Positions 1 to 64,000 are shown, counted from the first letter of the stretch. The stretch is 64,000 bases of DNA from Planctomycetota bacterium (GCA_036338595.1 JAYZBV010000073.1:14635-78634); one strand, 5' to 3'. Translations and numbers: made by a program. Notes: generated by a model not told the origin, from the sequence alone.

Positions 1-1170
1 TTTCCTCGCACTCGAGAAGAGTTGTTTCAATACGATGTCTTGATACTTGGAGATATCCGTCCTGACGCTCTGTCGGTGAATCAGAAGGAGTGGATAGTAG
101 AGTTTGTGGATGATCATGGTGGTGGCCTGGTGTTCATCGCCGGCCAGTGGTTCATGCCAAGGAGGTTCAGAGGCGATCCACTCGAGCGAGTTCTGCCGGT
201 GGAACTCGAAGAAGCAGATGATCGTGGATCGATGTCGAGGGACCTGGTGGAACCATTTCATGTCCAACTGACTCCCGAAGGGCTGGAGCATCCCGTGATG
301 CAACTGGTATCGGACGGTGAAAAAAACAAAGAACTCTGGCAGTGGCAGGGCCGCAGCGATCAAACGATGCCGGGTTTCTTCTGGTACCAGCGAGTCAAGA
401 AACTCCGAAAGGGTGCCGTGGCGCTTGCGGTTCATGAGTCTGATGAGCACTTCACCTATGGACCGAGACCGATCTTCGCGTTCCAGTACTTCGGTCGAGG
501 TCGTACCTTCATCTCCCTGACCGATGACACATGGAGGCTGAGGAGGTTGGTCGGGAACCGCTGGTTCTATCGCTTCTGGGGTCAGGTCACTCGATTCGTC
601 GGAGCTGCCCGGTTGCTGGGTCCCTCGAAGCGGTTTTCGGTGAGTGTAGATCCGAGGGAAGTGGTACTCGGAAATGAGGTCAAGATACTGGCCAGGATGC
701 TGGGACCCGATTTCAAGCCGACCTCGGAAGAGGAAGCCCTGCTGAGGATGGAGCGAGTCGAGGATTCAGATGGCCGGGCGCTGGAAATTCAGGCGGTCCG
801 AAACCCTGCACGGCCGGAGTACTACGAGGCCTCCATCGAGGCGCGAGCTCTGGGTGAGCACAGAATCTCCCTCATCGATCGCGAGGAGGAGGTCGCCAGT
901 ACCGTGTACAGGGTCGTTGTACCCCAACTGGAGTATGCGGATCCGAGGATGGACAGAACGCGCCTCCAGCAGATTGCAACCCTCTCCGGTGGCAAATATC
1001 ATGAGGTGACGGACGCCGCAAATGTTGCCGAGGAGGTGGAAGCGCTGGAGAGAGAAGTGCCGATTTCCGCCGAGCGAGAGCCTCTCTGGGATCATCGCTG
1101 GGTTCTGGCCCTCTTTACGCTGCTGCTGACTGTAGAATGGATACTGCGAAAGGTAGTCCGGCTCCCTTGA
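1..1170 (+). CDS. C-terminal part of a large membrane protein with a class-I glutamine-amidotransferase-like domain, typical of MoxR/vWA-type clusters; 5'-truncated by the window edge
   Basis: Frame is open from base 1 (FPRTREELFQYDVLILGD...GGGLVFIAG...FGRGR...DDTWR). It ends in the typical 'PLWD...LLTVEWILRK' transmembrane tail. The stop overlaps the next TTG start. Confidence 0.7.
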   Translation, partial: FPRTREELFQYDVLILGDIRPDALSVNQKEWIVEFVDDHGGGLVFIAGQWFMPRRFRGDPLERVLPVELEEADDRGSMSRDLVEPFHVQLTPEGLEHPVMQLVSDGEKNKELWQWQGRSDQTMPGFFWYQRVKKLRKGAVALAVHESDEHFTYGPRPIFAFQYFGRGRTFISLTDDTWRLRRLVGNRWFYRFWGQVTRFVGAARLLGPSKRFSVSVDPREVVLGNEVKILARMLGPDFKPTSEEEALLRMERVEDSDGRALEIQAVRNPARPEYYEASIEARALGEHRISLIDREEEVASTVYRVVVPQLEYADPRMDRTRLQQIATLSGGKYHEVTDAANVAEEVEALEREVPISAEREPLWDHRWVLALFTLLLTVEWILRKVVRLP

Positions 1171-3269
1171 AGAAATTCCTCACCTCCACTGACTCCAGCC
1201 ATTTGAAACAGCGATCAGCGTTTCGTCCTCTACTGCTGACCTCGTTGCTGCTGTTTTCTGTCAATGGCACTCTCCGAGCGGATATCGGCTCAGCCTTGAT
1301 CCCCTTGCTGGTCGGGGCCGACGGGGTCATCCAGGAGTATCGGAATGCGGTGTCTCACATCGATTCAGGGGAAGTCCTCAAGGGAATCCGCAAGATCCAG
1401 GTTCTTCATGAAACCGTGTGGGGGAACAACCCCCAGATGGAGGCCGATTCCTCCGATAACTGGCGAGTCGTCAGGCCACTTTCAACTCGAATCATCGAAA
1501 GATTGCGAGCACTGCCTCCTGAGCACCAGCAGATGTATCGCAAGGAGTTCGACATTCAAGCTCGCTCCGTGCTCGATAGAGCACTGTCCGACATGGACCC
1601 GGAAGCGCTCCTGAGAGCGGCAGATATCTACCCTTTGACCGATGCGCGGATCGAAGCGCTGGTCGCAGCAGGCGACCTTTTCCTCGAGCGAGACCAGCCT
1701 CAACTGGCGGTCGGTGCCTGGGATCTAGTACTGCTTGAACTGGCAATTGGCGACCAGAATGCCGCTCGCAGTGATGAGTTATCCATCTCCTTGAAGCCTC
1801 GTCTGTGGCTGGCACTGATGCGGGCAGGGAAATCGCAGCGAGCAGAAAAACTGAGAAGCGAGGCGGGTGACCAGGGGCAACCCTTCGAAGAGAGTTCCAT
1901 CACTTCAATGCCTTCCGATCAGGCGCATGTTCCGGAAAATCCCATCGAAGAGGGTGTGATCGCCTGGAAGACGCACAACTACTCGCAGCATGTTGCCTAC
2001 GGTACCGGGCGAGGAAGAAGTTACTATCCCGACCTGACGGGTTCGATCCTGACACCCGGGATCGGCCAGGACTGGGTAGCCATCGCAACTTCGAGGCGCC
2101 TCCTTCGTTATGACCTTCGTACCGGAAAACTGGTAGCCAACGATAACCTCCATTCTGGAGCGCCGTACTTCGAGGAGCAGGATCCGGATTCTCGCCTGTG
2201 GGCGGCGACCGACGGTTCATTACTGATCTCCAGTTACGTCGCCTGGGCCAGTCGCCGTGAAGATTACCTGGGATTCGACATCCAGGTCTCTCTCCCGTCG
2301 CGTGCCATGAAGTGCTGGGATGTGAACGGTGATGGAAGGCTGCTCTGGGACACATCGGATCGGTCAAACGGCGATGCGATGCTCAGAAAAAGTTCGTTCA
2401 ACTCGACCCCGGTGATCAAGGACGGCAAGGTCTGGGCACTCGGTTGGAGGAAGAGCGGCTACATCGATGTGACTCTCTGGTGCCTGGATGCGAGAACAGG
2501 AAAGAAGATCTGGTCTCGACCGATTGTCGGTAACCAGGTGGAACTGACGATGTTCGGTGAACCGGCACGAGAGCCGATTCTGGGGTCGGTACTCCTCGCA
2601 GACGGCATGGTTTATTGCTGTTCCAACCTCGGTGTGATTGCCGCGATGCGCGCATGGGATGGGCAGGTGCAGTGGATAGCCGAATACGATCGTCAATCCA
2701 AGCGAAGTTACCGAAGTCGTTACCGTCAGCCTCGAAGGGGCAGAGTCTGGGCGCCGAATCCACTTGTATTGCATGACGGAAAGTTGTTCGTGACGCCTCT
2801 CGATTCGAGTCAACTCCATGCCATCAATGCCGAAACCGGTTCCATCATCTCGCAAGTCGAGGGTAAGGGACTGGGTCCTCATATGCTCGGTGTGACCGAT
2901 GGAAGGCTGGTTCTGTTTGGTGATCTTCTCACCTCGATGATGGTGAGCGATATCGGGAGATCCGAACAGTGGAATCAGGCTCTCACTCGATCCCCAGCCA
3001 CCGCCAGGCCAGCCCTGGTAGAAGGTGGAGTGATCTACATCAGCGTCAATGAATCTGCGTTGTATCAGCAAGCACTGGACCACACTCATGCGACAAGAGT
3101 GATCGCATCCCTCTCCGACGGCCCGAAGCAGCGCCCCGGCATCGGCGTCTTCCGCGCGGAAAGTTCCATCGGTGGGCGAGTGGATGTTGTCGGTGATCGC
3201 ATCATCCTCACCAATCTCATCCAGGCCACGTGCCTGACCCAGCGACTGGCGATCTGGGAGGATAAGTGA
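1167..3269 (+). CDS. Exported PQQ-type beta-propeller repeat protein with an N-terminal helical/TPR-like region
   Basis: Signal-like hydrophobic stretch; repeated Trp-docking motifs (LWCLDARTGKKIWS, MRAWDGQVQW, LHAINAETG). The TTG start at 1167 is chosen for its TTGA overlap; the track gives 1137. Confidence 0.7.
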   Translation: MKKFLTSTDSSHLKQRSAFRPLLLTSLLLFSVNGTLRADIGSALIPLLVGADGVIQEYRNAVSHIDSGEVLKGIRKIQVLHETVWGNNPQMEADSSDNWRVVRPLSTRIIERLRALPPEHQQMYRKEFDIQARSVLDRALSDMDPEALLRAADIYPLTDARIEALVAAGDLFLERDQPQLAVGAWDLVLLELAIGDQNAARSDELSISLKPRLWLALMRAGKSQRAEKLRSEAGDQGQPFEESSITSMPSDQAHVPENPIEEGVIAWKTHNYSQHVAYGTGRGRSYYPDLTGSILTPGIGQDWVAIATSRRLLRYDLRTGKLVANDNLHSGAPYFEEQDPDSRLWAATDGSLLISSYVAWASRREDYLGFDIQVSLPSRAMKCWDVNGDGRLLWDTSDRSNGDAMLRKSSFNSTPVIKDGKVWALGWRKSGYIDVTLWCLDARTGKKIWSRPIVGNQVELTMFGEPAREPILGSVLLADGMVYCCSNLGVIAAMRAWDGQVQWIAEYDRQSKRSYRSRYRQPRRGRVWAPNPLVLHDGKLFVTPLDSSQLHAINAETGSIISQVEGKGLGPHMLGVTDGRLVLFGDLLTSMMVSDIGRSEQWNQALTRSPATARPALVEGGVIYISVNESALYQQALDHTHATRVIASLSDGPKQRPGIGVFRAESSIGGRVDVVGDRIILTNLIQATCLTQRLAIWEDK

Positions 3270-4366
3270 TGAACACCGGAACCAGGTGGCTAATACTGGT
3301 GATGTCCGTGTTGCTCGTTTTTCCGGCACCAAGTGCTCTGACCTTTGCCGTAGACGATGATGAGCCGACTCGAATCATCGATTTGAAGTTGCAAGAGCGA
3401 GCACGCCTTGCCGCAGAGAGGGGTCTTGAATTTCTCAAACAGACCCAGAATGCGGATGGGTCCTGGACCGACAAGATCGGTCGGAAGGTCCATTACGAGT
3501 ACCGTGGAAGACTTGGCAAGCACGTCGGGGTGACCTCGCTCGCCTGCCTTGCGTTTCTCGCCCAGGGGAGTCTCCCGGGTCGAGGAAAGTACGGCGAACA
3601 GGTTGAGAAGGGCCTCGACTTCATCCTGAGGACGGTTCAGACCAACGGATTCATCTCCACCGATGAGTCAAGGATGTACAGCCACGCCTTCGCCACTCTA
3701 TTCCTTGCCGAGGTCTACGGCATGACCGGAATGGAGAAGGTCAAGGAGAAGCTAAAGAGCGCTGCAGGGCTGATCATCCAGGCGCAGAATGACACGGGTG
3801 GTTGGCGCTACCAGCCGGGAGCGGATGATGCGGACATGAGTATCACCGTCTGTCAGGTGATGGCATTGAGAGCTGCCAGAAACGCTGGTATCCACGTGCC
3901 GAAGGAGGTGGTAGATGCCGCCATCAAGTACGTGCGAGATTCCTCGAACATAGAAAGTGGCGGGTTCATGTACCAGCATGAGGTCGGACCCACTGGACGG
4001 GTGCAAAGATCGAGGACCACTTTTCCTCTCACCGCTGCGGGGATCACTGCGCTCTACGGTGCTGGGGTTTATGAGGACCGCATCATCGATCGTGGGTTGA
4101 TCTATCTGCGCCACCATCGGCCGAGAAGATACGAAGCTCTCAATACCTTCGACTACTACTACGGGATGTACTACGCAACCCAGGCCGCTTTCCAGCGTGG
4201 CGGCGAGTTCTGGACTTCATGGCACAGGGACACATGGCGCGACATCCTATCTCTGCAGAATCCGGATGGGTCGTGGCAAGATCTTGTGGGACCCAATTAT
4301 GCGACTGCGATGGCGTGTATCATCCTTGAGATTCCGTTCCAGTACCTGCCGATATTCGAGAGGTGA
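3266..4366 (+). CDS. Prenyltransferase/squalene-oxidase-repeat (alpha/alpha barrel, QW-motif) exported protein
   Basis: Signal peptide; QW-like repeats QNADGSW, QNDTGGW, QNPDGSW; MYSHAFATL; ends LPIFER. No DXDD cyclase motif. Confidence 0.8.
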   Translation: MMNTGTRWLILVMSVLLVFPAPSALTFAVDDDEPTRIIDLKLQERARLAAERGLEFLKQTQNADGSWTDKIGRKVHYEYRGRLGKHVGVTSLACLAFLAQGSLPGRGKYGEQVEKGLDFILRTVQTNGFISTDESRMYSHAFATLFLAEVYGMTGMEKVKEKLKSAAGLIIQAQNDTGGWRYQPGADDADMSITVCQVMALRAARNAGIHVPKEVVDAAIKYVRDSSNIESGGFMYQHEVGPTGRVQRSRTTFPLTAAGITALYGAGVYEDRIIDRGLIYLRHHRPRRYEALNTFDYYYGMYYATQAAFQRGGEFWTSWHRDTWRDILSLQNPDGSWQDLVGPNYATAMACIILEIPFQYLPIFER

Positions 4367-6549
4367 TCGTGATCGATCCGATGGAAACAGCCTCGATCGA
4401 GAGACCTCGCCTGGCACTCCAGAAGATCCGGGAGTTGCGAGGGCGTAGACGGTTGATGCGATCCATCACCGGAGGATTCCGCTGGTTGGTGGTGGTGATT
4501 GCATGCGTCTGGCTGATGTTCTTGCTCGATTGGTTTGCAGATCTTCCGATGGCACTCAGGGTCGGGCAGATCGCAGCGACCGTCACGCTGCTACTGATTA
4601 CCTTTCGTGCCATCTTGTTGGCAGCGAGGACTCCTGCGACAGAGGATCAACTCGCCTCCATGGTAGAAAAAGCATCCAGTGAACTCGAAGACGCTCTGAT
4701 CACAGCAGTTCAATTGACAGACCCTGAGAATCCTCGGCGCCATCTCTACAATCCGGAACTCATCGAAGAGACCGTCAAGATCGCAGAGAGCCGAATGGCC
4801 AACATGCGGCCAGGACGATTGCTATCCTGGAGCCGTGCCTTGTCGACGATCGGCCTGCTGTCTCTGCTGCTCTTTCCTGCCATCATCGGTGGTTGGCTGC
4901 GGCCTGATCTTCTTCACACCTTCGTCGAGCGCGATCTATTGCTCGGAAATGACCCCTGGCCCCGTGCCTATGATCTGGTGGTGACGAGCCCGAAAGATAC
5001 AGATCTAGTGGTGGCAAAGGGGACATCATTGGTGATCGATGTACTCAAGACTCGTGGAGGAAATGCCCGTGCATTCCTGGATGTGGTCTTCCCTGCAGTC
5101 GAGGGGCGAAGGGAAATGAAAGAGGAACTCGCACTCGACCGCAAGGGAACAGCTGGGTTTCGCCATGTCTTTCAAAATCTTCAGAGAGACATCCAGTTCC
5201 GGGTGGAATGCGGAGATTTCAGTGGCCAGTGGTATTCCATCCAGGTTCGGGCCAGGCCTCGAATCGAGGAGATGGCACTTCAGTACGAATTTCCAGAATA
5301 CACGGGACTCTCTTCAGAAGGCGAAGACTCGCGATCCGGGAGTGGGCACGTCAAGGCCCCGACCGGCACGCGTGTCAACTTTGTCGCACGCACCAGCATA
5401 GATGTGAAGAGTGCGGTTCGAATGGAAGCCCGACCCAGTGGTGATGGTGAAATCGTGACCGAGTCGACGATAACGGTCGAGGATGGAAACACACTCCGGG
5501 GAGATTTCATTGCAGAAGCGGATGCACGCTGGTGGATTTCCCTCGACTCTGAACAGGGATTCACTAACGACAATCCGATCATCTGGCGTATCGCGGTCAT
5601 CCCCGACAGGGCACCGGAGGTGTCCATCGATGAACCGGGTCAGAACATCGAGATCACCCCCCGGGCGCTGTTGGATCTTTCGGTGCTCGTTCGAGATGAT
5701 TACGGAGTCCAGTCCGGAAATCTGATCTTCGAACCGGAACTGGAGGGAGAATGGGAACCGAGGGTGATCCCGCTCGATGAGATAGGAACTGCCGAGGGCC
5801 TGCACGCAGATGGATCCCAGACGCTTCAGATCGACCTGGCAACATGGCAACTGAGCGCGGGTCAGCGTGTTCAGTATCGAGCCACTGCCACGGATGCACT
5901 CGAACAACTGGGTACCAGCAGGACCTGGATACTGAGCGTTCTCAGCGAGGAAGAGCTGGAACGAGTGACCCAGGACGAACTGACGCTGCTCAAGGAGAGG
6001 CTGGAGGAGACCTTCAGTGTCCAGAGAGAGGTTCGGAGGGAACTCGAAGACGTGCGCGAAGCGTTGAATTCAGGCGAAGCGGCGATCGATCAGGCTCCGC
6101 TGGCCCGCCATGCTCGTGGTGGACAGGATCGGGTTTCAACCCGGGTGGAGGATGCTGCAGAGAGGCTTGCCACCATCGCAGAGAGATTGCTTCGAAACAG
6201 GATGAGTGACGCATCCGAGCTTGCGTGGATTCAAGAGTTGAAGGATCGCATCGATGCACTGGGATCCGAAACGATCACACCTGCAAGGGAGCAACTGGAG
6301 AAGTTGGCTGCTCGCTCGGCAGCAGGAGAAGCGACCGTTGAGGAAACGGATGAGGCGCTCGATGCAGTTCGTCGCGTCGAACGTGGACTCGCGGATGTGG
6401 TTGCTGATCTTCAGGAGTGGGGCGACCTGCGCACGGTGATTCGTAAACTTGAGGAATTGCTTCGGTCGGAGAAGGACCTTGAACATCGGATCGAAGAGAA
6501 GGTCAGAGAGTCTCTCGGAGGAGACAGCACGGAAGGAGAAAATCGATGA
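4363..6549 (+). CDS. Membrane-anchored protein with Ig-like beta domains and a C-terminal coiled coil (DUF4175-like)
   Basis: Three N-terminal TM segments; 'PDRAPEVSIDEPG' and 'VRDDYGV' motifs; helical acidic C-terminus; GTGA/ATGA overlaps with both neighbours. Confidence 0.65.
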   Translation: MIVIDPMETASIERPRLALQKIRELRGRRRLMRSITGGFRWLVVVIACVWLMFLLDWFADLPMALRVGQIAATVTLLLITFRAILLAARTPATEDQLASMVEKASSELEDALITAVQLTDPENPRRHLYNPELIEETVKIAESRMANMRPGRLLSWSRALSTIGLLSLLLFPAIIGGWLRPDLLHTFVERDLLLGNDPWPRAYDLVVTSPKDTDLVVAKGTSLVIDVLKTRGGNARAFLDVVFPAVEGRREMKEELALDRKGTAGFRHVFQNLQRDIQFRVECGDFSGQWYSIQVRARPRIEEMALQYEFPEYTGLSSEGEDSRSGSGHVKAPTGTRVNFVARTSIDVKSAVRMEARPSGDGEIVTESTITVEDGNTLRGDFIAEADARWWISLDSEQGFTNDNPIIWRIAVIPDRAPEVSIDEPGQNIEITPRALLDLSVLVRDDYGVQSGNLIFEPELEGEWEPRVIPLDEIGTAEGLHADGSQTLQIDLATWQLSAGQRVQYRATATDALEQLGTSRTWILSVLSEEELERVTQDELTLLKERLEETFSVQREVRRELEDVREALNSGEAAIDQAPLARHARGGQDRVSTRVEDAAERLATIAERLLRNRMSDASELAWIQELKDRIDALGSETITPAREQLEKLAARSAAGEATVEETDEALDAVRRVERGLADVVADLQEWGDLRTVIRKLEELLRSEKDLEHRIEEKVRESLGGDSTEGENR

Positions 6550-9500
6550 TGATGACCAAGCAGAGGGGGCCGCTACTCCTGTTGTTGATCCTCCTCCTGG
6601 CAGTTGTCCCATCGCTGTTATCCGCACAGACGGGTAATCGCCTCGCTCGGTTGCAGGAAGAGGCCAGAGAATACCTCAGGTCGTTGCAAGTCCAGATGGA
6701 GTCACTCGCGGAGCGGATCGAGAGCGAACAACCAGAGGATTCAACTCGTCTCAGAAATGCAAGGGAACGGATTGTCAGGGACCTGCTTGAAGATGATATG
6801 CGTTCAATTGCCGTAGCGCTCGAGACTGAGGACTACATCGTTGCCCTCGACACGGTACGCAAGGTTCGGTCAAACCTGGAACTGGTGCTGGCGATCCTGG
6901 AGGATCGCAATATCGATCCGGAACAGGTTGAGAGTCGACTGGAGCAGGTTGCCCAGAGATTGAAGCAAATCGGTGAGATTGCGGATGCGCAGCGATCCCT
7001 TCGAGATCGCACTGCTACTGCAGAATCGGCGCAACAGGATGTGCAAGATCTCAGGGATGTGAGTCAAGCGATCGATGAGATCGCCGCACAACAGCAAGAA
7101 CTTCTCGGAAGCGAAAACTCGTCGGAAGACGAAGCAGAGATGGGGCAGGCGCAGGAGATCTCCAATGAGGCTCGTCGGGTTGCCGATGACCTGTCCCGGG
7201 AAGCGCGCCGTCAGCAAGGAATCGAAGCGCTGGCTCGCAGGGTCGATCAGATCCGCAATGAAGTGCGACAAGATGCACGCGAAAGCGAAAATCTGGGATC
7301 GGAGCAGAACTCGGAGACGAGCGCCGCGATGCAGCGTTTGGCGCGCCGTGCCAGCGAGCAGAGTGCGAAGATCCGCCAAGCCCAGCAGAGTGTAGATGCG
7401 TTGCGCCGCGAAGCGGCTGCAGATGCGGAAGACGGGGACGAAAATGCCTCTGCGTCGCTGGAAGCTCTCGACAGGGCCGGCGAGGCACTGGAGCGATCGG
7501 AGAGCGCAGCCAACGGCATCGCAAGCCCTGATGATGCTCGTCCAGGGGACGCCTCGACTCTTCGCGATGAGCAAGGCGAGGCGCTCGACGAGGCGAGCAA
7601 GGCGCTGCGCGAGGCTGCCGATTCGAACGGAGAGCGAGCGGGGGCGATACAGCAGCGGCTAGAACAGTTGCGCGAACGACTCGACCGATGGAGACAGCGG
7701 CAGCAAGAAGGCGGTGGGTCAGGTCTTGACAACAAGGCACAATCTGCCGCAGAGGATCTGGAAGCAGCATCCGGGGCACTGGATCGGGCCCAGCAATCGG
7801 GCCAGCAGTCGGGCCAGCAGTCGGGCCAGCAGTCTGGTCAGCAGTCCGGTCAGCAATCAGGCCAGCAGTCCGGTCAGCAGTCCGGTCAGCAATCCGGTCA
7901 GCAGTCAGGCGAGCAATCGGGCGAGCAATCGGGCGAGCAATCTGGCGAGCAATCTGGCGAGCAATCTGGCGAGCAGTCTGGCGAGCAGTCTGGCGAGCAG
8001 TCGGGCGAGCAGTCGGGTGAGCAGTCCGGCCAGCAATCGGGCGAGCAGTCGGGTGAGCAGTCGGGTGAGCAATCGGGTGAGCAGTCCGGCCAGCAATCGG
8101 GTGAGCAGTCGGGTGAGCAGTCCGGCCAGCAGTCGGGCGAGCAGTCGAGTCAACAGGAACGCATCGAGCAGATGCAGGATGCTGCCGAGAAGGCGCAAGA
8201 CGCGGCAGAGAAACTATCATCTCTTGCAGAAGACTCGGCGCAGGACCGTCCTTCTTCGCAGCAGCAATCGCTTGCGGAACAGACCAGCGAACTGGAAGAC
8301 AAGCTCGACCGCCTCGAGAAAAAGCTAGCTGCAGATCAGAGCCTCTCCCCCGAGGAAGATGAAAAGTTGCGCAAGAAGGTTGGCGAGGCTCGCCAGGCAC
8401 TCAGGAGTGCTCGTTCAGCGATGCAGGGGGCTGCCGAGCGGATGAGTGGCGGTGAGTCTGCAGAATCGGCGCAGCAGGCTGCGCAGGATGCCCTGGAGAG
8501 AGCGAAGGATGCTCTCGAAGGTTCAGATCAGGATGCACTCGAGCGATTGCGAAGACAGCAGCAAGAGACACCCGAACTGGCCCCTGAGCAGGACGAACTG
8601 GAACGGCTCACTCGCAAGCGAGCCGAGGAATCGGAAGAATCGGACCCCGAGGCTTCCGAGGGGCTCGAGGGCGCAGCCCAGGCGATGGATGAGGCTTCTG
8701 ATAGTCTCGAAGGCGGAGATTCCTCACAAGCGCGAGAGAAACAGGACGAGGCGCTCGAGCAATTGCAGCAGGAAATGGACGCGCTGCAACAAGAGGAGCG
8801 AGAACTGGTCGATCTGAAGGTGGAACAGGAACTGATCGACCTGATCGGAACCATCACCGACATGGCAGAGGAAGTCGATTCGATTCTATCGGAGACAAGG
8901 ACCATCGCTGAAGCGCTGGGGGATGCTCGTCCAGGCAGGGCTCAGCGAGCGCGAATGAAGCGGCTTTCAGCTCGTGTCGCAGATGTGGAAGATTCAGGAA
9001 ATGAAGTGCTCGCAGCTCTTGAACGGGAGGGCGTGAGGGTATTCTCCTACATCGTGAGGGATCTTCTCTCTGATCTTGCCGAGGCGAGGGAAGGATTGAG
9101 CCCTCGAAGCGATGCAGGTTCCGATACCCAGCTTCTACTCGCCGAGGCACTCGACGCTCTGCGCAAGTTGAGGGATTCGCTCGAAGAGGAACTTCGTCGG
9201 CGTAATCAACAGCAGCAACAGCCCCAGCAACAGCAGCCGCCCCAGCAGCAGCCTCAACAGCAACAACTGGTACCGCCAGCGGCAGAGTTGTTGGCGCTCA
9301 AGCGAATGCAGGAGGAAGTCCTGCGCAGGACACGAAGGCTCGATGGAATGCGGGGTGAGGAAGGCGAGTTCGATGCTCTCGAGGAGCGAGTTCTGGAGAG
9401 GCTGGTGCAGAGACAGGGCAGCATCATAGAACTCACCGAGCAGATCGCCGAGGATCTGCGCAAGCAGATGCAGCCTCCGATGGTCCAGGAAGAGGCCCCT

Positions 9501-9554
9501 GAGACCGATTCTGAGACAAAAGGGGAGCCTGGCGGATCGAAGGGGGACGACTGA
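6546..9554 (+). CDS. Exported very long coiled-coil protein with a central (Q/E)QSG tandem repeat
   Basis: 1002-aa ORF with a signal peptide ([17 protein letters not shown]), E/Q/A/R-rich heptads, and poly-Q/P before '[15 protein letters not shown]'. Confidence 0.8.
7791..8150 (+). repeat. Coding tandem repeat: 30 x 12 bp units encoding QQSG/EQSG
   Basis: Units are (C/G)AG CA(A/G) TCN GG(C/T), arranged 10 QQSG, 10 EQSG, then mixed, ending EQSS. Synonymous variation between units. Confidence 0.95.
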
Positions 9555-9583
9555 TGGCCGATACATCCATCGGAGATTCGGGG

Positions 9584-9589
9584 TATAAT
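9584..9589 (+). promoter_or_regulatory. Possible sigma70 -10 element upstream of the candidate selenoprotein gene
   Basis: Perfect TATAAT in the ~120-bp gap before the ATG at 9677. No convincing -35. Confidence 0.3.
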
Positions 9590-9676
9590 GAGGAAGAGCC
9601 GCAAGTGTGCTTCCCTGGACGCATCCTGTTCGATGATCGGGAGCGGGGAATGGTTTGCGGTGGAAGGATTGGATCG

Positions 9677-10441
9677 ATGAAGAAGTTCACCATGCATGTT
9701 TCCGTCTTCGGATGCGCCTTCCTGTTGCTGTTGCTGACCGTTCCAGTGATGGCCCAGGAGGATGGAAAACCCGAGACTGACTCCACCGGGCCTGCCGTTG
9801 AAGTGCCGGAGTCCGACCCCGCCGATACACCAGACGATGAGTTTCCTGTCGATATCGACCCGCTCGACATCCTCGATTCAGCAGATCCGCTCGGCAAAGT
9901 CGGCTCTCTCGTGGATGAGATCTCCCGAAACATGAAGGAGATCGAGAGCCTCCTCGAGGAAGACGACACCAGTGAGGGGAACCAGTCGGTTCAGCAGCAA
10001 ACTCTCAGCAGAATTGATGAACTGATTACAGAGGTGCAGCGTCTCACCGGGACGTGACAGAACGGCGGCTCCCCGTCGGGGAGCCCCTCAAGGAATGCTG
10101 GGTCTTCAAAATCTGAATCCGTTCAGAAGCAGTCAGGTCGTCAAAAGAACGTCGCCTCACAAAAAGACGGGGGCGAGCAGAAGCAGTCCTCGAAGGAGCA
10201 AAGTGCAGGAGAGCCAAAGGACGGTAGCGAGCAGGTTCGTAATGACCGCACCACAGATGGCGAACTTCCACCTTCCGAGGTGGGAGAGTTGCGTGATCAG
10301 AGGGGTGCTGGCCGTTGGGGTAGGTTGCCGAAAACTGTGATCCAACGGATGTATGACAACGGCAGAAGGCAGTTGCCCGAGAAATACCGTATCTTGCTTG
10401 AGGATTACTTCAGAAAACTGCCGGAGCGTTCCCCGCGTTGA
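9677..10441 (+). CDS. Exported protein with an in-frame TGA (10055-10057); candidate selenoprotein of 254 aa with Sec127
   Basis: Signal peptide MKKFTMHVSVFGCAFLLLLLTVPVMA. After the TGA the frame stays open 127 codons, to ...GRWGRLPKTVIQRMYDNGRRQLPEKYRILLEDYFRKLPERSPR-TGA. That stop overlaps the next TTG start (TTGA), like other genes of the operon. Confidence 0.7.
10067..10085 (+). promoter_or_regulatory. Putative bacterial SECIS hairpin
   Basis: GGCTCCCC-GTC-GGGGAGCC, a perfect 8-bp stem. The loop begins GU, with its G 18 nt after the TGA. No U-tract follows. Confidence 0.6.
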
Positions 10442-11613
10442 ACGAAGACCCTGCACCTATAGCACCAGAATGCCACGACGAATCGAATCCAGAGGATCCT
10501 CCCTCTATCGGGAGACTCCATCGCTGGCTCGTTCTTGTTCTACTGATGTGGTTTGCAACGATGCAGATCGCTGAAGCATCATCACCTGAACCCCATCCAA
10601 CTGACGATACAAAAAGCGGTTCAAGTTCCAGTGCCGTGACACTAGGGGTTCCCCACGACTCTCGCAGTGAACTCGCCATCCGTCGCGGCATCTCGCTGCT
10701 GGTGAAGCGTCAAAATGGCGTTGGCGCATTCTCCAGTTCCTATCCGTTGGCGGTCACATCGCTAGGTGGAATGGCTCTGCTCGGCGGTGGAACAGAGTTC
10801 GGGGTGGGGAAAGAGGGAGAAGCGCTGGAACGAGCAGTCGATTACCTGACTGCCGCCGTGCGTGCAGATGAGCGCGGGTATTTGCAGGATCGTGGTGCGA
10901 CCAGATCGCGGATGCATGGCCATTCCTACGCCATCCTGTTTCTTTCGCAGGTGACAGGGCAACTTCCAACACCTCAGCGAGAGCGCCGGCTTCGAGGGGT
11001 CATCCGTTCAGGAGTGGATCTGATGCTCTCCTGTCAGACCCAGCGAGGCGGATGGGGTTATGAACCGGACGATCCGCTCGACGAGGCTTCACTGACGGTC
11101 TGTTGCCTGCAGGCGTTACGAGCAGCAAAGGAAGCGGGGATTGCCGTTCCAGTCGATCCGATCGCACGAGCGATGAAGTATCTCAAGGAGTGTTGTTCAG
11201 AGGATGGTTCATTTCGGTACTCGCTTACTCGAGGAACTACCAGGACCTCTTTCGAGATGACTGCCGCTGCGTTGTCGACGATGGATGCCGCTGGCGAGTT
11301 TGAACTGGATGAGAGAAAGCGTGGACTCGCATTTCTTCGGCGATCAATTGAGAGCGCCGGTCGTAGCAAGAAGGGCGCATTCCAGGCGGCAAGGAATTTT
11401 CCCTTCTACGGCAACTTCTACACCGGTCAGGTGCTCCAACAATCTCGTGGAGCGACATGGGATCGTTGGACCCGATCGGTATGGCCACGGCTGCTCGAAC
11501 TTCAAAAAGCAGACGGGGCCTGGGAAAGCCGTTTTGGAGATGAGTATGGCACGGCGATGGCGCTGCTGATCCTGGAACTTCCCCTGGGATACTTGCCGCT
11601 TTACGACCGCTGA
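10438..11613 (+). CDS. Second prenyltransferase/squalene-oxidase-repeat exported protein (paralog of 3266-4366)
   Basis: QNGVGAF, QTQRGGW, QKADGAW repeats; RMHGHSYAIL; ends LPLYDR. The start may lie downstream. Confidence 0.8.
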   Translation: MNEDPAPIAPECHDESNPEDPPSIGRLHRWLVLVLLMWFATMQIAEASSPEPHPTDDTKSGSSSSAVTLGVPHDSRSELAIRRGISLLVKRQNGVGAFSSSYPLAVTSLGGMALLGGGTEFGVGKEGEALERAVDYLTAAVRADERGYLQDRGATRSRMHGHSYAILFLSQVTGQLPTPQRERRLRGVIRSGVDLMLSCQTQRGGWGYEPDDPLDEASLTVCCLQALRAAKEAGIAVPVDPIARAMKYLKECCSEDGSFRYSLTRGTTRTSFEMTAAALSTMDAAGEFELDERKRGLAFLRRSIESAGRSKKGAFQAARNFPFYGNFYTGQVLQQSRGATWDRWTRSVWPRLLELQKADGAWESRFGDEYGTAMALLILELPLGYLPLYDR

Positions 11614-11715
11614 TGGGCAGCAGGATTCAGTTTGATAGCTGTAAGCCGGAAACAATGAAAGCAATGATGGAGATGATGAAGAGATGGGATCACGAGTTCG
11701 AGCGAGACAGGCATA

Positions 11716-13020
11716 TTGATGTTGCCTGACCCGGAGATACTGATCCCGACCACCTGGATTGCACTCGCACTGGCGATGTTAGCCTCGCTGGTGAGGCGGT
11801 GTTTCCGAACCACATCGACGGGTGAATATCACGAGTTTTTTCAGGATCAGCAGGAATCCGACGAGCCGGAGCGAATCCATCGCATCGATGTGATGCTGGT
11901 GATGGTCTTGCTGCTGTTCCGGGGGACCTGGATCTCAGCTCTGGCGATGACTCGCGCTCAGGGTGTTGCCTGGTACCTCCCTGGAGATGGTGCCAATTTC
12001 TTGCACCAGTGGTGGCCGCTTTGGCTTGCGATTGAGGTCGTATTTTTGGGCCTCGTCGTGCTCGAACTGATTCCCGAAGCGATCACCATCTGGATTGGCG
12101 ATAAGATCGCAGTCGCACTGCTTCCTGTACTCGTTGCCTTCGAAAAGTTGATCTCTCCCCTGACAGCGACCTTTCGAGGGACTCGCCGTGGTCTGCTCCG
12201 TTTGATCGGCGGCAGAGCAGATCGTAGCGATCAGGATCTTGCAGAGGCGGGTATCCGCGCAGCAGTGGAACTGGGTGAGCGCGAGGGACTGCTCGAAAAG
12301 GGCGAAAAGACGATGATCGAGTCAGTTCTGGAGTTTCGCGACTCGGATGTGATCGAGGTGATGACCCCCCGGACCGACATGGTCTGCCTGGAGGCATCTG
12401 ACACCATCGAGCAGGCGATTCCGAAGGCGATCGCCTGTGGGCACTCCCGAATACCGATCTACCGCAAGAATTTTGATGACATCATCGGGGTTCTGTATGT
12501 CAAGGACATGCTGCGTCATGCAGCGGATGACGGTCTCAGATCGATGGCGATCGAAAAGGTGGTTCGAAAGATTCACTTTGTACCTGAAACAAAGAAACTA
12601 CAGGAGTTGCTAGGAGAGTTCAGGGCAGAGAGATTCCACATAGCAGTGGTGCTGGATGAGTATGGTGGCACTTCTGGCCTGGTCACGATCGAGGATATCA
12701 TCGAGGAGATCGTCGGAGAGATCGAAGATGAGTATGATACCGCTGGTCGCGATCAGATCCGACGTGTCGATGAAGTCACCTGGGACCTTGACGGTCGCAC
12801 CAGCATTCTTGAGGTCAACAGATCGTTGGACGCCCGGATACCGGAGAGCGATGATTACGAAACAGTGGCCGGATTCCTCTTTTCTGCCCTGGGACATGTT
12901 CCAAGGGAAGGGGAAGAACTGGGAACCCAGAGGGTTCTGTTCAAGGTTACGAGAGCCGACGACAGGAAGATCAAGCGTGTCCGTGCCCTGGTTCACAAGG
13001 TTCACAGGAACGGTTCGTAG
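11716..13020 (+). CDS. HlyC/CorC (hemolysin-family) CBS-domain membrane protein, Mg2+/Co2+ transport related
   Basis: N-terminal TM helices; VMTPRTDM, HSRIPIY, VLDEYGGTSGLVTIEDIIEEIVGEIEDE; CorC C-terminal domain (YETVAG). Confidence 0.9.
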   Translation: MMLPDPEILIPTTWIALALAMLASLVRRCFRTTSTGEYHEFFQDQQESDEPERIHRIDVMLVMVLLLFRGTWISALAMTRAQGVAWYLPGDGANFLHQWWPLWLAIEVVFLGLVVLELIPEAITIWIGDKIAVALLPVLVAFEKLISPLTATFRGTRRGLLRLIGGRADRSDQDLAEAGIRAAVELGEREGLLEKGEKTMIESVLEFRDSDVIEVMTPRTDMVCLEASDTIEQAIPKAIACGHSRIPIYRKNFDDIIGVLYVKDMLRHAADDGLRSMAIEKVVRKIHFVPETKKLQELLGEFRAERFHIAVVLDEYGGTSGLVTIEDIIEEIVGEIEDEYDTAGRDQIRRVDEVTWDLDGRTSILEVNRSLDARIPESDDYETVAGFLFSALGHVPREGEELGTQRVLFKVTRADDRKIKRVRALVHKVHRNGS

Positions 13021-13764
13021 ATGAAGGGGGCCTTCCGGACTCGGGGCCTTGTTCTCCACTGCACTGATTTTTCCGAGACTTCCCAGATCGTCAGGGTTTT
13101 CACCAGGGACCACGGCATCATCGATGTTCTGGCGAAGGGATCCCGGAGGCCGGCTCGAGCTTCGTCCTCATTCCCGGCCCCCTTCGATCTGGCTGGCTGG
13201 TATGACCTCAACTTCCGCATCCGGTCCACCCAGTTGCATCTGGCCACCGAAGCTCGGCTCGTCGAGGGATTTGATCACCTGCGAGGAAACATCGATGTCT
13301 GGCTCGATGCTGTATTTGCCCTCGATCTTCTTCGTACTCTGTTCAGCCCCGGCGATCCTCATCCAGAACTGTTGAAGGAATCGCTACAGTACCTGAAACT
13401 GCTCGGCCATGGCCTCGGCCGCAGACGCCTGAGAAACCACTATCTGCAATCCTTGCTCGGTGCCAGCGGGGTATTACCGGACTGGAGCCGCTGTATCGAG
13501 TGCGAGGCAGTGATCGAGAGCGCTGCGGAGGTCATCATTCCCTCCGGACTGGTCTGCCCTGGCTGCTCCAGTTCTCCGTCGCTGCATCGAGTCGATGCCA
13601 CTACCAGGAACTACCTTGCCTGTGATGGGGCGAGAGAATGGGGTCTGGTGCCCTCCTGGGAGGTTCCACCGGAAGAAGTGCAGGCCGGTTGGGATCTGCT
13701 CAGATCGCTTCTCTTGCATCACTTGGAGCGCCCGCCCAGGTCGCTAAGATACCTGCGCGTCTGA
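13021..13764 (+). CDS. recO: DNA repair protein RecO
   Basis: GLVLHCTDFSETSQIVRVFTRDHG...AKGSRR OB-fold; CxxC...CxxC zinc motif (CIEC, CPGC). Confidence 0.88.
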   Translation: MKGAFRTRGLVLHCTDFSETSQIVRVFTRDHGIIDVLAKGSRRPARASSSFPAPFDLAGWYDLNFRIRSTQLHLATEARLVEGFDHLRGNIDVWLDAVFALDLLRTLFSPGDPHPELLKESLQYLKLLGHGLGRRRLRNHYLQSLLGASGVLPDWSRCIECEAVIESAAEVIIPSGLVCPGCSSSPSLHRVDATTRNYLACDGAREWGLVPSWEVPPEEVQAGWDLLRSLLLHHLERPPRSLRYLRV

Positions 13765-13806
13765 TGGCTCCCCGGAAGGGGGGTCAGAGTGGGAAGGGAG
13801 ATCGCT

Positions 13807-14715
13807 GTGAACAGTACTCTGGCTTTGCTGATCCTGGTGACATCGTTCCAGCAGGCAGACCCACTTCCCGAAATGTTGATCCAGGCCAGCGACTCCCTGG
13901 AACAGGGTCTCTATCCGGAAGCGGTGGCTCTGTATGAGGATGCCATCGAGCTGGTGCTCTACGGAGATGACCAGGAACGCGCACCGGGTCCACTGCTAGC
14001 AAGACTTCGCCTGGGTCTGGCAGAGGGACTTCGAGCGATGAGAAATAACGATGATGCACTGCGAGTCACTGAAGACATCTTCGATTCGGATCCAGGTCCT
14101 GAAACGCTAGATCGTGCGCTGGAGATCCGATACGAGATTGGGCTGTCGTACCTCAGCGGGGCGACAAGGAGGCTGCTCGGGCTCGAGGTCAATGCTGAAA
14201 GAAAGGGTCTTGCAGTACTCAGTGATCTGGTTCAGCGCTATCCATTCCAGCCGTTCAGCGATGACGCCATCTTTCACTGCGCCAACTGGTACCTGAGAAA
14301 CAATTTGCCAGAGGATGCGGAAAGATATTTTGAGCGGTTACTCAGGGAGTATCCCGAGAGCAGTTGGTCCTCTGCGACCCAGATCCTTGCCGGTGATGCT
14401 GTGCTTGCGCAACTCAAGGGGGTCGAATACGACATGGGACCGCTGGCAGTTGCTGAGCGACATTACCGTCGCTACCTGCGCTTGTTCCCCGACCATGGGG
14501 AATCTCAGCGAGCGAGAAATGCTCTCGAGCAGATCGATTTGATGCGTGCACAGCGTCGGCTGCTGATCGCTCAGTTCTACATTCGCATCGAGAAGCACAA
14601 CTCTGCCAGAATCTATCTGGAGAAGGTCATACTTGCTGTTCCAGCGAGTGACACCGCTGCCGAGGCGGCTCGTCTTCTCGAAAGCCTTCCTCCGGTTCCC
14701 GCAGAGGAGAAATGA
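13807..14715 (+). CDS. BamD-like TPR protein (outer-membrane assembly factor type)
   Basis: TPR pattern with YPFQPFSDDA, YPESSW, 'GVEYD', 'IAQFY...ARIY'; lies between recO and lptE. No lipobox Cys. Start GTG 13807 or 13789. Confidence 0.65.
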   Translation: MNSTLALLILVTSFQQADPLPEMLIQASDSLEQGLYPEAVALYEDAIELVLYGDDQERAPGPLLARLRLGLAEGLRAMRNNDDALRVTEDIFDSDPGPETLDRALEIRYEIGLSYLSGATRRLLGLEVNAERKGLAVLSDLVQRYPFQPFSDDAIFHCANWYLRNNLPEDAERYFERLLREYPESSWSSATQILAGDAVLAQLKGVEYDMGPLAVAERHYRRYLRLFPDHGESQRARNALEQIDLMRAQRRLLIAQFYIRIEKHNSARIYLEKVILAVPASDTAAEAARLLESLPPVPAEEK

Positions 14716-15230
14716 TGCGATTCTCCGCCTTCATGCTAGTGCTGGTACTTCTGGTCGGCTGTGGATACACACCCGGGTATCGCCTGCCGAGAGGTGTCCA
14801 GAGCATTTCAGTTCCTGTATTTCGCAACGAGACGATCCCCTTCCGGAGGGACATCGAGTTCGAACTCACGAGAGCGGTCAAGCGAGAATTTCAGCTTCGT
14901 ACAGAGGTTGATCTGGTCGCGGAAGAGCATGCCGATGCGATCCTGAGGGGTACCGTGATCCAGTTTCGAGAGGGAGTGCTGGTCGAGAGTGCTGACGGCT
15001 CCATCCAGGAGCAGGGAATCGGGGTCAAGGTCGGGATGCGTCTCGAGCGGGTGAGAGATCAGCGCGTGCTACTGGAGCGAGTGGTCGAGGATCTGGTGTC
15101 CTATTCGGTACCGGCAGGAGAGTCGATCGAGACCGCGGTCAGTGAGACGGTCCGAGAGATCGCCCGCAGGATCATTGCAGAGATGGAACCCTGGTACGAC
15201 GAGAGCCGCAGTTCGGGCCGGGCCAACTGA
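14712..15230 (+). CDS. lptE: LPS-assembly lipoprotein LptE-like
   Basis: Lipobox LLVG-C-GY; SISVPVFRNET; ADAILRGTV. Confidence 0.75.
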   Translation: MMRFSAFMLVLVLLVGCGYTPGYRLPRGVQSISVPVFRNETIPFRRDIEFELTRAVKREFQLRTEVDLVAEEHADAILRGTVIQFREGVLVESADGSIQEQGIGVKVGMRLERVRDQRVLLERVVEDLVSYSVPAGESIETAVSETVREIARRIIAEMEPWYDESRSSGRAN

Positions 15231-15252
15231 TCAGAAGGAGAGGAACAACTCC

Positions 15253-16071
15253 GTGACACCCAAGGTACTCGGCATCCTGAATGTCACGCCTGACTCCTTC
15301 AGTGATGGGGGGCGATTCAGAAGCGTCGACGATGCGAGGTTGCGGGTGATGGAGATGGTCCGCCAAGGGGCAGATGCGATCGATGTCGGTGGCGAATCAA
15401 CAAGGCCCGGATCGTTGGAAATATCGATCGATGAAGAACTTGAGCGAGTCATCCCTGTCCTCGAGGCGATCAGTGGTGAAATTGAAATACCCATCAGCAT
15501 CGACACCCGGAGGGCCGAGGTGGTTCGAGAGGCCCTCTCTCATGGGGTCTCGATCGTCAACGACACTTCCGCCTTGCAAGACGATGCAGAATTGAGTCGA
15601 GTGATCGCCCAGCATCAGTTGACCGTGATTCTGATGCATCGGAAGGGGTCGCCGGATTCGATGCAGAGCGATCCGGTATATGAAGATGTGCTGGCCGAGA
15701 TTCACTGCTTTCTCGGGGATCGGATCGAGTTTGCAGTTGCTGCGGGGATTGCCCGCGATCGAATTGTGGTCGATCCTGGCCTCGGGTTTGGCAAGCGAGT
15801 CGCAGACAACTACGAAATTGCCAGGGGTATCGAGTTTTTCCGTTCCCTTTCTGTTCCACTACTGCTGGGAGCTTCGAGGAAGTCCTTCACGGGAGTGTTT
15901 GACGACTCTCCACCAGAACAGCGCTTGCCCGCTTCGCTGGCATTTGTCGCCAGGGCGCGGGAACTCGCAGTGGAATGGGTGCGCGTACATGATGTTGCGG
16001 AAACGGTGACATTCTTGAGAGCGATGGCTGCCATCGATGATCCTCTACTCGTCGGGGAGGGGTCCAGTTGA
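15253..16071 (+). CDS. folP: Dihydropteroate synthase
   Basis: GILNVTPDSFSDGG, DVGGESTRPG, DPGLGFGK, SRKSF, RVHDV. GTG start after AGGAGAGG. Confidence 0.97.
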   Translation: MTPKVLGILNVTPDSFSDGGRFRSVDDARLRVMEMVRQGADAIDVGGESTRPGSLEISIDEELERVIPVLEAISGEIEIPISIDTRRAEVVREALSHGVSIVNDTSALQDDAELSRVIAQHQLTVILMHRKGSPDSMQSDPVYEDVLAEIHCFLGDRIEFAVAAGIARDRIVVDPGLGFGKRVADNYEIARGIEFFRSLSVPLLLGASRKSFTGVFDDSPPEQRLPASLAFVARARELAVEWVRVHDVAETVTFLRAMAAIDDPLLVGEGSS

Positions 16072-16919
16072 ACGAATTCGAGGCGATCTGGACCGCCGTC
16101 GAGGCGATCGGACCCCTGCGCGTCATCTTCGAGGTGACCGTCATCTACCTTCTGATCTACGGCTTCATCATCTTCTGCGAGGGCACCCGGGGTGCGGGTG
16201 TGCTGAAGGGTCTGGTATTGACGGTGATCATCACCGTCGCGGCGACAAGGCTGGGCGTTGAAGTCCTCGATCTGGAACGGATTGGCTTCCTGCTGTCGGT
16301 CGTGACTCCTGTGGCATTCTTCGCCATCATAGTGATCCTTCAGCCTGAATTGCGGCGGGGACTGGTCAGGCTGAGCCAGGCGCCCATCTTCGGAGAACTT
16401 ATCAGGGATGAGCAGGAACTCGTGGTGGTCGTGGTTCGAGCCTGCGTTTCACTGTCAAAAACGAGGGTGGGGGCGCTCTTTGCCATCGAGAGGGATCAGT
16501 CCCTCAATCCATGGGTCGACCGCGGTACAATTCTTGATGCGGAAGTCTCGTCCGAGATCCTCACGACGATCTTTTATCCTGGTACTTCACTTCACGACGG
16601 TGCGGTCGTGATCCAGAAGGGCAGGATCGCTGCGGCTGGTTGTCTCCTCCCTCTTTCGGAAAATGAGCAACTGGGATCCTGGGCGGGCACTCGTCACAGG
16701 GCTGCCGTGGGGCTCACCGAGGAATCCGATGCGGTGACGGTTGTGGTCAGTGAGGAAACCGGTTTGATTTCGCTGTGTGTACGCGGAGAGGTGTTCAGGG
16801 ATCTGGATAGAGAAGAACTCGCACACAAGTTACGTAGTTACTACACAAAAACAGATGAAGCCGCCCAGCAGCAGAAGCCTGACGAAGAAAAGCCGAGCAG
16901 CGATGGGGAGGCAGCATGA
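16068..16919 (+). CDS. cdaA: Membrane-bound diadenylate cyclase CdaA (DacA)
   Basis: Three TM helices, QPELRRGL, catalytic LHDGAV and GTRHRAA, VSEETG. Confidence 0.93.
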   Translation: MNEFEAIWTAVEAIGPLRVIFEVTVIYLLIYGFIIFCEGTRGAGVLKGLVLTVIITVAATRLGVEVLDLERIGFLLSVVTPVAFFAIIVILQPELRRGLVRLSQAPIFGELIRDEQELVVVVVRACVSLSKTRVGALFAIERDQSLNPWVDRGTILDAEVSSEILTTIFYPGTSLHDGAVVIQKGRIAAAGCLLPLSENEQLGSWAGTRHRAAVGLTEESDAVTVVVSEETGLISLCVRGEVFRDLDREELAHKLRSYYTKTDEAAQQQKPDEEKPSSDGEAA

Positions 16920-17980
16920 AGGCCTCATGGAGGGTCCGGGTCATCGAGATCCTGATCGGGAACACCCGCAACAAGTTGACCAGCCTTGTTCTGGCAGTGG
17001 TCGTGTGGGCGTTTGCCTTCGGAAACACTGGGCACGAGGAGATCTTTGATGCGACCCTGCTCGTCGAGGCGGCTGCAGAGACTCATGTCGTGGTCTCACA
17101 GGATATCCCACAGTCGGGAGTGGGCAGTAAGATCGGGAAAAAATTCGAGGGGGATTGCAAGGTAACCCTGACCGGCACTCGAGCTGTTCTGACCCGGTTT
17201 CTCGAATCAAATCCAGAGCCCAAAGGGGAGCTGAAGGTCGAAAGATCTGGACGCTTTGATCTGAGGGAGGATGGGATCTTTACTCTCCCGGCGGGGTTGT
17301 CGGTCCAGTCCGTCGAGCCCTCAGTGCTTCAAATTGTCGTGGAGCAGGTGGTGAGAGCGGAGAGAGATGTACGTGCGTCGGTCAGCGGAACTCCGGGCCC
17401 GGGGTTCGTGAGTTTTCCGGGGGGGATCAAGGCGGATCCTGCAACGGTGACGATCGAAGGCCCAGAATCGTTGCTAGGTGACGATACCGTGGGCGTCTTG
17501 ACCGAGGCGATCGATATCGAAGGAATGGCCACCTCTCAGCGGGAGTTGACAGTCCCACTGGTGATCACAGGGGATGATACGGGGCTGGTTACCATTGCCC
17601 CTGGTTTCCCAGAGGAAGCAGTGGTTCGGATCGAACTTCAGCAGAATCTGATGCAGGTGCAAGCTGAAGTGTCCGTCCGCTACATAGTGGACGAGGATGT
17701 CGATCTGGATATCCGAGGCGATCGCAGCATCAAGGTCAACGTCTCGGGTGTCGAAGAAGCGGTGAAGGAGTGGCAGAAAAGTGTCGAGCAGGGCAACTTC
17801 TATCTGCTCGTGAAGGTGTCCGATACCGGTGGCGAGAGCCGGAATGTCTCTGAAGAGGATGTTCGCTGGATCGACGGGAGCCTCCCAGCAGGAATCTCGA
17901 GAGATCAGGTGAAACTGGAACGGATCATTCTCTACAGCGCAAAACCTCATGATGCGCCGGGAGAGGATCAACAGAAGTGA
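16916..17980 (+). CDS. cdaR: CdaR/YbbR-like regulator of diadenylate cyclase
   Basis: N-terminal 'KLTSLVLAVVVW' anchor; YbbR-like beta repeats (VEPSVLQIVVE, ADPATVTIEGPES); lies between cdaA and glmM. Confidence 0.75.
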   Translation: MKASWRVRVIEILIGNTRNKLTSLVLAVVVWAFAFGNTGHEEIFDATLLVEAAAETHVVVSQDIPQSGVGSKIGKKFEGDCKVTLTGTRAVLTRFLESNPEPKGELKVERSGRFDLREDGIFTLPAGLSVQSVEPSVLQIVVEQVVRAERDVRASVSGTPGPGFVSFPGGIKADPATVTIEGPESLLGDDTVGVLTEAIDIEGMATSQRELTVPLVITGDDTGLVTIAPGFPEEAVVRIELQQNLMQVQAEVSVRYIVDEDVDLDIRGDRSIKVNVSGVEEAVKEWQKSVEQGNFYLLVKVSDTGGESRNVSEEDVRWIDGSLPAGISRDQVKLERIILYSAKPHDAPGEDQQK

Positions 17981-19329
17981 TCTTTGGAACCGACGGAGTA
18001 CGGGACATCCCGGGTACGGGGCTGTTGACCCCCGATTCCATCGATCGAATCGGGCAAGCGGTCGTCGCTCATCTCGCTCGCGAAGGTGCACCTGGTGGAA
18101 GTGTTCTGGTTGCCAGAGATACGAGAGTTACCGGTGGCGAGATCGAGAGCCTGCTGGCAGGAGCCCTCAGACGCTGTGGATGTACGACGATCCATGCGGG
18201 AGTGCTGCCCACGCCTGCGGTCTCATTGCTGTTGATGGATGGGGTGGCAGATCTGGGACTCGTGATCTCAGCATCTCATAACCCACCCGAATTTAACGGT
18301 ATCAAGATCCTTGATTCCTCGGGGGCGAAACTGGCGGAGGATCAGGAACAATCCATCTCGGAAAATTACGATCACCTCGAAGGGCAGCCCGAATCCGAGC
18401 AGCAGATGGAGGTGGTCGAGGACCTGGGCGTTCAATATCTCGACAGGCTGCTCTCATCCTTTCCGAAGGGCCCCTTCCTCGCTGGCCTGAAGGTGGTGCT
18501 CGATTGCGCACGTGGTGCTGCTTGCCACTGGGGCCCTGAAGCATTTCGTCGCGCAGGTGCAGATGTGACCGTGGTTCACGGCGAGCCTGACGGCGCGAGG
18601 ATCAATGTGGGGTGCGGGTCGCTGCATCCAGAGTTTCTGGGCGACGAGGTCAAACGAACCAACTCGGTGCTCGGAATCGCATTCGATGGAGATGCCGATC
18701 GCGCTCTCTTCTCGGATGAAACGGGTCAATATGTGGACGGGGATGATGTGATCGTCATCTGGGCACGATCTCTCCTGGAACAAGGTCTGCTGGACCCATC
18801 ACTGGTAGCGTTGACCGTCATGTCAAACGTTGGTGTCGAGGATTGCTTGAGAAGGCACGGGATCGAGGTGGTGCGTACGGGGGTAGGAGATCGAGCCGTT
18901 GCCGATGCACTCAGGGAGTCCGGTGGCGCTCTGGGTGGCGAACCATCCGGGCACATCATCCATCATAGTGAGGCGGCTACCGGAGATGGAATCAGGACAG
19001 GGTTGGCCATCGCTCGCTGTATCGTCGAATCAGGACAGCCCCTTTCTCGACTGTGTGATGGGATCACGCGTTTCCCCCAGGAACAGAAAACGCTTCGAAT
19101 CCAGGCTCGCCCACCATTCGATGATTTGCAGCACCTGTCCGAAGTGATGACGGCAGCCACAACTGCGCTCGGAAGTAGCGGCAGGATTCTGGTCAGATAC
19201 TCCGGTACGGAACCGCTGCTGCGGATCCTCGTCGAGGCGAAGAAGGAACTGGATGCGAAGTGCTGGATCGATCGAATCGAGCAGGCAGCGATGCGAGAGG
19301 GTTCACTCGGCATCACTGCCAGTGCCTGA
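17977..19329 (+). CDS. glmM: Phosphoglucosamine mutase
   Basis: FGTDGVR, SASHNP phosphoserine motif, FDGDADR, GGEPSGH, RYSGTEP. Confidence 0.93.
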   Translation: MIFGTDGVRDIPGTGLLTPDSIDRIGQAVVAHLAREGAPGGSVLVARDTRVTGGEIESLLAGALRRCGCTTIHAGVLPTPAVSLLLMDGVADLGLVISASHNPPEFNGIKILDSSGAKLAEDQEQSISENYDHLEGQPESEQQMEVVEDLGVQYLDRLLSSFPKGPFLAGLKVVLDCARGAACHWGPEAFRRAGADVTVVHGEPDGARINVGCGSLHPEFLGDEVKRTNSVLGIAFDGDADRALFSDETGQYVDGDDVIVIWARSLLEQGLLDPSLVALTVMSNVGVEDCLRRHGIEVVRTGVGDRAVADALRESGGALGGEPSGHIIHHSEAATGDGIRTGLAIARCIVESGQPLSRLCDGITRFPQEQKTLRIQARPPFDDLQHLSEVMTAATTALGSSGRILVRYSGTEPLLRILVEAKKELDAKCWIDRIEQAAMREGSLGITASA

Positions 19330-19351
19330 GGATCGCATCGGGACCTGCTCG

Positions 19352-20434
19352 TCAGAAGGGCAGATCCCCTTCTCCGGATGCCGCATCCGCTGGACCAGCT
19401 GCGTCCCTACCTCCAGATGGTCTCGAAGGCGTACTCGGTGGTGTCGTGAATCCTGCAGTGCCCTGATAATCGAGATTGCGAGGAAAGTAGGGCCGAACAT
19501 CGAGCATGTAGGCGTGAGATCCGAACCTTGAATCTTCAGGACCTGGCTTTGCGTTCCTGAATAGTTCCATGTAGCCCATCAATTTTGCATCGAGGTTGTC
19601 GATGTAGTGCATTGCCAACGCCTCAGCGGTCATCGGCTTCTTGGGTGATCCGAACTCCAATTGCCCGTGGTGACTGGCGACCACATGCTGGATCTGGAGC
19701 AGCAATTCTCTGTCGATATCGCCCACTTCCCGTGAAGCTTCGTCAATCCAGTTGCAGCACAGCACGATGTGGCCAAGTAGCTGGCCTTCATCGGTGTAAC
19801 TGAAACCGTTTTCAATGCCGAGTTCTGTTGTTTTTGCGATGTCGTGAAGGATGACTCCACTGATGAGGATGTCCCGGTCGAGCCATGGGTAGTGATCACA
19901 GACATAATCTGCAAGTTTCAGCAACGAGACGATGTGCTCGAGCAGTCCGCCAATATATGCGTGGTGCATCGACTTTCCTGCAGGTGAGACTCTCAGCTGA
20001 TCTCGAAGACCCGGTCGCTCAAGGATGGTCACGACCAGATTGCGAAGACTCTCGTTCTGGATGCTCACTATTCGTTGTTCCAGCTCTCTCTCCAGTGTTT
20101 CGATGTCACACGGAGTACGAGGCAGAAATTCAGCTGCCTGAAGGCCAGCTTCACTGGCAGAGACTGGCTCAAGGGTATCGATGATGATCTGCAGGTTTCC
20201 CTGGTACTCTTCGACTCGACCATTGATACGCAGAAACGGGTTCCGGTCGATTTCCTTGAACTCTTCCTGGCTGCTCTCCCAGCGCACTGCCTTCACTCCC
20301 GCAGTGTGATCCCTGAGAGTCATCGGGATGAAGAACTTGCCGTTGCGAGCGGTCTTCAGATTGGCTCCCTCGACGAGAAAGATCCCCTCGAGGCGGTCTC
20401 CACTGGTGATCGAGTCGAGGCTGCGCTGGTCCAA
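19352..20434 (-). CDS. YhaM/Cbf1-like 3'-5' exoribonuclease (OB-fold plus HD domain)
   Basis: N-terminal OB fold (LRDHT...INGRVEEYQG); MHHAYIGGLLEH, LHDIAK, SHHG..EFGSPKKP, HYIDNLDAK. Confidence 0.88.
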   Translation of the reverse strand: MDQRSLDSITSGDRLEGIFLVEGANLKTARNGKFFIPMTLRDHTAGVKAVRWESSQEEFKEIDRNPFLRINGRVEEYQGNLQIIIDTLEPVSASEAGLQAAEFLPRTPCDIETLERELEQRIVSIQNESLRNLVVTILERPGLRDQLRVSPAGKSMHHAYIGGLLEHIVSLLKLADYVCDHYPWLDRDILISGVILHDIAKTTELGIENGFSYTDEGQLLGHIVLCCNWIDEASREVGDIDRELLLQIQHVVASHHGQLEFGSPKKPMTAEALAMHYIDNLDAKLMGYMELFRNAKPGPEDSRFGSHAYMLDVRPYFPRNLDYQGTAGFTTPPSTPSRPSGGRDAAGPADAASGEGDLPF

Positions 20435-20555
20435 AGGGACCCCCCATCGGTTTTCTGGAGCGATTTTTCAGGTCGAGGATCTGCTTCCCCGGTCGATTCC
20501 TGACATTCTGGTGAGTCTCCACGCTTCCAGGTCGCCTCGCAACCCCTGACGGGAC

Positions 20556-22592
20556 TTGCAGCAACTTGTGGATACGGCAAGATCGAGACTCTGGACTCGA
20601 TACCGATCACCTCGATGGGAGGCTCCTTTGGCCCTCAGTGGCAACTTCTTGGCGCGACTTCGCCTCGTCCTGGCTGGCCTGGCCATCTTGATCATGCTCC
20701 CCGGTTCAGCCTCAGCGGCGGATGTGAGGCTTCGCATGGTCGGAGGGGGGAAGCTGGAAGGAAGAGTGTACGACCTCGGAAGTGAATACCTGGAATTGAG
20801 CCGAAGGCTCGGATCCACGATCGTGCTCAAGCGAGACGTTGCCAGCTGGAGTTTGCTGGAAAAGCAGAAAGCCGAGCCCAAGGGTATCTTGCTCGTTCTC
20901 GAAGAAGGTCACGAGGTGGGAGGGAATGTTCGCTTCGACACTGACACACTAGAATGGGTAGTTGATCTTGAACTGGGAAGCGCCAGATACCCGGATTCAG
21001 ATGTCAGTCGCACCATCCAACCGAATGGGGTCTGTAGCGATGATCGCTTCACACTTCGGATCGGGTTCGAGGATCGGATTCATCTAGCGATCAATGGCGT
21101 GATCAATGGCGCCCCTTTCGAAAGGGAAGAGGGTGCCCAGTTCATCCGATCTGCTGGTTTCTTCAGTGTCAGATATCTGGAGGAAGCGCTCCAAAAGTCC
21201 CATCATCCGATCCTTCGTCGACTGCAACTGGAAGAGCAACTTCGTACCGCTCTTCCGGCAGGGATCACTGAAACCAGGCCTGGTTTCTTGAAACAGATCA
21301 CCCAGGGGTCCGCATCGGAACAGGTGGAAGTTCTGAGGGAAGCACTCCAGGAGCATGGATCCGATCTTTACCCCCTGCTCGGATTGTTGTTGCTCGATGA
21401 TGCGCAGAGCGCTCGGGTTCGCACATTCTCGGTAGATGTGCTGCAGAGAACACACAGTATCCGTGAGCTGGTCACTGCCTGGGAACGGTCCGAGGGGCAG
21501 GCTCAACTGGTACTGGCCATCGCGCTCGGCGAGAACGGAATCCATCTCGGAATCTCTACCCTGATCGATGCATTGGCACTGGAAGAGAGTGCTGCACGCG
21601 CCATTGCAGCAAAAAAACTACTCGAGTACACCGGCGAACTGTTTGGCTACGAAGCCGATGGAGATCCAGACGGCCGCGCCGAATCGATCCGACAGTGGCG
21701 CGCCTGGTGGAAGCAGAATCGCATGCGCGTCGAGTCGATTGCCATTTCCGTTCTCGATGGAAAAGATCTCAGCATGGAACGGCGCAAGGCGTCCGATCTC
21801 TGGCGACAGGGGATCGAAGCAGAGGCAGAGAAGAGATATGAGGTGGCGGAGCGAATCTACCGTGAGGCGATCAAGATCGATCCCACCGCCATGGGGCCCT
21901 TTGTCAGCCTGGGGATTCTTCAGTACCAGTATAATGCCGACTACGAAGGGGCTCTCGAATCCTTTCGCCGTGCCATCGGCCGCGAAGCGGGGCTGGGTGA
22001 CGGAGCAAACGAAAAGATCTGCTACTTCCACATCGGACGAATCTACCAGTTTGGTCTCGACTTTGATCGTGCCCGCGGAGCACTGTTGAAGGCTGTCAGC
22101 CTCGATAGAAACTATGCCGCTGCCTGGTACGAGCTAGGAAAAATTCAATACGAAGAAGCACTTCTGGCTCGTGGTGGAATCGACGAGAGAAGGGAACTTC
22201 TGGAAATTGCCCGCGACACCTTCCGCAGCGGAATCGAGGCGCTGGCACGATATCGAGAGGGACTGGTGGTGGTCGACCGAACCAACCTTCCTTTCGATAG
22301 TGCGCTGCCTTTCTCGACCAGGGATCACAATCGAACGCTGCGAGAGTTGAGGGCCAGAATCCTGGAGGAACTGGGACGCTTTCGAGGTCGCATCTCAGCG
22401 ATATCGCTGGTTCTGGGAGATCCGCGAAGGGTGATCCAGGAGCACCGGGCCGCTCGTTCAGAGGGCTCGATGAGCGAGGAACTGGAGAAACTGGTCGTCT
22501 CTGCACGCAAGATTCTCGAGTCCCAATCTGAACCACCTGTGGAACCCGTCCCCACCGGAGGATCTACCGGGGAAGATGATGGCGAACACTGA
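20556..22592 (+). CDS. Exported HEAT/TPR repeat protein of unknown function
   Basis: Signal-like segment; 'YTGELFGY...IRQWRAWW' HEAT-end motif; TPR motifs (AIKIDP, AVSLDRNYAAAWYELG). Start uncertain. Confidence 0.7.
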   Translation: MQQLVDTARSRLWTRYRSPRWEAPLALSGNFLARLRLVLAGLAILIMLPGSASAADVRLRMVGGGKLEGRVYDLGSEYLELSRRLGSTIVLKRDVASWSLLEKQKAEPKGILLVLEEGHEVGGNVRFDTDTLEWVVDLELGSARYPDSDVSRTIQPNGVCSDDRFTLRIGFEDRIHLAINGVINGAPFEREEGAQFIRSAGFFSVRYLEEALQKSHHPILRRLQLEEQLRTALPAGITETRPGFLKQITQGSASEQVEVLREALQEHGSDLYPLLGLLLLDDAQSARVRTFSVDVLQRTHSIRELVTAWERSEGQAQLVLAIALGENGIHLGISTLIDALALEESAARAIAAKKLLEYTGELFGYEADGDPDGRAESIRQWRAWWKQNRMRVESIAISVLDGKDLSMERRKASDLWRQGIEAEAEKRYEVAERIYREAIKIDPTAMGPFVSLGILQYQYNADYEGALESFRRAIGREAGLGDGANEKICYFHIGRIYQFGLDFDRARGALLKAVSLDRNYAAAWYELGKIQYEEALLARGGIDERRELLEIARDTFRSGIEALARYREGLVVVDRTNLPFDSALPFSTRDHNRTLRELRARILEELGRFRGRISAISLVLGDPRRVIQEHRAARSEGSMSEELEKLVVSARKILESQSEPPVEPVPTGGSTGEDDGEH

Positions 22593-22758
22593 ACCCAGTT
22601 CCACCCCGGGTCTCGTTGCACCGCATCCCCTGGCACGATAATCTGTCCCGTCGACTCCCGGTTCTACGGAGCCAGAATCGGGTGATGTCTCCTGATTTCT
22701 CTCGCGCGTCCCGGTTTGTTCCGGAGATCAGGTCACTCAACAGGGAAAGGAATCCGGT

Positions 22759-23931
22759 GTGAAGATCCATGAGTACCAGGCAAAGCAACTGCTGAAGCAG
22801 CATCAGATTCCAGTGCCTCGTGGCGTGATGGCCGTGAATGTCGAGCAAGCGCTCGCTGCTGCTCAGGAACTGGGGGATGGGCCCTGGGTAGTCAAGGCGC
22901 AGATCCATGCTGGCGGTCGCGGTAAGGGTGGTGGGGTCCGCGTCACGCAGACGATGGAGGAGTGCAGGGAGGCGATCGAAGCGATCCTGGGAATGCAACT
23001 GGTGACCCATCAAACCGGAGCAGCAGGACAGCAGGTGAATACCATCCTCATCGAAGAAGGGTGTGATATCGCACGAGAGATTTACTGCGGAATGGTGATC
23101 GACCGGGCCAGGGAAAAGCCAGTGTTGATGGCCAGCGCCGAGGGTGGCATGGATATCGAGGAGGTCGCGGCGACGCGTCCAGATGCCATCTTCTTCGAAG
23201 AAATCGACCTCGACAACGGTCTCTCCGAGGAGGCTGCTCGTTCGGTGGCTGAAAGGCTAGACCTCGAGGGAAAGACGATGGATCAGTTTGTCGATGTGGT
23301 ATGCAAACTGGCCAGAGTATTTGTCGAGCAGGATTGCTCTCTTGCAGAAATTAACCCGATGGTTGTCACAACTGACGGAGATGTGGTCGCACTCGACGCC
23401 AAGATCAATTTCGATGACAACGCCGAGTTCCGTCATCCAGAGCATGCAGAGCTCAGGGACCTGGCAGAGGAAGATCCGAGGGAAACTCGCGCTTCGGAGT
23501 GGGATCTTTCCTATGTGGGGATGGATGGAACCATCGGATGCATGGTCAATGGGGCCGGGCTAGCCATGGCAACGATGGACATCATCAAGTTGCACGGCGG
23601 AGAGCCCGCAAACTTTCTTGATGTGGGTGGGACAGCGACTGCAGACAGGGTCACTGAGGCATTCAAGATCATCCTCGAGGATCCCGATGTGGCAGCGATT
23701 CTCGTCAACATCTTCGGGGGGATCATCCGGTGCGATCTGATTGCCGAGGGAATCGTTCAGGCTGCAACGCAGATCCAGCTTCAGGTTCCTCTGGTGGTTC
23801 GGCTTGAGGGAAATTCAGTCGCAGAGGGGCACGCCCTCCTGGAGAGTTCCGGAATAAATGTCATCTCAGCAGATGACCTGGAAGATGCAGCCCGCAAGGC
23901 CGTGGCCGCTGCGGACGGAGGAAGAGGATGA
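22759..23931 (+). CDS. sucC: Succinyl-CoA synthetase beta subunit
   Basis: [44 protein letters not shown]. Confidence 0.98.
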
Positions 23932-24806
23932 GCATTCTCGTCAACTCCGATACGCGCATGATCGTACAGGGTATCACCGGACGTAACGGAACCCTACACA
24001 GCGAGCAGATGATCGAATATGGCACCAATGTCGTGGGGGGAGTGACTCCCGGGAAGGGAGGGTCTCGCCACCTCGATCTCCCCGTCTTCGATGATGTGGT
24101 CACTGCCAGGAGTGAGACCGATGCCAATGCCAGCATCATCTATGTGCCGGCACGCTTCGCAGCCGCGGCAGTGATCGAGGCAGCGGAGGCAGGAATCGCC
24201 TTCATCGTCTGTATCACTGAAGGTACTCCGACCCTCGACATGATTCGAGCCAAGGATGCGGTGAGCGCCAACGGAGCCAGACTGCTCGGTGCGAATTGTC
24301 CAGGTATCATCACCCCCGGTGAGTGCAAGGCGGGGATCATGCCTGGGTTCATTCATCGGCCAGGAACCGTGGGAGTTGTCAGTCGCAGTGGAACCCTCAC
24401 ATACGAAGCAGTTCACCAGGTCACGCAGATGGGCCTGGGTCAGAGTACCTGCGTGGGAATTGGTGGAGATCCCATCATCGGGACCACATTCCTGGATGTA
24501 CTGAAACTCTTCAACGATGACCCGGCAACGGAGTCCATCGTGATGGTCGGGGAAATTGGCGGCACTGCGGAAGAAGAGGCGGCGGATTTCATCGCTTCGG
24601 AGGTCAATAAACCGGTGGTCGGGTTCATCGCTGGCAGAACAGCACCTCCTGGCCGCCGAATGGGTCACGCAGGTGCCATCGTCAGTGGAGGCAAAGGGAC
24701 TGCGGAAGACAAGATCAAGGCACTGGAACGAGCAGGAGCGATGGTCGCTGATTCCCCGGCGGGAATTGGTACCACGCTTTCGGAATTACTGGCAGCACAG
24801 AACTAG
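23928..24806 (+). CDS. sucD: Succinyl-CoA synthetase alpha subunit
   Basis: [27 protein letters not shown] phospho-His motif. Confidence 0.98.
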
Positions 24807-24862
24807 GCCCCTGAGGTCGTAAAGTACCAGTGGCTCCCCTGGGGTCACGAGAGGATGCAATC

Positions 24863-25807
24863 ATGGCGCGACGAAAGATCGGAGTGATCGGCGGGGGATT
24901 CGTCGGTTCAACCACAGCTCAACGGTTGGCAGAGAAGGAACTCGGGGATGTGGTTCTGGTCGATATCCTGGAGGGAATGCCGCAGGGCAAGGCTCTCGAT
25001 CTGGCCCAGGCAGCTCCTGTCTGCGGATACGACTCCTGCGTCACCGGGGCGAATGATTACGCAAGCCTGGATGGTGCGGAACTGGTGATCATCACCGCTG
25101 GAATGCCACGTAAGCCAGGCATGGATCGTTCCGACCTGCTTCGGGTCAACGGTGAGATCCAGCAAAAGGTGGTCACTGGAATCATGGAGGTCGCTCCCGA
25201 AGCGACTCTTGTCATCGTCTCCAATCCACTCGATGTGATGTGCTTCGTTGCTCATCAGGTTTCGGGACTGCCCAGAAGCAAGGTCGTGGGGATGGCGGGA
25301 GTGCTCGATACCGCTCGCTACCGCACCTTCATTGCGATGGAACTCGGTTGTTCCCACAAGGATATTCAGGCGATGGTGTTGGGGGGGCACGGTGACAGCA
25401 TGGTACCGCTTACATCCACTGCATCCGTCAGCGGGATTCCCGTCTCGCAATTGATCTCCCAGGAGCGGCTGGAAGAGTTGGTGAACCGGACGCGTCACGG
25501 AGGAGCAGAGATCGTCAATCTGTTGAAGACGGGAAGTGCCTACTACGCACCCAGTGCCGCAGCAGTGGCGATGGCAGAGTCGATCCTGCTCGACCAGAAA
25601 CGGGTTCTACCCTGCTGCACACTCCTCGACGGCCAGTATGGAATAGACGACACGTGGGTAGGAGTTCCCGCAGTACTCGGTGCTGCCGGAGTCGAGAAGG
25701 TACTCGAAGTAGATCTGAACGAAACTGAACTGGATGCACTCAGGTCATCGGCGTCCAGTGTGCATGAGGGACAGGGTGAGGTCGCTCAGATGTTGAGTCT
25801 GGCCTGA
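24863..25807 (+). CDS. mdh: Malate dehydrogenase (LDH-like)
   Basis: GGGFVG, ITAGMPRKPGMDRSDL, SNPLD, GGHGD, KTGSAYYAP. Confidence 0.96.
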   Translation: MARRKIGVIGGGFVGSTTAQRLAEKELGDVVLVDILEGMPQGKALDLAQAAPVCGYDSCVTGANDYASLDGAELVIITAGMPRKPGMDRSDLLRVNGEIQQKVVTGIMEVAPEATLVIVSNPLDVMCFVAHQVSGLPRSKVVGMAGVLDTARYRTFIAMELGCSHKDIQAMVLGGHGDSMVPLTSTASVSGIPVSQLISQERLEELVNRTRHGGAEIVNLLKTGSAYYAPSAAAVAMAESILLDQKRVLPCCTLLDGQYGIDDTWVGVPAVLGAAGVEKVLEVDLNETELDALRSSASSVHEGQGEVAQMLSLA

Positions 25808-25820
25808 GTCCGGATCCGAC

Positions 25821-26300
25821 TCACAGACGACGGCTGAGCATCTGCTGGAAGAGTTTCTTCTCATCGGCATCGTGCTGATCGAGCAGGTCGGCACGGCCGA
25901 GAGCAAAGAGTGCAAGCCTCAGATCCTGTCCGCTGGCGGTCAGCGTGGCTTCGAGCAGTTTTCGTTCCTCATCACCGAGGCTACGCATCGCTTCGATCAT
26001 GCGTTTTTCCTTCAGGCTTACCTTGATGGAGCGGCTTCTGGTTTCACGTCTGGAGACCGATTGCAAATTTTCGAGCAAAGCGGATCGTGGTGGAGGATAT
26101 GGCGCCTCTTCATCGAGGATGTAATCCGAAGTGACTCCCAGTTCCCTGGCGATTCTCAGAGCGACGGGGCCTCGGGGCTGATGAATCCCTGCCTCGATCC
26201 GTGACAGCGCACTCGGGGTGACAGAGGTCATTGCGGCGAGAGAACTCTGGGCAACGCCCAGATCCTTGCGGAGATTCATGATCTTTCGGCCGATCTGCAT
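25821..26300 (-). CDS. XRE-family helix-turn-helix transcriptional regulator
   Basis: IGRKIMNLRKDLGVAQSSLA...SALSRIEAG..QP...IARELGVTSDYIL. Confidence 0.85.
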   Translation of the reverse strand: MQIGRKIMNLRKDLGVAQSSLAAMTSVTPSALSRIEAGIHQPRGPVALRIARELGVTSDYILDEEAPYPPPRSALLENLQSVSRRETRSRSIKVSLKEKRMIEAMRSLGDEERKLLEATLTASGQDLRLALFALGRADLLDQHDADEKKLFQQMLSRRL

Positions 26301-26363
26301 AGTAATTCAGCGCCTCTCTGCGATGAGGAGGCAGGAACGATTCACCATTCAGGTGGTTCCCGC

Positions 26364-26378
26364 TACATCGTCGATGTA
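26364..26378. promoter_or_regulatory. Perfect palindrome TACATCG-T-CGATGTA; candidate operator
   Basis: Lies in the divergent gap between the XRE gene and the DHH gene, just downstream of a minus-strand TTGACT (26386-26391). Confidence 0.45.
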
Positions 26379-26481
26379 AAAACAGAGTCAAGGCTGCGGA
26401 AGCGGTCCGGGGATGCGCCGACCGCGACCCGCAGGCGTTCATGGTATTGCGAAAACGCAATTGCCGCAAGAGAGGCATTTG

Positions 26482-27519
26482 ATGTCGAGTGGAATCCAAC
26501 TATGGGAGCCGGGGCCGGTTCCACCTGGGCTGCTGGCAGCGCTTCGCAAGTCGAAGCTGCCGCTGATCCTGACCCACATTTACCCCGATGGAGATGCACT
26601 GGGATCTGCAGTCTCGATGCACAGGGCGCTGGAACAACTGGGAGCCCGTCCCCGGACGATCTTGACTCATCCGGTACCCGAGAAACTGAGTTTCATCGAT
26701 CATGATTCCGTGGCGGAACTGCTCGACGGGGAACCGAATCCGGAGCAGCTCGATGTAGTGAGGAAAGCAGATCTGATCCTCGTCGTCGATACCTCGGCGC
26801 GAGACCGACTGGGCCACATGAAGGGCGCCATCGAGTCGAGTGATGCTCCCAGGGTCTGCATCGATCATCATCTCGATGGCGATACCGATTTCTTTTCCGA
26901 GATCTGGTGTGAACCCGGCTCCCCTTCGACGGGCAACCTGGTTCTCGAGGTGATCGAGGCACTCGAGTGCGAACTGCTCTCCACCACAGCTGAATCGCTC
27001 TTTGTCGCCATCGCGACAGATACTGGCTGGTTTCGATATTCAAACTCGGGATCGGTGGCGTACAGATACGCTGCCCGGCTGGTTGAACTTGGCGTCGATC
27101 CGGAGCCCATATTTCAAAGAATCTTCCAGTCCTTTTCGATGCAAAGAACGCTCCTGCTCGGTGACCTGCTGGCGGGGCTGGAATCGCAGGAAGGGAACAA
27201 GATCGTCTATTCGGTGCTGTCGGAGCCGATGCGCCGCAAGCGAGGAGTGGATCTGGAGGATCTGGATGGCTTTGTCGACTCTCTGGGACAGGTCGGAGGC
27301 AGTGAGATCGTGATCCTCGTCGTTGAAGTTGGTCGTGGGAGATATAAAGTATCCCTTCGGTCGAGGGGCGAGTTTTCGGTGCATACCATCGCCTCTCATT
27401 TCGACGGTGGAGGTCATGCAAAAGCGGCGGGATGCCGCCTCGAAGGTACCGAGGAGCAGATTCTTTCAAGATTGCTGGCAGAGTGCCGCAAGACCCTGGG
27501 TGTCGGCGGACCGGTCTGA
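26482..27519 (+). CDS. nrnA: DHH/DHHA1 phosphoesterase (NrnA-like nanoRNase/pAp phosphatase)
   Basis: THIYPDGDALGS, VVDT, IDHH, TDTGWFRY, SLRS, GGGHAKAAG. Confidence 0.88.
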   Translation: MSSGIQLWEPGPVPPGLLAALRKSKLPLILTHIYPDGDALGSAVSMHRALEQLGARPRTILTHPVPEKLSFIDHDSVAELLDGEPNPEQLDVVRKADLILVVDTSARDRLGHMKGAIESSDAPRVCIDHHLDGDTDFFSEIWCEPGSPSTGNLVLEVIEALECELLSTTAESLFVAIATDTGWFRYSNSGSVAYRYAARLVELGVDPEPIFQRIFQSFSMQRTLLLGDLLAGLESQEGNKIVYSVLSEPMRRKRGVDLEDLDGFVDSLGQVGGSEIVILVVEVGRGRYKVSLRSRGEFSVHTIASHFDGGGHAKAAGCRLEGTEEQILSRLLAECRKTLGVGGPV

Positions 27520-27561
27520 GATCTCACTGGAGAACGGACGGAAGAAGGGGTGCGGTAAAGA

Positions 27562-28791
27562 ATGAGTTCAGATCTGCTGAATCGCACCGCGATCCTGATG
27601 CTGTTGCTGAGTAGCCTTCCTGGTTGCACTCCACCCGCAGAACCGGAAGTTGTCGATGTTGCTCCTCAGAAGTCTCCCGAGCAGATTGCCAGGGAACTGG
27701 AACAGATCCGTCAGGCCGGTTACCAGACCCGTTACGATGGAATCTCCAAGGCGATCCGCACCAATCCAGATCAGTTCGATGATTGGATCGGCCACCTCGA
27801 GGACCTGATCTACGCCTCGGAGGGAACCAAGGTCGAGATCAAGGCCAAGAATCTGCTCGATCAGCAATTGCAGTATCGCGAGGACGAGGGCAAGAAGAGC
27901 CTCGACCTCTTGGCCGCCAGGGTCGAGAGCCTCATCGCAGAAGGGGATCCACTGGCAGCAGAACGGATCCTCGAGGAGTTCGATCCAGATGGCACCTATG
28001 AGAAGACTGCAGCCCACCAGGGTTGGAAGGATCTCCAGGAGCAAGTGGCCATTCGCCAGCGCGCAGAGGTCGATTTCGACCGCATCACCCGCAGGGCGCG
28101 CGCCTATCGTCGCCAGGAGGAACTGGCTGAAGCGATTGGCCTGCTCGAGTCCTTCTCCGATGAGTACAAGGGAACCAAGGAGTATGACGAGGTGGTCGTG
28201 ACGATAGCAGAGTACCTCGCTGAGTATGAGGTGGCTCGAGCTGCACAGCAGGAGCAACTTTCGATCGAATGGATCGACCTCCCCATCGACCAGTATCTGT
28301 CGTCATTTCGAGCCTCTACATCCGATCCAGATGCCACTGCATGGTCAGCGGAGGGGGGAGAGGCGATCGGGAACAACACCAGCACTGGACTGGCTCAACT
28401 GGAGATCGGTGAGGACAGCTGGGAGGAATATTCGGTCGAGATGGAGATCCAGCTCATTTCCGGTGACTCGATCAATCTCGGGATCACTGCGGGTATGCGT
28501 CCTGGTGCTGGGATCAAAAATTACGATGTTCACAGTTTCGATGCCGAGGAGGAAGAGTGGCTGCGGATCCGGATCGAACTCAAGGAAGGTCTCATCCGTT
28601 TGACTGATCTCGATAGCCTGGAACGCCTCGACGAAGACACGCGTCCATACTTTCCTGCGGGAGGGATCGCAGTCCTCTTGAAACCAGATGACTCGGTCCG
28701 CCTTCGCAACATCCGTTACAAAGTCTTTCGACCTGTCCCCGGCGAGGAAGAAGCGCCAGAGGATGGGGCGGAGGACGATACGGAAGGGTAG
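27562..28791 (+). CDS. Acidic lipoprotein: helical N-terminal half, beta-sandwich-like C-terminal domain
   Basis: Lipobox-like LSSLPG-C; helical repeats, then a 'WEEYSVEMEIQL...VRLRNIRYK' beta region. Confidence 0.65.
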   Translation: MSSDLLNRTAILMLLLSSLPGCTPPAEPEVVDVAPQKSPEQIARELEQIRQAGYQTRYDGISKAIRTNPDQFDDWIGHLEDLIYASEGTKVEIKAKNLLDQQLQYREDEGKKSLDLLAARVESLIAEGDPLAAERILEEFDPDGTYEKTAAHQGWKDLQEQVAIRQRAEVDFDRITRRARAYRRQEELAEAIGLLESFSDEYKGTKEYDEVVVTIAEYLAEYEVARAAQQEQLSIEWIDLPIDQYLSSFRASTSDPDATAWSAEGGEAIGNNTSTGLAQLEIGEDSWEEYSVEMEIQLISGDSINLGITAGMRPGAGIKNYDVHSFDAEEEEWLRIRIELKEGLIRLTDLDSLERLDEDTRPYFPAGGIAVLLKPDDSVRLRNIRYKVFRPVPGEEEAPEDGAEDDTEG

Positions 28792-28801
28792 CCGCACCGC
28801 G

Positions 28802-29524
28802 GTGACCGCCTTCGATGCCAGCCAACTAGGTAACTGGGAGCAGGATGTCGCCAGTCTCGCGGGCATGCTTGTCCATGAGGTAAAGAATCCACTCTCGACT
28901 CTGAATATTTCCTCCCAGTTGCTCCTCGAGGAACTGGGAGATGCGGAGTCTCCACGCCAGCAAAGGACTCTTCGCCGCCTCGAGATGATGAAATCGGAGA
29001 TCCAGCGGATTGAACACATCATCTCCTCGTTTCTCCAGTTGACCCGACCTCAGCAGATGCAGCGTGATTCAGTGGACATCTCTCGTCTGGTCGAAAATGT
29101 CATTTCACGTAATCGAGAGGCGATCGAACTGGAAGGGGTCAGTATCCTGTTTCAACCGCAGGAGACTTCTCGGGTCGCAGGAGACGAGACGTTGCTCCAT
29201 CAGGCGATCTTGAACCTGATCCTCAACGGGCGTTCTGCGATGCCAGATGGTGGAGAACTGTTCATCCGTGTGCTCGAATCGAACTACCGCGGTGGGGATG
29301 CAGTCGTCGTTGAGGTGACCGATACCGGCGTTGGAATCTCCAAGGATGCGATTCCGAGGATTTTTCGTCCCTATGTTTCGACCACCGAAGGCGGAACCGG
29401 GCTTGGTCTTCCCACTACATTGCGGATCATCCGCCTCCATGGGGGTACGATCCTGGTCGAGAGCGAAGAGGGACAAGGGAGCCGATTCTCCGTGGTTCTG
29501 CCGACGCAGGGTTCAGTCAGTTGA
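28802..29524 (+). CDS. Histidine kinase (HisKA plus HATPase only, no sensor domain)
   Basis: H-box HEVKNPL, N-box NLILNG, DTGVG, GTGLGL. GTG at 28802 is the first start after the upstream stop. Confidence 0.9.
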   Translation: MTAFDASQLGNWEQDVASLAGMLVHEVKNPLSTLNISSQLLLEELGDAESPRQQRTLRRLEMMKSEIQRIEHIISSFLQLTRPQQMQRDSVDISRLVENVISRNREAIELEGVSILFQPQETSRVAGDETLLHQAILNLILNGRSAMPDGGELFIRVLESNYRGGDAVVVEVTDTGVGISKDAIPRIFRPYVSTTEGGTGLGLPTTLRIIRLHGGTILVESEEGQGSRFSVVLPTQGSVS

Positions 29525-29535
29525 AGGGCAACACG

Positions 29536-30939
29536 ATGCAGCGCGAGGGAGCCCCTCGAGATGAGACGCCGGCGAAGATCCTCGTCGTCGATGATCAGGC
29601 TGCCCATGCCGAGATACTGGCGGAAGCGCTCGTCTCTGTCGGACATCAGTGCATCGTTGCAACCAGTGCTGATGCGGCGAAGGACCAGCTCCGCAAGGAG
29701 ACCGTTGATATCGTCATCACTGACCTCGTCCTCGGCGATCGGGATGGGCTCGATCTGATACGAGAGGCGCAATCGATTGATCCCTTCATCGCCGTAGTTG
29801 TGGTCACTGGGCATGGCACGGTCGAAACAGCAGTCGAGGCGATGCAACTGGGAGCCGTTGATTATCTGCGCAAGCCGGTTGATCTGACCGGACTCAGAAT
29901 CCGAGTCGAGCGCGCGCTAGAAGGCGCAGCCCTCAGACGTCGAGCGGATGAACTGGAAAGAGCGATCGATGATCGGTTTGGTTTTGAAGGAATCATCGGC
30001 TCCAGTCACGGCATGCATGCCATCGTCCAGAAGATGCAGCAGGTTGCGCAGACCGACGCATCGATCCTGATCCTGGGAGAGAGCGGAACAGGCAAGGAAC
30101 TCTTCGCAAAGGCGATTCACGCCAATAGTCGGCGCAAGGGAAATGTCTTTGTCCCGCTCAACTGCGCGGCACTTGGTGAAGGTGTTCTGGAAAGCGAACT
30201 CTTTGGCCACGAGCGAGGTGCGTTCACTGGCGCCTCGTCTCTTCGAAAAGGGCGATTCGAACATGCGGATTCTGGCACGCTGTTCCTCGACGAAGTTGGA
30301 GATATTCCTCCCTCGGTCCAGGTAAAACTACTTCGGGTACTCGAGGAAGGTGAAGTGGTTCGGATGGGATCCAATGATCCTGTGCCTACCGATGTGAGAC
30401 TGATCTGTGCCACTCATCGCAATCTACGCGAGCGGATAACGGAGGAGAAGTTCCGAGAGGATCTGTTCTATCGTATCAACGTGGTCACGATAGAGATTCC
30501 ACCTCTGAGGGATCGAACCGTTGATATTCCTCTGCTGGTCAGTCACTTTCTCGAGGATTATTCCCGTATTCACGACAAATCGATCGATGGCATCTCGCGC
30601 GAGGCGCTGCGTGTGCTGACGACATATCAATGGCCAGGAAATGTCCGTGAGTTGAAGAATGCCGTCGAGAACATGGTGGTCACCTCGCATGGATCGGTGC
30701 TCGAGGTGGTCGATTTACCGGGGCATATCTACCCGAGGGAATCGATGGCGACCACTCATGCCGTGGCGGTAGGGACCACCATCCAGGAGATGGAACGCGA
30801 TCTGATCTGCTCGACTCTCGAGTTCGTGCAGGGCAATCGGCGCAAGGCGGCGAAATCGCTGGGGATCGGTGAGCGAACCCTCTACCGCAAGATTCAGGAA
30901 TATGGACTCCGCCCCTCGGAGGAGGAGGCTGCCAAATAG
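29536..30939 (+). CDS. NtrC-family sigma54-dependent response regulator
   Basis: Receiver domain (LVVDD, ITDL, YLRKP); Walker A GESGTGKE; GAFTGA; FLDEVG; WPGNVREL; C-terminal Fis-type HTH. Confidence 0.96.
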   Translation: MQREGAPRDETPAKILVVDDQAAHAEILAEALVSVGHQCIVATSADAAKDQLRKETVDIVITDLVLGDRDGLDLIREAQSIDPFIAVVVVTGHGTVETAVEAMQLGAVDYLRKPVDLTGLRIRVERALEGAALRRRADELERAIDDRFGFEGIIGSSHGMHAIVQKMQQVAQTDASILILGESGTGKELFAKAIHANSRRKGNVFVPLNCAALGEGVLESELFGHERGAFTGASSLRKGRFEHADSGTLFLDEVGDIPPSVQVKLLRVLEEGEVVRMGSNDPVPTDVRLICATHRNLRERITEEKFREDLFYRINVVTIEIPPLRDRTVDIPLLVSHFLEDYSRIHDKSIDGISREALRVLTTYQWPGNVRELKNAVENMVVTSHGSVLEVVDLPGHIYPRESMATTHAVAVGTTIQEMERDLICSTLEFVQGNRRKAAKSLGIGERTLYRKIQEYGLRPSEEEAAK

Positions 30940-30983
30940 GCAGTTTTTGTCAATTTTCCACAGCCTGGGTGTCATCCTGGCAG
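30929..30983. promoter_or_regulatory. Three imperfect inverted repeats, candidate activator (UAS) sites
   Basis: TGCCAAATAGGCA (30930-30942), TGTCAATTTTCCA (30948-30960), TGTCATCCTGGCA (30970-30982), about 90-140 bp upstream of the -24/-12 element. Confidence 0.45.
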
Positions 30984-31071
30984 ATTGCTCGCCGGTGAGT
31001 CGCCACCAAGACCCGGGTAAATCACCAATTCCTGCCATAATTGCGATAAATTGGGGTGTGTCTCATACAAT

Positions 31072-31086
31072 TGGAACAGGGTTTGC
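31072..31086 (+). promoter_or_regulatory. Sigma54 (-24/-12) promoter upstream of dnaK
   Basis: TGGAACAGGGTTTGC: GG and GC are exactly 10 nt apart, close to the TGGCACG-N4-TTGC consensus. Confidence 0.65.
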
Positions 31087-31158
31087 GATTTCTCCAGTGG
31101 AGCCAGGCCGGCTTCCTCGGTCCAGAACAGGGCCGGGCTTGCGAAGGGAGAAGAAGAA

Positions 31159-33093
31159 ATGAGCAAGATCATCGGAATCGACCTCGGGACCACCAACTCG
31201 GTGGTGTCGGTGATGGAGGGTGGAGAGCCCACCGTCATCCCGAACCGCGATGGCAATCGAGTGACGCCATCGGTTGTGGCCTTCACCGAGTCTGGAGACC
31301 GTCTCGTGGGGCAGACCGCCAAGCGCCAGGCGGTGACGAATCCTGAAAATACGGTTTTCTCCATCAAGCGCTTCATGGGCCGTCGTCACGGCGAGCTGGG
31401 CAAGAACGAGATGATGATCCCGTACGAGCTCACCGGAGGAGACGAAGACCTTGTCAAGGTCAAATTGATGGGCAAGGAGTACACGCCACCAGAACTCTCT
31501 GCGTTGATCCTCCAGGATCTCAAGAGCACTGCCGAGGACTACCTCGGGGTCGAGGTCACGGAAGCGGTCATCACGGTACCTGCATACTTCAATGACAGTC
31601 AGCGCCAGGCTACCAAGGACGCGGGCCGGATTGCTGGCCTGGATGTGAAACGCATCATCAACGAACCAACTGCAGCATCGCTGGGTTACGGTCTCGAAAA
31701 GAAGGGGTCCGAGAAGATCGTGATTTACGATCTGGGTGGAGGTACCTTTGATGTGTCGATACTTGAAGTGGACGATGGGATCTTCAAGGTCCTCTCCACC
31801 AATGGAGATACGCTACTCGGCGGTGACGACTTCGACGAGATCCTGATCCATCACATCGCCGATGAGTTCCAGAAGGAGCAAGGCATCGATCTTCGCAAGG
31901 ATCTGATGGCGTTGCAGCGCCTGAAGGAGGCGGCGGAGAAGGCGAAGTGCGAACTTTCCAACCGCGCCGAAACTGAGTTGAATCTGCCCTTCATCACGGC
32001 GGATGCCAGCGGTCCCAAGCACCTTCAGATGTCGATCACCCGCGCCACATTCGAGGAAAAGGCGAGGGAACTGATCGAGCGGACACAGCGCCCCTGTGAA
32101 CAGGCTCTCTCCGATGCGGGTCTGAGTCCAAGCCAGGTCGATACCGTGATCCTGGTCGGTGGTTCCACGAGAATCCCCGCGATCCAGGAGGTCGTGATCT
32201 CCATCTTTGGCAAGGAGCCGAACCGCTCGGTGAATCCAGACGAGGTCGTTGCCATGGGAGCTGCGATCCAGGGCGGCATTCTCGCTGGCGATGAGAAGTT
32301 GAATGACGTGCTGTTGCTCGATGTGACTCCACTGTCGCTGGGAATCGAGACCCTCGGCGGAGTGACGACGAAACTGATCGAACGGAACACCACGATCCCT
32401 CACCAGAAGAAACAGGTTTTCTCGACGGCAGCGGACAACCAACCTGCAGTCGACATCCATGTTCTTCAGGGGGAGAGAGAGCTGGCAACCGACAATCGCA
32501 CACTTGGAAAGTTTCAACTCGATGGGATTCCCGCCTCACCAAGGGGTGTTCCTCAGATCGAGGTTTCTTTCGATATCGATGCCAACGGAATCCTGGAGGT
32601 CTCTGCCAAGGACCTGGGTACCGGCAAGGAGCACAGCATCAAGATCCAGTCCTCTTCTGGCCTCAGTGAGGAAGAGGTCGAGTCGATGAGGCAGGATGCG
32701 GAGCGATTCGCGGACGAGGATAAAACGACCAGAGAACTGGTCGAGATCCGGAATGAGGCGGATCAGGCGTGTTACGCCACGGAATCGAGCCTCAAGGATC
32801 ATTCGGACAAGATGGAGAAGGACGAGGTCGAGAAGATCGAGAAGGCGCTCGCTGATCTGAAGGACGCCAAGGGTGCTCCCGATGCCACGCAAGAGTCGAT
32901 CCGGACTGCTCTCGACGCCCTCAACGAGGCATCTCATGATCTGGCCCGCCGGATCTACGAACAGGCCTCGGCGGATGGGGGAGACGCTGCCAGCAGCCAG
33001 CCAGCTGAGGGTGCCCCCGAGGCGGCCTCCGGGCCTGCTGCAGATGGCGATGAGCCGGTCGTGGACGCCAACTTCACCGTCAAGGAGGACTAG
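31159..33093 (+). CDS. dnaK: Chaperone DnaK (Hsp70)
   Basis: [50 protein letters not shown]. Confidence 0.99.
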
Positions 33094-33124
33094 TTCTTCC
33101 ACGCTGACGACAGAAACATCCCGG

Positions 33125-33160
33125 GCGGCGCAGGCTATTCGATGGCCTGCGCCGCTTTTT
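33125..33160 (+). terminator. Intrinsic terminator after dnaK
   Basis: GCGGCGCAGGC...GCCTGCGCCGC followed by TTTTT. Confidence 0.88.
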
Positions 33161-33369
33161 CATCGAGGAACTGATGAGGGGCGTGATTCGTCGATACTAG
33201 AGGGAGCGATCGGTCCCCGCGCCTCATCGGCTCCTTCCGGAAGACCCGCCAGCATCTCAGATGAAGCCACAGACGGCCGTATCGGCAGGTTCAAGGCCAG
33301 ATTACCGGCCAGAACTTCTTTCCTAAAGAACCGAGTCCAGGAAGCCGAAGAACAGTGGTGGAGGACCAG

Positions 33370-35406
33370 ATGAACCAACACATCAATTTGTTCGAGTTGA
33401 TCTCGAAGAATCTCGAATCCGATCGTTACCGGGAACTCAACTGGACCGGTAGTTTTCATGACTATCTCCAGATTGCCTATGAGAACCCGGATGTTCTCCG
33501 GAGCTCCTTCCAGCGCGTATTCGACATGATCCGCGCAGCGGGTAGTGAAGCTTCTTCTCAACTCGATGTCAGAGACACCGTTCACTGGAAGTTCTTTGAC
33601 GATCCAGTGGGCGAGGGAAAGAACGCAGTCTTTGGACTCGATCTTCCGCTTCATCAACTCGTCAGTTTCTTCAAGTCAGCAGCCCAGGGCTATGGCACGG
33701 AGAAACGAGTGCTACTGCTCCATGGCCCGGTAGGCTCGGCGAAGAGCACCATCGTTAGCCTGTTGAAGCGTGGACTCGAGAGGTACTCGCGCACCCCTGA
33801 AGGAATCCTGTACACGTTCCAGTGGCAAGATGAGAAGGGCGATTGGGTCGATTCTCCGATGAACGAGGATCCCATCTACCTGGTTCCTGAAGAAGCGCGC
33901 CCAGAATTGATAGAGAGCATCCAGGCCACCGGAAAAGGCAATTACCCCATTCAGTTGCATGGCAGCCTGTGCCCATTCAGCCGCTGGTACTACAACCACT
34001 ACATGAAGAAGTACGATGGAGATTGGCACAAGGTGATCAACCATGTGCGGGTTCGTCGTGTTGTCATGAGTGAGGAAGACCGTGTCGGGATTGGCACCTT
34101 CCAGCCCAAAGATGAGAAGAACCAGGATTCGACCGAACTCACCGGTGATATCAACTACCGAAAAATAGCCGAATATGGATCGGAATCAGATCCTCGCGCA
34201 TTCAACTTCGACGGTGAGTTCAATGTCGCCAACCGTGGCATCATCGAGTTCATCGAGGTCTTGAAACTGGACGTTGCCTTCCTGTACGACCTGCTTGGGG
34301 CCAGTCAGGAGCAGAGCATCAAGCCGAAGCGCTTTGCGCAAACCTCGATAGACGAGGTGATCATCGGGCATACCAATGAGCCCGAGTACCGCAAGCTTCA
34401 GAGCAACGAATTGATGGAAGCGTTCCGCGATCGAACCGTGAAAATCGACATTCCATACAACACGACGCTCCAGGACGAGGTGCGCATATACCGCAAGGAT
34501 TACTCGCGGGAAAAGATGACAAAGCATATCGCCCCCCACACCCTCGAGGTGTGCGCGATGTGGGCTGTCCTGACACGCCTCGAAGAGCCGAAGAACGCTC
34601 AGATCACACTGGCGCAGAAGATGAGCCTCTACGACGGCAAGAATGTGTCGGGGTTCACGGAAGAAAACGTCAAGGAACTGCGCGACGAGTCGGTGCGTGA
34701 AGGTCTCGAAGGGATCTCCCCTCGTTACATCCAGGACAAGATCTCCAATGCGCTGGTTTCCGATTACAACTATGTAAACCCGTTCATGGTCCTCAATGAG
34801 ATCGACGAGGGGCTGAAGCACCACAGTCTGATATCGAGTGAAGAGACCAGATCTCGATACAGAGAGATTCTTTCGGTGGTCAAGTCAGAGTACGAGGACA
34901 TCGTGAAAAACGAGGTTCAGAGGGCCATCAGCGCCGACGAAGAAGCGATTCAGAAGCTCTGCTCCAACTACATCGATAATGTCAAGGCGTACACACAGCG
35001 AGAAAAGGTGCGCAATCCCTACACCGGCCAGTCGGAAGATCCTGATGAGCGATTGTTACGCTCCATCGAGGAGAAGATTGAAATCCCGGAGAGCCGCAAG
35101 GATGACTTTCGCAGAGAGATCATGAATTACATCGGTGCACTGGCAGTCGACCAGAAACAGTTTGATTACACAACCAACGCAAGGTTGCAAAAAGCCCTCG
35201 AGATGAAGCTGTTCGAGGACAAGAAAGACACCATCAAGCTGACCTCGGTCATCTCTGACGTGGTGGACAAGGACTCCCAGGCGAAGATTGATGTCGTGAA
35301 GACACGCCTGATAGAACAATTCGGATACAACGAAGACAGTTCTACAGATGTCCTGAACTATGTGGCCAGCATCTTTGCCCGCGGTGACACAAAGGGTATC
35401 GAATAG
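33370..35406 (+). CDS. prkA: PrkA/YeaG-family AAA+ ATPase (annotated serine protein kinase)
   Basis: [46 protein letters not shown]. Confidence 0.93.
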
Positions 35407-35422
35407 GCTGGGGGGATCCATC

Positions 35423-36523
35423 GTGCGAAAGATAGATCCAGATACCAATCGGTTTCGGAACATCGTTCGCGGCAAGATCAGGGAAAATCTGAAACAGTAC
35501 ATCTCTCAGGGCGAGCTGCTTGCTCGCCAGGGTAAGAGTATTGTGAGCGTTCCCTTGCCGCAAATCGATATCCCCAACTTCAGGTTCGGCTCAGCCGATC
35601 AAGATGGAGTTGGACTTGGAGAGGGCGAGGAGGGGCAGCCGATCGGTGGCGAGCAAGCGCTGCCGGGCCCGGAGGCGGGAGACCAGCCAGGAGAACACAT
35701 CCTGGAAGTGGACGTATCTCTCGAGGAACTCGCCGAGATTCTCGGTGAGGAACTGGAACTACCGAGGATCGAGCCACGCGGTACCGAATCGATCGAGGTC
35801 GAGAAGGACCGCTACACCGGAATCAACCGCACGGGACCCGAGTCACTTCGCCACTTCCGCCGCACCTTCAAGGCAGCATTGAGGCGCCAGATAGCCAGCG
35901 GCTCATACGATGTGAAAAACCCAAATGTCGTTCCAATTCGTGAGGATCGAAGATACCGCTCCTGGAACACCAAGAAGGTTCCCCAGTCGAATGCCGTGAT
36001 CATCTACATGATGGATGTGTCCGGTTCGATGGGGAATGAACAGAAGGACATCGTGAGGATCGAATCATTCTGGCTCGATACCTGGCTCCGAAGCCAGTAC
36101 GAGAATCTTGAGACGAGATACATCATCCACGATGCCCAGGCAAAACTTGTTGATTCGCACACGTTTTTCCATGTCCGTGAGTCTGGTGGAACGAAGATCT
36201 CCAGTGCTTACAACCTGGCGAAGGAACTGATCCAGAAGGAGTTCTCTCCTCAGGAATGGAATATTTACCCGTTCCACTTCTCCGATGGAGACAACTGGGG
36301 AGGCGATGACACAGCTCATTGCCTCAAGCTGCTCGAGGAAGATCTGATCCCTGCAAGTAATGTTTTCTGTTACGGCCAGGTCAAGAGCGCGTACGGAAGC
36401 GGACAGTTCATCAAGGACCTGCGAGAGGGAGTGGGGCAAAACGACAAGATGTTGCTGTCCGAGATCAACTCTCGTGATGAGATCTTACCTTCGATAAAAA
36501 CTTTCCTCGGAAAGGGCTGTTGA
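35423..36523 (+). CDS. yeaH: YeaH/YhbH (DUF444) vWA-like protein
   Basis: [13 protein letters not shown]-like motif, [25 protein letters not shown]. Confidence 0.92.
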
Positions 36524-36524
36524 G

Positions 36525-38021
36525 ATGCTGCAGAATAGTGCTCTCACACCGGAGATCGAGGAATGGCGCGGTATCATCCGTCAGCATGCGACCGACTGTG
36601 GCCTCGATTTTTTCGAGGTTCTCTATGAACTGGTTGATTACGACGAGATGAACATGATTGCAGCTTACGGTGGCTTTCCGGTGCGTTACCCGCACTGGCG
36701 CTGGGGGATGCAGTTCGAGGAATTGCAGAAACAGTACTCGTATGGTCTGGCGAAGATCTACGAACTTGTGATCAATAACGACCCCTGCTACGCGTACCTG
36801 ATGCGCTGCAACCCTCTGGTCGACCAGAAACTGGTGATGGCCCATGTATATGGGCACAGCGACTTCTTCAAGAATAATTGCTGGTTCACTCATACCAACC
36901 GCAAGATGGTGGACACGATCTCCAACCATGCGGTCAGAATCCGCAGGCACATCGACGAACACGGTCAAGATGCCGTCGAGGAATTCATCGATGTCTGTCT
37001 GTCGCTTGAAAACCTGATAGATCCACACCTGCCCTACTTCTCCTCCCCGGATGCCAGTTCCCAAGAAAATCATGAGGAAGCGAGTAATGGCACATCGCCA
37101 GCACGATTCTTGACGATGCCTTACATGGAAGAATTCGTCAATCCACCCGAAGTTCTCGCAAGGGAAAAAGAGGAAGTCCTCAATCGGATCGATGCCTCAC
37201 ATAAGTTTCCAGAACATGAGGAGCGCGATGTCCTTCGCTTCTTGCTGCATCACGGACAGTTGAGAAGTTGGCAGCGTGACGTGCTCTCGATTATCAGGGA
37301 AGAGGCCTACTACTTCATACCTCAGGGGATGACAAAGATCATGAATGAGGGTTGGGCATCGTTCTGGCACTCCAGGATGATGACGACAAAGATCCTCGAT
37401 TCATCGGAAGTGATTGACTATGCGGATCATCACTCAGGTACGCTGTGCTGTAACCCAGGGTCAATAAATCCATACAAACTGGGTATTGAATTGTTCCGGG
37501 ATATCGAGCAGCGCTGGGATTCCGGTCGCCATGGCAAGGAATGGGATACATGCGAGGACTTGCATGGCAAGACCGACTGGGATGATGGAAAGCACAGTGG
37601 TCTGGATAAGATCTTCGAGGTGCGACGCAGTCACAACGACATCACGTTCATCGATGAGTTTCTTACCGAGGAGTTTTGCGATCAGCACCGGCTGTTCAAC
37701 TACAAGTTTGATCGCCAGTTGGGACAATATGTTCTAGACGGCAGGGACTTTGCGACCATCAAGAGCACGTTCCTCGATCAACTCTCCAATTGTGGTAGGC
37801 CCCGGATACATGTCGAGGATGGAAATTACTGCAACAGGGGAGAACTGCTCCTTCAGCATGTCTGGTCGGGAACCCCGTTGAAACTCGATTATGCGCGCAG
37901 AACCCTGGAGAATTTATATCGGATCTGGGGCCGGCCGGTTCACATCGAGACGCAGGTCGACGGAAAGACCAAGATCCTCGGATACAATGGTTCTCGTCAC
38001 GATGAGCGAACCAACGTGTAA
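36525..38021 (+). CDS. spoVR: SpoVR/YcgB family protein
   Basis: YPHWRWG, IYELVINNDPCYAYL, HVYGHSDFFKNN, TKIMNEGWASFWH, NPYKLG. Confidence 0.93.
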   Translation: MLQNSALTPEIEEWRGIIRQHATDCGLDFFEVLYELVDYDEMNMIAAYGGFPVRYPHWRWGMQFEELQKQYSYGLAKIYELVINNDPCYAYLMRCNPLVDQKLVMAHVYGHSDFFKNNCWFTHTNRKMVDTISNHAVRIRRHIDEHGQDAVEEFIDVCLSLENLIDPHLPYFSSPDASSQENHEEASNGTSPARFLTMPYMEEFVNPPEVLAREKEEVLNRIDASHKFPEHEERDVLRFLLHHGQLRSWQRDVLSIIREEAYYFIPQGMTKIMNEGWASFWHSRMMTTKILDSSEVIDYADHHSGTLCCNPGSINPYKLGIELFRDIEQRWDSGRHGKEWDTCEDLHGKTDWDDGKHSGLDKIFEVRRSHNDITFIDEFLTEEFCDQHRLFNYKFDRQLGQYVLDGRDFATIKSTFLDQLSNCGRPRIHVEDGNYCNRGELLLQHVWSGTPLKLDYARRTLENLYRIWGRPVHIETQVDGKTKILGYNGSRHDERTNV

Positions 38022-38197
38022 TTGCCCCTGGGAGGCGTCACGGGTGCCCGAGTGGCGGTAATCCACCTATAAACCATACCCTTCTGGACGGCTCGACTTG
38101 AATCTCGAAGCCATCTCTTCGATGATGCAATGCGTAGGAGGCTGCCAGCGGGGATCGCCTCCTTCCTGCGTCATTGATCCCCTGGCCAGGAGTTCCG

Positions 38198-41100
38198 ATG
38201 CGTCCGGCACGGTTCGTCACCGCAGCTAGTCTTTTCGACGGCCACGATGCATCCATCAACATCATGCGCAGGGTTCTCCAGGATCAGGGAGCAGAGGTCA
38301 TCCATCTGGGCCACAACCGAAGCGCAGAGGAAATCGTAGACACGGCAATCCAGGAGGACGCCGATGCCATCGCCGTCTCTTCCTACCAGGGCGGGCATAA
38401 CGAGTTCTTTCGTTACATGAGGGATCTACTGGTCGAGAAAGGGTCGCCGTGGATTCGCATCTTTGGAGGTGGTGGCGGAGTAATCATCGAGGATGAGATC
38501 AACGCACTCCACGATTACGGGATCGATCGTATCTACTCCCCCGCAGATGGCCGTGAAATGGGCCTCGAAGGAATGATTCGCGACATGCTCAAGCGAGTCG
38601 GATCGGTCAATGGGATGGCGGAGCGTGGGGATGCGCTACCGCAGAGGATCACGCTTGTTGAGCTGGGAGAAGTTTTCGAGCCCAATAAAAAGCAGGTGCC
38701 CGTTGTTGGATTGACGGGAACTGGAGGTGCAGGTAAGTCTTCGCTCACTGATGAAGTCCTCAGGAGATTTCTGCAGGACTTTCCCGAACGAAGATTCGCA
38801 GTGATCACTGTTGATCCAACCAAGAGACGCACAGGAGGCGCACTGCTGGGGGATCGGATTCGCATCAACAGCGCTGACAATCCTCGCGCATATGTTCGAT
38901 CTCTGGCGACACGTTCGAGTGGAGTAGAAGTTCCCGAGACGATCCGTGGCGCAGTGGAGCAGGTTCAATCTGAAGGATTTGATCTGGTGCTGCTGGAGAC
39001 CTCCGGCATCGGTCAGGGCGATAGCCGCATCACCGACCTGGCGGATCTCTCCGTCTATGTCATGACTCCTGAGTACGGGGCAGCTTCTCAACTCGAGAAG
39101 ATCGACATGATTGATTTTGCAGACATCGTCATCCTCAACAAGTTCGATCGACCAGGAGCCCGGGATGCGATCAGGGATGTTCGAAAGCAATTTCGCAGGA
39201 GCCGTGGGATCTTCGATCCTGAGGTAAAAGATGAAGATCTGGCAGTGTTCGGGACCACCGCAAGTCACTTCAATGATGCCGGCGTCGAGAAGTTTTACGG
39301 CCATCTGCTCGCCACCTTGAGTGAGGCCGACGGTGAGAACTGGCTGATACAAAACGATAGAGTTTCAGTCGATGGCGCAGATCGCCCCGCCCCGATTCCT
39401 TCCGAGCGAGCGGGATACCTGCTTGAGATCGTCAGTGGAATCGCGGAGTACCACCGAGGTGTCGAGGACTCTGCCAGGATAGCCTCTGATGCCCAGGCGC
39501 TACTGCGCAGCGCAGAGTTGATTGAAGCGCAGAATCCGGAGGCGGGTGAACGTCTCAAGGAGATGGCGTTCACGATCAAGGGCTCGATCGATCCCAGAGT
39601 TCTGAAAATCCTGGAGGCCTGGCCAGAAGTGGCTGCTGCATATCGTGAAGAGGAACTGGTCTTCGGCGTCAGAGACAAAGAGATCCGAGAACCTCTACAC
39701 TTCGAATCGCTGTCGGGAAACAAGATCTCAAGGGTGGCGCTTCCTCGGCTGCAGGGTCAGGGAGATCTCACCCGCTGGCTGTTGAAGGAAAACCTGCCGG
39801 GACATTTCCCCTTCACGGCAGGAGTGTTTCCATTCCGCAGGCGCGATGAACATCCGAAGCGAATGTTTGCTGGTGAAGGACCGCCAGAGAAGACAAACGA
39901 GAGGTTCCATTATCTGTGTGAAGGTGAAGATGTACATCGACTCTCCACCGCTTTCGATTCGGTCACTCTGTATGGAGAGGATCCTGATCTTCGCCCTGAC
40001 ATCTATGGCAAGGTCGGAGAAAGTGGCGTCAGCATCTGCAATCTTGACGACATGAAGAAACTCTATGATGGATTTGATCTTTGCTCCCCGAGCACTTCGG
40101 TCTCGATGACGATCAATGGGCCAGCCCCGATGATTCTCGCGATGTATTTCAATGCCGCCTTCGATCAGCAGATCGACCAGTTCCGACAGAAAAATGGCAC
40201 AGAGCCATCTCAGGAGCAGTTGATAGAGATACAGCGCCATGTCCTACGCAGCGTCAGGGGGACAGTGCAGGCAGATATCCTCAAGGAGGATCAGGCGCAG
40301 AACACTTGCATCTTCAGCACCGATTTTGCACTTCGAATGATGGGAGACATCCAGCAGTTCTTCATCGAGGAGCAGGTCAGGAATTACTATTCCGTTTCCA
40401 TCAGTGGATATCATATCGCTGAGGCCGGGGCGAACCCCATCTCTCAACTGGCGTTCACCCTCGCCAATGGGTTTACCTATGTCGAGTACTACCTCTCCCG
40501 TGGCATGGAAATCGATGACTTCGCCAGGAACCTGTCCTTTTTCTTCTCCAACGGACTCGATGCGGAATACGCAGTTCTCGGCAGGGTTGCACGCAGAATC
40601 TGGGCCATTGCGATGCGAGATGTTTATGGTGCAAATGAACGAAGCCAGAAGTTGAAGTATCACATTCAAACGTCCGGCCGCTCGCTGCACGCCATGGAGA
40701 TCGACTTCAACGACATCCGAACGACGTTACAGGCATTGATGGCCTACTACGATCAGTGCAATTCGCTACACACGAACGCATTTGATGAAGCGATCACGAC
40801 CCCCACTCAGGATTCAGTCCGAAGGGCGATGGCGATCCAGCTCATCGTGGCCAAGGAACTGGGGCTGGCTCAGAATGACAATCCTATTCAGGGCGCCTTC
40901 ATCACCGATGAGTTGACTGAACTCGTCGAGGCAGCGGTGCTCGATGAGTTCCGTCGTTTGCATGAGAGAGGTGGAGTGCTGGGTGCGATGGAGCGTCAGT
41001 ACCAGCGATCGAGGATCCAGGAGGAGTCGCTCCTGTATGAGCACCGGAAGCAATCCGGAGACCTGCCGATCGTCGGCATCAATACATTTCTCAGACCCGA

Positions 41101-41359
41101 GCAGGAACTGAAGCAGCCGCGCAAGATCGAACTTCGCCGTGCTACTCCCGAGCAGAAGCAGCAGCGTCTGGTCGATCTGGAGAACTTCCATGAGGTGCAT
41201 GCCGATGCAGTGTCTCCAGCGCTGGAGAGATTGAAGGAGGTGGCCCTGACCGGAGGAAACATCTTCAGGGAACTCATCGCCACGGTTCGCGTGGCAAGCC
41301 TCGGTCAGATCACGCGGGCGCTCTATGATGTCGGCGGGCGTTACAGAAGAAATATGTGA
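38198..41359 (+). CDS. icmF: Fused isobutyryl-CoA mutase IcmF (B12-binding, GTPase and mutase domains)
   Basis: FDGHDASIN (B12 His), GTGGAGKSS/ETSG/NKFD G-domain, RMFAGEG (Phe typical of ICM rather than the Tyr of MCM), HIQTSGRSL. Confidence 0.93.
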   Translation: MRPARFVTAASLFDGHDASINIMRRVLQDQGAEVIHLGHNRSAEEIVDTAIQEDADAIAVSSYQGGHNEFFRYMRDLLVEKGSPWIRIFGGGGGVIIEDEINALHDYGIDRIYSPADGREMGLEGMIRDMLKRVGSVNGMAERGDALPQRITLVELGEVFEPNKKQVPVVGLTGTGGAGKSSLTDEVLRRFLQDFPERRFAVITVDPTKRRTGGALLGDRIRINSADNPRAYVRSLATRSSGVEVPETIRGAVEQVQSEGFDLVLLETSGIGQGDSRITDLADLSVYVMTPEYGAASQLEKIDMIDFADIVILNKFDRPGARDAIRDVRKQFRRSRGIFDPEVKDEDLAVFGTTASHFNDAGVEKFYGHLLATLSEADGENWLIQNDRVSVDGADRPAPIPSERAGYLLEIVSGIAEYHRGVEDSARIASDAQALLRSAELIEAQNPEAGERLKEMAFTIKGSIDPRVLKILEAWPEVAAAYREEELVFGVRDKEIREPLHFESLSGNKISRVALPRLQGQGDLTRWLLKENLPGHFPFTAGVFPFRRRDEHPKRMFAGEGPPEKTNERFHYLCEGEDVHRLSTAFDSVTLYGEDPDLRPDIYGKVGESGVSICNLDDMKKLYDGFDLCSPSTSVSMTINGPAPMILAMYFNAAFDQQIDQFRQKNGTEPSQEQLIEIQRHVLRSVRGTVQADILKEDQAQNTCIFSTDFALRMMGDIQQFFIEEQVRNYYSVSISGYHIAEAGANPISQLAFTLANGFTYVEYYLSRGMEIDDFARNLSFFFSNGLDAEYAVLGRVARRIWAIAMRDVYGANERSQKLKYHIQTSGRSLHAMEIDFNDIRTTLQALMAYYDQCNSLHTNAFDEAITTPTQDSVRRAMAIQLIVAKELGLAQNDNPIQGAFITDELTELVEAAVLDEFRRLHERGGVLGAMERQYQRSRIQEESLLYEHRKQSGDLPIVGINTFLRPEQELKQPRKIELRRATPEQKQQRLVDLENFHEVHADAVSPALERLKEVALTGGNIFRELIATVRVASLGQITRALYDVGGRYRRNM

Positions 41360-41375
41360 TCCAGAACGCTAGCGA

Positions 41376-41738
41376 TCAGCCGGCATTTCTCCTTCTTGCA
41401 GCAGACCATCCGAGTAGAACGAAGCCAAGAAACGACAGCCAGCCGTGCCCAGTGATCCAGTTGTGAGATGTCTCGGCTGAGGTGAGTCCCAGCATCGGAA
41501 TCAATATGACCCCCATGGCGATCGATAGGCACAGCCATGCGAGTGTCGAGATGACTTCCCCACGGCCCCTGACGAACCAACTCATGACGACAAGCAAGGC
41601 AGCCAGCGGCGAGGCGATGAGTAGATGAAGCAGTAACCAGTTGCCTCGAAGATCTACATCGAGCGGAAGGCCCGGGATGGCGGTGATGGCTGCCACCACG
41701 ACCAGTACCAGTGAGAGTCTGGAGATCTTTAATCTCAT
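41376..41738 (-). CDS. Small four-helix membrane protein with His in TM segments
   Basis: Four hydrophobic stretches; LLLHLL and ITGHGW; ATGA overlap with the cytochrome gene. Confidence 0.65.
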   Translation of the reverse strand: MRLKISRLSLVLVVVAAITAIPGLPLDVDLRGNWLLLHLLIASPLAALLVVMSWFVRGRGEVISTLAWLCLSIAMGVILIPMLGLTSAETSHNWITGHGWLSFLGFVLLGWSAARRRNAG

Positions 41739-43423
41739 GACGATTCCCTGTCGATGGATTTCCACAGTGACAGGAGTCCGCCAAAGATGGCGAGTGATGC
41801 GCAGATGGTGAAGTAAATCTTGCCCAGGTCTCTACCGGTGAACAAGAGCGCCCATCGCTGCCATAGATTTCGATCCACGATTCCCTGGTCGAGAGGTGAG
41901 CGGGCGACCACAACTGAGTCGATGGGCAGCAGTGTCGTGGCGCCGATGGCGCTGTCGATCCAACGACTGGCGACCGAATGACAATCGGTACACCCCTGAG
42001 CGCCCACGGCAGTGCGGGCCGGGCGGACCGGATGAGAGATGGCCCAGTGAACCGGAGATGCAGCGGTCGATGAGAAGGACTCCAACTTCCCATCGCCGCT
42101 CGATCGATGCGCCAGACCTCCGCTGATGAGGACAGCGGTTTGCCCGTCTGCAAGAGGAGACTGAAGTTGCTGCAGCGCCCTGTCGAGGTGGGCCGATGCG
42201 CTTTCGCCCGACAGTTCTTCAGAGACCTCAGCGACCAGATCTGCGCGCACACGCAGGGCCCTGCGAAGTGGTCTGCGTAAATCTGCTGGGGAGAGAAATG
42301 AGAACTCCCCCGCTGCATCGAGGACGCCCCAGCCGTTGGGCCAACTGGTTCGAACGGGACCGATGATGCCCGCCTCATCTCTGAGCAGCCCGTTTGCGAT
42401 GATCCGTGGAGGTGTGTTGGGGAGCCGTAGTTGGCTCGGTTCACCGAGGCGGTGCGCTCTGGATGTCCACTGCTGGATGGGGCTCACAGTCGGTGATGGA
42501 CCCGAGTGGCAAGCGGTGCAGTGAATTTCATCGAGATGGAACGGTGGCAAGCCACGGTGCTGCGGGATCGGGGCCCCCAGGCCGCCACCGTCCGGGTCGA
42601 GATGGCAGCCGCGACAACTGAGAGCGGAGACATCCCGTCCGGAAGGGTGCACCTCCTCCTCGAAGCCACGCACCATGTGGTGATCGATACCAGATCGGTG
42701 GCAGTCGACACAGGTGAGACCTGCTGCCAGATGCACGTCCTGCTCGTGGAGCCAGCCTCGACCGCCGTCGCTGTCCAGATCCCTGACGGTATGGCAACGA
42801 AAACAGGTTTCATTCCCCGCATCGGAGAGCAGTTTCCATTCGACCTGACCCTTTGAATCGAACTCTCGTGGGTCGTATTTTCCGTCAGGATCGAGAATCC
42901 CGACCGCATGAAATGGTGCGAGATTCACATCACCGGAATCGATCTTTTCTATTCGCTTCGAGAAGCTGTAGCCCTCTGCGAGATGGCAAACGAGGCAATC
43001 AGAAGCGGAGCCGAGGGTTGTGTCATGGCGTCCGAAGGTGCGACTCCAACTGGTAGCGTCCATCCCGAGAGCATCCGGATGCTGATATCCTGGCCAGGAG
43101 CGCTGATGAACGGGCAGTCTGGTGGCGCTGCGGGGGTCGACGAGGAACCACGGTTCACCCGCCCTGCCATCGGGACCCTCCTTGCCATGCAGCCCTCCAG
43201 AAGCGGCCTCGACATCGTGACAGGGGGCGCAACTTCTGGCGAGATCGGGGGTGGTTGCATCGGGATCGAAGGGATCGATCTCACGTCCGGTAGCGTCTCG
43301 AAGAGTGATCCGATGCAGGTATGGATCATCGGAATCGGTGCGTTTCCATGTCGCTTCCTGAGCATCGATGCTGCAGCACAACAGCGACATCAACAGCAGC
43401 AGTGAAAACGCTGACCTAATCAT
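41735..43423 (-). CDS. Exported, C-terminally anchored multiheme c-type cytochrome (7 CxxCH)
   Basis: CAPCH, CLVCH, CFRCH, CVDCH, CRGCH, CTACH, CTDCH; signal peptide; C-terminal TM helix. Confidence 0.88.
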   Translation of the reverse strand: MIRSAFSLLLLMSLLCCSIDAQEATWKRTDSDDPYLHRITLRDATGREIDPFDPDATTPDLARSCAPCHDVEAASGGLHGKEGPDGRAGEPWFLVDPRSATRLPVHQRSWPGYQHPDALGMDATSWSRTFGRHDTTLGSASDCLVCHLAEGYSFSKRIEKIDSGDVNLAPFHAVGILDPDGKYDPREFDSKGQVEWKLLSDAGNETCFRCHTVRDLDSDGGRGWLHEQDVHLAAGLTCVDCHRSGIDHHMVRGFEEEVHPSGRDVSALSCRGCHLDPDGGGLGAPIPQHRGLPPFHLDEIHCTACHSGPSPTVSPIQQWTSRAHRLGEPSQLRLPNTPPRIIANGLLRDEAGIIGPVRTSWPNGWGVLDAAGEFSFLSPADLRRPLRRALRVRADLVAEVSEELSGESASAHLDRALQQLQSPLADGQTAVLISGGLAHRSSGDGKLESFSSTAASPVHWAISHPVRPARTAVGAQGCTDCHSVASRWIDSAIGATTLLPIDSVVVARSPLDQGIVDRNLWQRWALLFTGRDLGKIYFTICASLAIFGGLLSLWKSIDRESS

Positions 43424-44585
43424 CCTGGTCGGGCTCTTGCTTTTCGATGGGGGCTCTCAGTTCCTTGTATCCCTCTTTCAACTGGCGCTGAATCGACTCG
43501 ACCCCTGGATCCCACCAGCGAGCTTGCTCCGATGCGGCAGGTGGTTTTTCCGGACGAACGAGGCGAAAGCCGACATGGAAGGCATCGGTGCACCACCAGA
43601 GACTCTTCGGGATCTGTGGATCTCGCTTCTGCCACTTCCGAGTCGACGATGCTCTGGACGCTGAGCGACATCGTTCGGGGTCGTCCTGCCAGGAGCCTCC
43701 CCTGACCACAGCAGGCCAGATTTTTATCGGCCAGTTCACCGCATCCGAGTAGAGCAACTTCTGACCGCTCAGTTCGCTGTAGCCTTCTTCAGAATAGGCA
43801 TCGAGGGTCCATTCGGACACATTGCCGTAGAGATCGTGGACACCCCATCGATTGGGAGCCAGGGTGCCGACCCTCCGGTATCCCGCTCCCAGACCCGGGT
43901 ATCCCGAATCGGGATCCTCGTACTCACTGTTGTCGAAGTACCAGGCGTATCTGTCCAGTTGACTGGCATCATCGCCGAAGGAGTAGGCGCTCTGCTGACC
44001 GCAGCGAGCCGCATACTCCCACTCCGCTTCCGTCGGCAGCCGAATGAACTGTCCCGTCTTCTTTGACAGCCACTTGGAAAATTGCATGGCGGCGAACTGA
44101 GTCACATCTGCGACCGGGTAACCGCCCGAGGTACCCAGGCCATCGAGGATGGGCCGCGAGTCCTGTTCCCAGAGAGGGGTCGGGATACTGACGGCATCGG
44201 CCCACACCGATTCACTGGATCGATCACCTGGGATTCGACCATCCTGGAGAATCCCGTACTGCTGCCGGAACAGGTCGAAGGCATCCCAGGTCACCTCGCA
44301 CTTCATGATCGAGAAGGGTTCCACCGTGACGGTCCAGGTCGGTCCCTCATCTTTCGTGCGTCCCTTTTCACTCGCCGGTGAACCGATCTGGATCGTTGTG
44401 GGATAGCCATCCTTGCCGACCGGAATCGATACCCAGGTGATCTCGACCTTCGAGCCGGGAATCTGCTGTGTCTGCGTTTTCACGAGCGTCTCGTCGGCAA
44501 CTTCCAGAACCGGATGGGCCTCGGCAGGGGCTGAAGGCAGCGTCTGAAGTGCAGTGGATAACAGGGTCGAGAAGAGCAGGTTCAA
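43416..44585 (-). CDS. FGE-sulfatase/SUMF1-fold exported protein (not a canonical FGE)
   Basis: DEGP, EVTW, RLPTEAEWEYAAR, PNRWGVHDLYGNVSEW, RGGSW, GFRLV. TTG start after GGAAGGA; the track start is 44678. Confidence 0.85.
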   Translation of the reverse strand: MNLLFSTLLSTALQTLPSAPAEAHPVLEVADETLVKTQTQQIPGSKVEITWVSIPVGKDGYPTTIQIGSPASEKGRTKDEGPTWTVTVEPFSIMKCEVTWDAFDLFRQQYGILQDGRIPGDRSSESVWADAVSIPTPLWEQDSRPILDGLGTSGGYPVADVTQFAAMQFSKWLSKKTGQFIRLPTEAEWEYAARCGQQSAYSFGDDASQLDRYAWYFDNSEYEDPDSGYPGLGAGYRRVGTLAPNRWGVHDLYGNVSEWTLDAYSEEGYSELSGQKLLYSDAVNWPIKIWPAVVRGGSWQDDPERCRSASRASSTRKWQKRDPQIPKSLWWCTDAFHVGFRLVRPEKPPAASEQARWWDPGVESIQRQLKEGYKELRAPIEKQEPDQDD

Positions 44586-44706
44586 GGGTGTCCTTCCGGT
44601 GATCGATCGCTCTACCTGCCCGGCAGATGCCAGTTGGTAGGTGCCCACGGACTCCGCAGGCGGGTACAAGGCACGCATGATGTCTCACTACCTCGCTCCC
44701 GTCCAG

Positions 44707-45798
44707 ATGTCACGACCTGGCGCAGCAGAACTCATTTCGCTGATCAGGAGGAATCGTCATCCCCTGCTGTTGTGGCTCCTGATCCTCTGCTGTGGCTGTC
44801 AGGCTCCCCTGCACAGGGTGCAGATCGATCACGGTGCCATGGGTACCCGCTTCCGGATCACGGCATTTCATCGAGATCGTGACACCGTCGAAGAGGTGTC
44901 CCGATTGGCGGTGGCCAGGATCGACCAGATCGAGAAGTCCTGCTCGGACTGGGATTCCAGCAGCGAATTGAGAAGGCTGTGTCGATCTGCCCCTCACGGA
45001 GAACCGGTGGCTGTCAGTGATGATTTGCTCGAGGTTCTGGCGCGGTCGGTGGCGATCTCGAAGGCGAGCAACGGCGCATTTGACCCGACCGTTGGTTCTC
45101 TCGTCAGGTTATGGCGCAGGTGCCACCAGGCGGGGCGGCTCCCGCGCGAACATGAACTGGAGCGAGCAAGGGAGGGAATGGGTATCGATGGCATCGTGAT
45201 CGATAGGGCTGGTGGAACCGTACAACTGTTACGCAAGGGAATCGCCATCGACCTCGGCGGGATTGCCAAGGGATTTGCGGTGGCTGAAGCGTTCGATGAG
45301 ATGGAGAGGGCAGGCATCTGTCATCTGATCATCGATGGTGGCGGAGACCTGGTACTCGGAGATCCTCCGCCTGGGCGGGATGGTTGGCGGATCGAGATCG
45401 CAGCGTCTGCAGATCAGGAATCGGAAACGGCTCGACCACTTCGGCTACTTGTCCACGGTCGCGGCGCCATCGCGACCAGTGGAGATGCGAGTCGATTCAT
45501 CCATATCGGAGATCGGCGATACAGCCATATCCTTGATCCGGTTACCGGAGTTGGCATCGAGGGACCCCACGCTGCCACGGTTTTTTCCGAGGATGGTGCC
45601 ACCGCAGACGCTCTTGCCACTGCGATCTCCGTACTCGAGCCCGCTGCCGCTGAAAAACTGATCCGTGACTTTCCCGGTTCTTCAGCGCTGCTGGTGAATC
45701 CCCTGGATGGGACTCTTCAGGTGCTGGGAGAGATCCCGGCGACCTTCATTCACAGCAGAACCACCTCTGGAGAAGCGTCCTTCTGGTCAGTACCATGA
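44707..45798 (+). CDS. apbE: FAD:protein FMN transferase (ApbE), probable lipoprotein
   Basis: AMGT, GAFDPTVG, DLGGIAKGFA, GGD, ATSG, SHILDP.TG, ADALAT. Start uncertain. Confidence 0.92.
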   Translation: MSRPGAAELISLIRRNRHPLLLWLLILCCGCQAPLHRVQIDHGAMGTRFRITAFHRDRDTVEEVSRLAVARIDQIEKSCSDWDSSSELRRLCRSAPHGEPVAVSDDLLEVLARSVAISKASNGAFDPTVGSLVRLWRRCHQAGRLPREHELERAREGMGIDGIVIDRAGGTVQLLRKGIAIDLGGIAKGFAVAEAFDEMERAGICHLIIDGGGDLVLGDPPPGRDGWRIEIAASADQESETARPLRLLVHGRGAIATSGDASRFIHIGDRRYSHILDPVTGVGIEGPHAATVFSEDGATADALATAISVLEPAAAEKLIRDFPGSSALLVNPLDGTLQVLGEIPATFIHSRTTSGEASFWSVP

Positions 45799-45846
45799 AG
45801 GCTGTCTCCCAGGCTCAGGAGATCAGCTCAATGAAATGGGGTATTC

Positions 45847-47163
45847 GTGGACCCAGGATCACAGGATACATCTGCTCAACCTCCGTCGAGTATTGACCGG
45901 AGGACCTTCCTCAGTGCTTCAGGCGGCGCGCTGGCTGCGGCGGCGATCGGAACTACGGCACTCGATGCATTCCCCTCGATGGTACACAACTCGTCCGATG
46001 AGACGATTCGCGTCGGTCTGGTCGGATGCGGGGGTCGAGGAACGGGTGCCGCTGTCAATGCCCTGAATGTGGAACCGAGAGTGAAAATTGTTGCTCTGGG
46101 AGACATCTTTGCCGATCGGCTCGAGAGTTCTCACAAGAATCTTCTCGATGGCGATCACGCTGATCGTGTCGATGTTCCCGAGGAGATGCGGTTCTCTGGC
46201 TGGGACAATTTCGAGAAGGTGATCGACAATTGTGATGTCGTGATCCTGGCTACCACACCGCACTTCCGTCCAGAGCAGATCGAAAAGGCGGTGGCTGCGG
46301 GGAAGCACATTTTCGCAGAGAAGCCGATCGCAACCGATGCCCCAGGAGTGGCCAGGGTTCGTGAGGCTGCCCGCATCGCCGACCAGAAAGGGCTCACCCT
46401 CGTCAGTGGACTCTGCTATCGCTACCAGGATTCGAAGCGGGAGACGATTGATCGTATTCATGATGGATCCATCGGTGACATCGTCACTCTGCAGTGTACA
46501 TACAACACTGGTGGCCTGTGGCATCGAGGCCGCAAGGATGAGTGGAGTGAGATGGAGTACCAGATCAGAAACTGGTACTACTTCAACTGGCTCAGTGGCG
46601 ATCACATCACAGAACAAAGCATTCACAGCATCGACAAGATGATGTGGGCGATGAAGGATGCGCCTCCCGCCAAGTGTACAGCGAGTGGTGGTCGGGCCTG
46701 TCGAACAGATGAGAAGTGGGGCGACATCTACGATCACTTCAACTGTGTGTTCGAGTGGGATAACGGTACAAAGTTGTTCCACTCCTGCCGTCAATGGAGT
46801 GGTGCCGACGGCGATGTCAGTGACTATGTATTCGGTACCAGGGGGACGGCCGCAATCCAGCGCCACCGAGTCGATGGTGAGGTCAACTGGCGATTCGATG
46901 GATCTCCCAATGACATGTACGATGCCGAATGGGTTGAACTGTTTCGTTCGGTCAAGGGTGAACGGGATCGGATCAACAACGGCGAGTACATGTGTAACAG
47001 CACGCTCGCCTCGATTCTGGGCCGCACGGCGGCGTACACAGGAAAGACCATCACCTGGGATGAGATGGTCAAAAGCGAACTGGACCTGAGTCCGCCCGCA
47101 TACGAGTTCGGGCCGGCACCTGTGGTGGAAATCGCTCGTCCGGGCACCACCAAGTTCAGTTAG
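45847..47163 (+). CDS. Tat-exported Gfo/Idh/MocA-family oxidoreductase
   Basis: Twin-arginine IDRRTFL; GCGGRG; EKPIA; NWYYFNWLSGDHITEQSIHSID. Confidence 0.9.
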   Translation: MDPGSQDTSAQPPSSIDRRTFLSASGGALAAAAIGTTALDAFPSMVHNSSDETIRVGLVGCGGRGTGAAVNALNVEPRVKIVALGDIFADRLESSHKNLLDGDHADRVDVPEEMRFSGWDNFEKVIDNCDVVILATTPHFRPEQIEKAVAAGKHIFAEKPIATDAPGVARVREAARIADQKGLTLVSGLCYRYQDSKRETIDRIHDGSIGDIVTLQCTYNTGGLWHRGRKDEWSEMEYQIRNWYYFNWLSGDHITEQSIHSIDKMMWAMKDAPPAKCTASGGRACRTDEKWGDIYDHFNCVFEWDNGTKLFHSCRQWSGADGDVSDYVFGTRGTAAIQRHRVDGEVNWRFDGSPNDMYDAEWVELFRSVKGERDRINNGEYMCNSTLASILGRTAAYTGKTITWDEMVKSELDLSPPAYEFGPAPVVEIARPGTTKFS

Positions 47164-47214
47164 CGATTCAACAGGCATCAGGCGGTGCCCCAGCTGGGGT
47201 ACCGGCGATCCGCG

Positions 47215-47249
47215 GGGCCCTCGTGACAGCAGTTACGAGGGCCTTTTTT
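47215..47249 (+). terminator. Intrinsic terminator
   Basis: GGCCCTCGTGAC-AGCA-GTTACGAGGGCC followed by TTTTTT. Confidence 0.88.
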
Positions 47250-47305
47250 CATCGATCGATCCTGCGTTATCCTGATCTGCGGAGCGACCCGAAAGGAGAC
47301 TCTCG

Positions 47306-48007
47306 ATGCGAGTGATGCTGTGCTCGATTCTGATACTGGTCGGTACCATGACGCCTGCGATGACATGCCAGCAGCCTCCCGGCAATCAGCATGAAGAGAC
47401 AAGACTGCCAAGGGTGTTGATCATCGGGGATTCCATCTCCATCGGCTACACACCGTTCGTGAAGGAGGAACTCAAGGGCCGCGTGACTGTGAGCCATAAT
47501 CCTGGAAATGCCCAGCACACCGGCACCGGGTTGAAAAAAATAGATGAGTGGCTCGGGAATGAAAGCTGGGATGTGATCCACTTCAACTGGGGGCTGTGGG
47601 ATCTGTGCTACCGCGATCCTCCAGGATCACTCAAGCGCGGGAAAAAGAATGGTCGAGTCTCGATCGAGTTGGATCAGTACCAGAAGAACCTTGAAAAATT
47701 GATCATCCGGCTCAAGAAGACCGGTGCCAAATTGATCTGGGCCAGCACCACCTTCGTCCCGGAAGGTGAAACAGGTCGAAAGATGGGCGATGATCTACGC
47801 TACAACGAGGTCGCCAGGAAGTTGATGAAGAAACATCGGATCGTCATCAACGATCTTCATGCAGCCAGTGCTGGTTTCCCCGGGGAGTTGTTCAGGGCTC
47901 CGGGAGATGTCCACTTCAAACCGGAAGGCCGGAAAAAACTGGCAGCGCTCGTCAATGCCAAGATCGTCGAAGCCCTGTCGTTAGCAGAGCAGCGCAGCGT
48001 CCACTAG
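47306..48007 (+). CDS. Exported SGNH/GDSL hydrolase
   Basis: IIGDSIS (block I), HFNWGLWD, DVHF (block V); signal peptide. Confidence 0.88.
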   Translation: MRVMLCSILILVGTMTPAMTCQQPPGNQHEETRLPRVLIIGDSISIGYTPFVKEELKGRVTVSHNPGNAQHTGTGLKKIDEWLGNESWDVIHFNWGLWDLCYRDPPGSLKRGKKNGRVSIELDQYQKNLEKLIIRLKKTGAKLIWASTTFVPEGETGRKMGDDLRYNEVARKLMKKHRIVINDLHAASAGFPGELFRAPGDVHFKPEGRKKLAALVNAKIVEALSLAEQRSVH

Positions 48008-48792
48008 GATGAGGCGCTGGAGTAGTGTCGAAGCGCAAAATTCCAGAAGGAGCGCATGCCCAGGAATGCGACGGCAGTGACACCCAGAATCTGGCCTATG
48101 ATGAGCGGGTCGGGCCCATCGAACAGGACATGAGCGGGAAGTGCGATCACCAGCAAGGCTGGAAAGATCGTCATGAGGAATCGTCTTGTCCAGTCAGAAT
48201 AGATCCTATCTGGTCGCTCCATCAGTTTCGTGGCCGAAAAGAAAGCGTTTACCAGGCCACGGTTGGTGTGAATCCAGAACACCGGGATCTGGAAATACAT
48301 CTGCATGATGTAGTGAAGAAGACTGCCGTTGAGGAGCAGGAACAGGAACCATATCAGGTTGTCGAGTCCCAGTTCACCGGGATACCTCATCAACGACCAT
48401 GCAAGGATGCCACCTGCGATGATCAGGTTCAGAAATGAATTTGCAGCGAAATCTCTCAGGCTCAGGAAAAACAAAGATGAGACCGGGCGAACGATGTAGT
48501 AATCGAGATCGCCCTTGTTCACATAGATCGGCATCCACCACATGTTGTTACTGAAGACGGTCATGTGGATGGCATCGATCACCAGATATCCGGAGACAAA
48601 GATCAGGATCTGGTCATAGTTCCAGCCCCCCAGCAGATCCGTGTGCTGGTAGAGGATGGTGAAGAAGGCAAGTTCGACGGCATAGAAGACACAGTCCATG
48701 ACGATTCGGAACCAGAAGTCCATCCGGTACTCCAGAGATCTGCTGAAGGAGAACTTCAGGAACTGGAGATAGAGCTTCAGGTATCGGGCCAT
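48004..48792 (-). CDS. ABC-2 family permease
   Basis: LEYRMDF, GGW, GDLDYYIVRPVS; about six TM helices; TGATG overlap. Confidence 0.85.
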   Translation of the reverse strand: MARYLKLYLQFLKFSFSRSLEYRMDFWFRIVMDCVFYAVELAFFTILYQHTDLLGGWNYDQILIFVSGYLVIDAIHMTVFSNNMWWMPIYVNKGDLDYYIVRPVSSLFFLSLRDFAANSFLNLIIAGGILAWSLMRYPGELGLDNLIWFLFLLLNGSLLHYIMQMYFQIPVFWIHTNRGLVNAFFSATKLMERPDRIYSDWTRRFLMTIFPALLVIALPAHVLFDGPDPLIIGQILGVTAVAFLGMRSFWNFALRHYSSASS

Positions 48793-49607
48793 CAGATGCC
48801 TACTCCGGTGTACCGCAAGCCACCACGCTTCCAGAAGGGAACGGCCAAAAATCCCATGACGATGCACCAGATGAGGCAACTACCGATTCCGGTTGCCCAC
48901 TCGGCCACTCCCACCTTCCCGAGTAGTACCAGCGTCGGGAACTGGTACAGGTAAACAAAGGGGAGCCACGAGAGAAGCTGCTGCATCGGTTCGGGAAACA
49001 GTGACAGTGGCAGCAATGCCCCGCCCAGCAGCATGCTGACAAAGCGAAGCAGCACCGAAAGACTCCAGACATTGTCAGCCCAGAAGGCGACGAATTGCGG
49101 AGGAAGGCTCATCAAGAAGAAGAGCAGGTGAGCGACCATGATCGATGGCACTGCCATCGCCACCGATGCCGGAGAAACGATCGCAGTGGTAGAGAGACCC
49201 AGTGCTGGAATGGCCACCATCGCCATCAGCAATGATTGAACCAGGTCCGGAGCCACATTCCCCAGCTGCTGGGCGTATTTGGTGAGGACGTAGTTGCGAG
49301 GGTAGACCAGGAACCGGCTCAGTGTTCCATCGTAGATCTCTGTTGCGATGGTCATCTGTAGATCACCGCCTCGGACGATCCGTCCTGTCAGGAAAACCAT
49401 GACACCGTAAGCGAGTATTCCCTGCAGATCCCAACCGCCAATGAACTGCTGATTCGATTCCGAGAAGAGGGCATTCCAGATGGCCCAGAGCACGACGAGG
49501 TGAGCGACCATGTTGACCAGCATCGTGATCCAGAAGTCGACCCGATAACTCATCAACTTACGTGCTTCAAGACTGATCATGTGCAGGAAGAAAGACCCGC
49601 TCCTCAT
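48792..49607 (-). CDS. ABC-2 family permease
   Basis: SYRVDF, IYDGTLSRFLVYP, GALLPLSLFP..WLPF. Confidence 0.85.
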   Translation of the reverse strand: MRSGSFFLHMISLEARKLMSYRVDFWITMLVNMVAHLVVLWAIWNALFSESNQQFIGGWDLQGILAYGVMVFLTGRIVRGGDLQMTIATEIYDGTLSRFLVYPRNYVLTKYAQQLGNVAPDLVQSLLMAMVAIPALGLSTTAIVSPASVAMAVPSIMVAHLLFFLMSLPPQFVAFWADNVWSLSVLLRFVSMLLGGALLPLSLFPEPMQQLLSWLPFVYLYQFPTLVLLGKVGVAEWATGIGSCLIWCIVMGFLAVPFWKRGGLRYTGVGI

Positions 49608-50593
49608 TCCAGGTCACCGCTGCGGCCTGCCATGATGCGTTCGATGGTGTCGCTGATTTCTGGATCACCGATGGAGAGATCTATGACGGGGAATAGCCGC
49701 AATATCTCGGCTGCAACTTCGGGTACTTTTTCGCGACTGACCTGCAGGCAGATGTTGCCAGGATCACAGTGAGAGATCTTCCCCATCTTCTCGAGCACCT
49801 GCCGATCGGGCTCAGTGCCTCGGTGCAGGTGAACCTGCAGATTTTTGTAAGGTGCATACTTTTGCATGACACGCTCGAGACTTCCGTCGTAGACGATGTC
49901 TCCCTCGCGGATGATGATGATGCGTTCGCACAGGCGTTCGATGTCCTCCATGTAGTGACTCGTGAGCAGCATTGCGGGCGCATTTTCTCGGCGATATTCG
50001 AGCAGGAAATCGCGAACGGCTCGCTGAGCTGTGATGTCGAGCCCTATCGTCGGCTCGTCGAGGTACACGACCCTGGGGGAGTGCAACAAGGCTGCAACCA
50101 GTTCCAGTTTCATGCGCTCACCGAGAGATAGGCGACGAATCTGGATGTTCAGTTCATCCTGGATGCCGAGCATGGTGGTGAGCCGTTCCAGTGATTCCCG
50201 GTACTCTCTGGGTGGGATCTGGTAAACCTCACGAAGCAGATCAAAGCAATCGGCACCGGGAAGATCCCACCACATCGAGGCTTTCTGGCCCATGATGAGT
50301 GCGATTTGGCGACGGAAGTCGTCTTCTCGCTGCCAGGGCACATGTCCGAGCACGGTGGCCTCACCGGAACTGGGATGGATGATTCCAGACAGCATCTTCA
50401 CCAGTGTCGTCTTGCCGGCTCCATTGGCCCCGATCAGACCGACGATCTCGCCCTCGCTGACCTCGAAGTCAGCTCCGGCGACGGCGACCTTCTCGATCCA
50501 GTCACGACGAAATAGCGACTTCACCGAGGCGGCCAGCCCCGGTTCCTTTCGGTGTACCCGAAACACCTTGCGTAAATTTCGAACTCTGATCAT
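49604..50593 (-). CDS. ABC transporter ATP-binding protein
   Basis: GANGAGKTT, LSLGERM, LDEPTIGLD, TSHYM. Confidence 0.93.
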   Translation of the reverse strand: MIRVRNLRKVFRVHRKEPGLAASVKSLFRRDWIEKVAVAGADFEVSEGEIVGLIGANGAGKTTLVKMLSGIIHPSSGEATVLGHVPWQREDDFRRQIALIMGQKASMWWDLPGADCFDLLREVYQIPPREYRESLERLTTMLGIQDELNIQIRRLSLGERMKLELVAALLHSPRVVYLDEPTIGLDITAQRAVRDFLLEYRRENAPAMLLTSHYMEDIERLCERIIIIREGDIVYDGSLERVMQKYAPYKNLQVHLHRGTEPDRQVLEKMGKISHCDPGNICLQVSREKVPEVAAEILRLFPVIDLSIGDPEISDTIERIMAGRSGDLE

Positions 50594-51072
50594 CGCTTCT
50601 CCCTGGCTGAATCACCGTTTTAGCCGCTGATGCGCTCTTCAGGGTCTTTTTTTGAGAATCTCGGTCCGACCGTCGGATGAAACCGGATCGAGGTACTGAG
50701 GGAACGTCCGGTTGCCGCCAGGGGTCCATTTTCTGGCGGGGCGTTCCGTGGGCTTTTCTGGGATGGGAAGCAAGTGTACGGGTGGGCTACCCGTGACTTG
50801 ATGACGATTATGATGAAGCGATTTCACAGGCGGAGCGACGGTTGCCAGGATTCCATCCGGGTACGGTCTCTCATTGCATCCCGACACCTGGGTGCGAGCC
50901 ACCCTGCGCCCGACCCACCCGGGGCCAACTCAGCGACTGCCCGGGCAGTCCCTGGCAACCCTTCCATTCGACCTCGCCATTTCAGTACCCGATTCGCGGG
51001 TACTTCGCAATTCTCTGTTCGGTACCATCCAGTGGTGGATCGGTTCGTCCAGGGGTAATGAAAGGGGACGTC

Positions 51073-54000
51073 ATGTCCTTCCCCAGGTTTGTTGCGGCAA
51101 TCGCCGCCTGTGTCCTCCTGGGAGCTTCCTTGTCGGCTCAGGCCTTCGAGGAGCGCCAGCCAGGAGTCGATGGACTCCAGATCGAGAGTTCCCGGGTCAC
51201 CGGTCTCGCCAGCCTCCTTACGGGGCCGGCAGGAGGTCCGATTCCGGGTATTGAAGATCGGGATAACCCGCTTGCGATTTTTACCCTACACGGACGAATT
51301 TTTGGCATCACGGATGCAAACTCCGAATTGCGAAGAATGAGTACTTCGCTGTGTGATCTTGGAAATGTTCATCACCGATACCAGCAAGTCTATCGTGGAA
51401 TCGATGTGCTCACGGGTCAGTTGATCGTGCACCAGGATCCTCAGGGGAACTTCCTGGCGGTCAACGGAGACTTCTATCCGCTACGCAGTGGAGTCGCGAC
51501 CAAGCCGCGCTTTACTCTCGAAGAAGCGATATTTCTGGCCGCCGGTGAGTTGAAGATGGAAGCGCCTCAGACGCTTGAAGAGAAGCTGGTGATCGTCGAT
51601 CCCGGTTGGTACGGAGATCCATCTGACGGCACAGTTCACCTCGCCTGGCACATGGTGGTCGGGTCAGTCGAGTCATTGCCAGAACATGTCCTGGTCGATG
51701 CCATCGATGGATCGATACTGGATCACTGGCCAGCAGTTCATTCAGCGATCAATCGGCAGATCTATGATGGATCCGGTGGTGGATTGCCGGGAATCCTCAC
51801 GAGAACTGAAGGGGGCGCTCCCACCGGTGACGCCAACGTCGATGCCATCTACGATTTCACAGGGGATTTTTATCAGTTGCTCAGTGCTGGCCTCAACCGA
51901 GACAGCCTCAATGGTTCGGGCAATGCTCTGATCGCCACTGCCAACTGGAATGATGGAATCTGCCCCAATGCGATCTGGAACGGCTCGGGCACTGCCTTTT
52001 GTAATGGCCTCGGCACCGACGATATCGTCGGCCACGAATTCGGCCATGGACTCACTGATTACACCGCAGATCTGATCTACCAGAACCAATCGGGACAGCT
52101 CAACGAGTCCTTTTCGGATGTGTTCGGAGAACTGGTCGATCTGTGGAACGGAAATGCTTCTGTAGCGGGTACACCCGGGGGGACTTCCTGGCCTCCCACT
52201 CCAACAGGATCGGGCACCGATACTCCCAACAGCGGCCGCACAGGGTGCGGTGATTCATCGGTGCGCTGGTTGATGGGTGAGGACAGTTCCTTCGGGGCCA
52301 TTCGCGACATGTGGTCGCCACAGTGCAAGGGTGATCCTCCCAGTGCACTCGATCCTATTTACGAGGCCACGAGTTGCGATCCCGGGTTTGACGGCGGCGG
52401 AGTGCATTTTGGCTCCGGTGTCCCCAATCACGCTTTTGCCATGGTCACCGACGGCAAGAGTTTCAACGGCCAGACGGTCACGGGGATCGGTCTGATCAAG
52501 TCGGGAGCGGTCTGGTTCCGCACACTGACGGTCTATCTGACACCGGGGTCCGATTTCAACGAGGCCTTCACCCTGTTCAATCAAGCAGCCAGCGATCTGG
52601 TGGGGACGACACCCAACGATCCGCGCACTGGCGGGTCTTCGGGATCGGTATTCACCTCAGATGACGCGGTGCAAGTAGAGAACGCGCTGACCGCAGTCGA
52701 GATGAATGCGGCGGGCATCTGCTCACCGCCTCCCCCTCCAGACAACGACGATTGCATCGATGCAACGGTGGTGGCAGCGGGGATCAGTCCCATCAACAAC
52801 GGTGGAGGAACAGACAGTGGTGTTGCCTTCGATGAGACGCAATGCTCGGGAACCTTCCTGGGGCAGGTCGCCAAGGACATCTGGCTCAGTTACACGCCGG
52901 CGCAGGATGGAACGGCGACCTTCACGACCTGTAACATCGCCAGCTGGGATACTGATCTGCTGATCTATACCGGCAGTTGTGGTTCCCTGAATCAGATCGC
53001 ATGCAACGGAGATGCTTCAGGGTGCAGTAACTTCACATCGACCATCTCGAACCTGGCACTGACAGGTGGGACCAACTACCTGATCCGAATCGGTAGTTTT
53101 GGTAGCAGTGGCGGATCTGGAGAGATCGATATCACCTTCACTCCCGGTGGGGGAACTCCCATCGAGGTCTGCAACAACGGTGTCGATGATGATGGTGATG
53201 GAGCCATCGACTGTGCAGATGCTGATTGTGCTGCAGATCCAGCGTGTACTTCGACTCCAGCAGAAGATTGCTCCAATGGAGTGGATGACGATGGAGACGG
53301 GGCCGTCGATTGTGCCGACCCGGATTGTGTTGGAGATCCGGCCTGCGTCGTAGCGGCAGATGGGGACGAGTGCGTCGATGCGATCCTCGCTTCGCTCGGT
53401 GCCAATGCGGTCAACACCGTGGGCGCCACCAACTCGACCGAACCCTCGGATGCCACCCAGTGCTCTGGAACCTTCCTCGGAGACTTCTTTCAGGACATCT
53501 GGTACAGCTTCACTCCAGCCAGTGACGGGCTACTGACGCTGAGCCTCTGCAATAGCGTCGACTTCGATTCCGATGTAGCGATCTACGTCGGTGGTTGCGG
53601 GGCGCTCGATCAGATCGGCTGTAACGGTGACGGAGCCGGCTGTGCTGGTTTCACCTCGTTACTCAGTGATGTGCCGGTGACTGCTGGAATCGAGTACACG
53701 ATCCGCATCGGCGGCTGGAATTCTTCCGCAAATGGCACCGGCACTCTGGATCTGACCCTGGTCAGTGGCACCTCCGAGAACTGCACCAACGGGGTCGATG
53801 ACGATCTCGACGGACTCACTGATTGTGAGGACCCGGACTGCTCGGCAGATCCTTCGTGCATTCCATTCCCTGCGGATGAGTGCAACACGGCCATCGCAGC
53901 TAACCTCGGTTCAAATGCGGTGGATACTTCCGGTGCGACAGATAGTGCTGATTCTGTGGGGCCCTGTAGCGGTTCCTTCATCGGCTCGATGAGTCAGGAT

Positions 54001-55389
54001 GTCTGGTTCAGCTATCAACCGCCGTCCAGTGGCATCCTCATCATTTCAACTTGCGGAACGCTGGGCTTCGATTCGAGTCTGATCGTCTATCAGGGAAACT
54101 GTGGGGCACTGACCCAGGTCGCCTGTGACGGAGATTCATGTGGTCTGGCCTCCGAGGTGGTGATGAATGTCAGCGGTGGTGAACAGTTAAAGATCCGCCT
54201 CGGCGCAGCCAGTGCAGGTGTCGGTGGAACCGGAACGATTCAGATCGACATGGTGTTGCCGACTCCTGAAGACTGTAGCAACGGTGTAGACGACGACCTC
54301 GATAGCCTGGTCGACTGCCTCGATCCGGACTGCGCTGCAGATCCTGCGTGCACCTGTGATCCGATCACCGCACTCACCTGCATCCAGGGTAATGGCCTCG
54401 AGGTCTCACTCGGTTGGACCAACGGAGAATCCTACGACCAGATCCAGATCACACGTGACGGTTCTCTGGTGGTCAATTTGCCGGGAACAGCCTCGAACTA
54501 CACCGATCCGTCCGCACCTCTGGGGCCACGCACCTATGTCGTGACCGGATTCTGCGGCGGCTCTCAATCCTCCGCTCTGTGCGATGTCCAGGTTCAGATG
54601 CCGGCGGGATACCTGTTCGTCGCTCCGCAGGTCATCGGTGAGTTCGACGAACTCAGCGGTGTCGGGTCGGTGGAGGCTTCGGTGTCCATCGGTGAAGAGT
54701 CCAACAATCCTGGCTTCCCGAACGACACTCAGGGCTTCTCGATGTCACTGGCACACGATCCTTCTGTACTGGTGAGTGTTTCCCTGGCGGCGGCCCCTGC
54801 TCTGGCTGGCATGAATGGCTCCTCTGGACCTGACTTCATGACAGAAGCGATGCTGCCTGGCGGCATCACGGTTGGGGTGGTCTATAGTTTTTCTGGCCAA
54901 GAGACTCTGGCTTTTTCGAATGAGACAGAAGTCCTCATCATCGGCTACGACACCAATGCTGGTGCCATCGCTGGTTCGACGGTTGCCGTCGCATCTTCAC
55001 TTCAGTGGACGAGCACCATCGGAACCAGTTCGGTGGATAACCTGGTTGTCGTGGGTGGAGCTGCTTATGCACCTGACCCGATCGACGGCGTGGTGGTCCT
55101 ATCCCCGGTAGCTGCCGGTGGGTTCGACCGCGGAGATTGCAATGTCGACGGTTCGTTTGATATCGCCGACATCATTCATTCTCTCAATGGTCTCTTCGTC
55201 GGGGGATCCTTCTCCTGTGTCGATGCCTGTGACATCAATGACGATGGTCTGGTCAATGTTGCGGATCCGGTATTTGGCCTCGGTTCTCAGTTCAGTGGCG
55301 GGCCATTGCCACCGGCCCCTCATGGTGCCTGTGGTGCCGATCCGACGGCGGATTCCCTCGATTGCGTCCTCTACGACAGTTGTAGTTGA
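51073..55389 (+). CDS. Large secreted M4 (thermolysin-family) metallopeptidase with Cys/Asp-rich repeats and cohesin-like and dockerin-like C-terminal domains
   Basis: Signal peptide; FTP-like propeptide (HHRYQQVYRGIDV); NAIWNG; HEFGH; LNESFSD; DGGGVH. Four ExCxNGVDDDxDxxxDCxDxDC repeats; terminal FDRGDCNVDGSFDIAD...DACDINDDG. Confidence 0.88.
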   Translation: MSFPRFVAAIAACVLLGASLSAQAFEERQPGVDGLQIESSRVTGLASLLTGPAGGPIPGIEDRDNPLAIFTLHGRIFGITDANSELRRMSTSLCDLGNVHHRYQQVYRGIDVLTGQLIVHQDPQGNFLAVNGDFYPLRSGVATKPRFTLEEAIFLAAGELKMEAPQTLEEKLVIVDPGWYGDPSDGTVHLAWHMVVGSVESLPEHVLVDAIDGSILDHWPAVHSAINRQIYDGSGGGLPGILTRTEGGAPTGDANVDAIYDFTGDFYQLLSAGLNRDSLNGSGNALIATANWNDGICPNAIWNGSGTAFCNGLGTDDIVGHEFGHGLTDYTADLIYQNQSGQLNESFSDVFGELVDLWNGNASVAGTPGGTSWPPTPTGSGTDTPNSGRTGCGDSSVRWLMGEDSSFGAIRDMWSPQCKGDPPSALDPIYEATSCDPGFDGGGVHFGSGVPNHAFAMVTDGKSFNGQTVTGIGLIKSGAVWFRTLTVYLTPGSDFNEAFTLFNQAASDLVGTTPNDPRTGGSSGSVFTSDDAVQVENALTAVEMNAAGICSPPPPPDNDDCIDATVVAAGISPINNGGGTDSGVAFDETQCSGTFLGQVAKDIWLSYTPAQDGTATFTTCNIASWDTDLLIYTGSCGSLNQIACNGDASGCSNFTSTISNLALTGGTNYLIRIGSFGSSGGSGEIDITFTPGGGTPIEVCNNGVDDDGDGAIDCADADCAADPACTSTPAEDCSNGVDDDGDGAVDCADPDCVGDPACVVAADGDECVDAILASLGANAVNTVGATNSTEPSDATQCSGTFLGDFFQDIWYSFTPASDGLLTLSLCNSVDFDSDVAIYVGGCGALDQIGCNGDGAGCAGFTSLLSDVPVTAGIEYTIRIGGWNSSANGTGTLDLTLVSGTSENCTNGVDDDLDGLTDCEDPDCSADPSCIPFPADECNTAIAANLGSNAVDTSGATDSADSVGPCSGSFIGSMSQDVWFSYQPPSSGILIISTCGTLGFDSSLIVYQGNCGALTQVACDGDSCGLASEVVMNVSGGEQLKIRLGAASAGVGGTGTIQIDMVLPTPEDCSNGVDDDLDSLVDCLDPDCAADPACTCDPITALTCIQGNGLEVSLGWTNGESYDQIQITRDGSLVVNLPGTASNYTDPSAPLGPRTYVVTGFCGGSQSSALCDVQVQMPAGYLFVAPQVIGEFDELSGVGSVEASVSIGEESNNPGFPNDTQGFSMSLAHDPSVLVSVSLAAAPALAGMNGSSGPDFMTEAMLPGGITVGVVYSFSGQETLAFSNETEVLIIGYDTNAGAIAGSTVAVASSLQWTSTIGTSSVDNLVVVGGAAYAPDPIDGVVVLSPVAAGGFDRGDCNVDGSFDIADIIHSLNGLFVGGSFSCVDACDINDDGLVNVADPVFGLGSQFSGGPLPPAPHGACGADPTADSLDCVLYDSCS

Positions 55390-55412
55390 CCACTCTCAGG
55401 GAACATCGACTT

Positions 55413-55449
55413 CGGGCCCCGTAGCGCAAGCGCTACGGGGCCCGTTTTT
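55413..55449 (+). terminator. Intrinsic terminator
   Basis: CGGGCCCCGTAGCG-CAAG-CGCTACGGGGCCCG followed by TTTTT. Confidence 0.92.
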
Positions 55450-55586
55450 CATCCATCCCATGATCCGGGCACATTCGGTCCGCTTGCCCACCGCAACGCT
55501 GGCTCCTACGATCTATCTACTGATATCACCCCTGCTCGACACCGGTCTCAGGGGCGACCCCACATCCCGGAAGGCGGAATTGCAAC

Positions 55587-56477
55587 ATGACCTCTCCAGT
55601 CTCAGAGGCAGCCCAGACCCTGGTTGACTCGATCGATCGAGTTGCGGTGGTGGGAGCTGGAACGATGGGCAACGGCATCGCACAGGTGTTCGCTCAATCC
55701 AGTTACGGTGTTGTGATCATCGATCCCTTCGAGGGAGCACTCGAGCGTGCCAGAGGCACCATCGAGAACAGCCTCGGCAGGATGGTCAAGAAGGAGAAGA
55801 TGACCGCAGAAGAGGCAGAGGCAGTTCTTGGTCGGATCACCTTCGAGGCCGGAATCGACGCTGCCGCAGGAGCCCGATGGGGCATCGAGGCGGTTCCTGA
55901 GGACGAGGCGCTCAAGGAATCCGTGATCTCATCCCTCGACGAGCAGATCTCCGAGGGTGGTGTGATCGCGAGTAACACGTCTTCCATCTCCATCACAAGG
56001 CTTGCTAACTTCAGCAAACGGCCGGAGTGCTTCGTCGGAATGCACTTCATGAATCCGGTCCCGATGATGAAGTTGGTCGAGGTGATTCGAGGGCACAAGA
56101 CATCCGATACCGTTGTCGAGGCAACTATTGAACTCTCACGTCGACTCGGCAAGGAACCGTGGGAAGCACAGGATTACCCGGGATTCGTCGCCAACAGGAT
56201 TCTCGCTCCGATGCTCAACGAAGCCTTCTATGCCCTGATGGAGGGTGTTGCGACCAGGGAGTCGATAGACGAGGTGATGAAACTAGGGATGGGTCACCCG
56301 ATGGGCCCGCTCGCACTGGCCGATTTCATCGGTCTCGATGTGTGTCTCAACATCCTGGAGTTGTTACAAAAGGAACTGGGAGACCCCAAGTATCGCCCCT
56401 GTCCATTGCTTCGCAGGATGGTCGCAGCAGGAGATCTGGGTCGAAAGAGCGGGCGCGGGTTCTACGACTATTCCTGA
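55587..56477 (+). CDS. hbd: 3-hydroxybutyryl-CoA (3-hydroxyacyl-CoA) dehydrogenase
   Basis: [49 protein letters not shown]. Confidence 0.93.
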
Positions 56478-56493
56478 GCGGAAGAGGAAATCG

Positions 56494-57693
56494 ATGCTCG
56501 AATCGGATACGAGTTCAGAGATCGACGATCGTCTCGGAGCGATGCTCGGCACCTCGCTTCCCCCGGCTCACGCCAAGCTGCAACAGATCTGTCGAGAATT
56601 TGCCGACGAGGTATTGATCCCATCCGCGGATCTTCACGATCGTGAAGAGTCCTACCCGGCAAAGATTGTCGATAGATTGGCAAACCTCGGGCTGATGGGA
56701 ATCCTGGCGCCGAAAAGATTCGGCGGCATGGAAATGGACAACCTCGGCCTGACCATCGCGCTGGAGGAGATCAACCGCGGTTGCGCTTCCACCGGCGTCA
56801 CTCTCTCGGTCCACAACTCGCTACTTTCCAGTCCTCTGCTTCATTTTGGAACCGAGGAACAGCAGCAGAACTTCTTTCCGAGGCTCGCCAGCGGAGAAGC
56901 GCTGGGAGCTTATGCCATCACCGAGCCAAATCATGGCTCGGATGCGGTTTCGATCAAGACGACCTGTCGGCGTGATGGAGATGATTGGATACTCAACGGT
57001 ACCAAGGCATGGATCACCAATGGATCCCATGCTGGCATCGTCATCACCTTTGCCACCGTTGACCCATCGCTTCGGTCGAAGGGGATCAACGCTTTCGTCG
57101 TCGAGAGTTCGATGCCCGGTTTCTCGGTCGGTAAAAAGGAGAAGAAGCTGGGGATTCGCGCCTCGGATACCGTCCAGCTCGTATTCGAGGAGATGCGGGT
57201 TCCAGCAGCGAACCTGCTGGGCGAGGAGGGGCAAGGCTTCAAGATTGCCATGCATACTCTCGATGGTGGGCGGATAGGAATCGCTACGCAGGCGGTGGGG
57301 ATCGCCCAGGCGTGTCTCGATGCGACGGTCAAATTTGCGGAGCATCACGAGATGTTCGGTAGAAAGCTCGCCGACAATCAACTCGCCTCGAACAAGATCG
57401 CAGAGATGGCGACGCGCACCGAAGCGGCGAGACTGCTGACCTATCGCGCTGCAATGCTCAAGGACGCTGGCTTGCCGCATTCACGCGAGGCATCGATGGC
57501 CAAGTTGTTCGCGTCGGAAATCGCAAATGATGCAGCCAGGATGGCACTCGAAGTGCACGGGGGAGCGGGACTGGGTCGCCAGAATCCCGTCGAGCGTCTC
57601 TTTCGCGACGCCAAGATCACCGAGATCTATGAAGGTACCAGCCAGATACAGCGGCTGGTCATCTCGCGGCACGTGCGCCCGGATCGGGGGTAA
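56494..57693 (+). CDS. Short/branched-chain acyl-CoA dehydrogenase
   Basis: YAITEPNHGSD, KAWITNG, KLGIRAS, LDGGRIGIA, catalytic IYEG. Confidence 0.93.
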   Translation: MLESDTSSEIDDRLGAMLGTSLPPAHAKLQQICREFADEVLIPSADLHDREESYPAKIVDRLANLGLMGILAPKRFGGMEMDNLGLTIALEEINRGCASTGVTLSVHNSLLSSPLLHFGTEEQQQNFFPRLASGEALGAYAITEPNHGSDAVSIKTTCRRDGDDWILNGTKAWITNGSHAGIVITFATVDPSLRSKGINAFVVESSMPGFSVGKKEKKLGIRASDTVQLVFEEMRVPAANLLGEEGQGFKIAMHTLDGGRIGIATQAVGIAQACLDATVKFAEHHEMFGRKLADNQLASNKIAEMATRTEAARLLTYRAAMLKDAGLPHSREASMAKLFASEIANDAARMALEVHGGAGLGRQNPVERLFRDAKITEIYEGTSQIQRLVISRHVRPDRG

Positions 57694-57695
57694 CA

Positions 57696-58643
57696 CTGGA
57701 CGCTAACGAGATCGAGCAACTGGTCGAGGGGATTGCCCGGGGTTCTCGTCGGGAACTCGGCCGCGCCATCACTGCCGTGGAGGATGATGAATCGGTATCG
57801 GATGAGCTGCTGGCGGCCTTGCCCGTGGTTTCCGGTACGTTTCGAGTCGGAATCACCGGCGCACCCGGGGTCGGCAAATCGACACTGATCTCGAAGTTGA
57901 TACCGTATCTGCTGAAACGAGGCGAGCGGGTGGCTGTTCTGGCAGTGGATCCGACCAGCCCCATCTCGGGCGGTGCTGTTCTCGGCGACAGGGTGAGACT
58001 CACCACCGATCATGGAGACGAACTGTGGTTCAGGAGCATCGCCAGTCGAGGGGCGACCAGTGGGATCGCAGGCTGCACCGATCTCATCGCGGAGATCCTC
58101 GCTCGTGCTGGTTTCGGAATCGTCATCATCGAAACGGTTGGAGTCGGTCAACTCGAGGTGGAAATCACGGAGGAAACCGACCAGGCATGGTTGTTGCTCT
58201 CTCCTGAATCTGGAGATGCCATTCAGCTGCTAAAAGGTGGTTTACTCGAAGTGGCGCAGCGAGTGGTGGTTCACAAAAGTGATCGACCTGGATCGGATGA
58301 CCTGATGCGTTGGGCCAGGGATTCCGCAAGAGATCAGGGTCTGGCCGATCCCATCGCGGTCAGCAGCGAGCATGGAGATGGAATCGAAGAAGTTGCAGAG
58401 GCCATCATCGATGCGGCCAGTAGCCACAGAAGTTCTCCCGATGATCAGCGGACGAAGGCCCGCATGGTTCGTCGTATTCGTCGAAGAGCGGAGAAGGAAT
58501 GGCTCAAGAGAGCTGTTGAGAGTGCTGGAGGATCGGAGATCTTCGAGCAACTGGCAGATCGAGTGTGCAGAAACGAGATGTCGGTGCGCCAGGCACTGGC
58601 GTCGATTCTCCCCGACCCCCACGATGGCGGTCGGGACCGCTGA
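57696..58643 (+). CDS. meaB: MeaB/ArgK-family GTPase (B12-mutase chaperone), probable CTG start
   Basis: GITGAPGVGKST, AVDPTSP..GGAVLGDR, ETVGVGQ. The conserved N-terminal helix LVEGIARGSRRELGRAITAVE lies upstream of the first canonical start (57777). Confidence 0.85.
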   Translation: MDANEIEQLVEGIARGSRRELGRAITAVEDDESVSDELLAALPVVSGTFRVGITGAPGVGKSTLISKLIPYLLKRGERVAVLAVDPTSPISGGAVLGDRVRLTTDHGDELWFRSIASRGATSGIAGCTDLIAEILARAGFGIVIIETVGVGQLEVEITEETDQAWLLLSPESGDAIQLLKGGLLEVAQRVVVHKSDRPGSDDLMRWARDSARDQGLADPIAVSSEHGDGIEEVAEAIIDAASSHRSSPDDQRTKARMVRRIRRRAEKEWLKRAVESAGGSEIFEQLADRVCRNEMSVRQALASILPDPHDGGRDR

Positions 58644-58682
58644 GTCGATCTCGCAGTGCGGCAGCAAGGAAAGGTAGAAATC

Positions 58683-59825
58683 TTGATTCGCTTCGAGGAT
58701 CACCATCAGGAAATTCGCCAGATGATCGCCGACTTTGCCGATAACGAGATTGCACCCAGGGCGGAGCACCTCGACGAGTCGCAGGGTCTGCCAGCAGATA
58801 CCATCTCCCAGCTGGGAGATCTGGGGATGCTCGGGCTCACCATTCCAGAGCAGCATGGTGGGGCAGATCTCGATCTGCTCTCCGCCTGTCTCGTCGTCGA
58901 GGAGATCTCCAGATGCTGCGGCTCCACCGGTGTGGTGCTGGCGACGCACCTCTTCGAGGGCACCGCCGCCATCATGAATCTGGCCGATGACGCGGGGCAT
59001 CAGAGGTGGTTGCCCAAGATGGCCAGCGGCGAGACGCTGGCCACCTTCGCCCTGGCAGAAGTGGAAGCGGAATCGGATGCTTCGGGGATCACCTGTGCCG
59101 TAGGCCAGGAACCGGATGGATATTCGCTTCACGGCAAGAAGACCTGGGTCATCGCGGGGGAGATGGCCGGGCTGGTCACGGTGGTGGCGAGGAATGGTGA
59201 GGACCAGTTGCAGGATCTGGGTGCGTATGTCGTCGATCCCTCGACCGAAGGTTGCCGTCGAGAACCCCTCAAGGATGTGCTTGGATTACGCGGCAGCGGA
59301 TTTTGCGACATTCTGTTCGATGGAGTCCGCATCGATGCGACCTCTTACCTCAATCGAGATGATACGGGCTGGCAGGGTGTGACCCGGGTGGTGGAGATGT
59401 CGAGACTCGGTGCTGCAGCGGTGATCCTCGGGGTCGCTCGAGGCGCGATCGGTCACGCACTCAACTATGCATCCCAGAGGGTCGCTTTCGGCCGGTCGAT
59501 CGACCGGTTTGGTTCCATCCGGGAGATGCTCGCAGAAGCAGCGACAGGAGTCGAAAGTGCCCGCCTCTTGCTGTGGCGTGCTGCTGGCCTCTACGATTCG
59601 GGGAAATCTGCAGCGCGCGAGGCATCGATGGCGAACCTGGCTGCCAAGCAGGCTTCTTACCGTGCGACCAGGGACGCCGTGCAGGTGCTCGGTGGCAATG
59701 GCTACAGTCGCGAGTATCCGGTCGAGCGAAGTTATCGTGATGTGCAGACTGCCGTGCCCTTCGGAGGCGGAGAAGATCTGCAGAAGATACTCATCTCTCG
59801 TTCACTGACGGGAGTTCGTTCATGA
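58683..59825 (+). CDS. Acyl-CoA dehydrogenase-family protein, divergent and possibly non-catalytic
   Basis: ACAD fold motifs (GKKTWV, LGLRG, QRVAFGR, QVLGGNGY..EYPVER.YRD), but no IYEG. Confidence 0.85.
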   Translation: MIRFEDHHQEIRQMIADFADNEIAPRAEHLDESQGLPADTISQLGDLGMLGLTIPEQHGGADLDLLSACLVVEEISRCCGSTGVVLATHLFEGTAAIMNLADDAGHQRWLPKMASGETLATFALAEVEAESDASGITCAVGQEPDGYSLHGKKTWVIAGEMAGLVTVVARNGEDQLQDLGAYVVDPSTEGCRREPLKDVLGLRGSGFCDILFDGVRIDATSYLNRDDTGWQGVTRVVEMSRLGAAAVILGVARGAIGHALNYASQRVAFGRSIDRFGSIREMLAEAATGVESARLLLWRAAGLYDSGKSAAREASMANLAAKQASYRATRDAVQVLGGNGYSREYPVERSYRDVQTAVPFGGGEDLQKILISRSLTGVRS

Positions 59826-61006
59826 GCAAGGCAGTGATCTGTTCCGCCATCCGGACGCCCATCGGTCGTTTTCTGGGTGGTCTCTCGACACTCTCTGCCG
59901 CTGATCTCGGTGTGGCTGCTGTCAAACCGGCTCTCGAGAAGGCGGGTATTTCGCCTGACAGGGTCGAAGAACTGCGATTCGGATGTGGACGTCAGGCGGG
60001 CTCAGGCCCCAATGTTGCCCGCCAGGTCGCCGTGAGATCGGGCATTCCGATCGAGTCGACGGCGGTGACCGTCAACATGGCCTGCGGATCGGGATTACAG
60101 GCCATCATCGAGGCGCGAGATGCGATCGAGCGTGGCGATGCCCAGGTGATGGTGGCCGGTGGCACCGAGAGTATGTCCCAATTGCCCTTCTACATCCTCG
60201 GTGCTCGCAAGGGCTATCGCCTCGGGCAGGGGGAGATGGTCGATGGAATGTACCGAGATGGCTTTCACTGTCCGATGGCAGATCAGTTGATGGGTGCGAC
60301 GGCGGAGAATCTCGCTGAAGAGTTTTCCATCGGTCGTGACGAGCAGGATGCCTACGCAGTCGAGAGCCAGTTGCGCTGCCAGCGAGCTCGTGAAGCGGGC
60401 GTCTTTTCCGATGAGATCGCTGCCGTGGAAATCTCTGGTCGCAAGGGGCCGACGATGGTGGAAGCCGATGAGCACCCGCGAGATGGCGCCACACTCGAAG
60501 GACTCGGGCGTCTCAAGCCGGTGTTCAAGAAAGATGGCTCGATTCACGCCGGAAATTCATCGGGGATCACCGATGGCGCTTGCGCCGTTGTCATCGCTGA
60601 GAAAGAACTGGCCCAGAAGGAGGGCTGGCCGATACTCGCCACCCTGGGTGCATCGGCACGTGCCGGCGTCGAGCCCCAGAGAATGGGTATCGGGCCGGTG
60701 CCTGCGATCCGAAAGTTACTGGAAAAGACGGGTCGTAAGATCGAGGATTTTGATCTGGTCGAGTTGAACGAAGCGTTCGCCGCCCAGGTGATTGCCTGTC
60801 TCAGAGAACTCCCGATCGACAGGGAACGGCTCAATGTCAACGGCGGTTCCATCGCCCTCGGGCACCCCATCGGAGCCACCGGTGCCCGAATCACCACCAC
60901 GTTGTTGCACGAACTGAGGCGGCGCGGAGGTGGCAAGGGACTCGCGACGCTTTGCATCAGTGGTGGCATGGGGCTTGCGCTCGAGATCGATGTTCACGGT
61001 GCCTGA
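59822..61006 (+). CDS. Acetyl-CoA C-acetyltransferase (thiolase)
   Basis: NMACGSG, ELNEAF, GHPIGATG, LCISGG. Confidence 0.95.
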   Translation: MSKAVICSAIRTPIGRFLGGLSTLSAADLGVAAVKPALEKAGISPDRVEELRFGCGRQAGSGPNVARQVAVRSGIPIESTAVTVNMACGSGLQAIIEARDAIERGDAQVMVAGGTESMSQLPFYILGARKGYRLGQGEMVDGMYRDGFHCPMADQLMGATAENLAEEFSIGRDEQDAYAVESQLRCQRAREAGVFSDEIAAVEISGRKGPTMVEADEHPRDGATLEGLGRLKPVFKKDGSIHAGNSSGITDGACAVVIAEKELAQKEGWPILATLGASARAGVEPQRMGIGPVPAIRKLLEKTGRKIEDFDLVELNEAFAAQVIACLRELPIDRERLNVNGGSIALGHPIGATGARITTTLLHELRRRGGGKGLATLCISGGMGLALEIDVHGA

Positions 61007-61034
61007 ATTGTCCGGGGATCGCGCCTGAAAGGCT

Positions 61035-61253
61035 ATGTCGATGATGGTGGTGAATGGCAGACTAATGCTGGGAATTTTTCTCCTCTGTTCGGGACTGATG
61101 ATCTTCAAGTTCCCCGACATCATTCAGTATGCCCTGGCAGCAGTGCTGGTGGTCTCCGGGGCCTCGGCGATCATCTCTTCACTGAAATCACGCTCCAGCC
61201 GGAGCGAGCCGCCAGGAGCACAGTTTCGGCGCGTCGATGAGGACCAGAACTGA
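61035..61253 (+). CDS. Small two-helix membrane protein
   Basis: 72-aa ORF that fills the gap; two hydrophobic segments. Confidence 0.6.
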   Translation: MSMMVVNGRLMLGIFLLCSGLMIFKFPDIIQYALAAVLVVSGASAIISSLKSRSSRSEPPGAQFRRVDEDQN

Positions 61254-61271
61254 CTCGCGCCTGAAACTGGC

Positions 61272-62048
61272 CTAGTTGCGCTGGTGGTCGATGAGGATCA
61301 ATCGTCGAACTGCGTCGTCACCCGGGATCTGGTAACTCTCGTCGAGTGCGACGAAGAGGCGACGCTTCCACATCAGCCCTTCTACAGACTTCAACTCCTT
61401 GTCTGCAGCGGGACCCTTCCACAGCAACATCGGACCGAAGTAACTGTTGGTACACCAGCCCAGCAAGCGCTCCGTCGGTCCCACTGCACGCACGGTGATC
61501 AGATCGACCTCCTTGCGGTGATCTCGGATCCACTCCTCGAATCTGGCCCAGACACAGGTGACACGATCCTGTAGCCCCAGTTCCTCGACGATCGACTGCA
61601 GGAAATCGACCTTTTTCCGTGTCGAATCGAGCAGCGTCACCTTCAGGTGGGGGCAGGCGATGGCGATGGAGAGGCCGGGCCAGCCGGCGCCGGTTCCCAC
61701 ATCGAGAATGTGCCGGAACAGTTGCTCTCCGCCCTCCGCCAGCAGCGGCAGTGCAGCGAGAGAATCCGCCGTGTGACGGATCGCCATCGCTTCCGGGTCG
61801 GTGACCCGTGTCAAATTCATGACCTGGTTCTTCTCTCGCACCAGGAAGGCGTGACGTGCCAGCTGCTCTCTGGCGAATCCTGGCGCGAAGGGACCGAGTG
61901 CCTGGATGAATCGGTCACGGAACGGTTCCCAGGGGAGCCGATCCAGAGCTTCCGATTCGGTGCCATCCGTTTCTTCCAAGGGTCCTCCGGCAGTTCCTGA
62001 ACGATGGTTGGGAACGATCTGTGACGAGGGTACCATCGTCAGGGACAC
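61272..62048 (-). CDS. rsmG: 16S rRNA m7G527 methyltransferase RsmG (GidB)
   Basis: NQVMNLTR, RHTADS, LDVGTGAGWPG, LLDSTRKK..FL, VRAV, WKG. Confidence 0.93.
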   Translation of the reverse strand: MSLTMVPSSQIVPNHRSGTAGGPLEETDGTESEALDRLPWEPFRDRFIQALGPFAPGFAREQLARHAFLVREKNQVMNLTRVTDPEAMAIRHTADSLAALPLLAEGGEQLFRHILDVGTGAGWPGLSIAIACPHLKVTLLDSTRKKVDFLQSIVEELGLQDRVTCVWARFEEWIRDHRKEVDLITVRAVGPTERLLGWCTNSYFGPMLLWKGPAADKELKSVEGLMWKRRLFVALDESYQIPGDDAVRRLILIDHQRN

Positions 62049-62123
62049 GATGAGATGCGTCTGAGAATCGAAGTAGATGCCCGATGACTTATCGACGCAG
62101 GACTGTAGGGAGAGGAGTCAGCA

Positions 62124-63080
62124 TTGGTGGCACGACCTGAGCATTCTGGAAGTGGCTATTCGCTGCTTCCCATCGATGCCGAGCATCTGAGCCAGTTGGT
62201 CGAGCAGTTGACACCCGAGCAGCACCAGGTGACGCAGAAGTCGGGCACCGAGGCGCCCTTCTGTGGCGGCTTCCTGGCGGAGAAGACTGCCGGAATATAC
62301 GGTTGTGTGGTCTGTCATCTGCCGCTGTTTCGCTCCGATCAGAAGTTTGATTCGGGAACAGGTTGGCCCTCCTTCTTTGACACCTTTGACCCGGACCATG
62401 TATGTCAGAAGCCAGACGGTAGCCAAGGAATGGAGCGCATCGAGATCACCTGCGGGCGCTGCGATGCGCATCTGGGCCATCAGTTTTCGGATGGCCCGCC
62501 ACCGACGGGTGTTCGCCACTGCCTCAATTCGGCCTCACTTCGTTTCGTCAGCGAGGGGCAAGAGATTCCCCGTGAAGCCCCACGGCCGGGAGAAAATTCG
62601 ATTCCGAAAGCACGTGCCTGGTTTGGTGGCGGCTGATTCTGGGGAGTGGAGGATCGCTTTGCGAGCCTCGATGGCGTCGTCGATGTCATCACCGGTTACA
62701 TGGGAGGCGAGCAGGACGACCCCACCTACGAACAGGTCTGTACTGGCGAGACCGGTCACGCAGAAGCTGTGGAAGTTCACTACGATCCTGAAGTGGTCAG
62801 CTACCGAGACCTGGTTCAACTCTTCTTCGAGGTCCACGACCCGACAACTGCAGATCGACAGGGGCCAAACAGGGGCAGCCAGTATCGATCCGTGGTGTTT
62901 TGCGATGAGCCACAAGAAGTCGAGCAGGTCGAGGAAGGGATGCAGAAACAGATCGATTCCGGCACATACGGTGAGAGACCCATCGTGACCCAGGTCATCT
63001 CGCCGGCGCCAACCTTCTGGCGGGCGGAGGAGCACCACCAGCACTACTACCAGAAGCACCGGGGCTTTTGCTCACATTGA
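62124..63080 (+). CDS. msrAB: Bifunctional methionine sulfoxide reductase MsrB-MsrA with selenocysteine (TGA 62634-62636) at the MsrA active site; 318 aa, Sec171
   Basis: MsrB: GTEAPF, CVVC, DSGTGWPSF, CGRC, HLGH, RHCLNS. It continues in frame through WFGGG-TGA-FWGVE, then GYMGG, TGHAEAV, HDPT, QYRS, AEEHHQHYY. Confidence 0.9.
62649..62690 (+). promoter_or_regulatory. Two tandem hairpins after the MsrA UGA; candidate SECIS
   Basis: GAGG-A-TCGC-TTT-GCGA-G-CCTC (62649-62669), then GATGGCGTC-GTC-GATGTCATC (62670-62690, two G-U pairs). Confidence 0.45.
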
Positions 63081-63099
63081 ACTCCAGCCGTCTTCTGGC

Positions 63100-64000
63100 T
63101 CAATCCAGATGAACCACCCCCAGGGCATCGATGCGGTCGTCCTGTCCCTTGCGGGTTGATCGTTGCATGCACAGCATCCCTTCGACGAGCATCCACAACT
63201 GCAGCATCATGCCGAAGCCGAGCACGATCACCTGGGGCCACTGGATGCTAGTTGCCTGCAGTAGATCGCCCATCTTGCTGATGGCTGCCCACCCCACGGT
63301 GACGGTGAGAAAGATCAGCGGGATCAGCGTTGGCAAGATCGGTCGGCCCCTCCGGGCCTGCCAGGTGGTCAACACGACCAGCGTCAGGCTGGCCAGCAGT
63401 TGATTCGTGACGCCGAAGATGGGCCACAGTACCAGCCCCCCTTTTCCGCCCTGGTCTGCCATCAGCGCCAGCGCCGCTGCCGAGGTCACTGCCAGTGCGG
63501 TGGCGATATGCCTGTTAGCGAGCAGCCTGGGGCCGGTTGCGCGGGCGAGTTCCTCGATGACATAGCGCTGTATCCGTGTCGCGCTGTCCATCGTCGTCGC
63601 TGCGAACGAGATGATCACGACGGTGATCACGGTGGCCAGGAATGCCGGCGAAAAGAAGGGCAGTGCTGCACCGATGAAGGCCGCCCCGCCCTCGATGAAT
63701 CCCGACAACCTCGGCAGCAGTGCTCCCTTGCCGACCCACGCCGACGAGTACTTCGATGCCCACTCCTCGCCGTTGGCGAATCCCGCAGCCGAGACGCAAC
63801 ACAGGATCACAATCACCGCCAGCCCTCCCTCGAGCACCATGGCACCGAAACCGATGCTGCGGGCGTCCTTTTCGCTGGCGAGTTGCTTGGAAGTCGTGCC
63901 GCTGGCGACCATGCAATGGAACCCGCTGACAGCGCCACAGGCGATCGTGATGAACAGAAATGGAAACAGCAGAGGAGCATCTTCTGGTGGGGATGGATTG
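63100..64000 (-). CDS. cstA: Carbon starvation protein A (CstA) family transporter, 5'-truncated by the window edge
   Basis: FPFLFITIACGAVSGFH...SGTTSKQL, IGFGAMVLEG, FAATTMDSATR, LWPIFGVTNQLLA. Confidence 0.93.
   Translation of the reverse strand, partial: NPSPPEDAPLLFPFLFITIACGAVSGFHCMVASGTTSKQLASEKDARSIGFGAMVLEGGLAVIVILCCVSAAGFANGEEWASKYSSAWVGKGALLPRLSGFIEGGAAFIGAALPFFSPAFLATVITVVIISFAATTMDSATRIQRYVIEELARATGPRLLANRHIATALAVTSAAALALMADQGGKGGLVLWPIFGVTNQLLASLTLVVLTTWQARRGRPILPTLIPLIFLTVTVGWAAISKMGDLLQATSIQWPQVIVLGFGMMLQLWMLVEGMLCMQRSTRKGQDDRIDALGVVHLD

Follow-up and report, generated by a model that had tools for sequence, protein, structure and literature searches.

The window analysed here, a stretch of 64,000 nucleotides from a genome of the Planctomycetota, holds an operon whose genes are listed in Table 1, together with the features recognized in the ninth of them. 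The reading frame of this gene is interrupted by an in-frame TGA, at which gene calling stops. A previous interpretation of the same DNA (the sequence-only reading) had taken the two sides of the TGA as halves of a single selenoprotein, having noticed an open frame beyond the TGA, the lack of early start codons in it and a TTGA overlap with the following gene. Rechecking of the sequence reproduced all of these observations: the frame stays open for 127 further codons, up to the terminal TGA, the earliest ATG, GTG or TTG in frame is a GTG at codon 74, and the terminal TGA shares bases with the TTG start of the next gene, whose product begins, in relatives, with a conserved MNED... sequence. The gene probably starts at ATG 9677; ATG 9554 and ATG 9692 are the alternatives, and relatives show no conserved N-terminal extension from ATG 9554 when translated homologues are compared.

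Table 1. Genes of the operon and features of the candidate selenoprotein gene; coordinates are counted from the first nucleotide of the window.
Feature	Coordinates	Strand	Description
Operon gene 1			MoxR (AAA_3)
Operon gene 2			DUF58
Operon gene 3			BatA_N protein
Operon gene 4			VWA / GATase1-like protein
Operon gene 5			PQQ-like propeller
Operon gene 6			prenyltransferase/SQHop-like toroid protein
Operon gene 7			DUF4175 protein
Operon gene 8, upstream neighbour	6546..9554	+	1002-aa DUF4175-like protein, weak Pfam DUF4175 match
Operon gene 9, complete candidate selenoprotein gene	9677..10441	+	254 codons including one predicted UGA-Sec, and terminal TGA; translated with TGA=U
Signal-peptide-like N-terminus	9677..9757	+	MKKFTMHVSVFGCAFLLLLLTVPVMAQ; basic, then hydrophobic, ending ...AQ
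N-terminal two-helix hairpin	9887..10048	+	AlphaFold2 model; invariant L/E/I/N/Q columns
In-frame TGA, predicted Sec, residue 127	10055..10057	+	after ...EVQRLTGT; TGA conserved in relatives
Disordered S/G/Q/K-rich linker	10058..10237	+	about 60 residues; pLDDT 42-52, no secondary structure
SECIS-like hairpin	10067..10085	+	8-bp stem GGCUCCCC/GGGGAGCC, apical loop GUC (10075-10077)
Conserved C-terminal domain	10238..10438	+	RNDRT...GRWGRLPxTxIxxMYDNGRRxLPEKYRxLLEDYFRKLP
Predicted true terminal TGA	10439..10441	+	overlaps TTG start (10438) of downstream gene
Operon gene 10, downstream neighbour	10438..11613	+	391 aa, prenyltransferase/squalene-hopene-cyclase-like repeats, Pfam SQHop_cyclase_C 8e-09

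Wherever a locus of the same order offers enough flanking sequence, the DUF4175-like and toroid genes on either side of this gene are syntenic, and in 9 distant members of the phylum the toroid gene is likewise its neighbour. A paralogue with two Sec codons, found in genome G007, lies outside such an operon, where it adjoins a PA14 and SQHop-like protein and type II secretion genes. No similarity was detected by BLASTP between the protein and its two neighbouring DUF4175-like proteins. Its assignment to DUF4175 (PF13779) was tried and rejected, the match being at E = 2.3 in 2 of 24 members, and a lead from the ESM Atlas having scored only 0.75; its C-terminal motif may resemble the C-terminus of DUF4175/TIGR02302 proteins.

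The predicted product begins with a signal-peptide-like segment, the final Q of which is nearly invariant among 24 aligned homologues, and is thus probably exported. An acidic, DPLD-rich segment follows, ahead of a helical hairpin formed by residues 66-89 and 95-119 of a 249-aa form in an AlphaFold2 model (pLDDT 71-79). The predicted Sec, in the context ...LTGT-U-QNGGSPSGSPSR, lies two residues past the end of helix 2, and the model agrees in this respect with the earlier view that the residue separates a helical domain from a disordered linker. Short helices are predicted at residues 214-220 and 230-242, within the C-terminal domain, where the columns G-RWGRLP, Y, G, R, LP, Y, LE, YFR and LP are invariant in 24 sequences. 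The mean pLDDT of the model is 56, so the domain boundaries are approximate.

The only Cys of the chain is located in the signal peptide, leaving a mature protein with a single Sec, no Cys and no CxxU motif, as had been stated from the sequence. A selenoprotein of the thioredoxin-fold CxxU/UxxC type was ruled out on this account, and because the model consists of a helical hairpin and disorder; the Ux4C, Ux5U and CxxC arrangements found in relatives are likewise not contained in a thioredoxin fold. A search of PDB sequences with the family profile returned only designed coiled coils, which match the helical hairpin and bear no information on function, and the ESM Atlas, searched with the natural homologue P0010, returned only unnamed clusters of Planctomycetota. 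The predicted complex between the C-terminal domain (residues 183-249) and the downstream prenyltransferase-like protein scored 0.01, a value given no weight for or against an interaction.

The authenticity of the TGA was evaluated against the possibility of an assembly or sequencing error, or of a pseudogene mutation that arose recently in this metagenome-assembled genome. The genome is indeed a 2.9-Mb draft, made of 114 contigs, 88% complete and with 7% contamination. However, a metagenome contig from a separate study (X2) covers positions 9400-10258 with 0 differences, which confirms the TGA in an independent assembly, and the TGA is found in 22/22 genomes of three genera, as well as in other lineages, so that the probability of an error appears close to nil. 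The stretch is present in runs of seawater or marine metagenomes belonging to 9 studies. A metatranscriptome contig (X17), derived from a relative about 90% identical, spans positions 9707-10189; it is uninformative at the TGA itself, as is X11, and its evidence is limited to the occurrence of the sequence in an RNA library, which says nothing on its transcription or translation. Run X7 contributed no matching sequence. A global reassignment of TGA was ruled out, as TGA ends 696 of the 1080 stop-to-stop frames of 400 codons or more in this genome, being its commonest stop.

A search for homologues, performed with the read-through protein, produced 39 matches. Ten of them, 249-308 aa long and 40-46% identical, span both halves, while 28, with a length of 143-201 aa, correspond to the N-terminal half alone; when 16 of these short forms were aligned, all of them (16/16) ended at one column, reading ...LTGT, ...LTGS or ...LSGG. 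The homologues in which the TGA is absent are single fused proteins. By a six-frame search, the gene was identified in 33 of 34 genomes of the same order, the corresponding matches including 26 with one internal TGA, 2 with two and 7 without any stop. The TGA occupies one column in all the genomes of genera g1, g6 and g7 (22/22, with 57-89% identity to the query), and G002, G004, G005 and G006 carry it at the same helix/linker junction, as do the second copies present in G007 and G010, which have two Sec codons, within NKTUPSGGVUPKTG.

On a larger scale, the family was detected in 69 of 401 sampled genomes of the phylum. Two distant members carry predicted Sec residues at the same junction (G035, GGUPGGGGUPF; G237, KKLPPUGGGGG), and others have CxxC (L069, L074), a single C (L079, L082), or neither C nor U. 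Genome G260, for which one TGA had been counted in this search, was left out, having no readable WGxLP frame; the TGA of G044 was rejected as a junction Sec, since it lies elsewhere and the junction reads KSSGGGG. An exhaustive profile search yielded 1918 representatives at E <= 0.001, and 238 at E <= 1e-10. Among the best 150 representatives, 25 have their own C-terminus at profile positions 120-124, and the 19 of them that were fetched all break off just where helix 2 ends (19/19); C-halves alone are represented by 9 of the best 150 clusters. As judged from these sequences, split annotation of the family is widespread in public data, and its predicted Sec forms are diverse. Gene finders would thus routinely halve the family in marine planctomycetes, and joining the halves corrects a systematic annotation error, by which dozens of clusters have been split into two 'hypothetical proteins'.

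The same split entries can be read in a different way, with the TGA as a genuine stop ending an exported helical protein of 126 aa, and the downstream 127 codons as a separate small gene or as what is left, in decay, of a gene once fused. Gene callers annotate the locus in this manner, N-halves make up most of the matches, C-halves occur on their own, TGA serves as a regular stop in this genome, and the UGA falls exactly at the domain boundary. The sequences downstream of the TGA speak against it. Past the last internal TGA, all carriers (28/28) have an open frame of 123-143 codons, and in most of them stops occur in the two alternative frames. No start codon is conserved, and in L027 and L031 there is no ATG, GTG or TTG for 97 codons, a point that already falls within the conserved motif. 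The linker is in frame and stop-free in spite of its fast evolution, and its insertions and deletions are always multiples of three. The ratio of synonymous to non-synonymous changes is 23:4 in the C-domain (L019 vs L021), with corresponding values, against L021, of 27:6 in the N-domain and 11:32 in the linker. These figures indicate that the C-terminal domain is under purifying selection at the protein level. Comparison between genomes thus establishes the continuity of the frame and selection on both halves, together with the recoding signals described below, and the fused structure of the TGA-less homologues points in the same direction. A genuine stop is therefore regarded as very improbable, and the interpretation of the locus as a single gene is followed hereafter.

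The recoding signal proposed by the sequence-only reading was a perfect hairpin, GGCTCCCC-GTC-GGGGAGCC, which was found where described, starting 9 nt past the TGA, with the G of the loop as the 18th base. Taken alone, its 71-nt context does not fold better than shuffled sequences (z = -0.6), so the case for the hairpin rests on comparison across genomes. A hairpin with a GUC loop is located downstream of the TGA in all the close carriers (22/22). In an alignment of 24 sequences, 88.4% of the cells are paired, as compared to 84.0% upon shuffling, and none of 500 shuffles reaches the observed value; when the 3' arm is slid, as a control, the paired fraction falls to 44-67%. Both sides have changed at 4 pairs, a result again reached by 0/500 shuffles: for example, the loop-closing C-G pair becomes A-U in L026, L030 and L046, the basal pair shifts from G-C to A-U in L038, and a C-G pair is replaced by U-A in L039 and L040.

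Codon usage within the hairpin is also constrained. The codons TCC and GGG are identical in 22/22 genomes and TCG in 20/22, while the codon between TCC and TCG ends in G in all 22 (CCG in 12, TCG in 8, CAG in 2), and the resulting changes from Pro to Ser or Gln keep the pairing. The entropy at third positions is 0-0.44 bits in the hairpin, whereas the invariant T, L, V and G codons in the rest of the gene reach 1.5-1.9 bits. Such a freeze of synonymous sites shows, as far as codon comparison can, a constraint acting on the RNA.

The analysis was extended to the other lineages. The best hairpin has a G-initial loop and an offset of 9-17 nt at 28 of the 30 TGA sites, and 26 of them have, within 48 nt, a stem of 6 bp or more without interruption. 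Stems of this size are found in only 7 of 25 TGA-less homologues, at scattered offsets, and a G-initial loop in just 1 of these 7. The expectation that the hairpin would be kept and covary in TGA carriers was thus borne out, comparable hairpins being rare among the TGA-less forms. Lineages differ in their stems and share the geometry, with loops of the type GUC, GGUC(A), GUU or GUA: examples are GGCGCCCA-GUC-UGG(U)GCGCC in L046, GGCUCU-GGUC-AGAGCC in L048, GCGGC-GGUCA-GCCGC in both L049 and L085, and CCGGCG-GUA-CGUCGG in L047. In L050, L051 and L084, a second hairpin, with a GUU loop, follows the second UGA. A scan of positions 9900-10300 against Rfam gave no match near any gathering score. 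Overall, the identification of the hairpin at 10067-10085 as a putative bacterial SECIS element is well supported by the comparison.

The machinery for Sec insertion was searched for in the same genome, and all of the components that the sequence-only reading had listed, selA, selB, selC and selD, were found. A tRNA-Sec was identified with a score of 67.9 bits, and called by ARAGORN as SeC, with anticodon tca; selA, selB and selD reach 526, 390 and 349 bits, respectively. The selD gene itself has one in-frame TGA, in the context SCAGUASKL, and its SECIS features the loop GGUCG. A further in-frame TGA, at 62634, lies in the MsrA gene of the window (62616-63062), within GGGUFWG, as had also been noticed. 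Within the order, selB is above the cut-off in 32/34 genomes. It was not found above the cut-off in G016, a TGA carrier with a 90% complete genome, nor in G003, the only genome of the order that lacks the TGA and has a clear CxxC form.

These data bear on a further possibility, namely that the UGA is read through without Sec, by a near-cognate tRNA (for Trp, Cys or Arg), in a programmed manner stimulated by the hairpin. The identity of the inserted residue is not readable from sequence alone, and many homologues accept Ser at this position, which would be in keeping with this mechanism. Against it, the hairpin has the geometry and the G(U) apical loop of a bacterial SECIS, similar to the loop of selD in the same genome; selB is nearly ubiquitous in the order, one of the two genomes in which it falls below the cut-off being that with CxxC in place of the TGA; and the site repeatedly carries Cys, which is chemically analogous to Sec. 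Read-through of this kind is accordingly considered highly improbable, and we infer that selenium is actually inserted at the UGA. In our judgement it is very probable, on the comparative evidence, that 9677-10441 is one gene, encoding an exported protein of about 25 kDa, in which the UGA is decoded as Sec.

In order to compare the residues found at the junction, sites were numbered without gaps, counting onward from the conserved ELI in helix 2. This gene, its 21 close relatives and L048 have U at site 13, where L045 has C (EKRCSSCSS); site 10 is U in L046, L047, L049, L050 and L051, and C in L042, L045, P0009, P0010, P0011 and P0014. Since the junction is of low complexity, and MAFFT places the U of the main clade 4-6 columns away from most Cys residues, the match between Sec and Cys depends on ungapped counting, and their correspondence may be described as good but not exact. 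The prediction that full-length homologues would have Cys or TGA at the junction was upheld, such forms having been found, with the qualification that many homologues have Ser in place of Cys.

A quick tree was built by IQ-TREE from 63 sequences, omitting the fragment L053, the unreadable L087, and P0008 and P0010, near-duplicates, on visual inspection, of L041 and L042. The 22 close U-forms constitute one clade (SH-aLRT 99). The single-U state requires 4 changes, at least 3 of which are forced by well-supported branches, suggesting, on this quick tree, that Sec was gained or lost at least 3 times. Neither C nor U is present at the site in 23/63 sequences, many homologues having Ser or Gly; the residue is thus not universally required, which would be unusual for a catalytic Sec. 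Paired forms occur in relatives, as Ux4C (L049), Ux5U (L050, L051, L084) or CxxC (L045, L069, L074), making a redox or metal pair possible for the family. An exposed Sec at a junction, where relatives tolerate Cys, CxxC or Ser, would challenge the assumption that Sec stands for a catalytic redox cysteine.

As to the mechanism, SelB and tRNA-Sec would recode the UGA at 10055-57, guided by the hairpin at 10067-10085 as a SECIS. Upon failure of Sec insertion, translation would end at the UGA, and only the N-terminal helical domain would be released. Our best guess for the function is that the selenol may serve as a solvent-exposed, tethered group for redox reactions or metal binding, or else as an inter-chain selenylsulfide or diselenide staple at the end of the helical hairpin, either of which would fit the relatives with CxxC, Ux4C or Ux5U at the same spot. 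The position of the UGA and SECIS, exactly at the domain boundary, suggests a selenium-dependent isoform switch, which we hold to be unlikely: the full-length protein would be exported in the presence of selenium, its selenol tethered by the flexible linker to a docking motif, and the N-terminal helical domain alone would be exported where insertion is not efficient. If true, such a switch would make the make-up of a MoxR/Bat-type envelope complex depend on selenium or redox status. In a bolder variant, the exposed Sec or Cys could accept a modification or cross-link that the flanking prenyltransferase-like toroid proteins introduce.

The protein was compared with the selenoprotein families described so far. 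A May 2026 review of the prokaryotic selenoproteome lists, in its Table 1, 119 families or subfamilies, each with a domain model (PMC13188914). At E <= 0.01, the read-through protein has no match among either Pfam or NCBIfam families, and the natural full-length homologue P0006 has none in NCBIfam; when Pfam was searched with 24 members at E values up to 10, only low-complexity noise was obtained. The claim that no catalogued family fits thus stands for the 119 listed, as far as Pfam and NCBIfam models are concerned, the families defined by cd or PTHR models being outside this direct scan. One family of the 'hypothetical' type within the GOS (Global Ocean Sampling) set, GOS_A (PMC2398784), is absent from that Table 1. 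In 4 supplementary files of the same work, the motifs WGRLP, YFRKL and YFRRL are absent, and the printed GOS_A sequences are unrelated (PMC2398784). The accessible portions of the deep-Sep and BSepDB papers contain no mention of Planctomycetes. A 'hypothetical' candidate of the planctomycete P1 has Cys in Rhodopirellula sallentina, and is reported with no sequence for comparison (PMC4807772 Table S9). Most likely, on these comparisons, the protein belongs to an uncatalogued selenoprotein family, which would add to the known ones a member that is neither a thioredoxin-fold protein nor a metal-cofactor enzyme.

The 'hypothetical' families GOS_A/B/C, OS_HP3-5 and DG/DW/DF share with this family conserved TGA/Cys pairs, a SECIS-like element, the lack of an assigned function and an often marine origin (PMC13188914, PMC2398784). 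They differ from it in their assigned Pfam or NCBIfam models, which have no match in this protein.

The operon can be compared with the 'aerotolerance' (Bat) operons of Bacteroidota and spirochaetes, which open with the same genes, those for a MoxR AAA_3 ATPase, DUF58, BatA_N and VWA proteins. Unlike them, the planctomycete operon goes on to encode a PQQ-like propeller, two toroids, two DUF4175-like proteins and the small candidate selenoprotein. In the literature, Bat operons are described as envelope-associated, and linked to oxidative stress without a defined mechanism; in the accessible literature covered by our search, no paper combined a selenoprotein with MoxR, aerotolerance, DUF4175 or BatA. 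The poorly understood MoxR/Bat/DUF4175 envelope operons of Planctomycetota would thus gain a chemically reactive component, which may offer a handle on oxidative-stress or metal handling.

The closest model for the recoding signal is found in genes of the fdhF type. In E. coli fdhF, the SECIS comprises a minimal upper stem-loop of 17 nt, 11 nt after the UGA, with G23 and U24 in the loop and a bulged U17. Common to fdhF-type genes and the gene described here are an in-frame UGA, a stem-loop 9-12 nt downstream, homologues with Cys, a full set of selA, selB, selC and selD, and a small apical loop with G/U some 21-24 nt past the U of the UGA. Within the same genome, the loop GUC of this gene stands beside the GGUCG of the selD SECIS. 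Unlike the fdhF model, the loop is of 3 nt as drawn, and a bulged U is not evident. The predicted Sec also differs in its setting, being placed at the junction between a helical hairpin and a linker, rather than in a thioredoxin-like fold or at a metal-cofactor site, and being replaced by Ser in many orthologues.

In the source genome (G000), the genes for tRNA-Sec, selD and selA are grouped on a single contig, C72, and selB is found on another one, C108. The selD product is itself a selenoprotein, with the motif SCAGUASKL and a SECIS element carrying a GGUCG loop. Within the order, no selB match above the cut-off was obtained in 2 of the 34 genomes, G003 and G016. The family member of G003 (L045) is a CxxC form without TGA, and the two findings together are consistent with Sec use having been lost, or being absent, in this genome. 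The selB gene of G016 was probably not assembled, because this genome, 90% complete, carries the TGA form (L021).

In the MsrA encoded within the window, which appears to be fused, in one shared open frame, with an MsrB-like region upstream, the catalytic Cys is replaced by an in-frame TGA (GGGUFWG). A hairpin with a GUC tri-loop is located about 46 nt 3' of this codon, and a second one, with a UUU loop, lies closer to it.

Features analyzed and their location.
Feature	Location	Details
tRNA-Sec, selD and selA cluster	G000:C72:30645-34795	loci L001, L009, L016
MsrA with in-frame TGA	window 62616-63062; TGA 62634-62636	PF01625, 187.6 bits
Ten-gene operon	window 1-11613 and L090 8759-14700	overlapping stops/starts
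Two-Sec subfamily members	L050 (G010:C111), L051 (G007:C18), L084 (G035)	

The operon hosting the selenoprotein gene is ordered as MoxR, DUF58, BatA_N, VWA/GATase1-like, PQQ-like propeller, toroid, DUF4175, DUF4175-like, selenoprotein and toroid. Both "prenyltransferase" (toroid) proteins show only weak SQHop_cyclase/Prenyltrans matches, and one of them a faint match to the alpha-macroglobulin TED (E = 0.0095). The start chosen by gene callers for the selenoprotein, ATG 9554, overlaps the upstream stop (TGATG) and adds 41 residues (window 9554-9676) which are not conserved among relatives; the conserved signal peptide, predicted from sequence, begins at ATG 9677.

Members of the two-Sec subfamily contain two Sec codons, spaced by 18 nt, within the motifs KTUPSGGVUPK and GGUPGGGGUPF. 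Each UGA is followed by a separate hairpin, the second one with a GUU loop. The G007 gene is located outside the MoxR/Bat operon, next to a PA14 and SQHop-like protein and to type II secretion ATPases.
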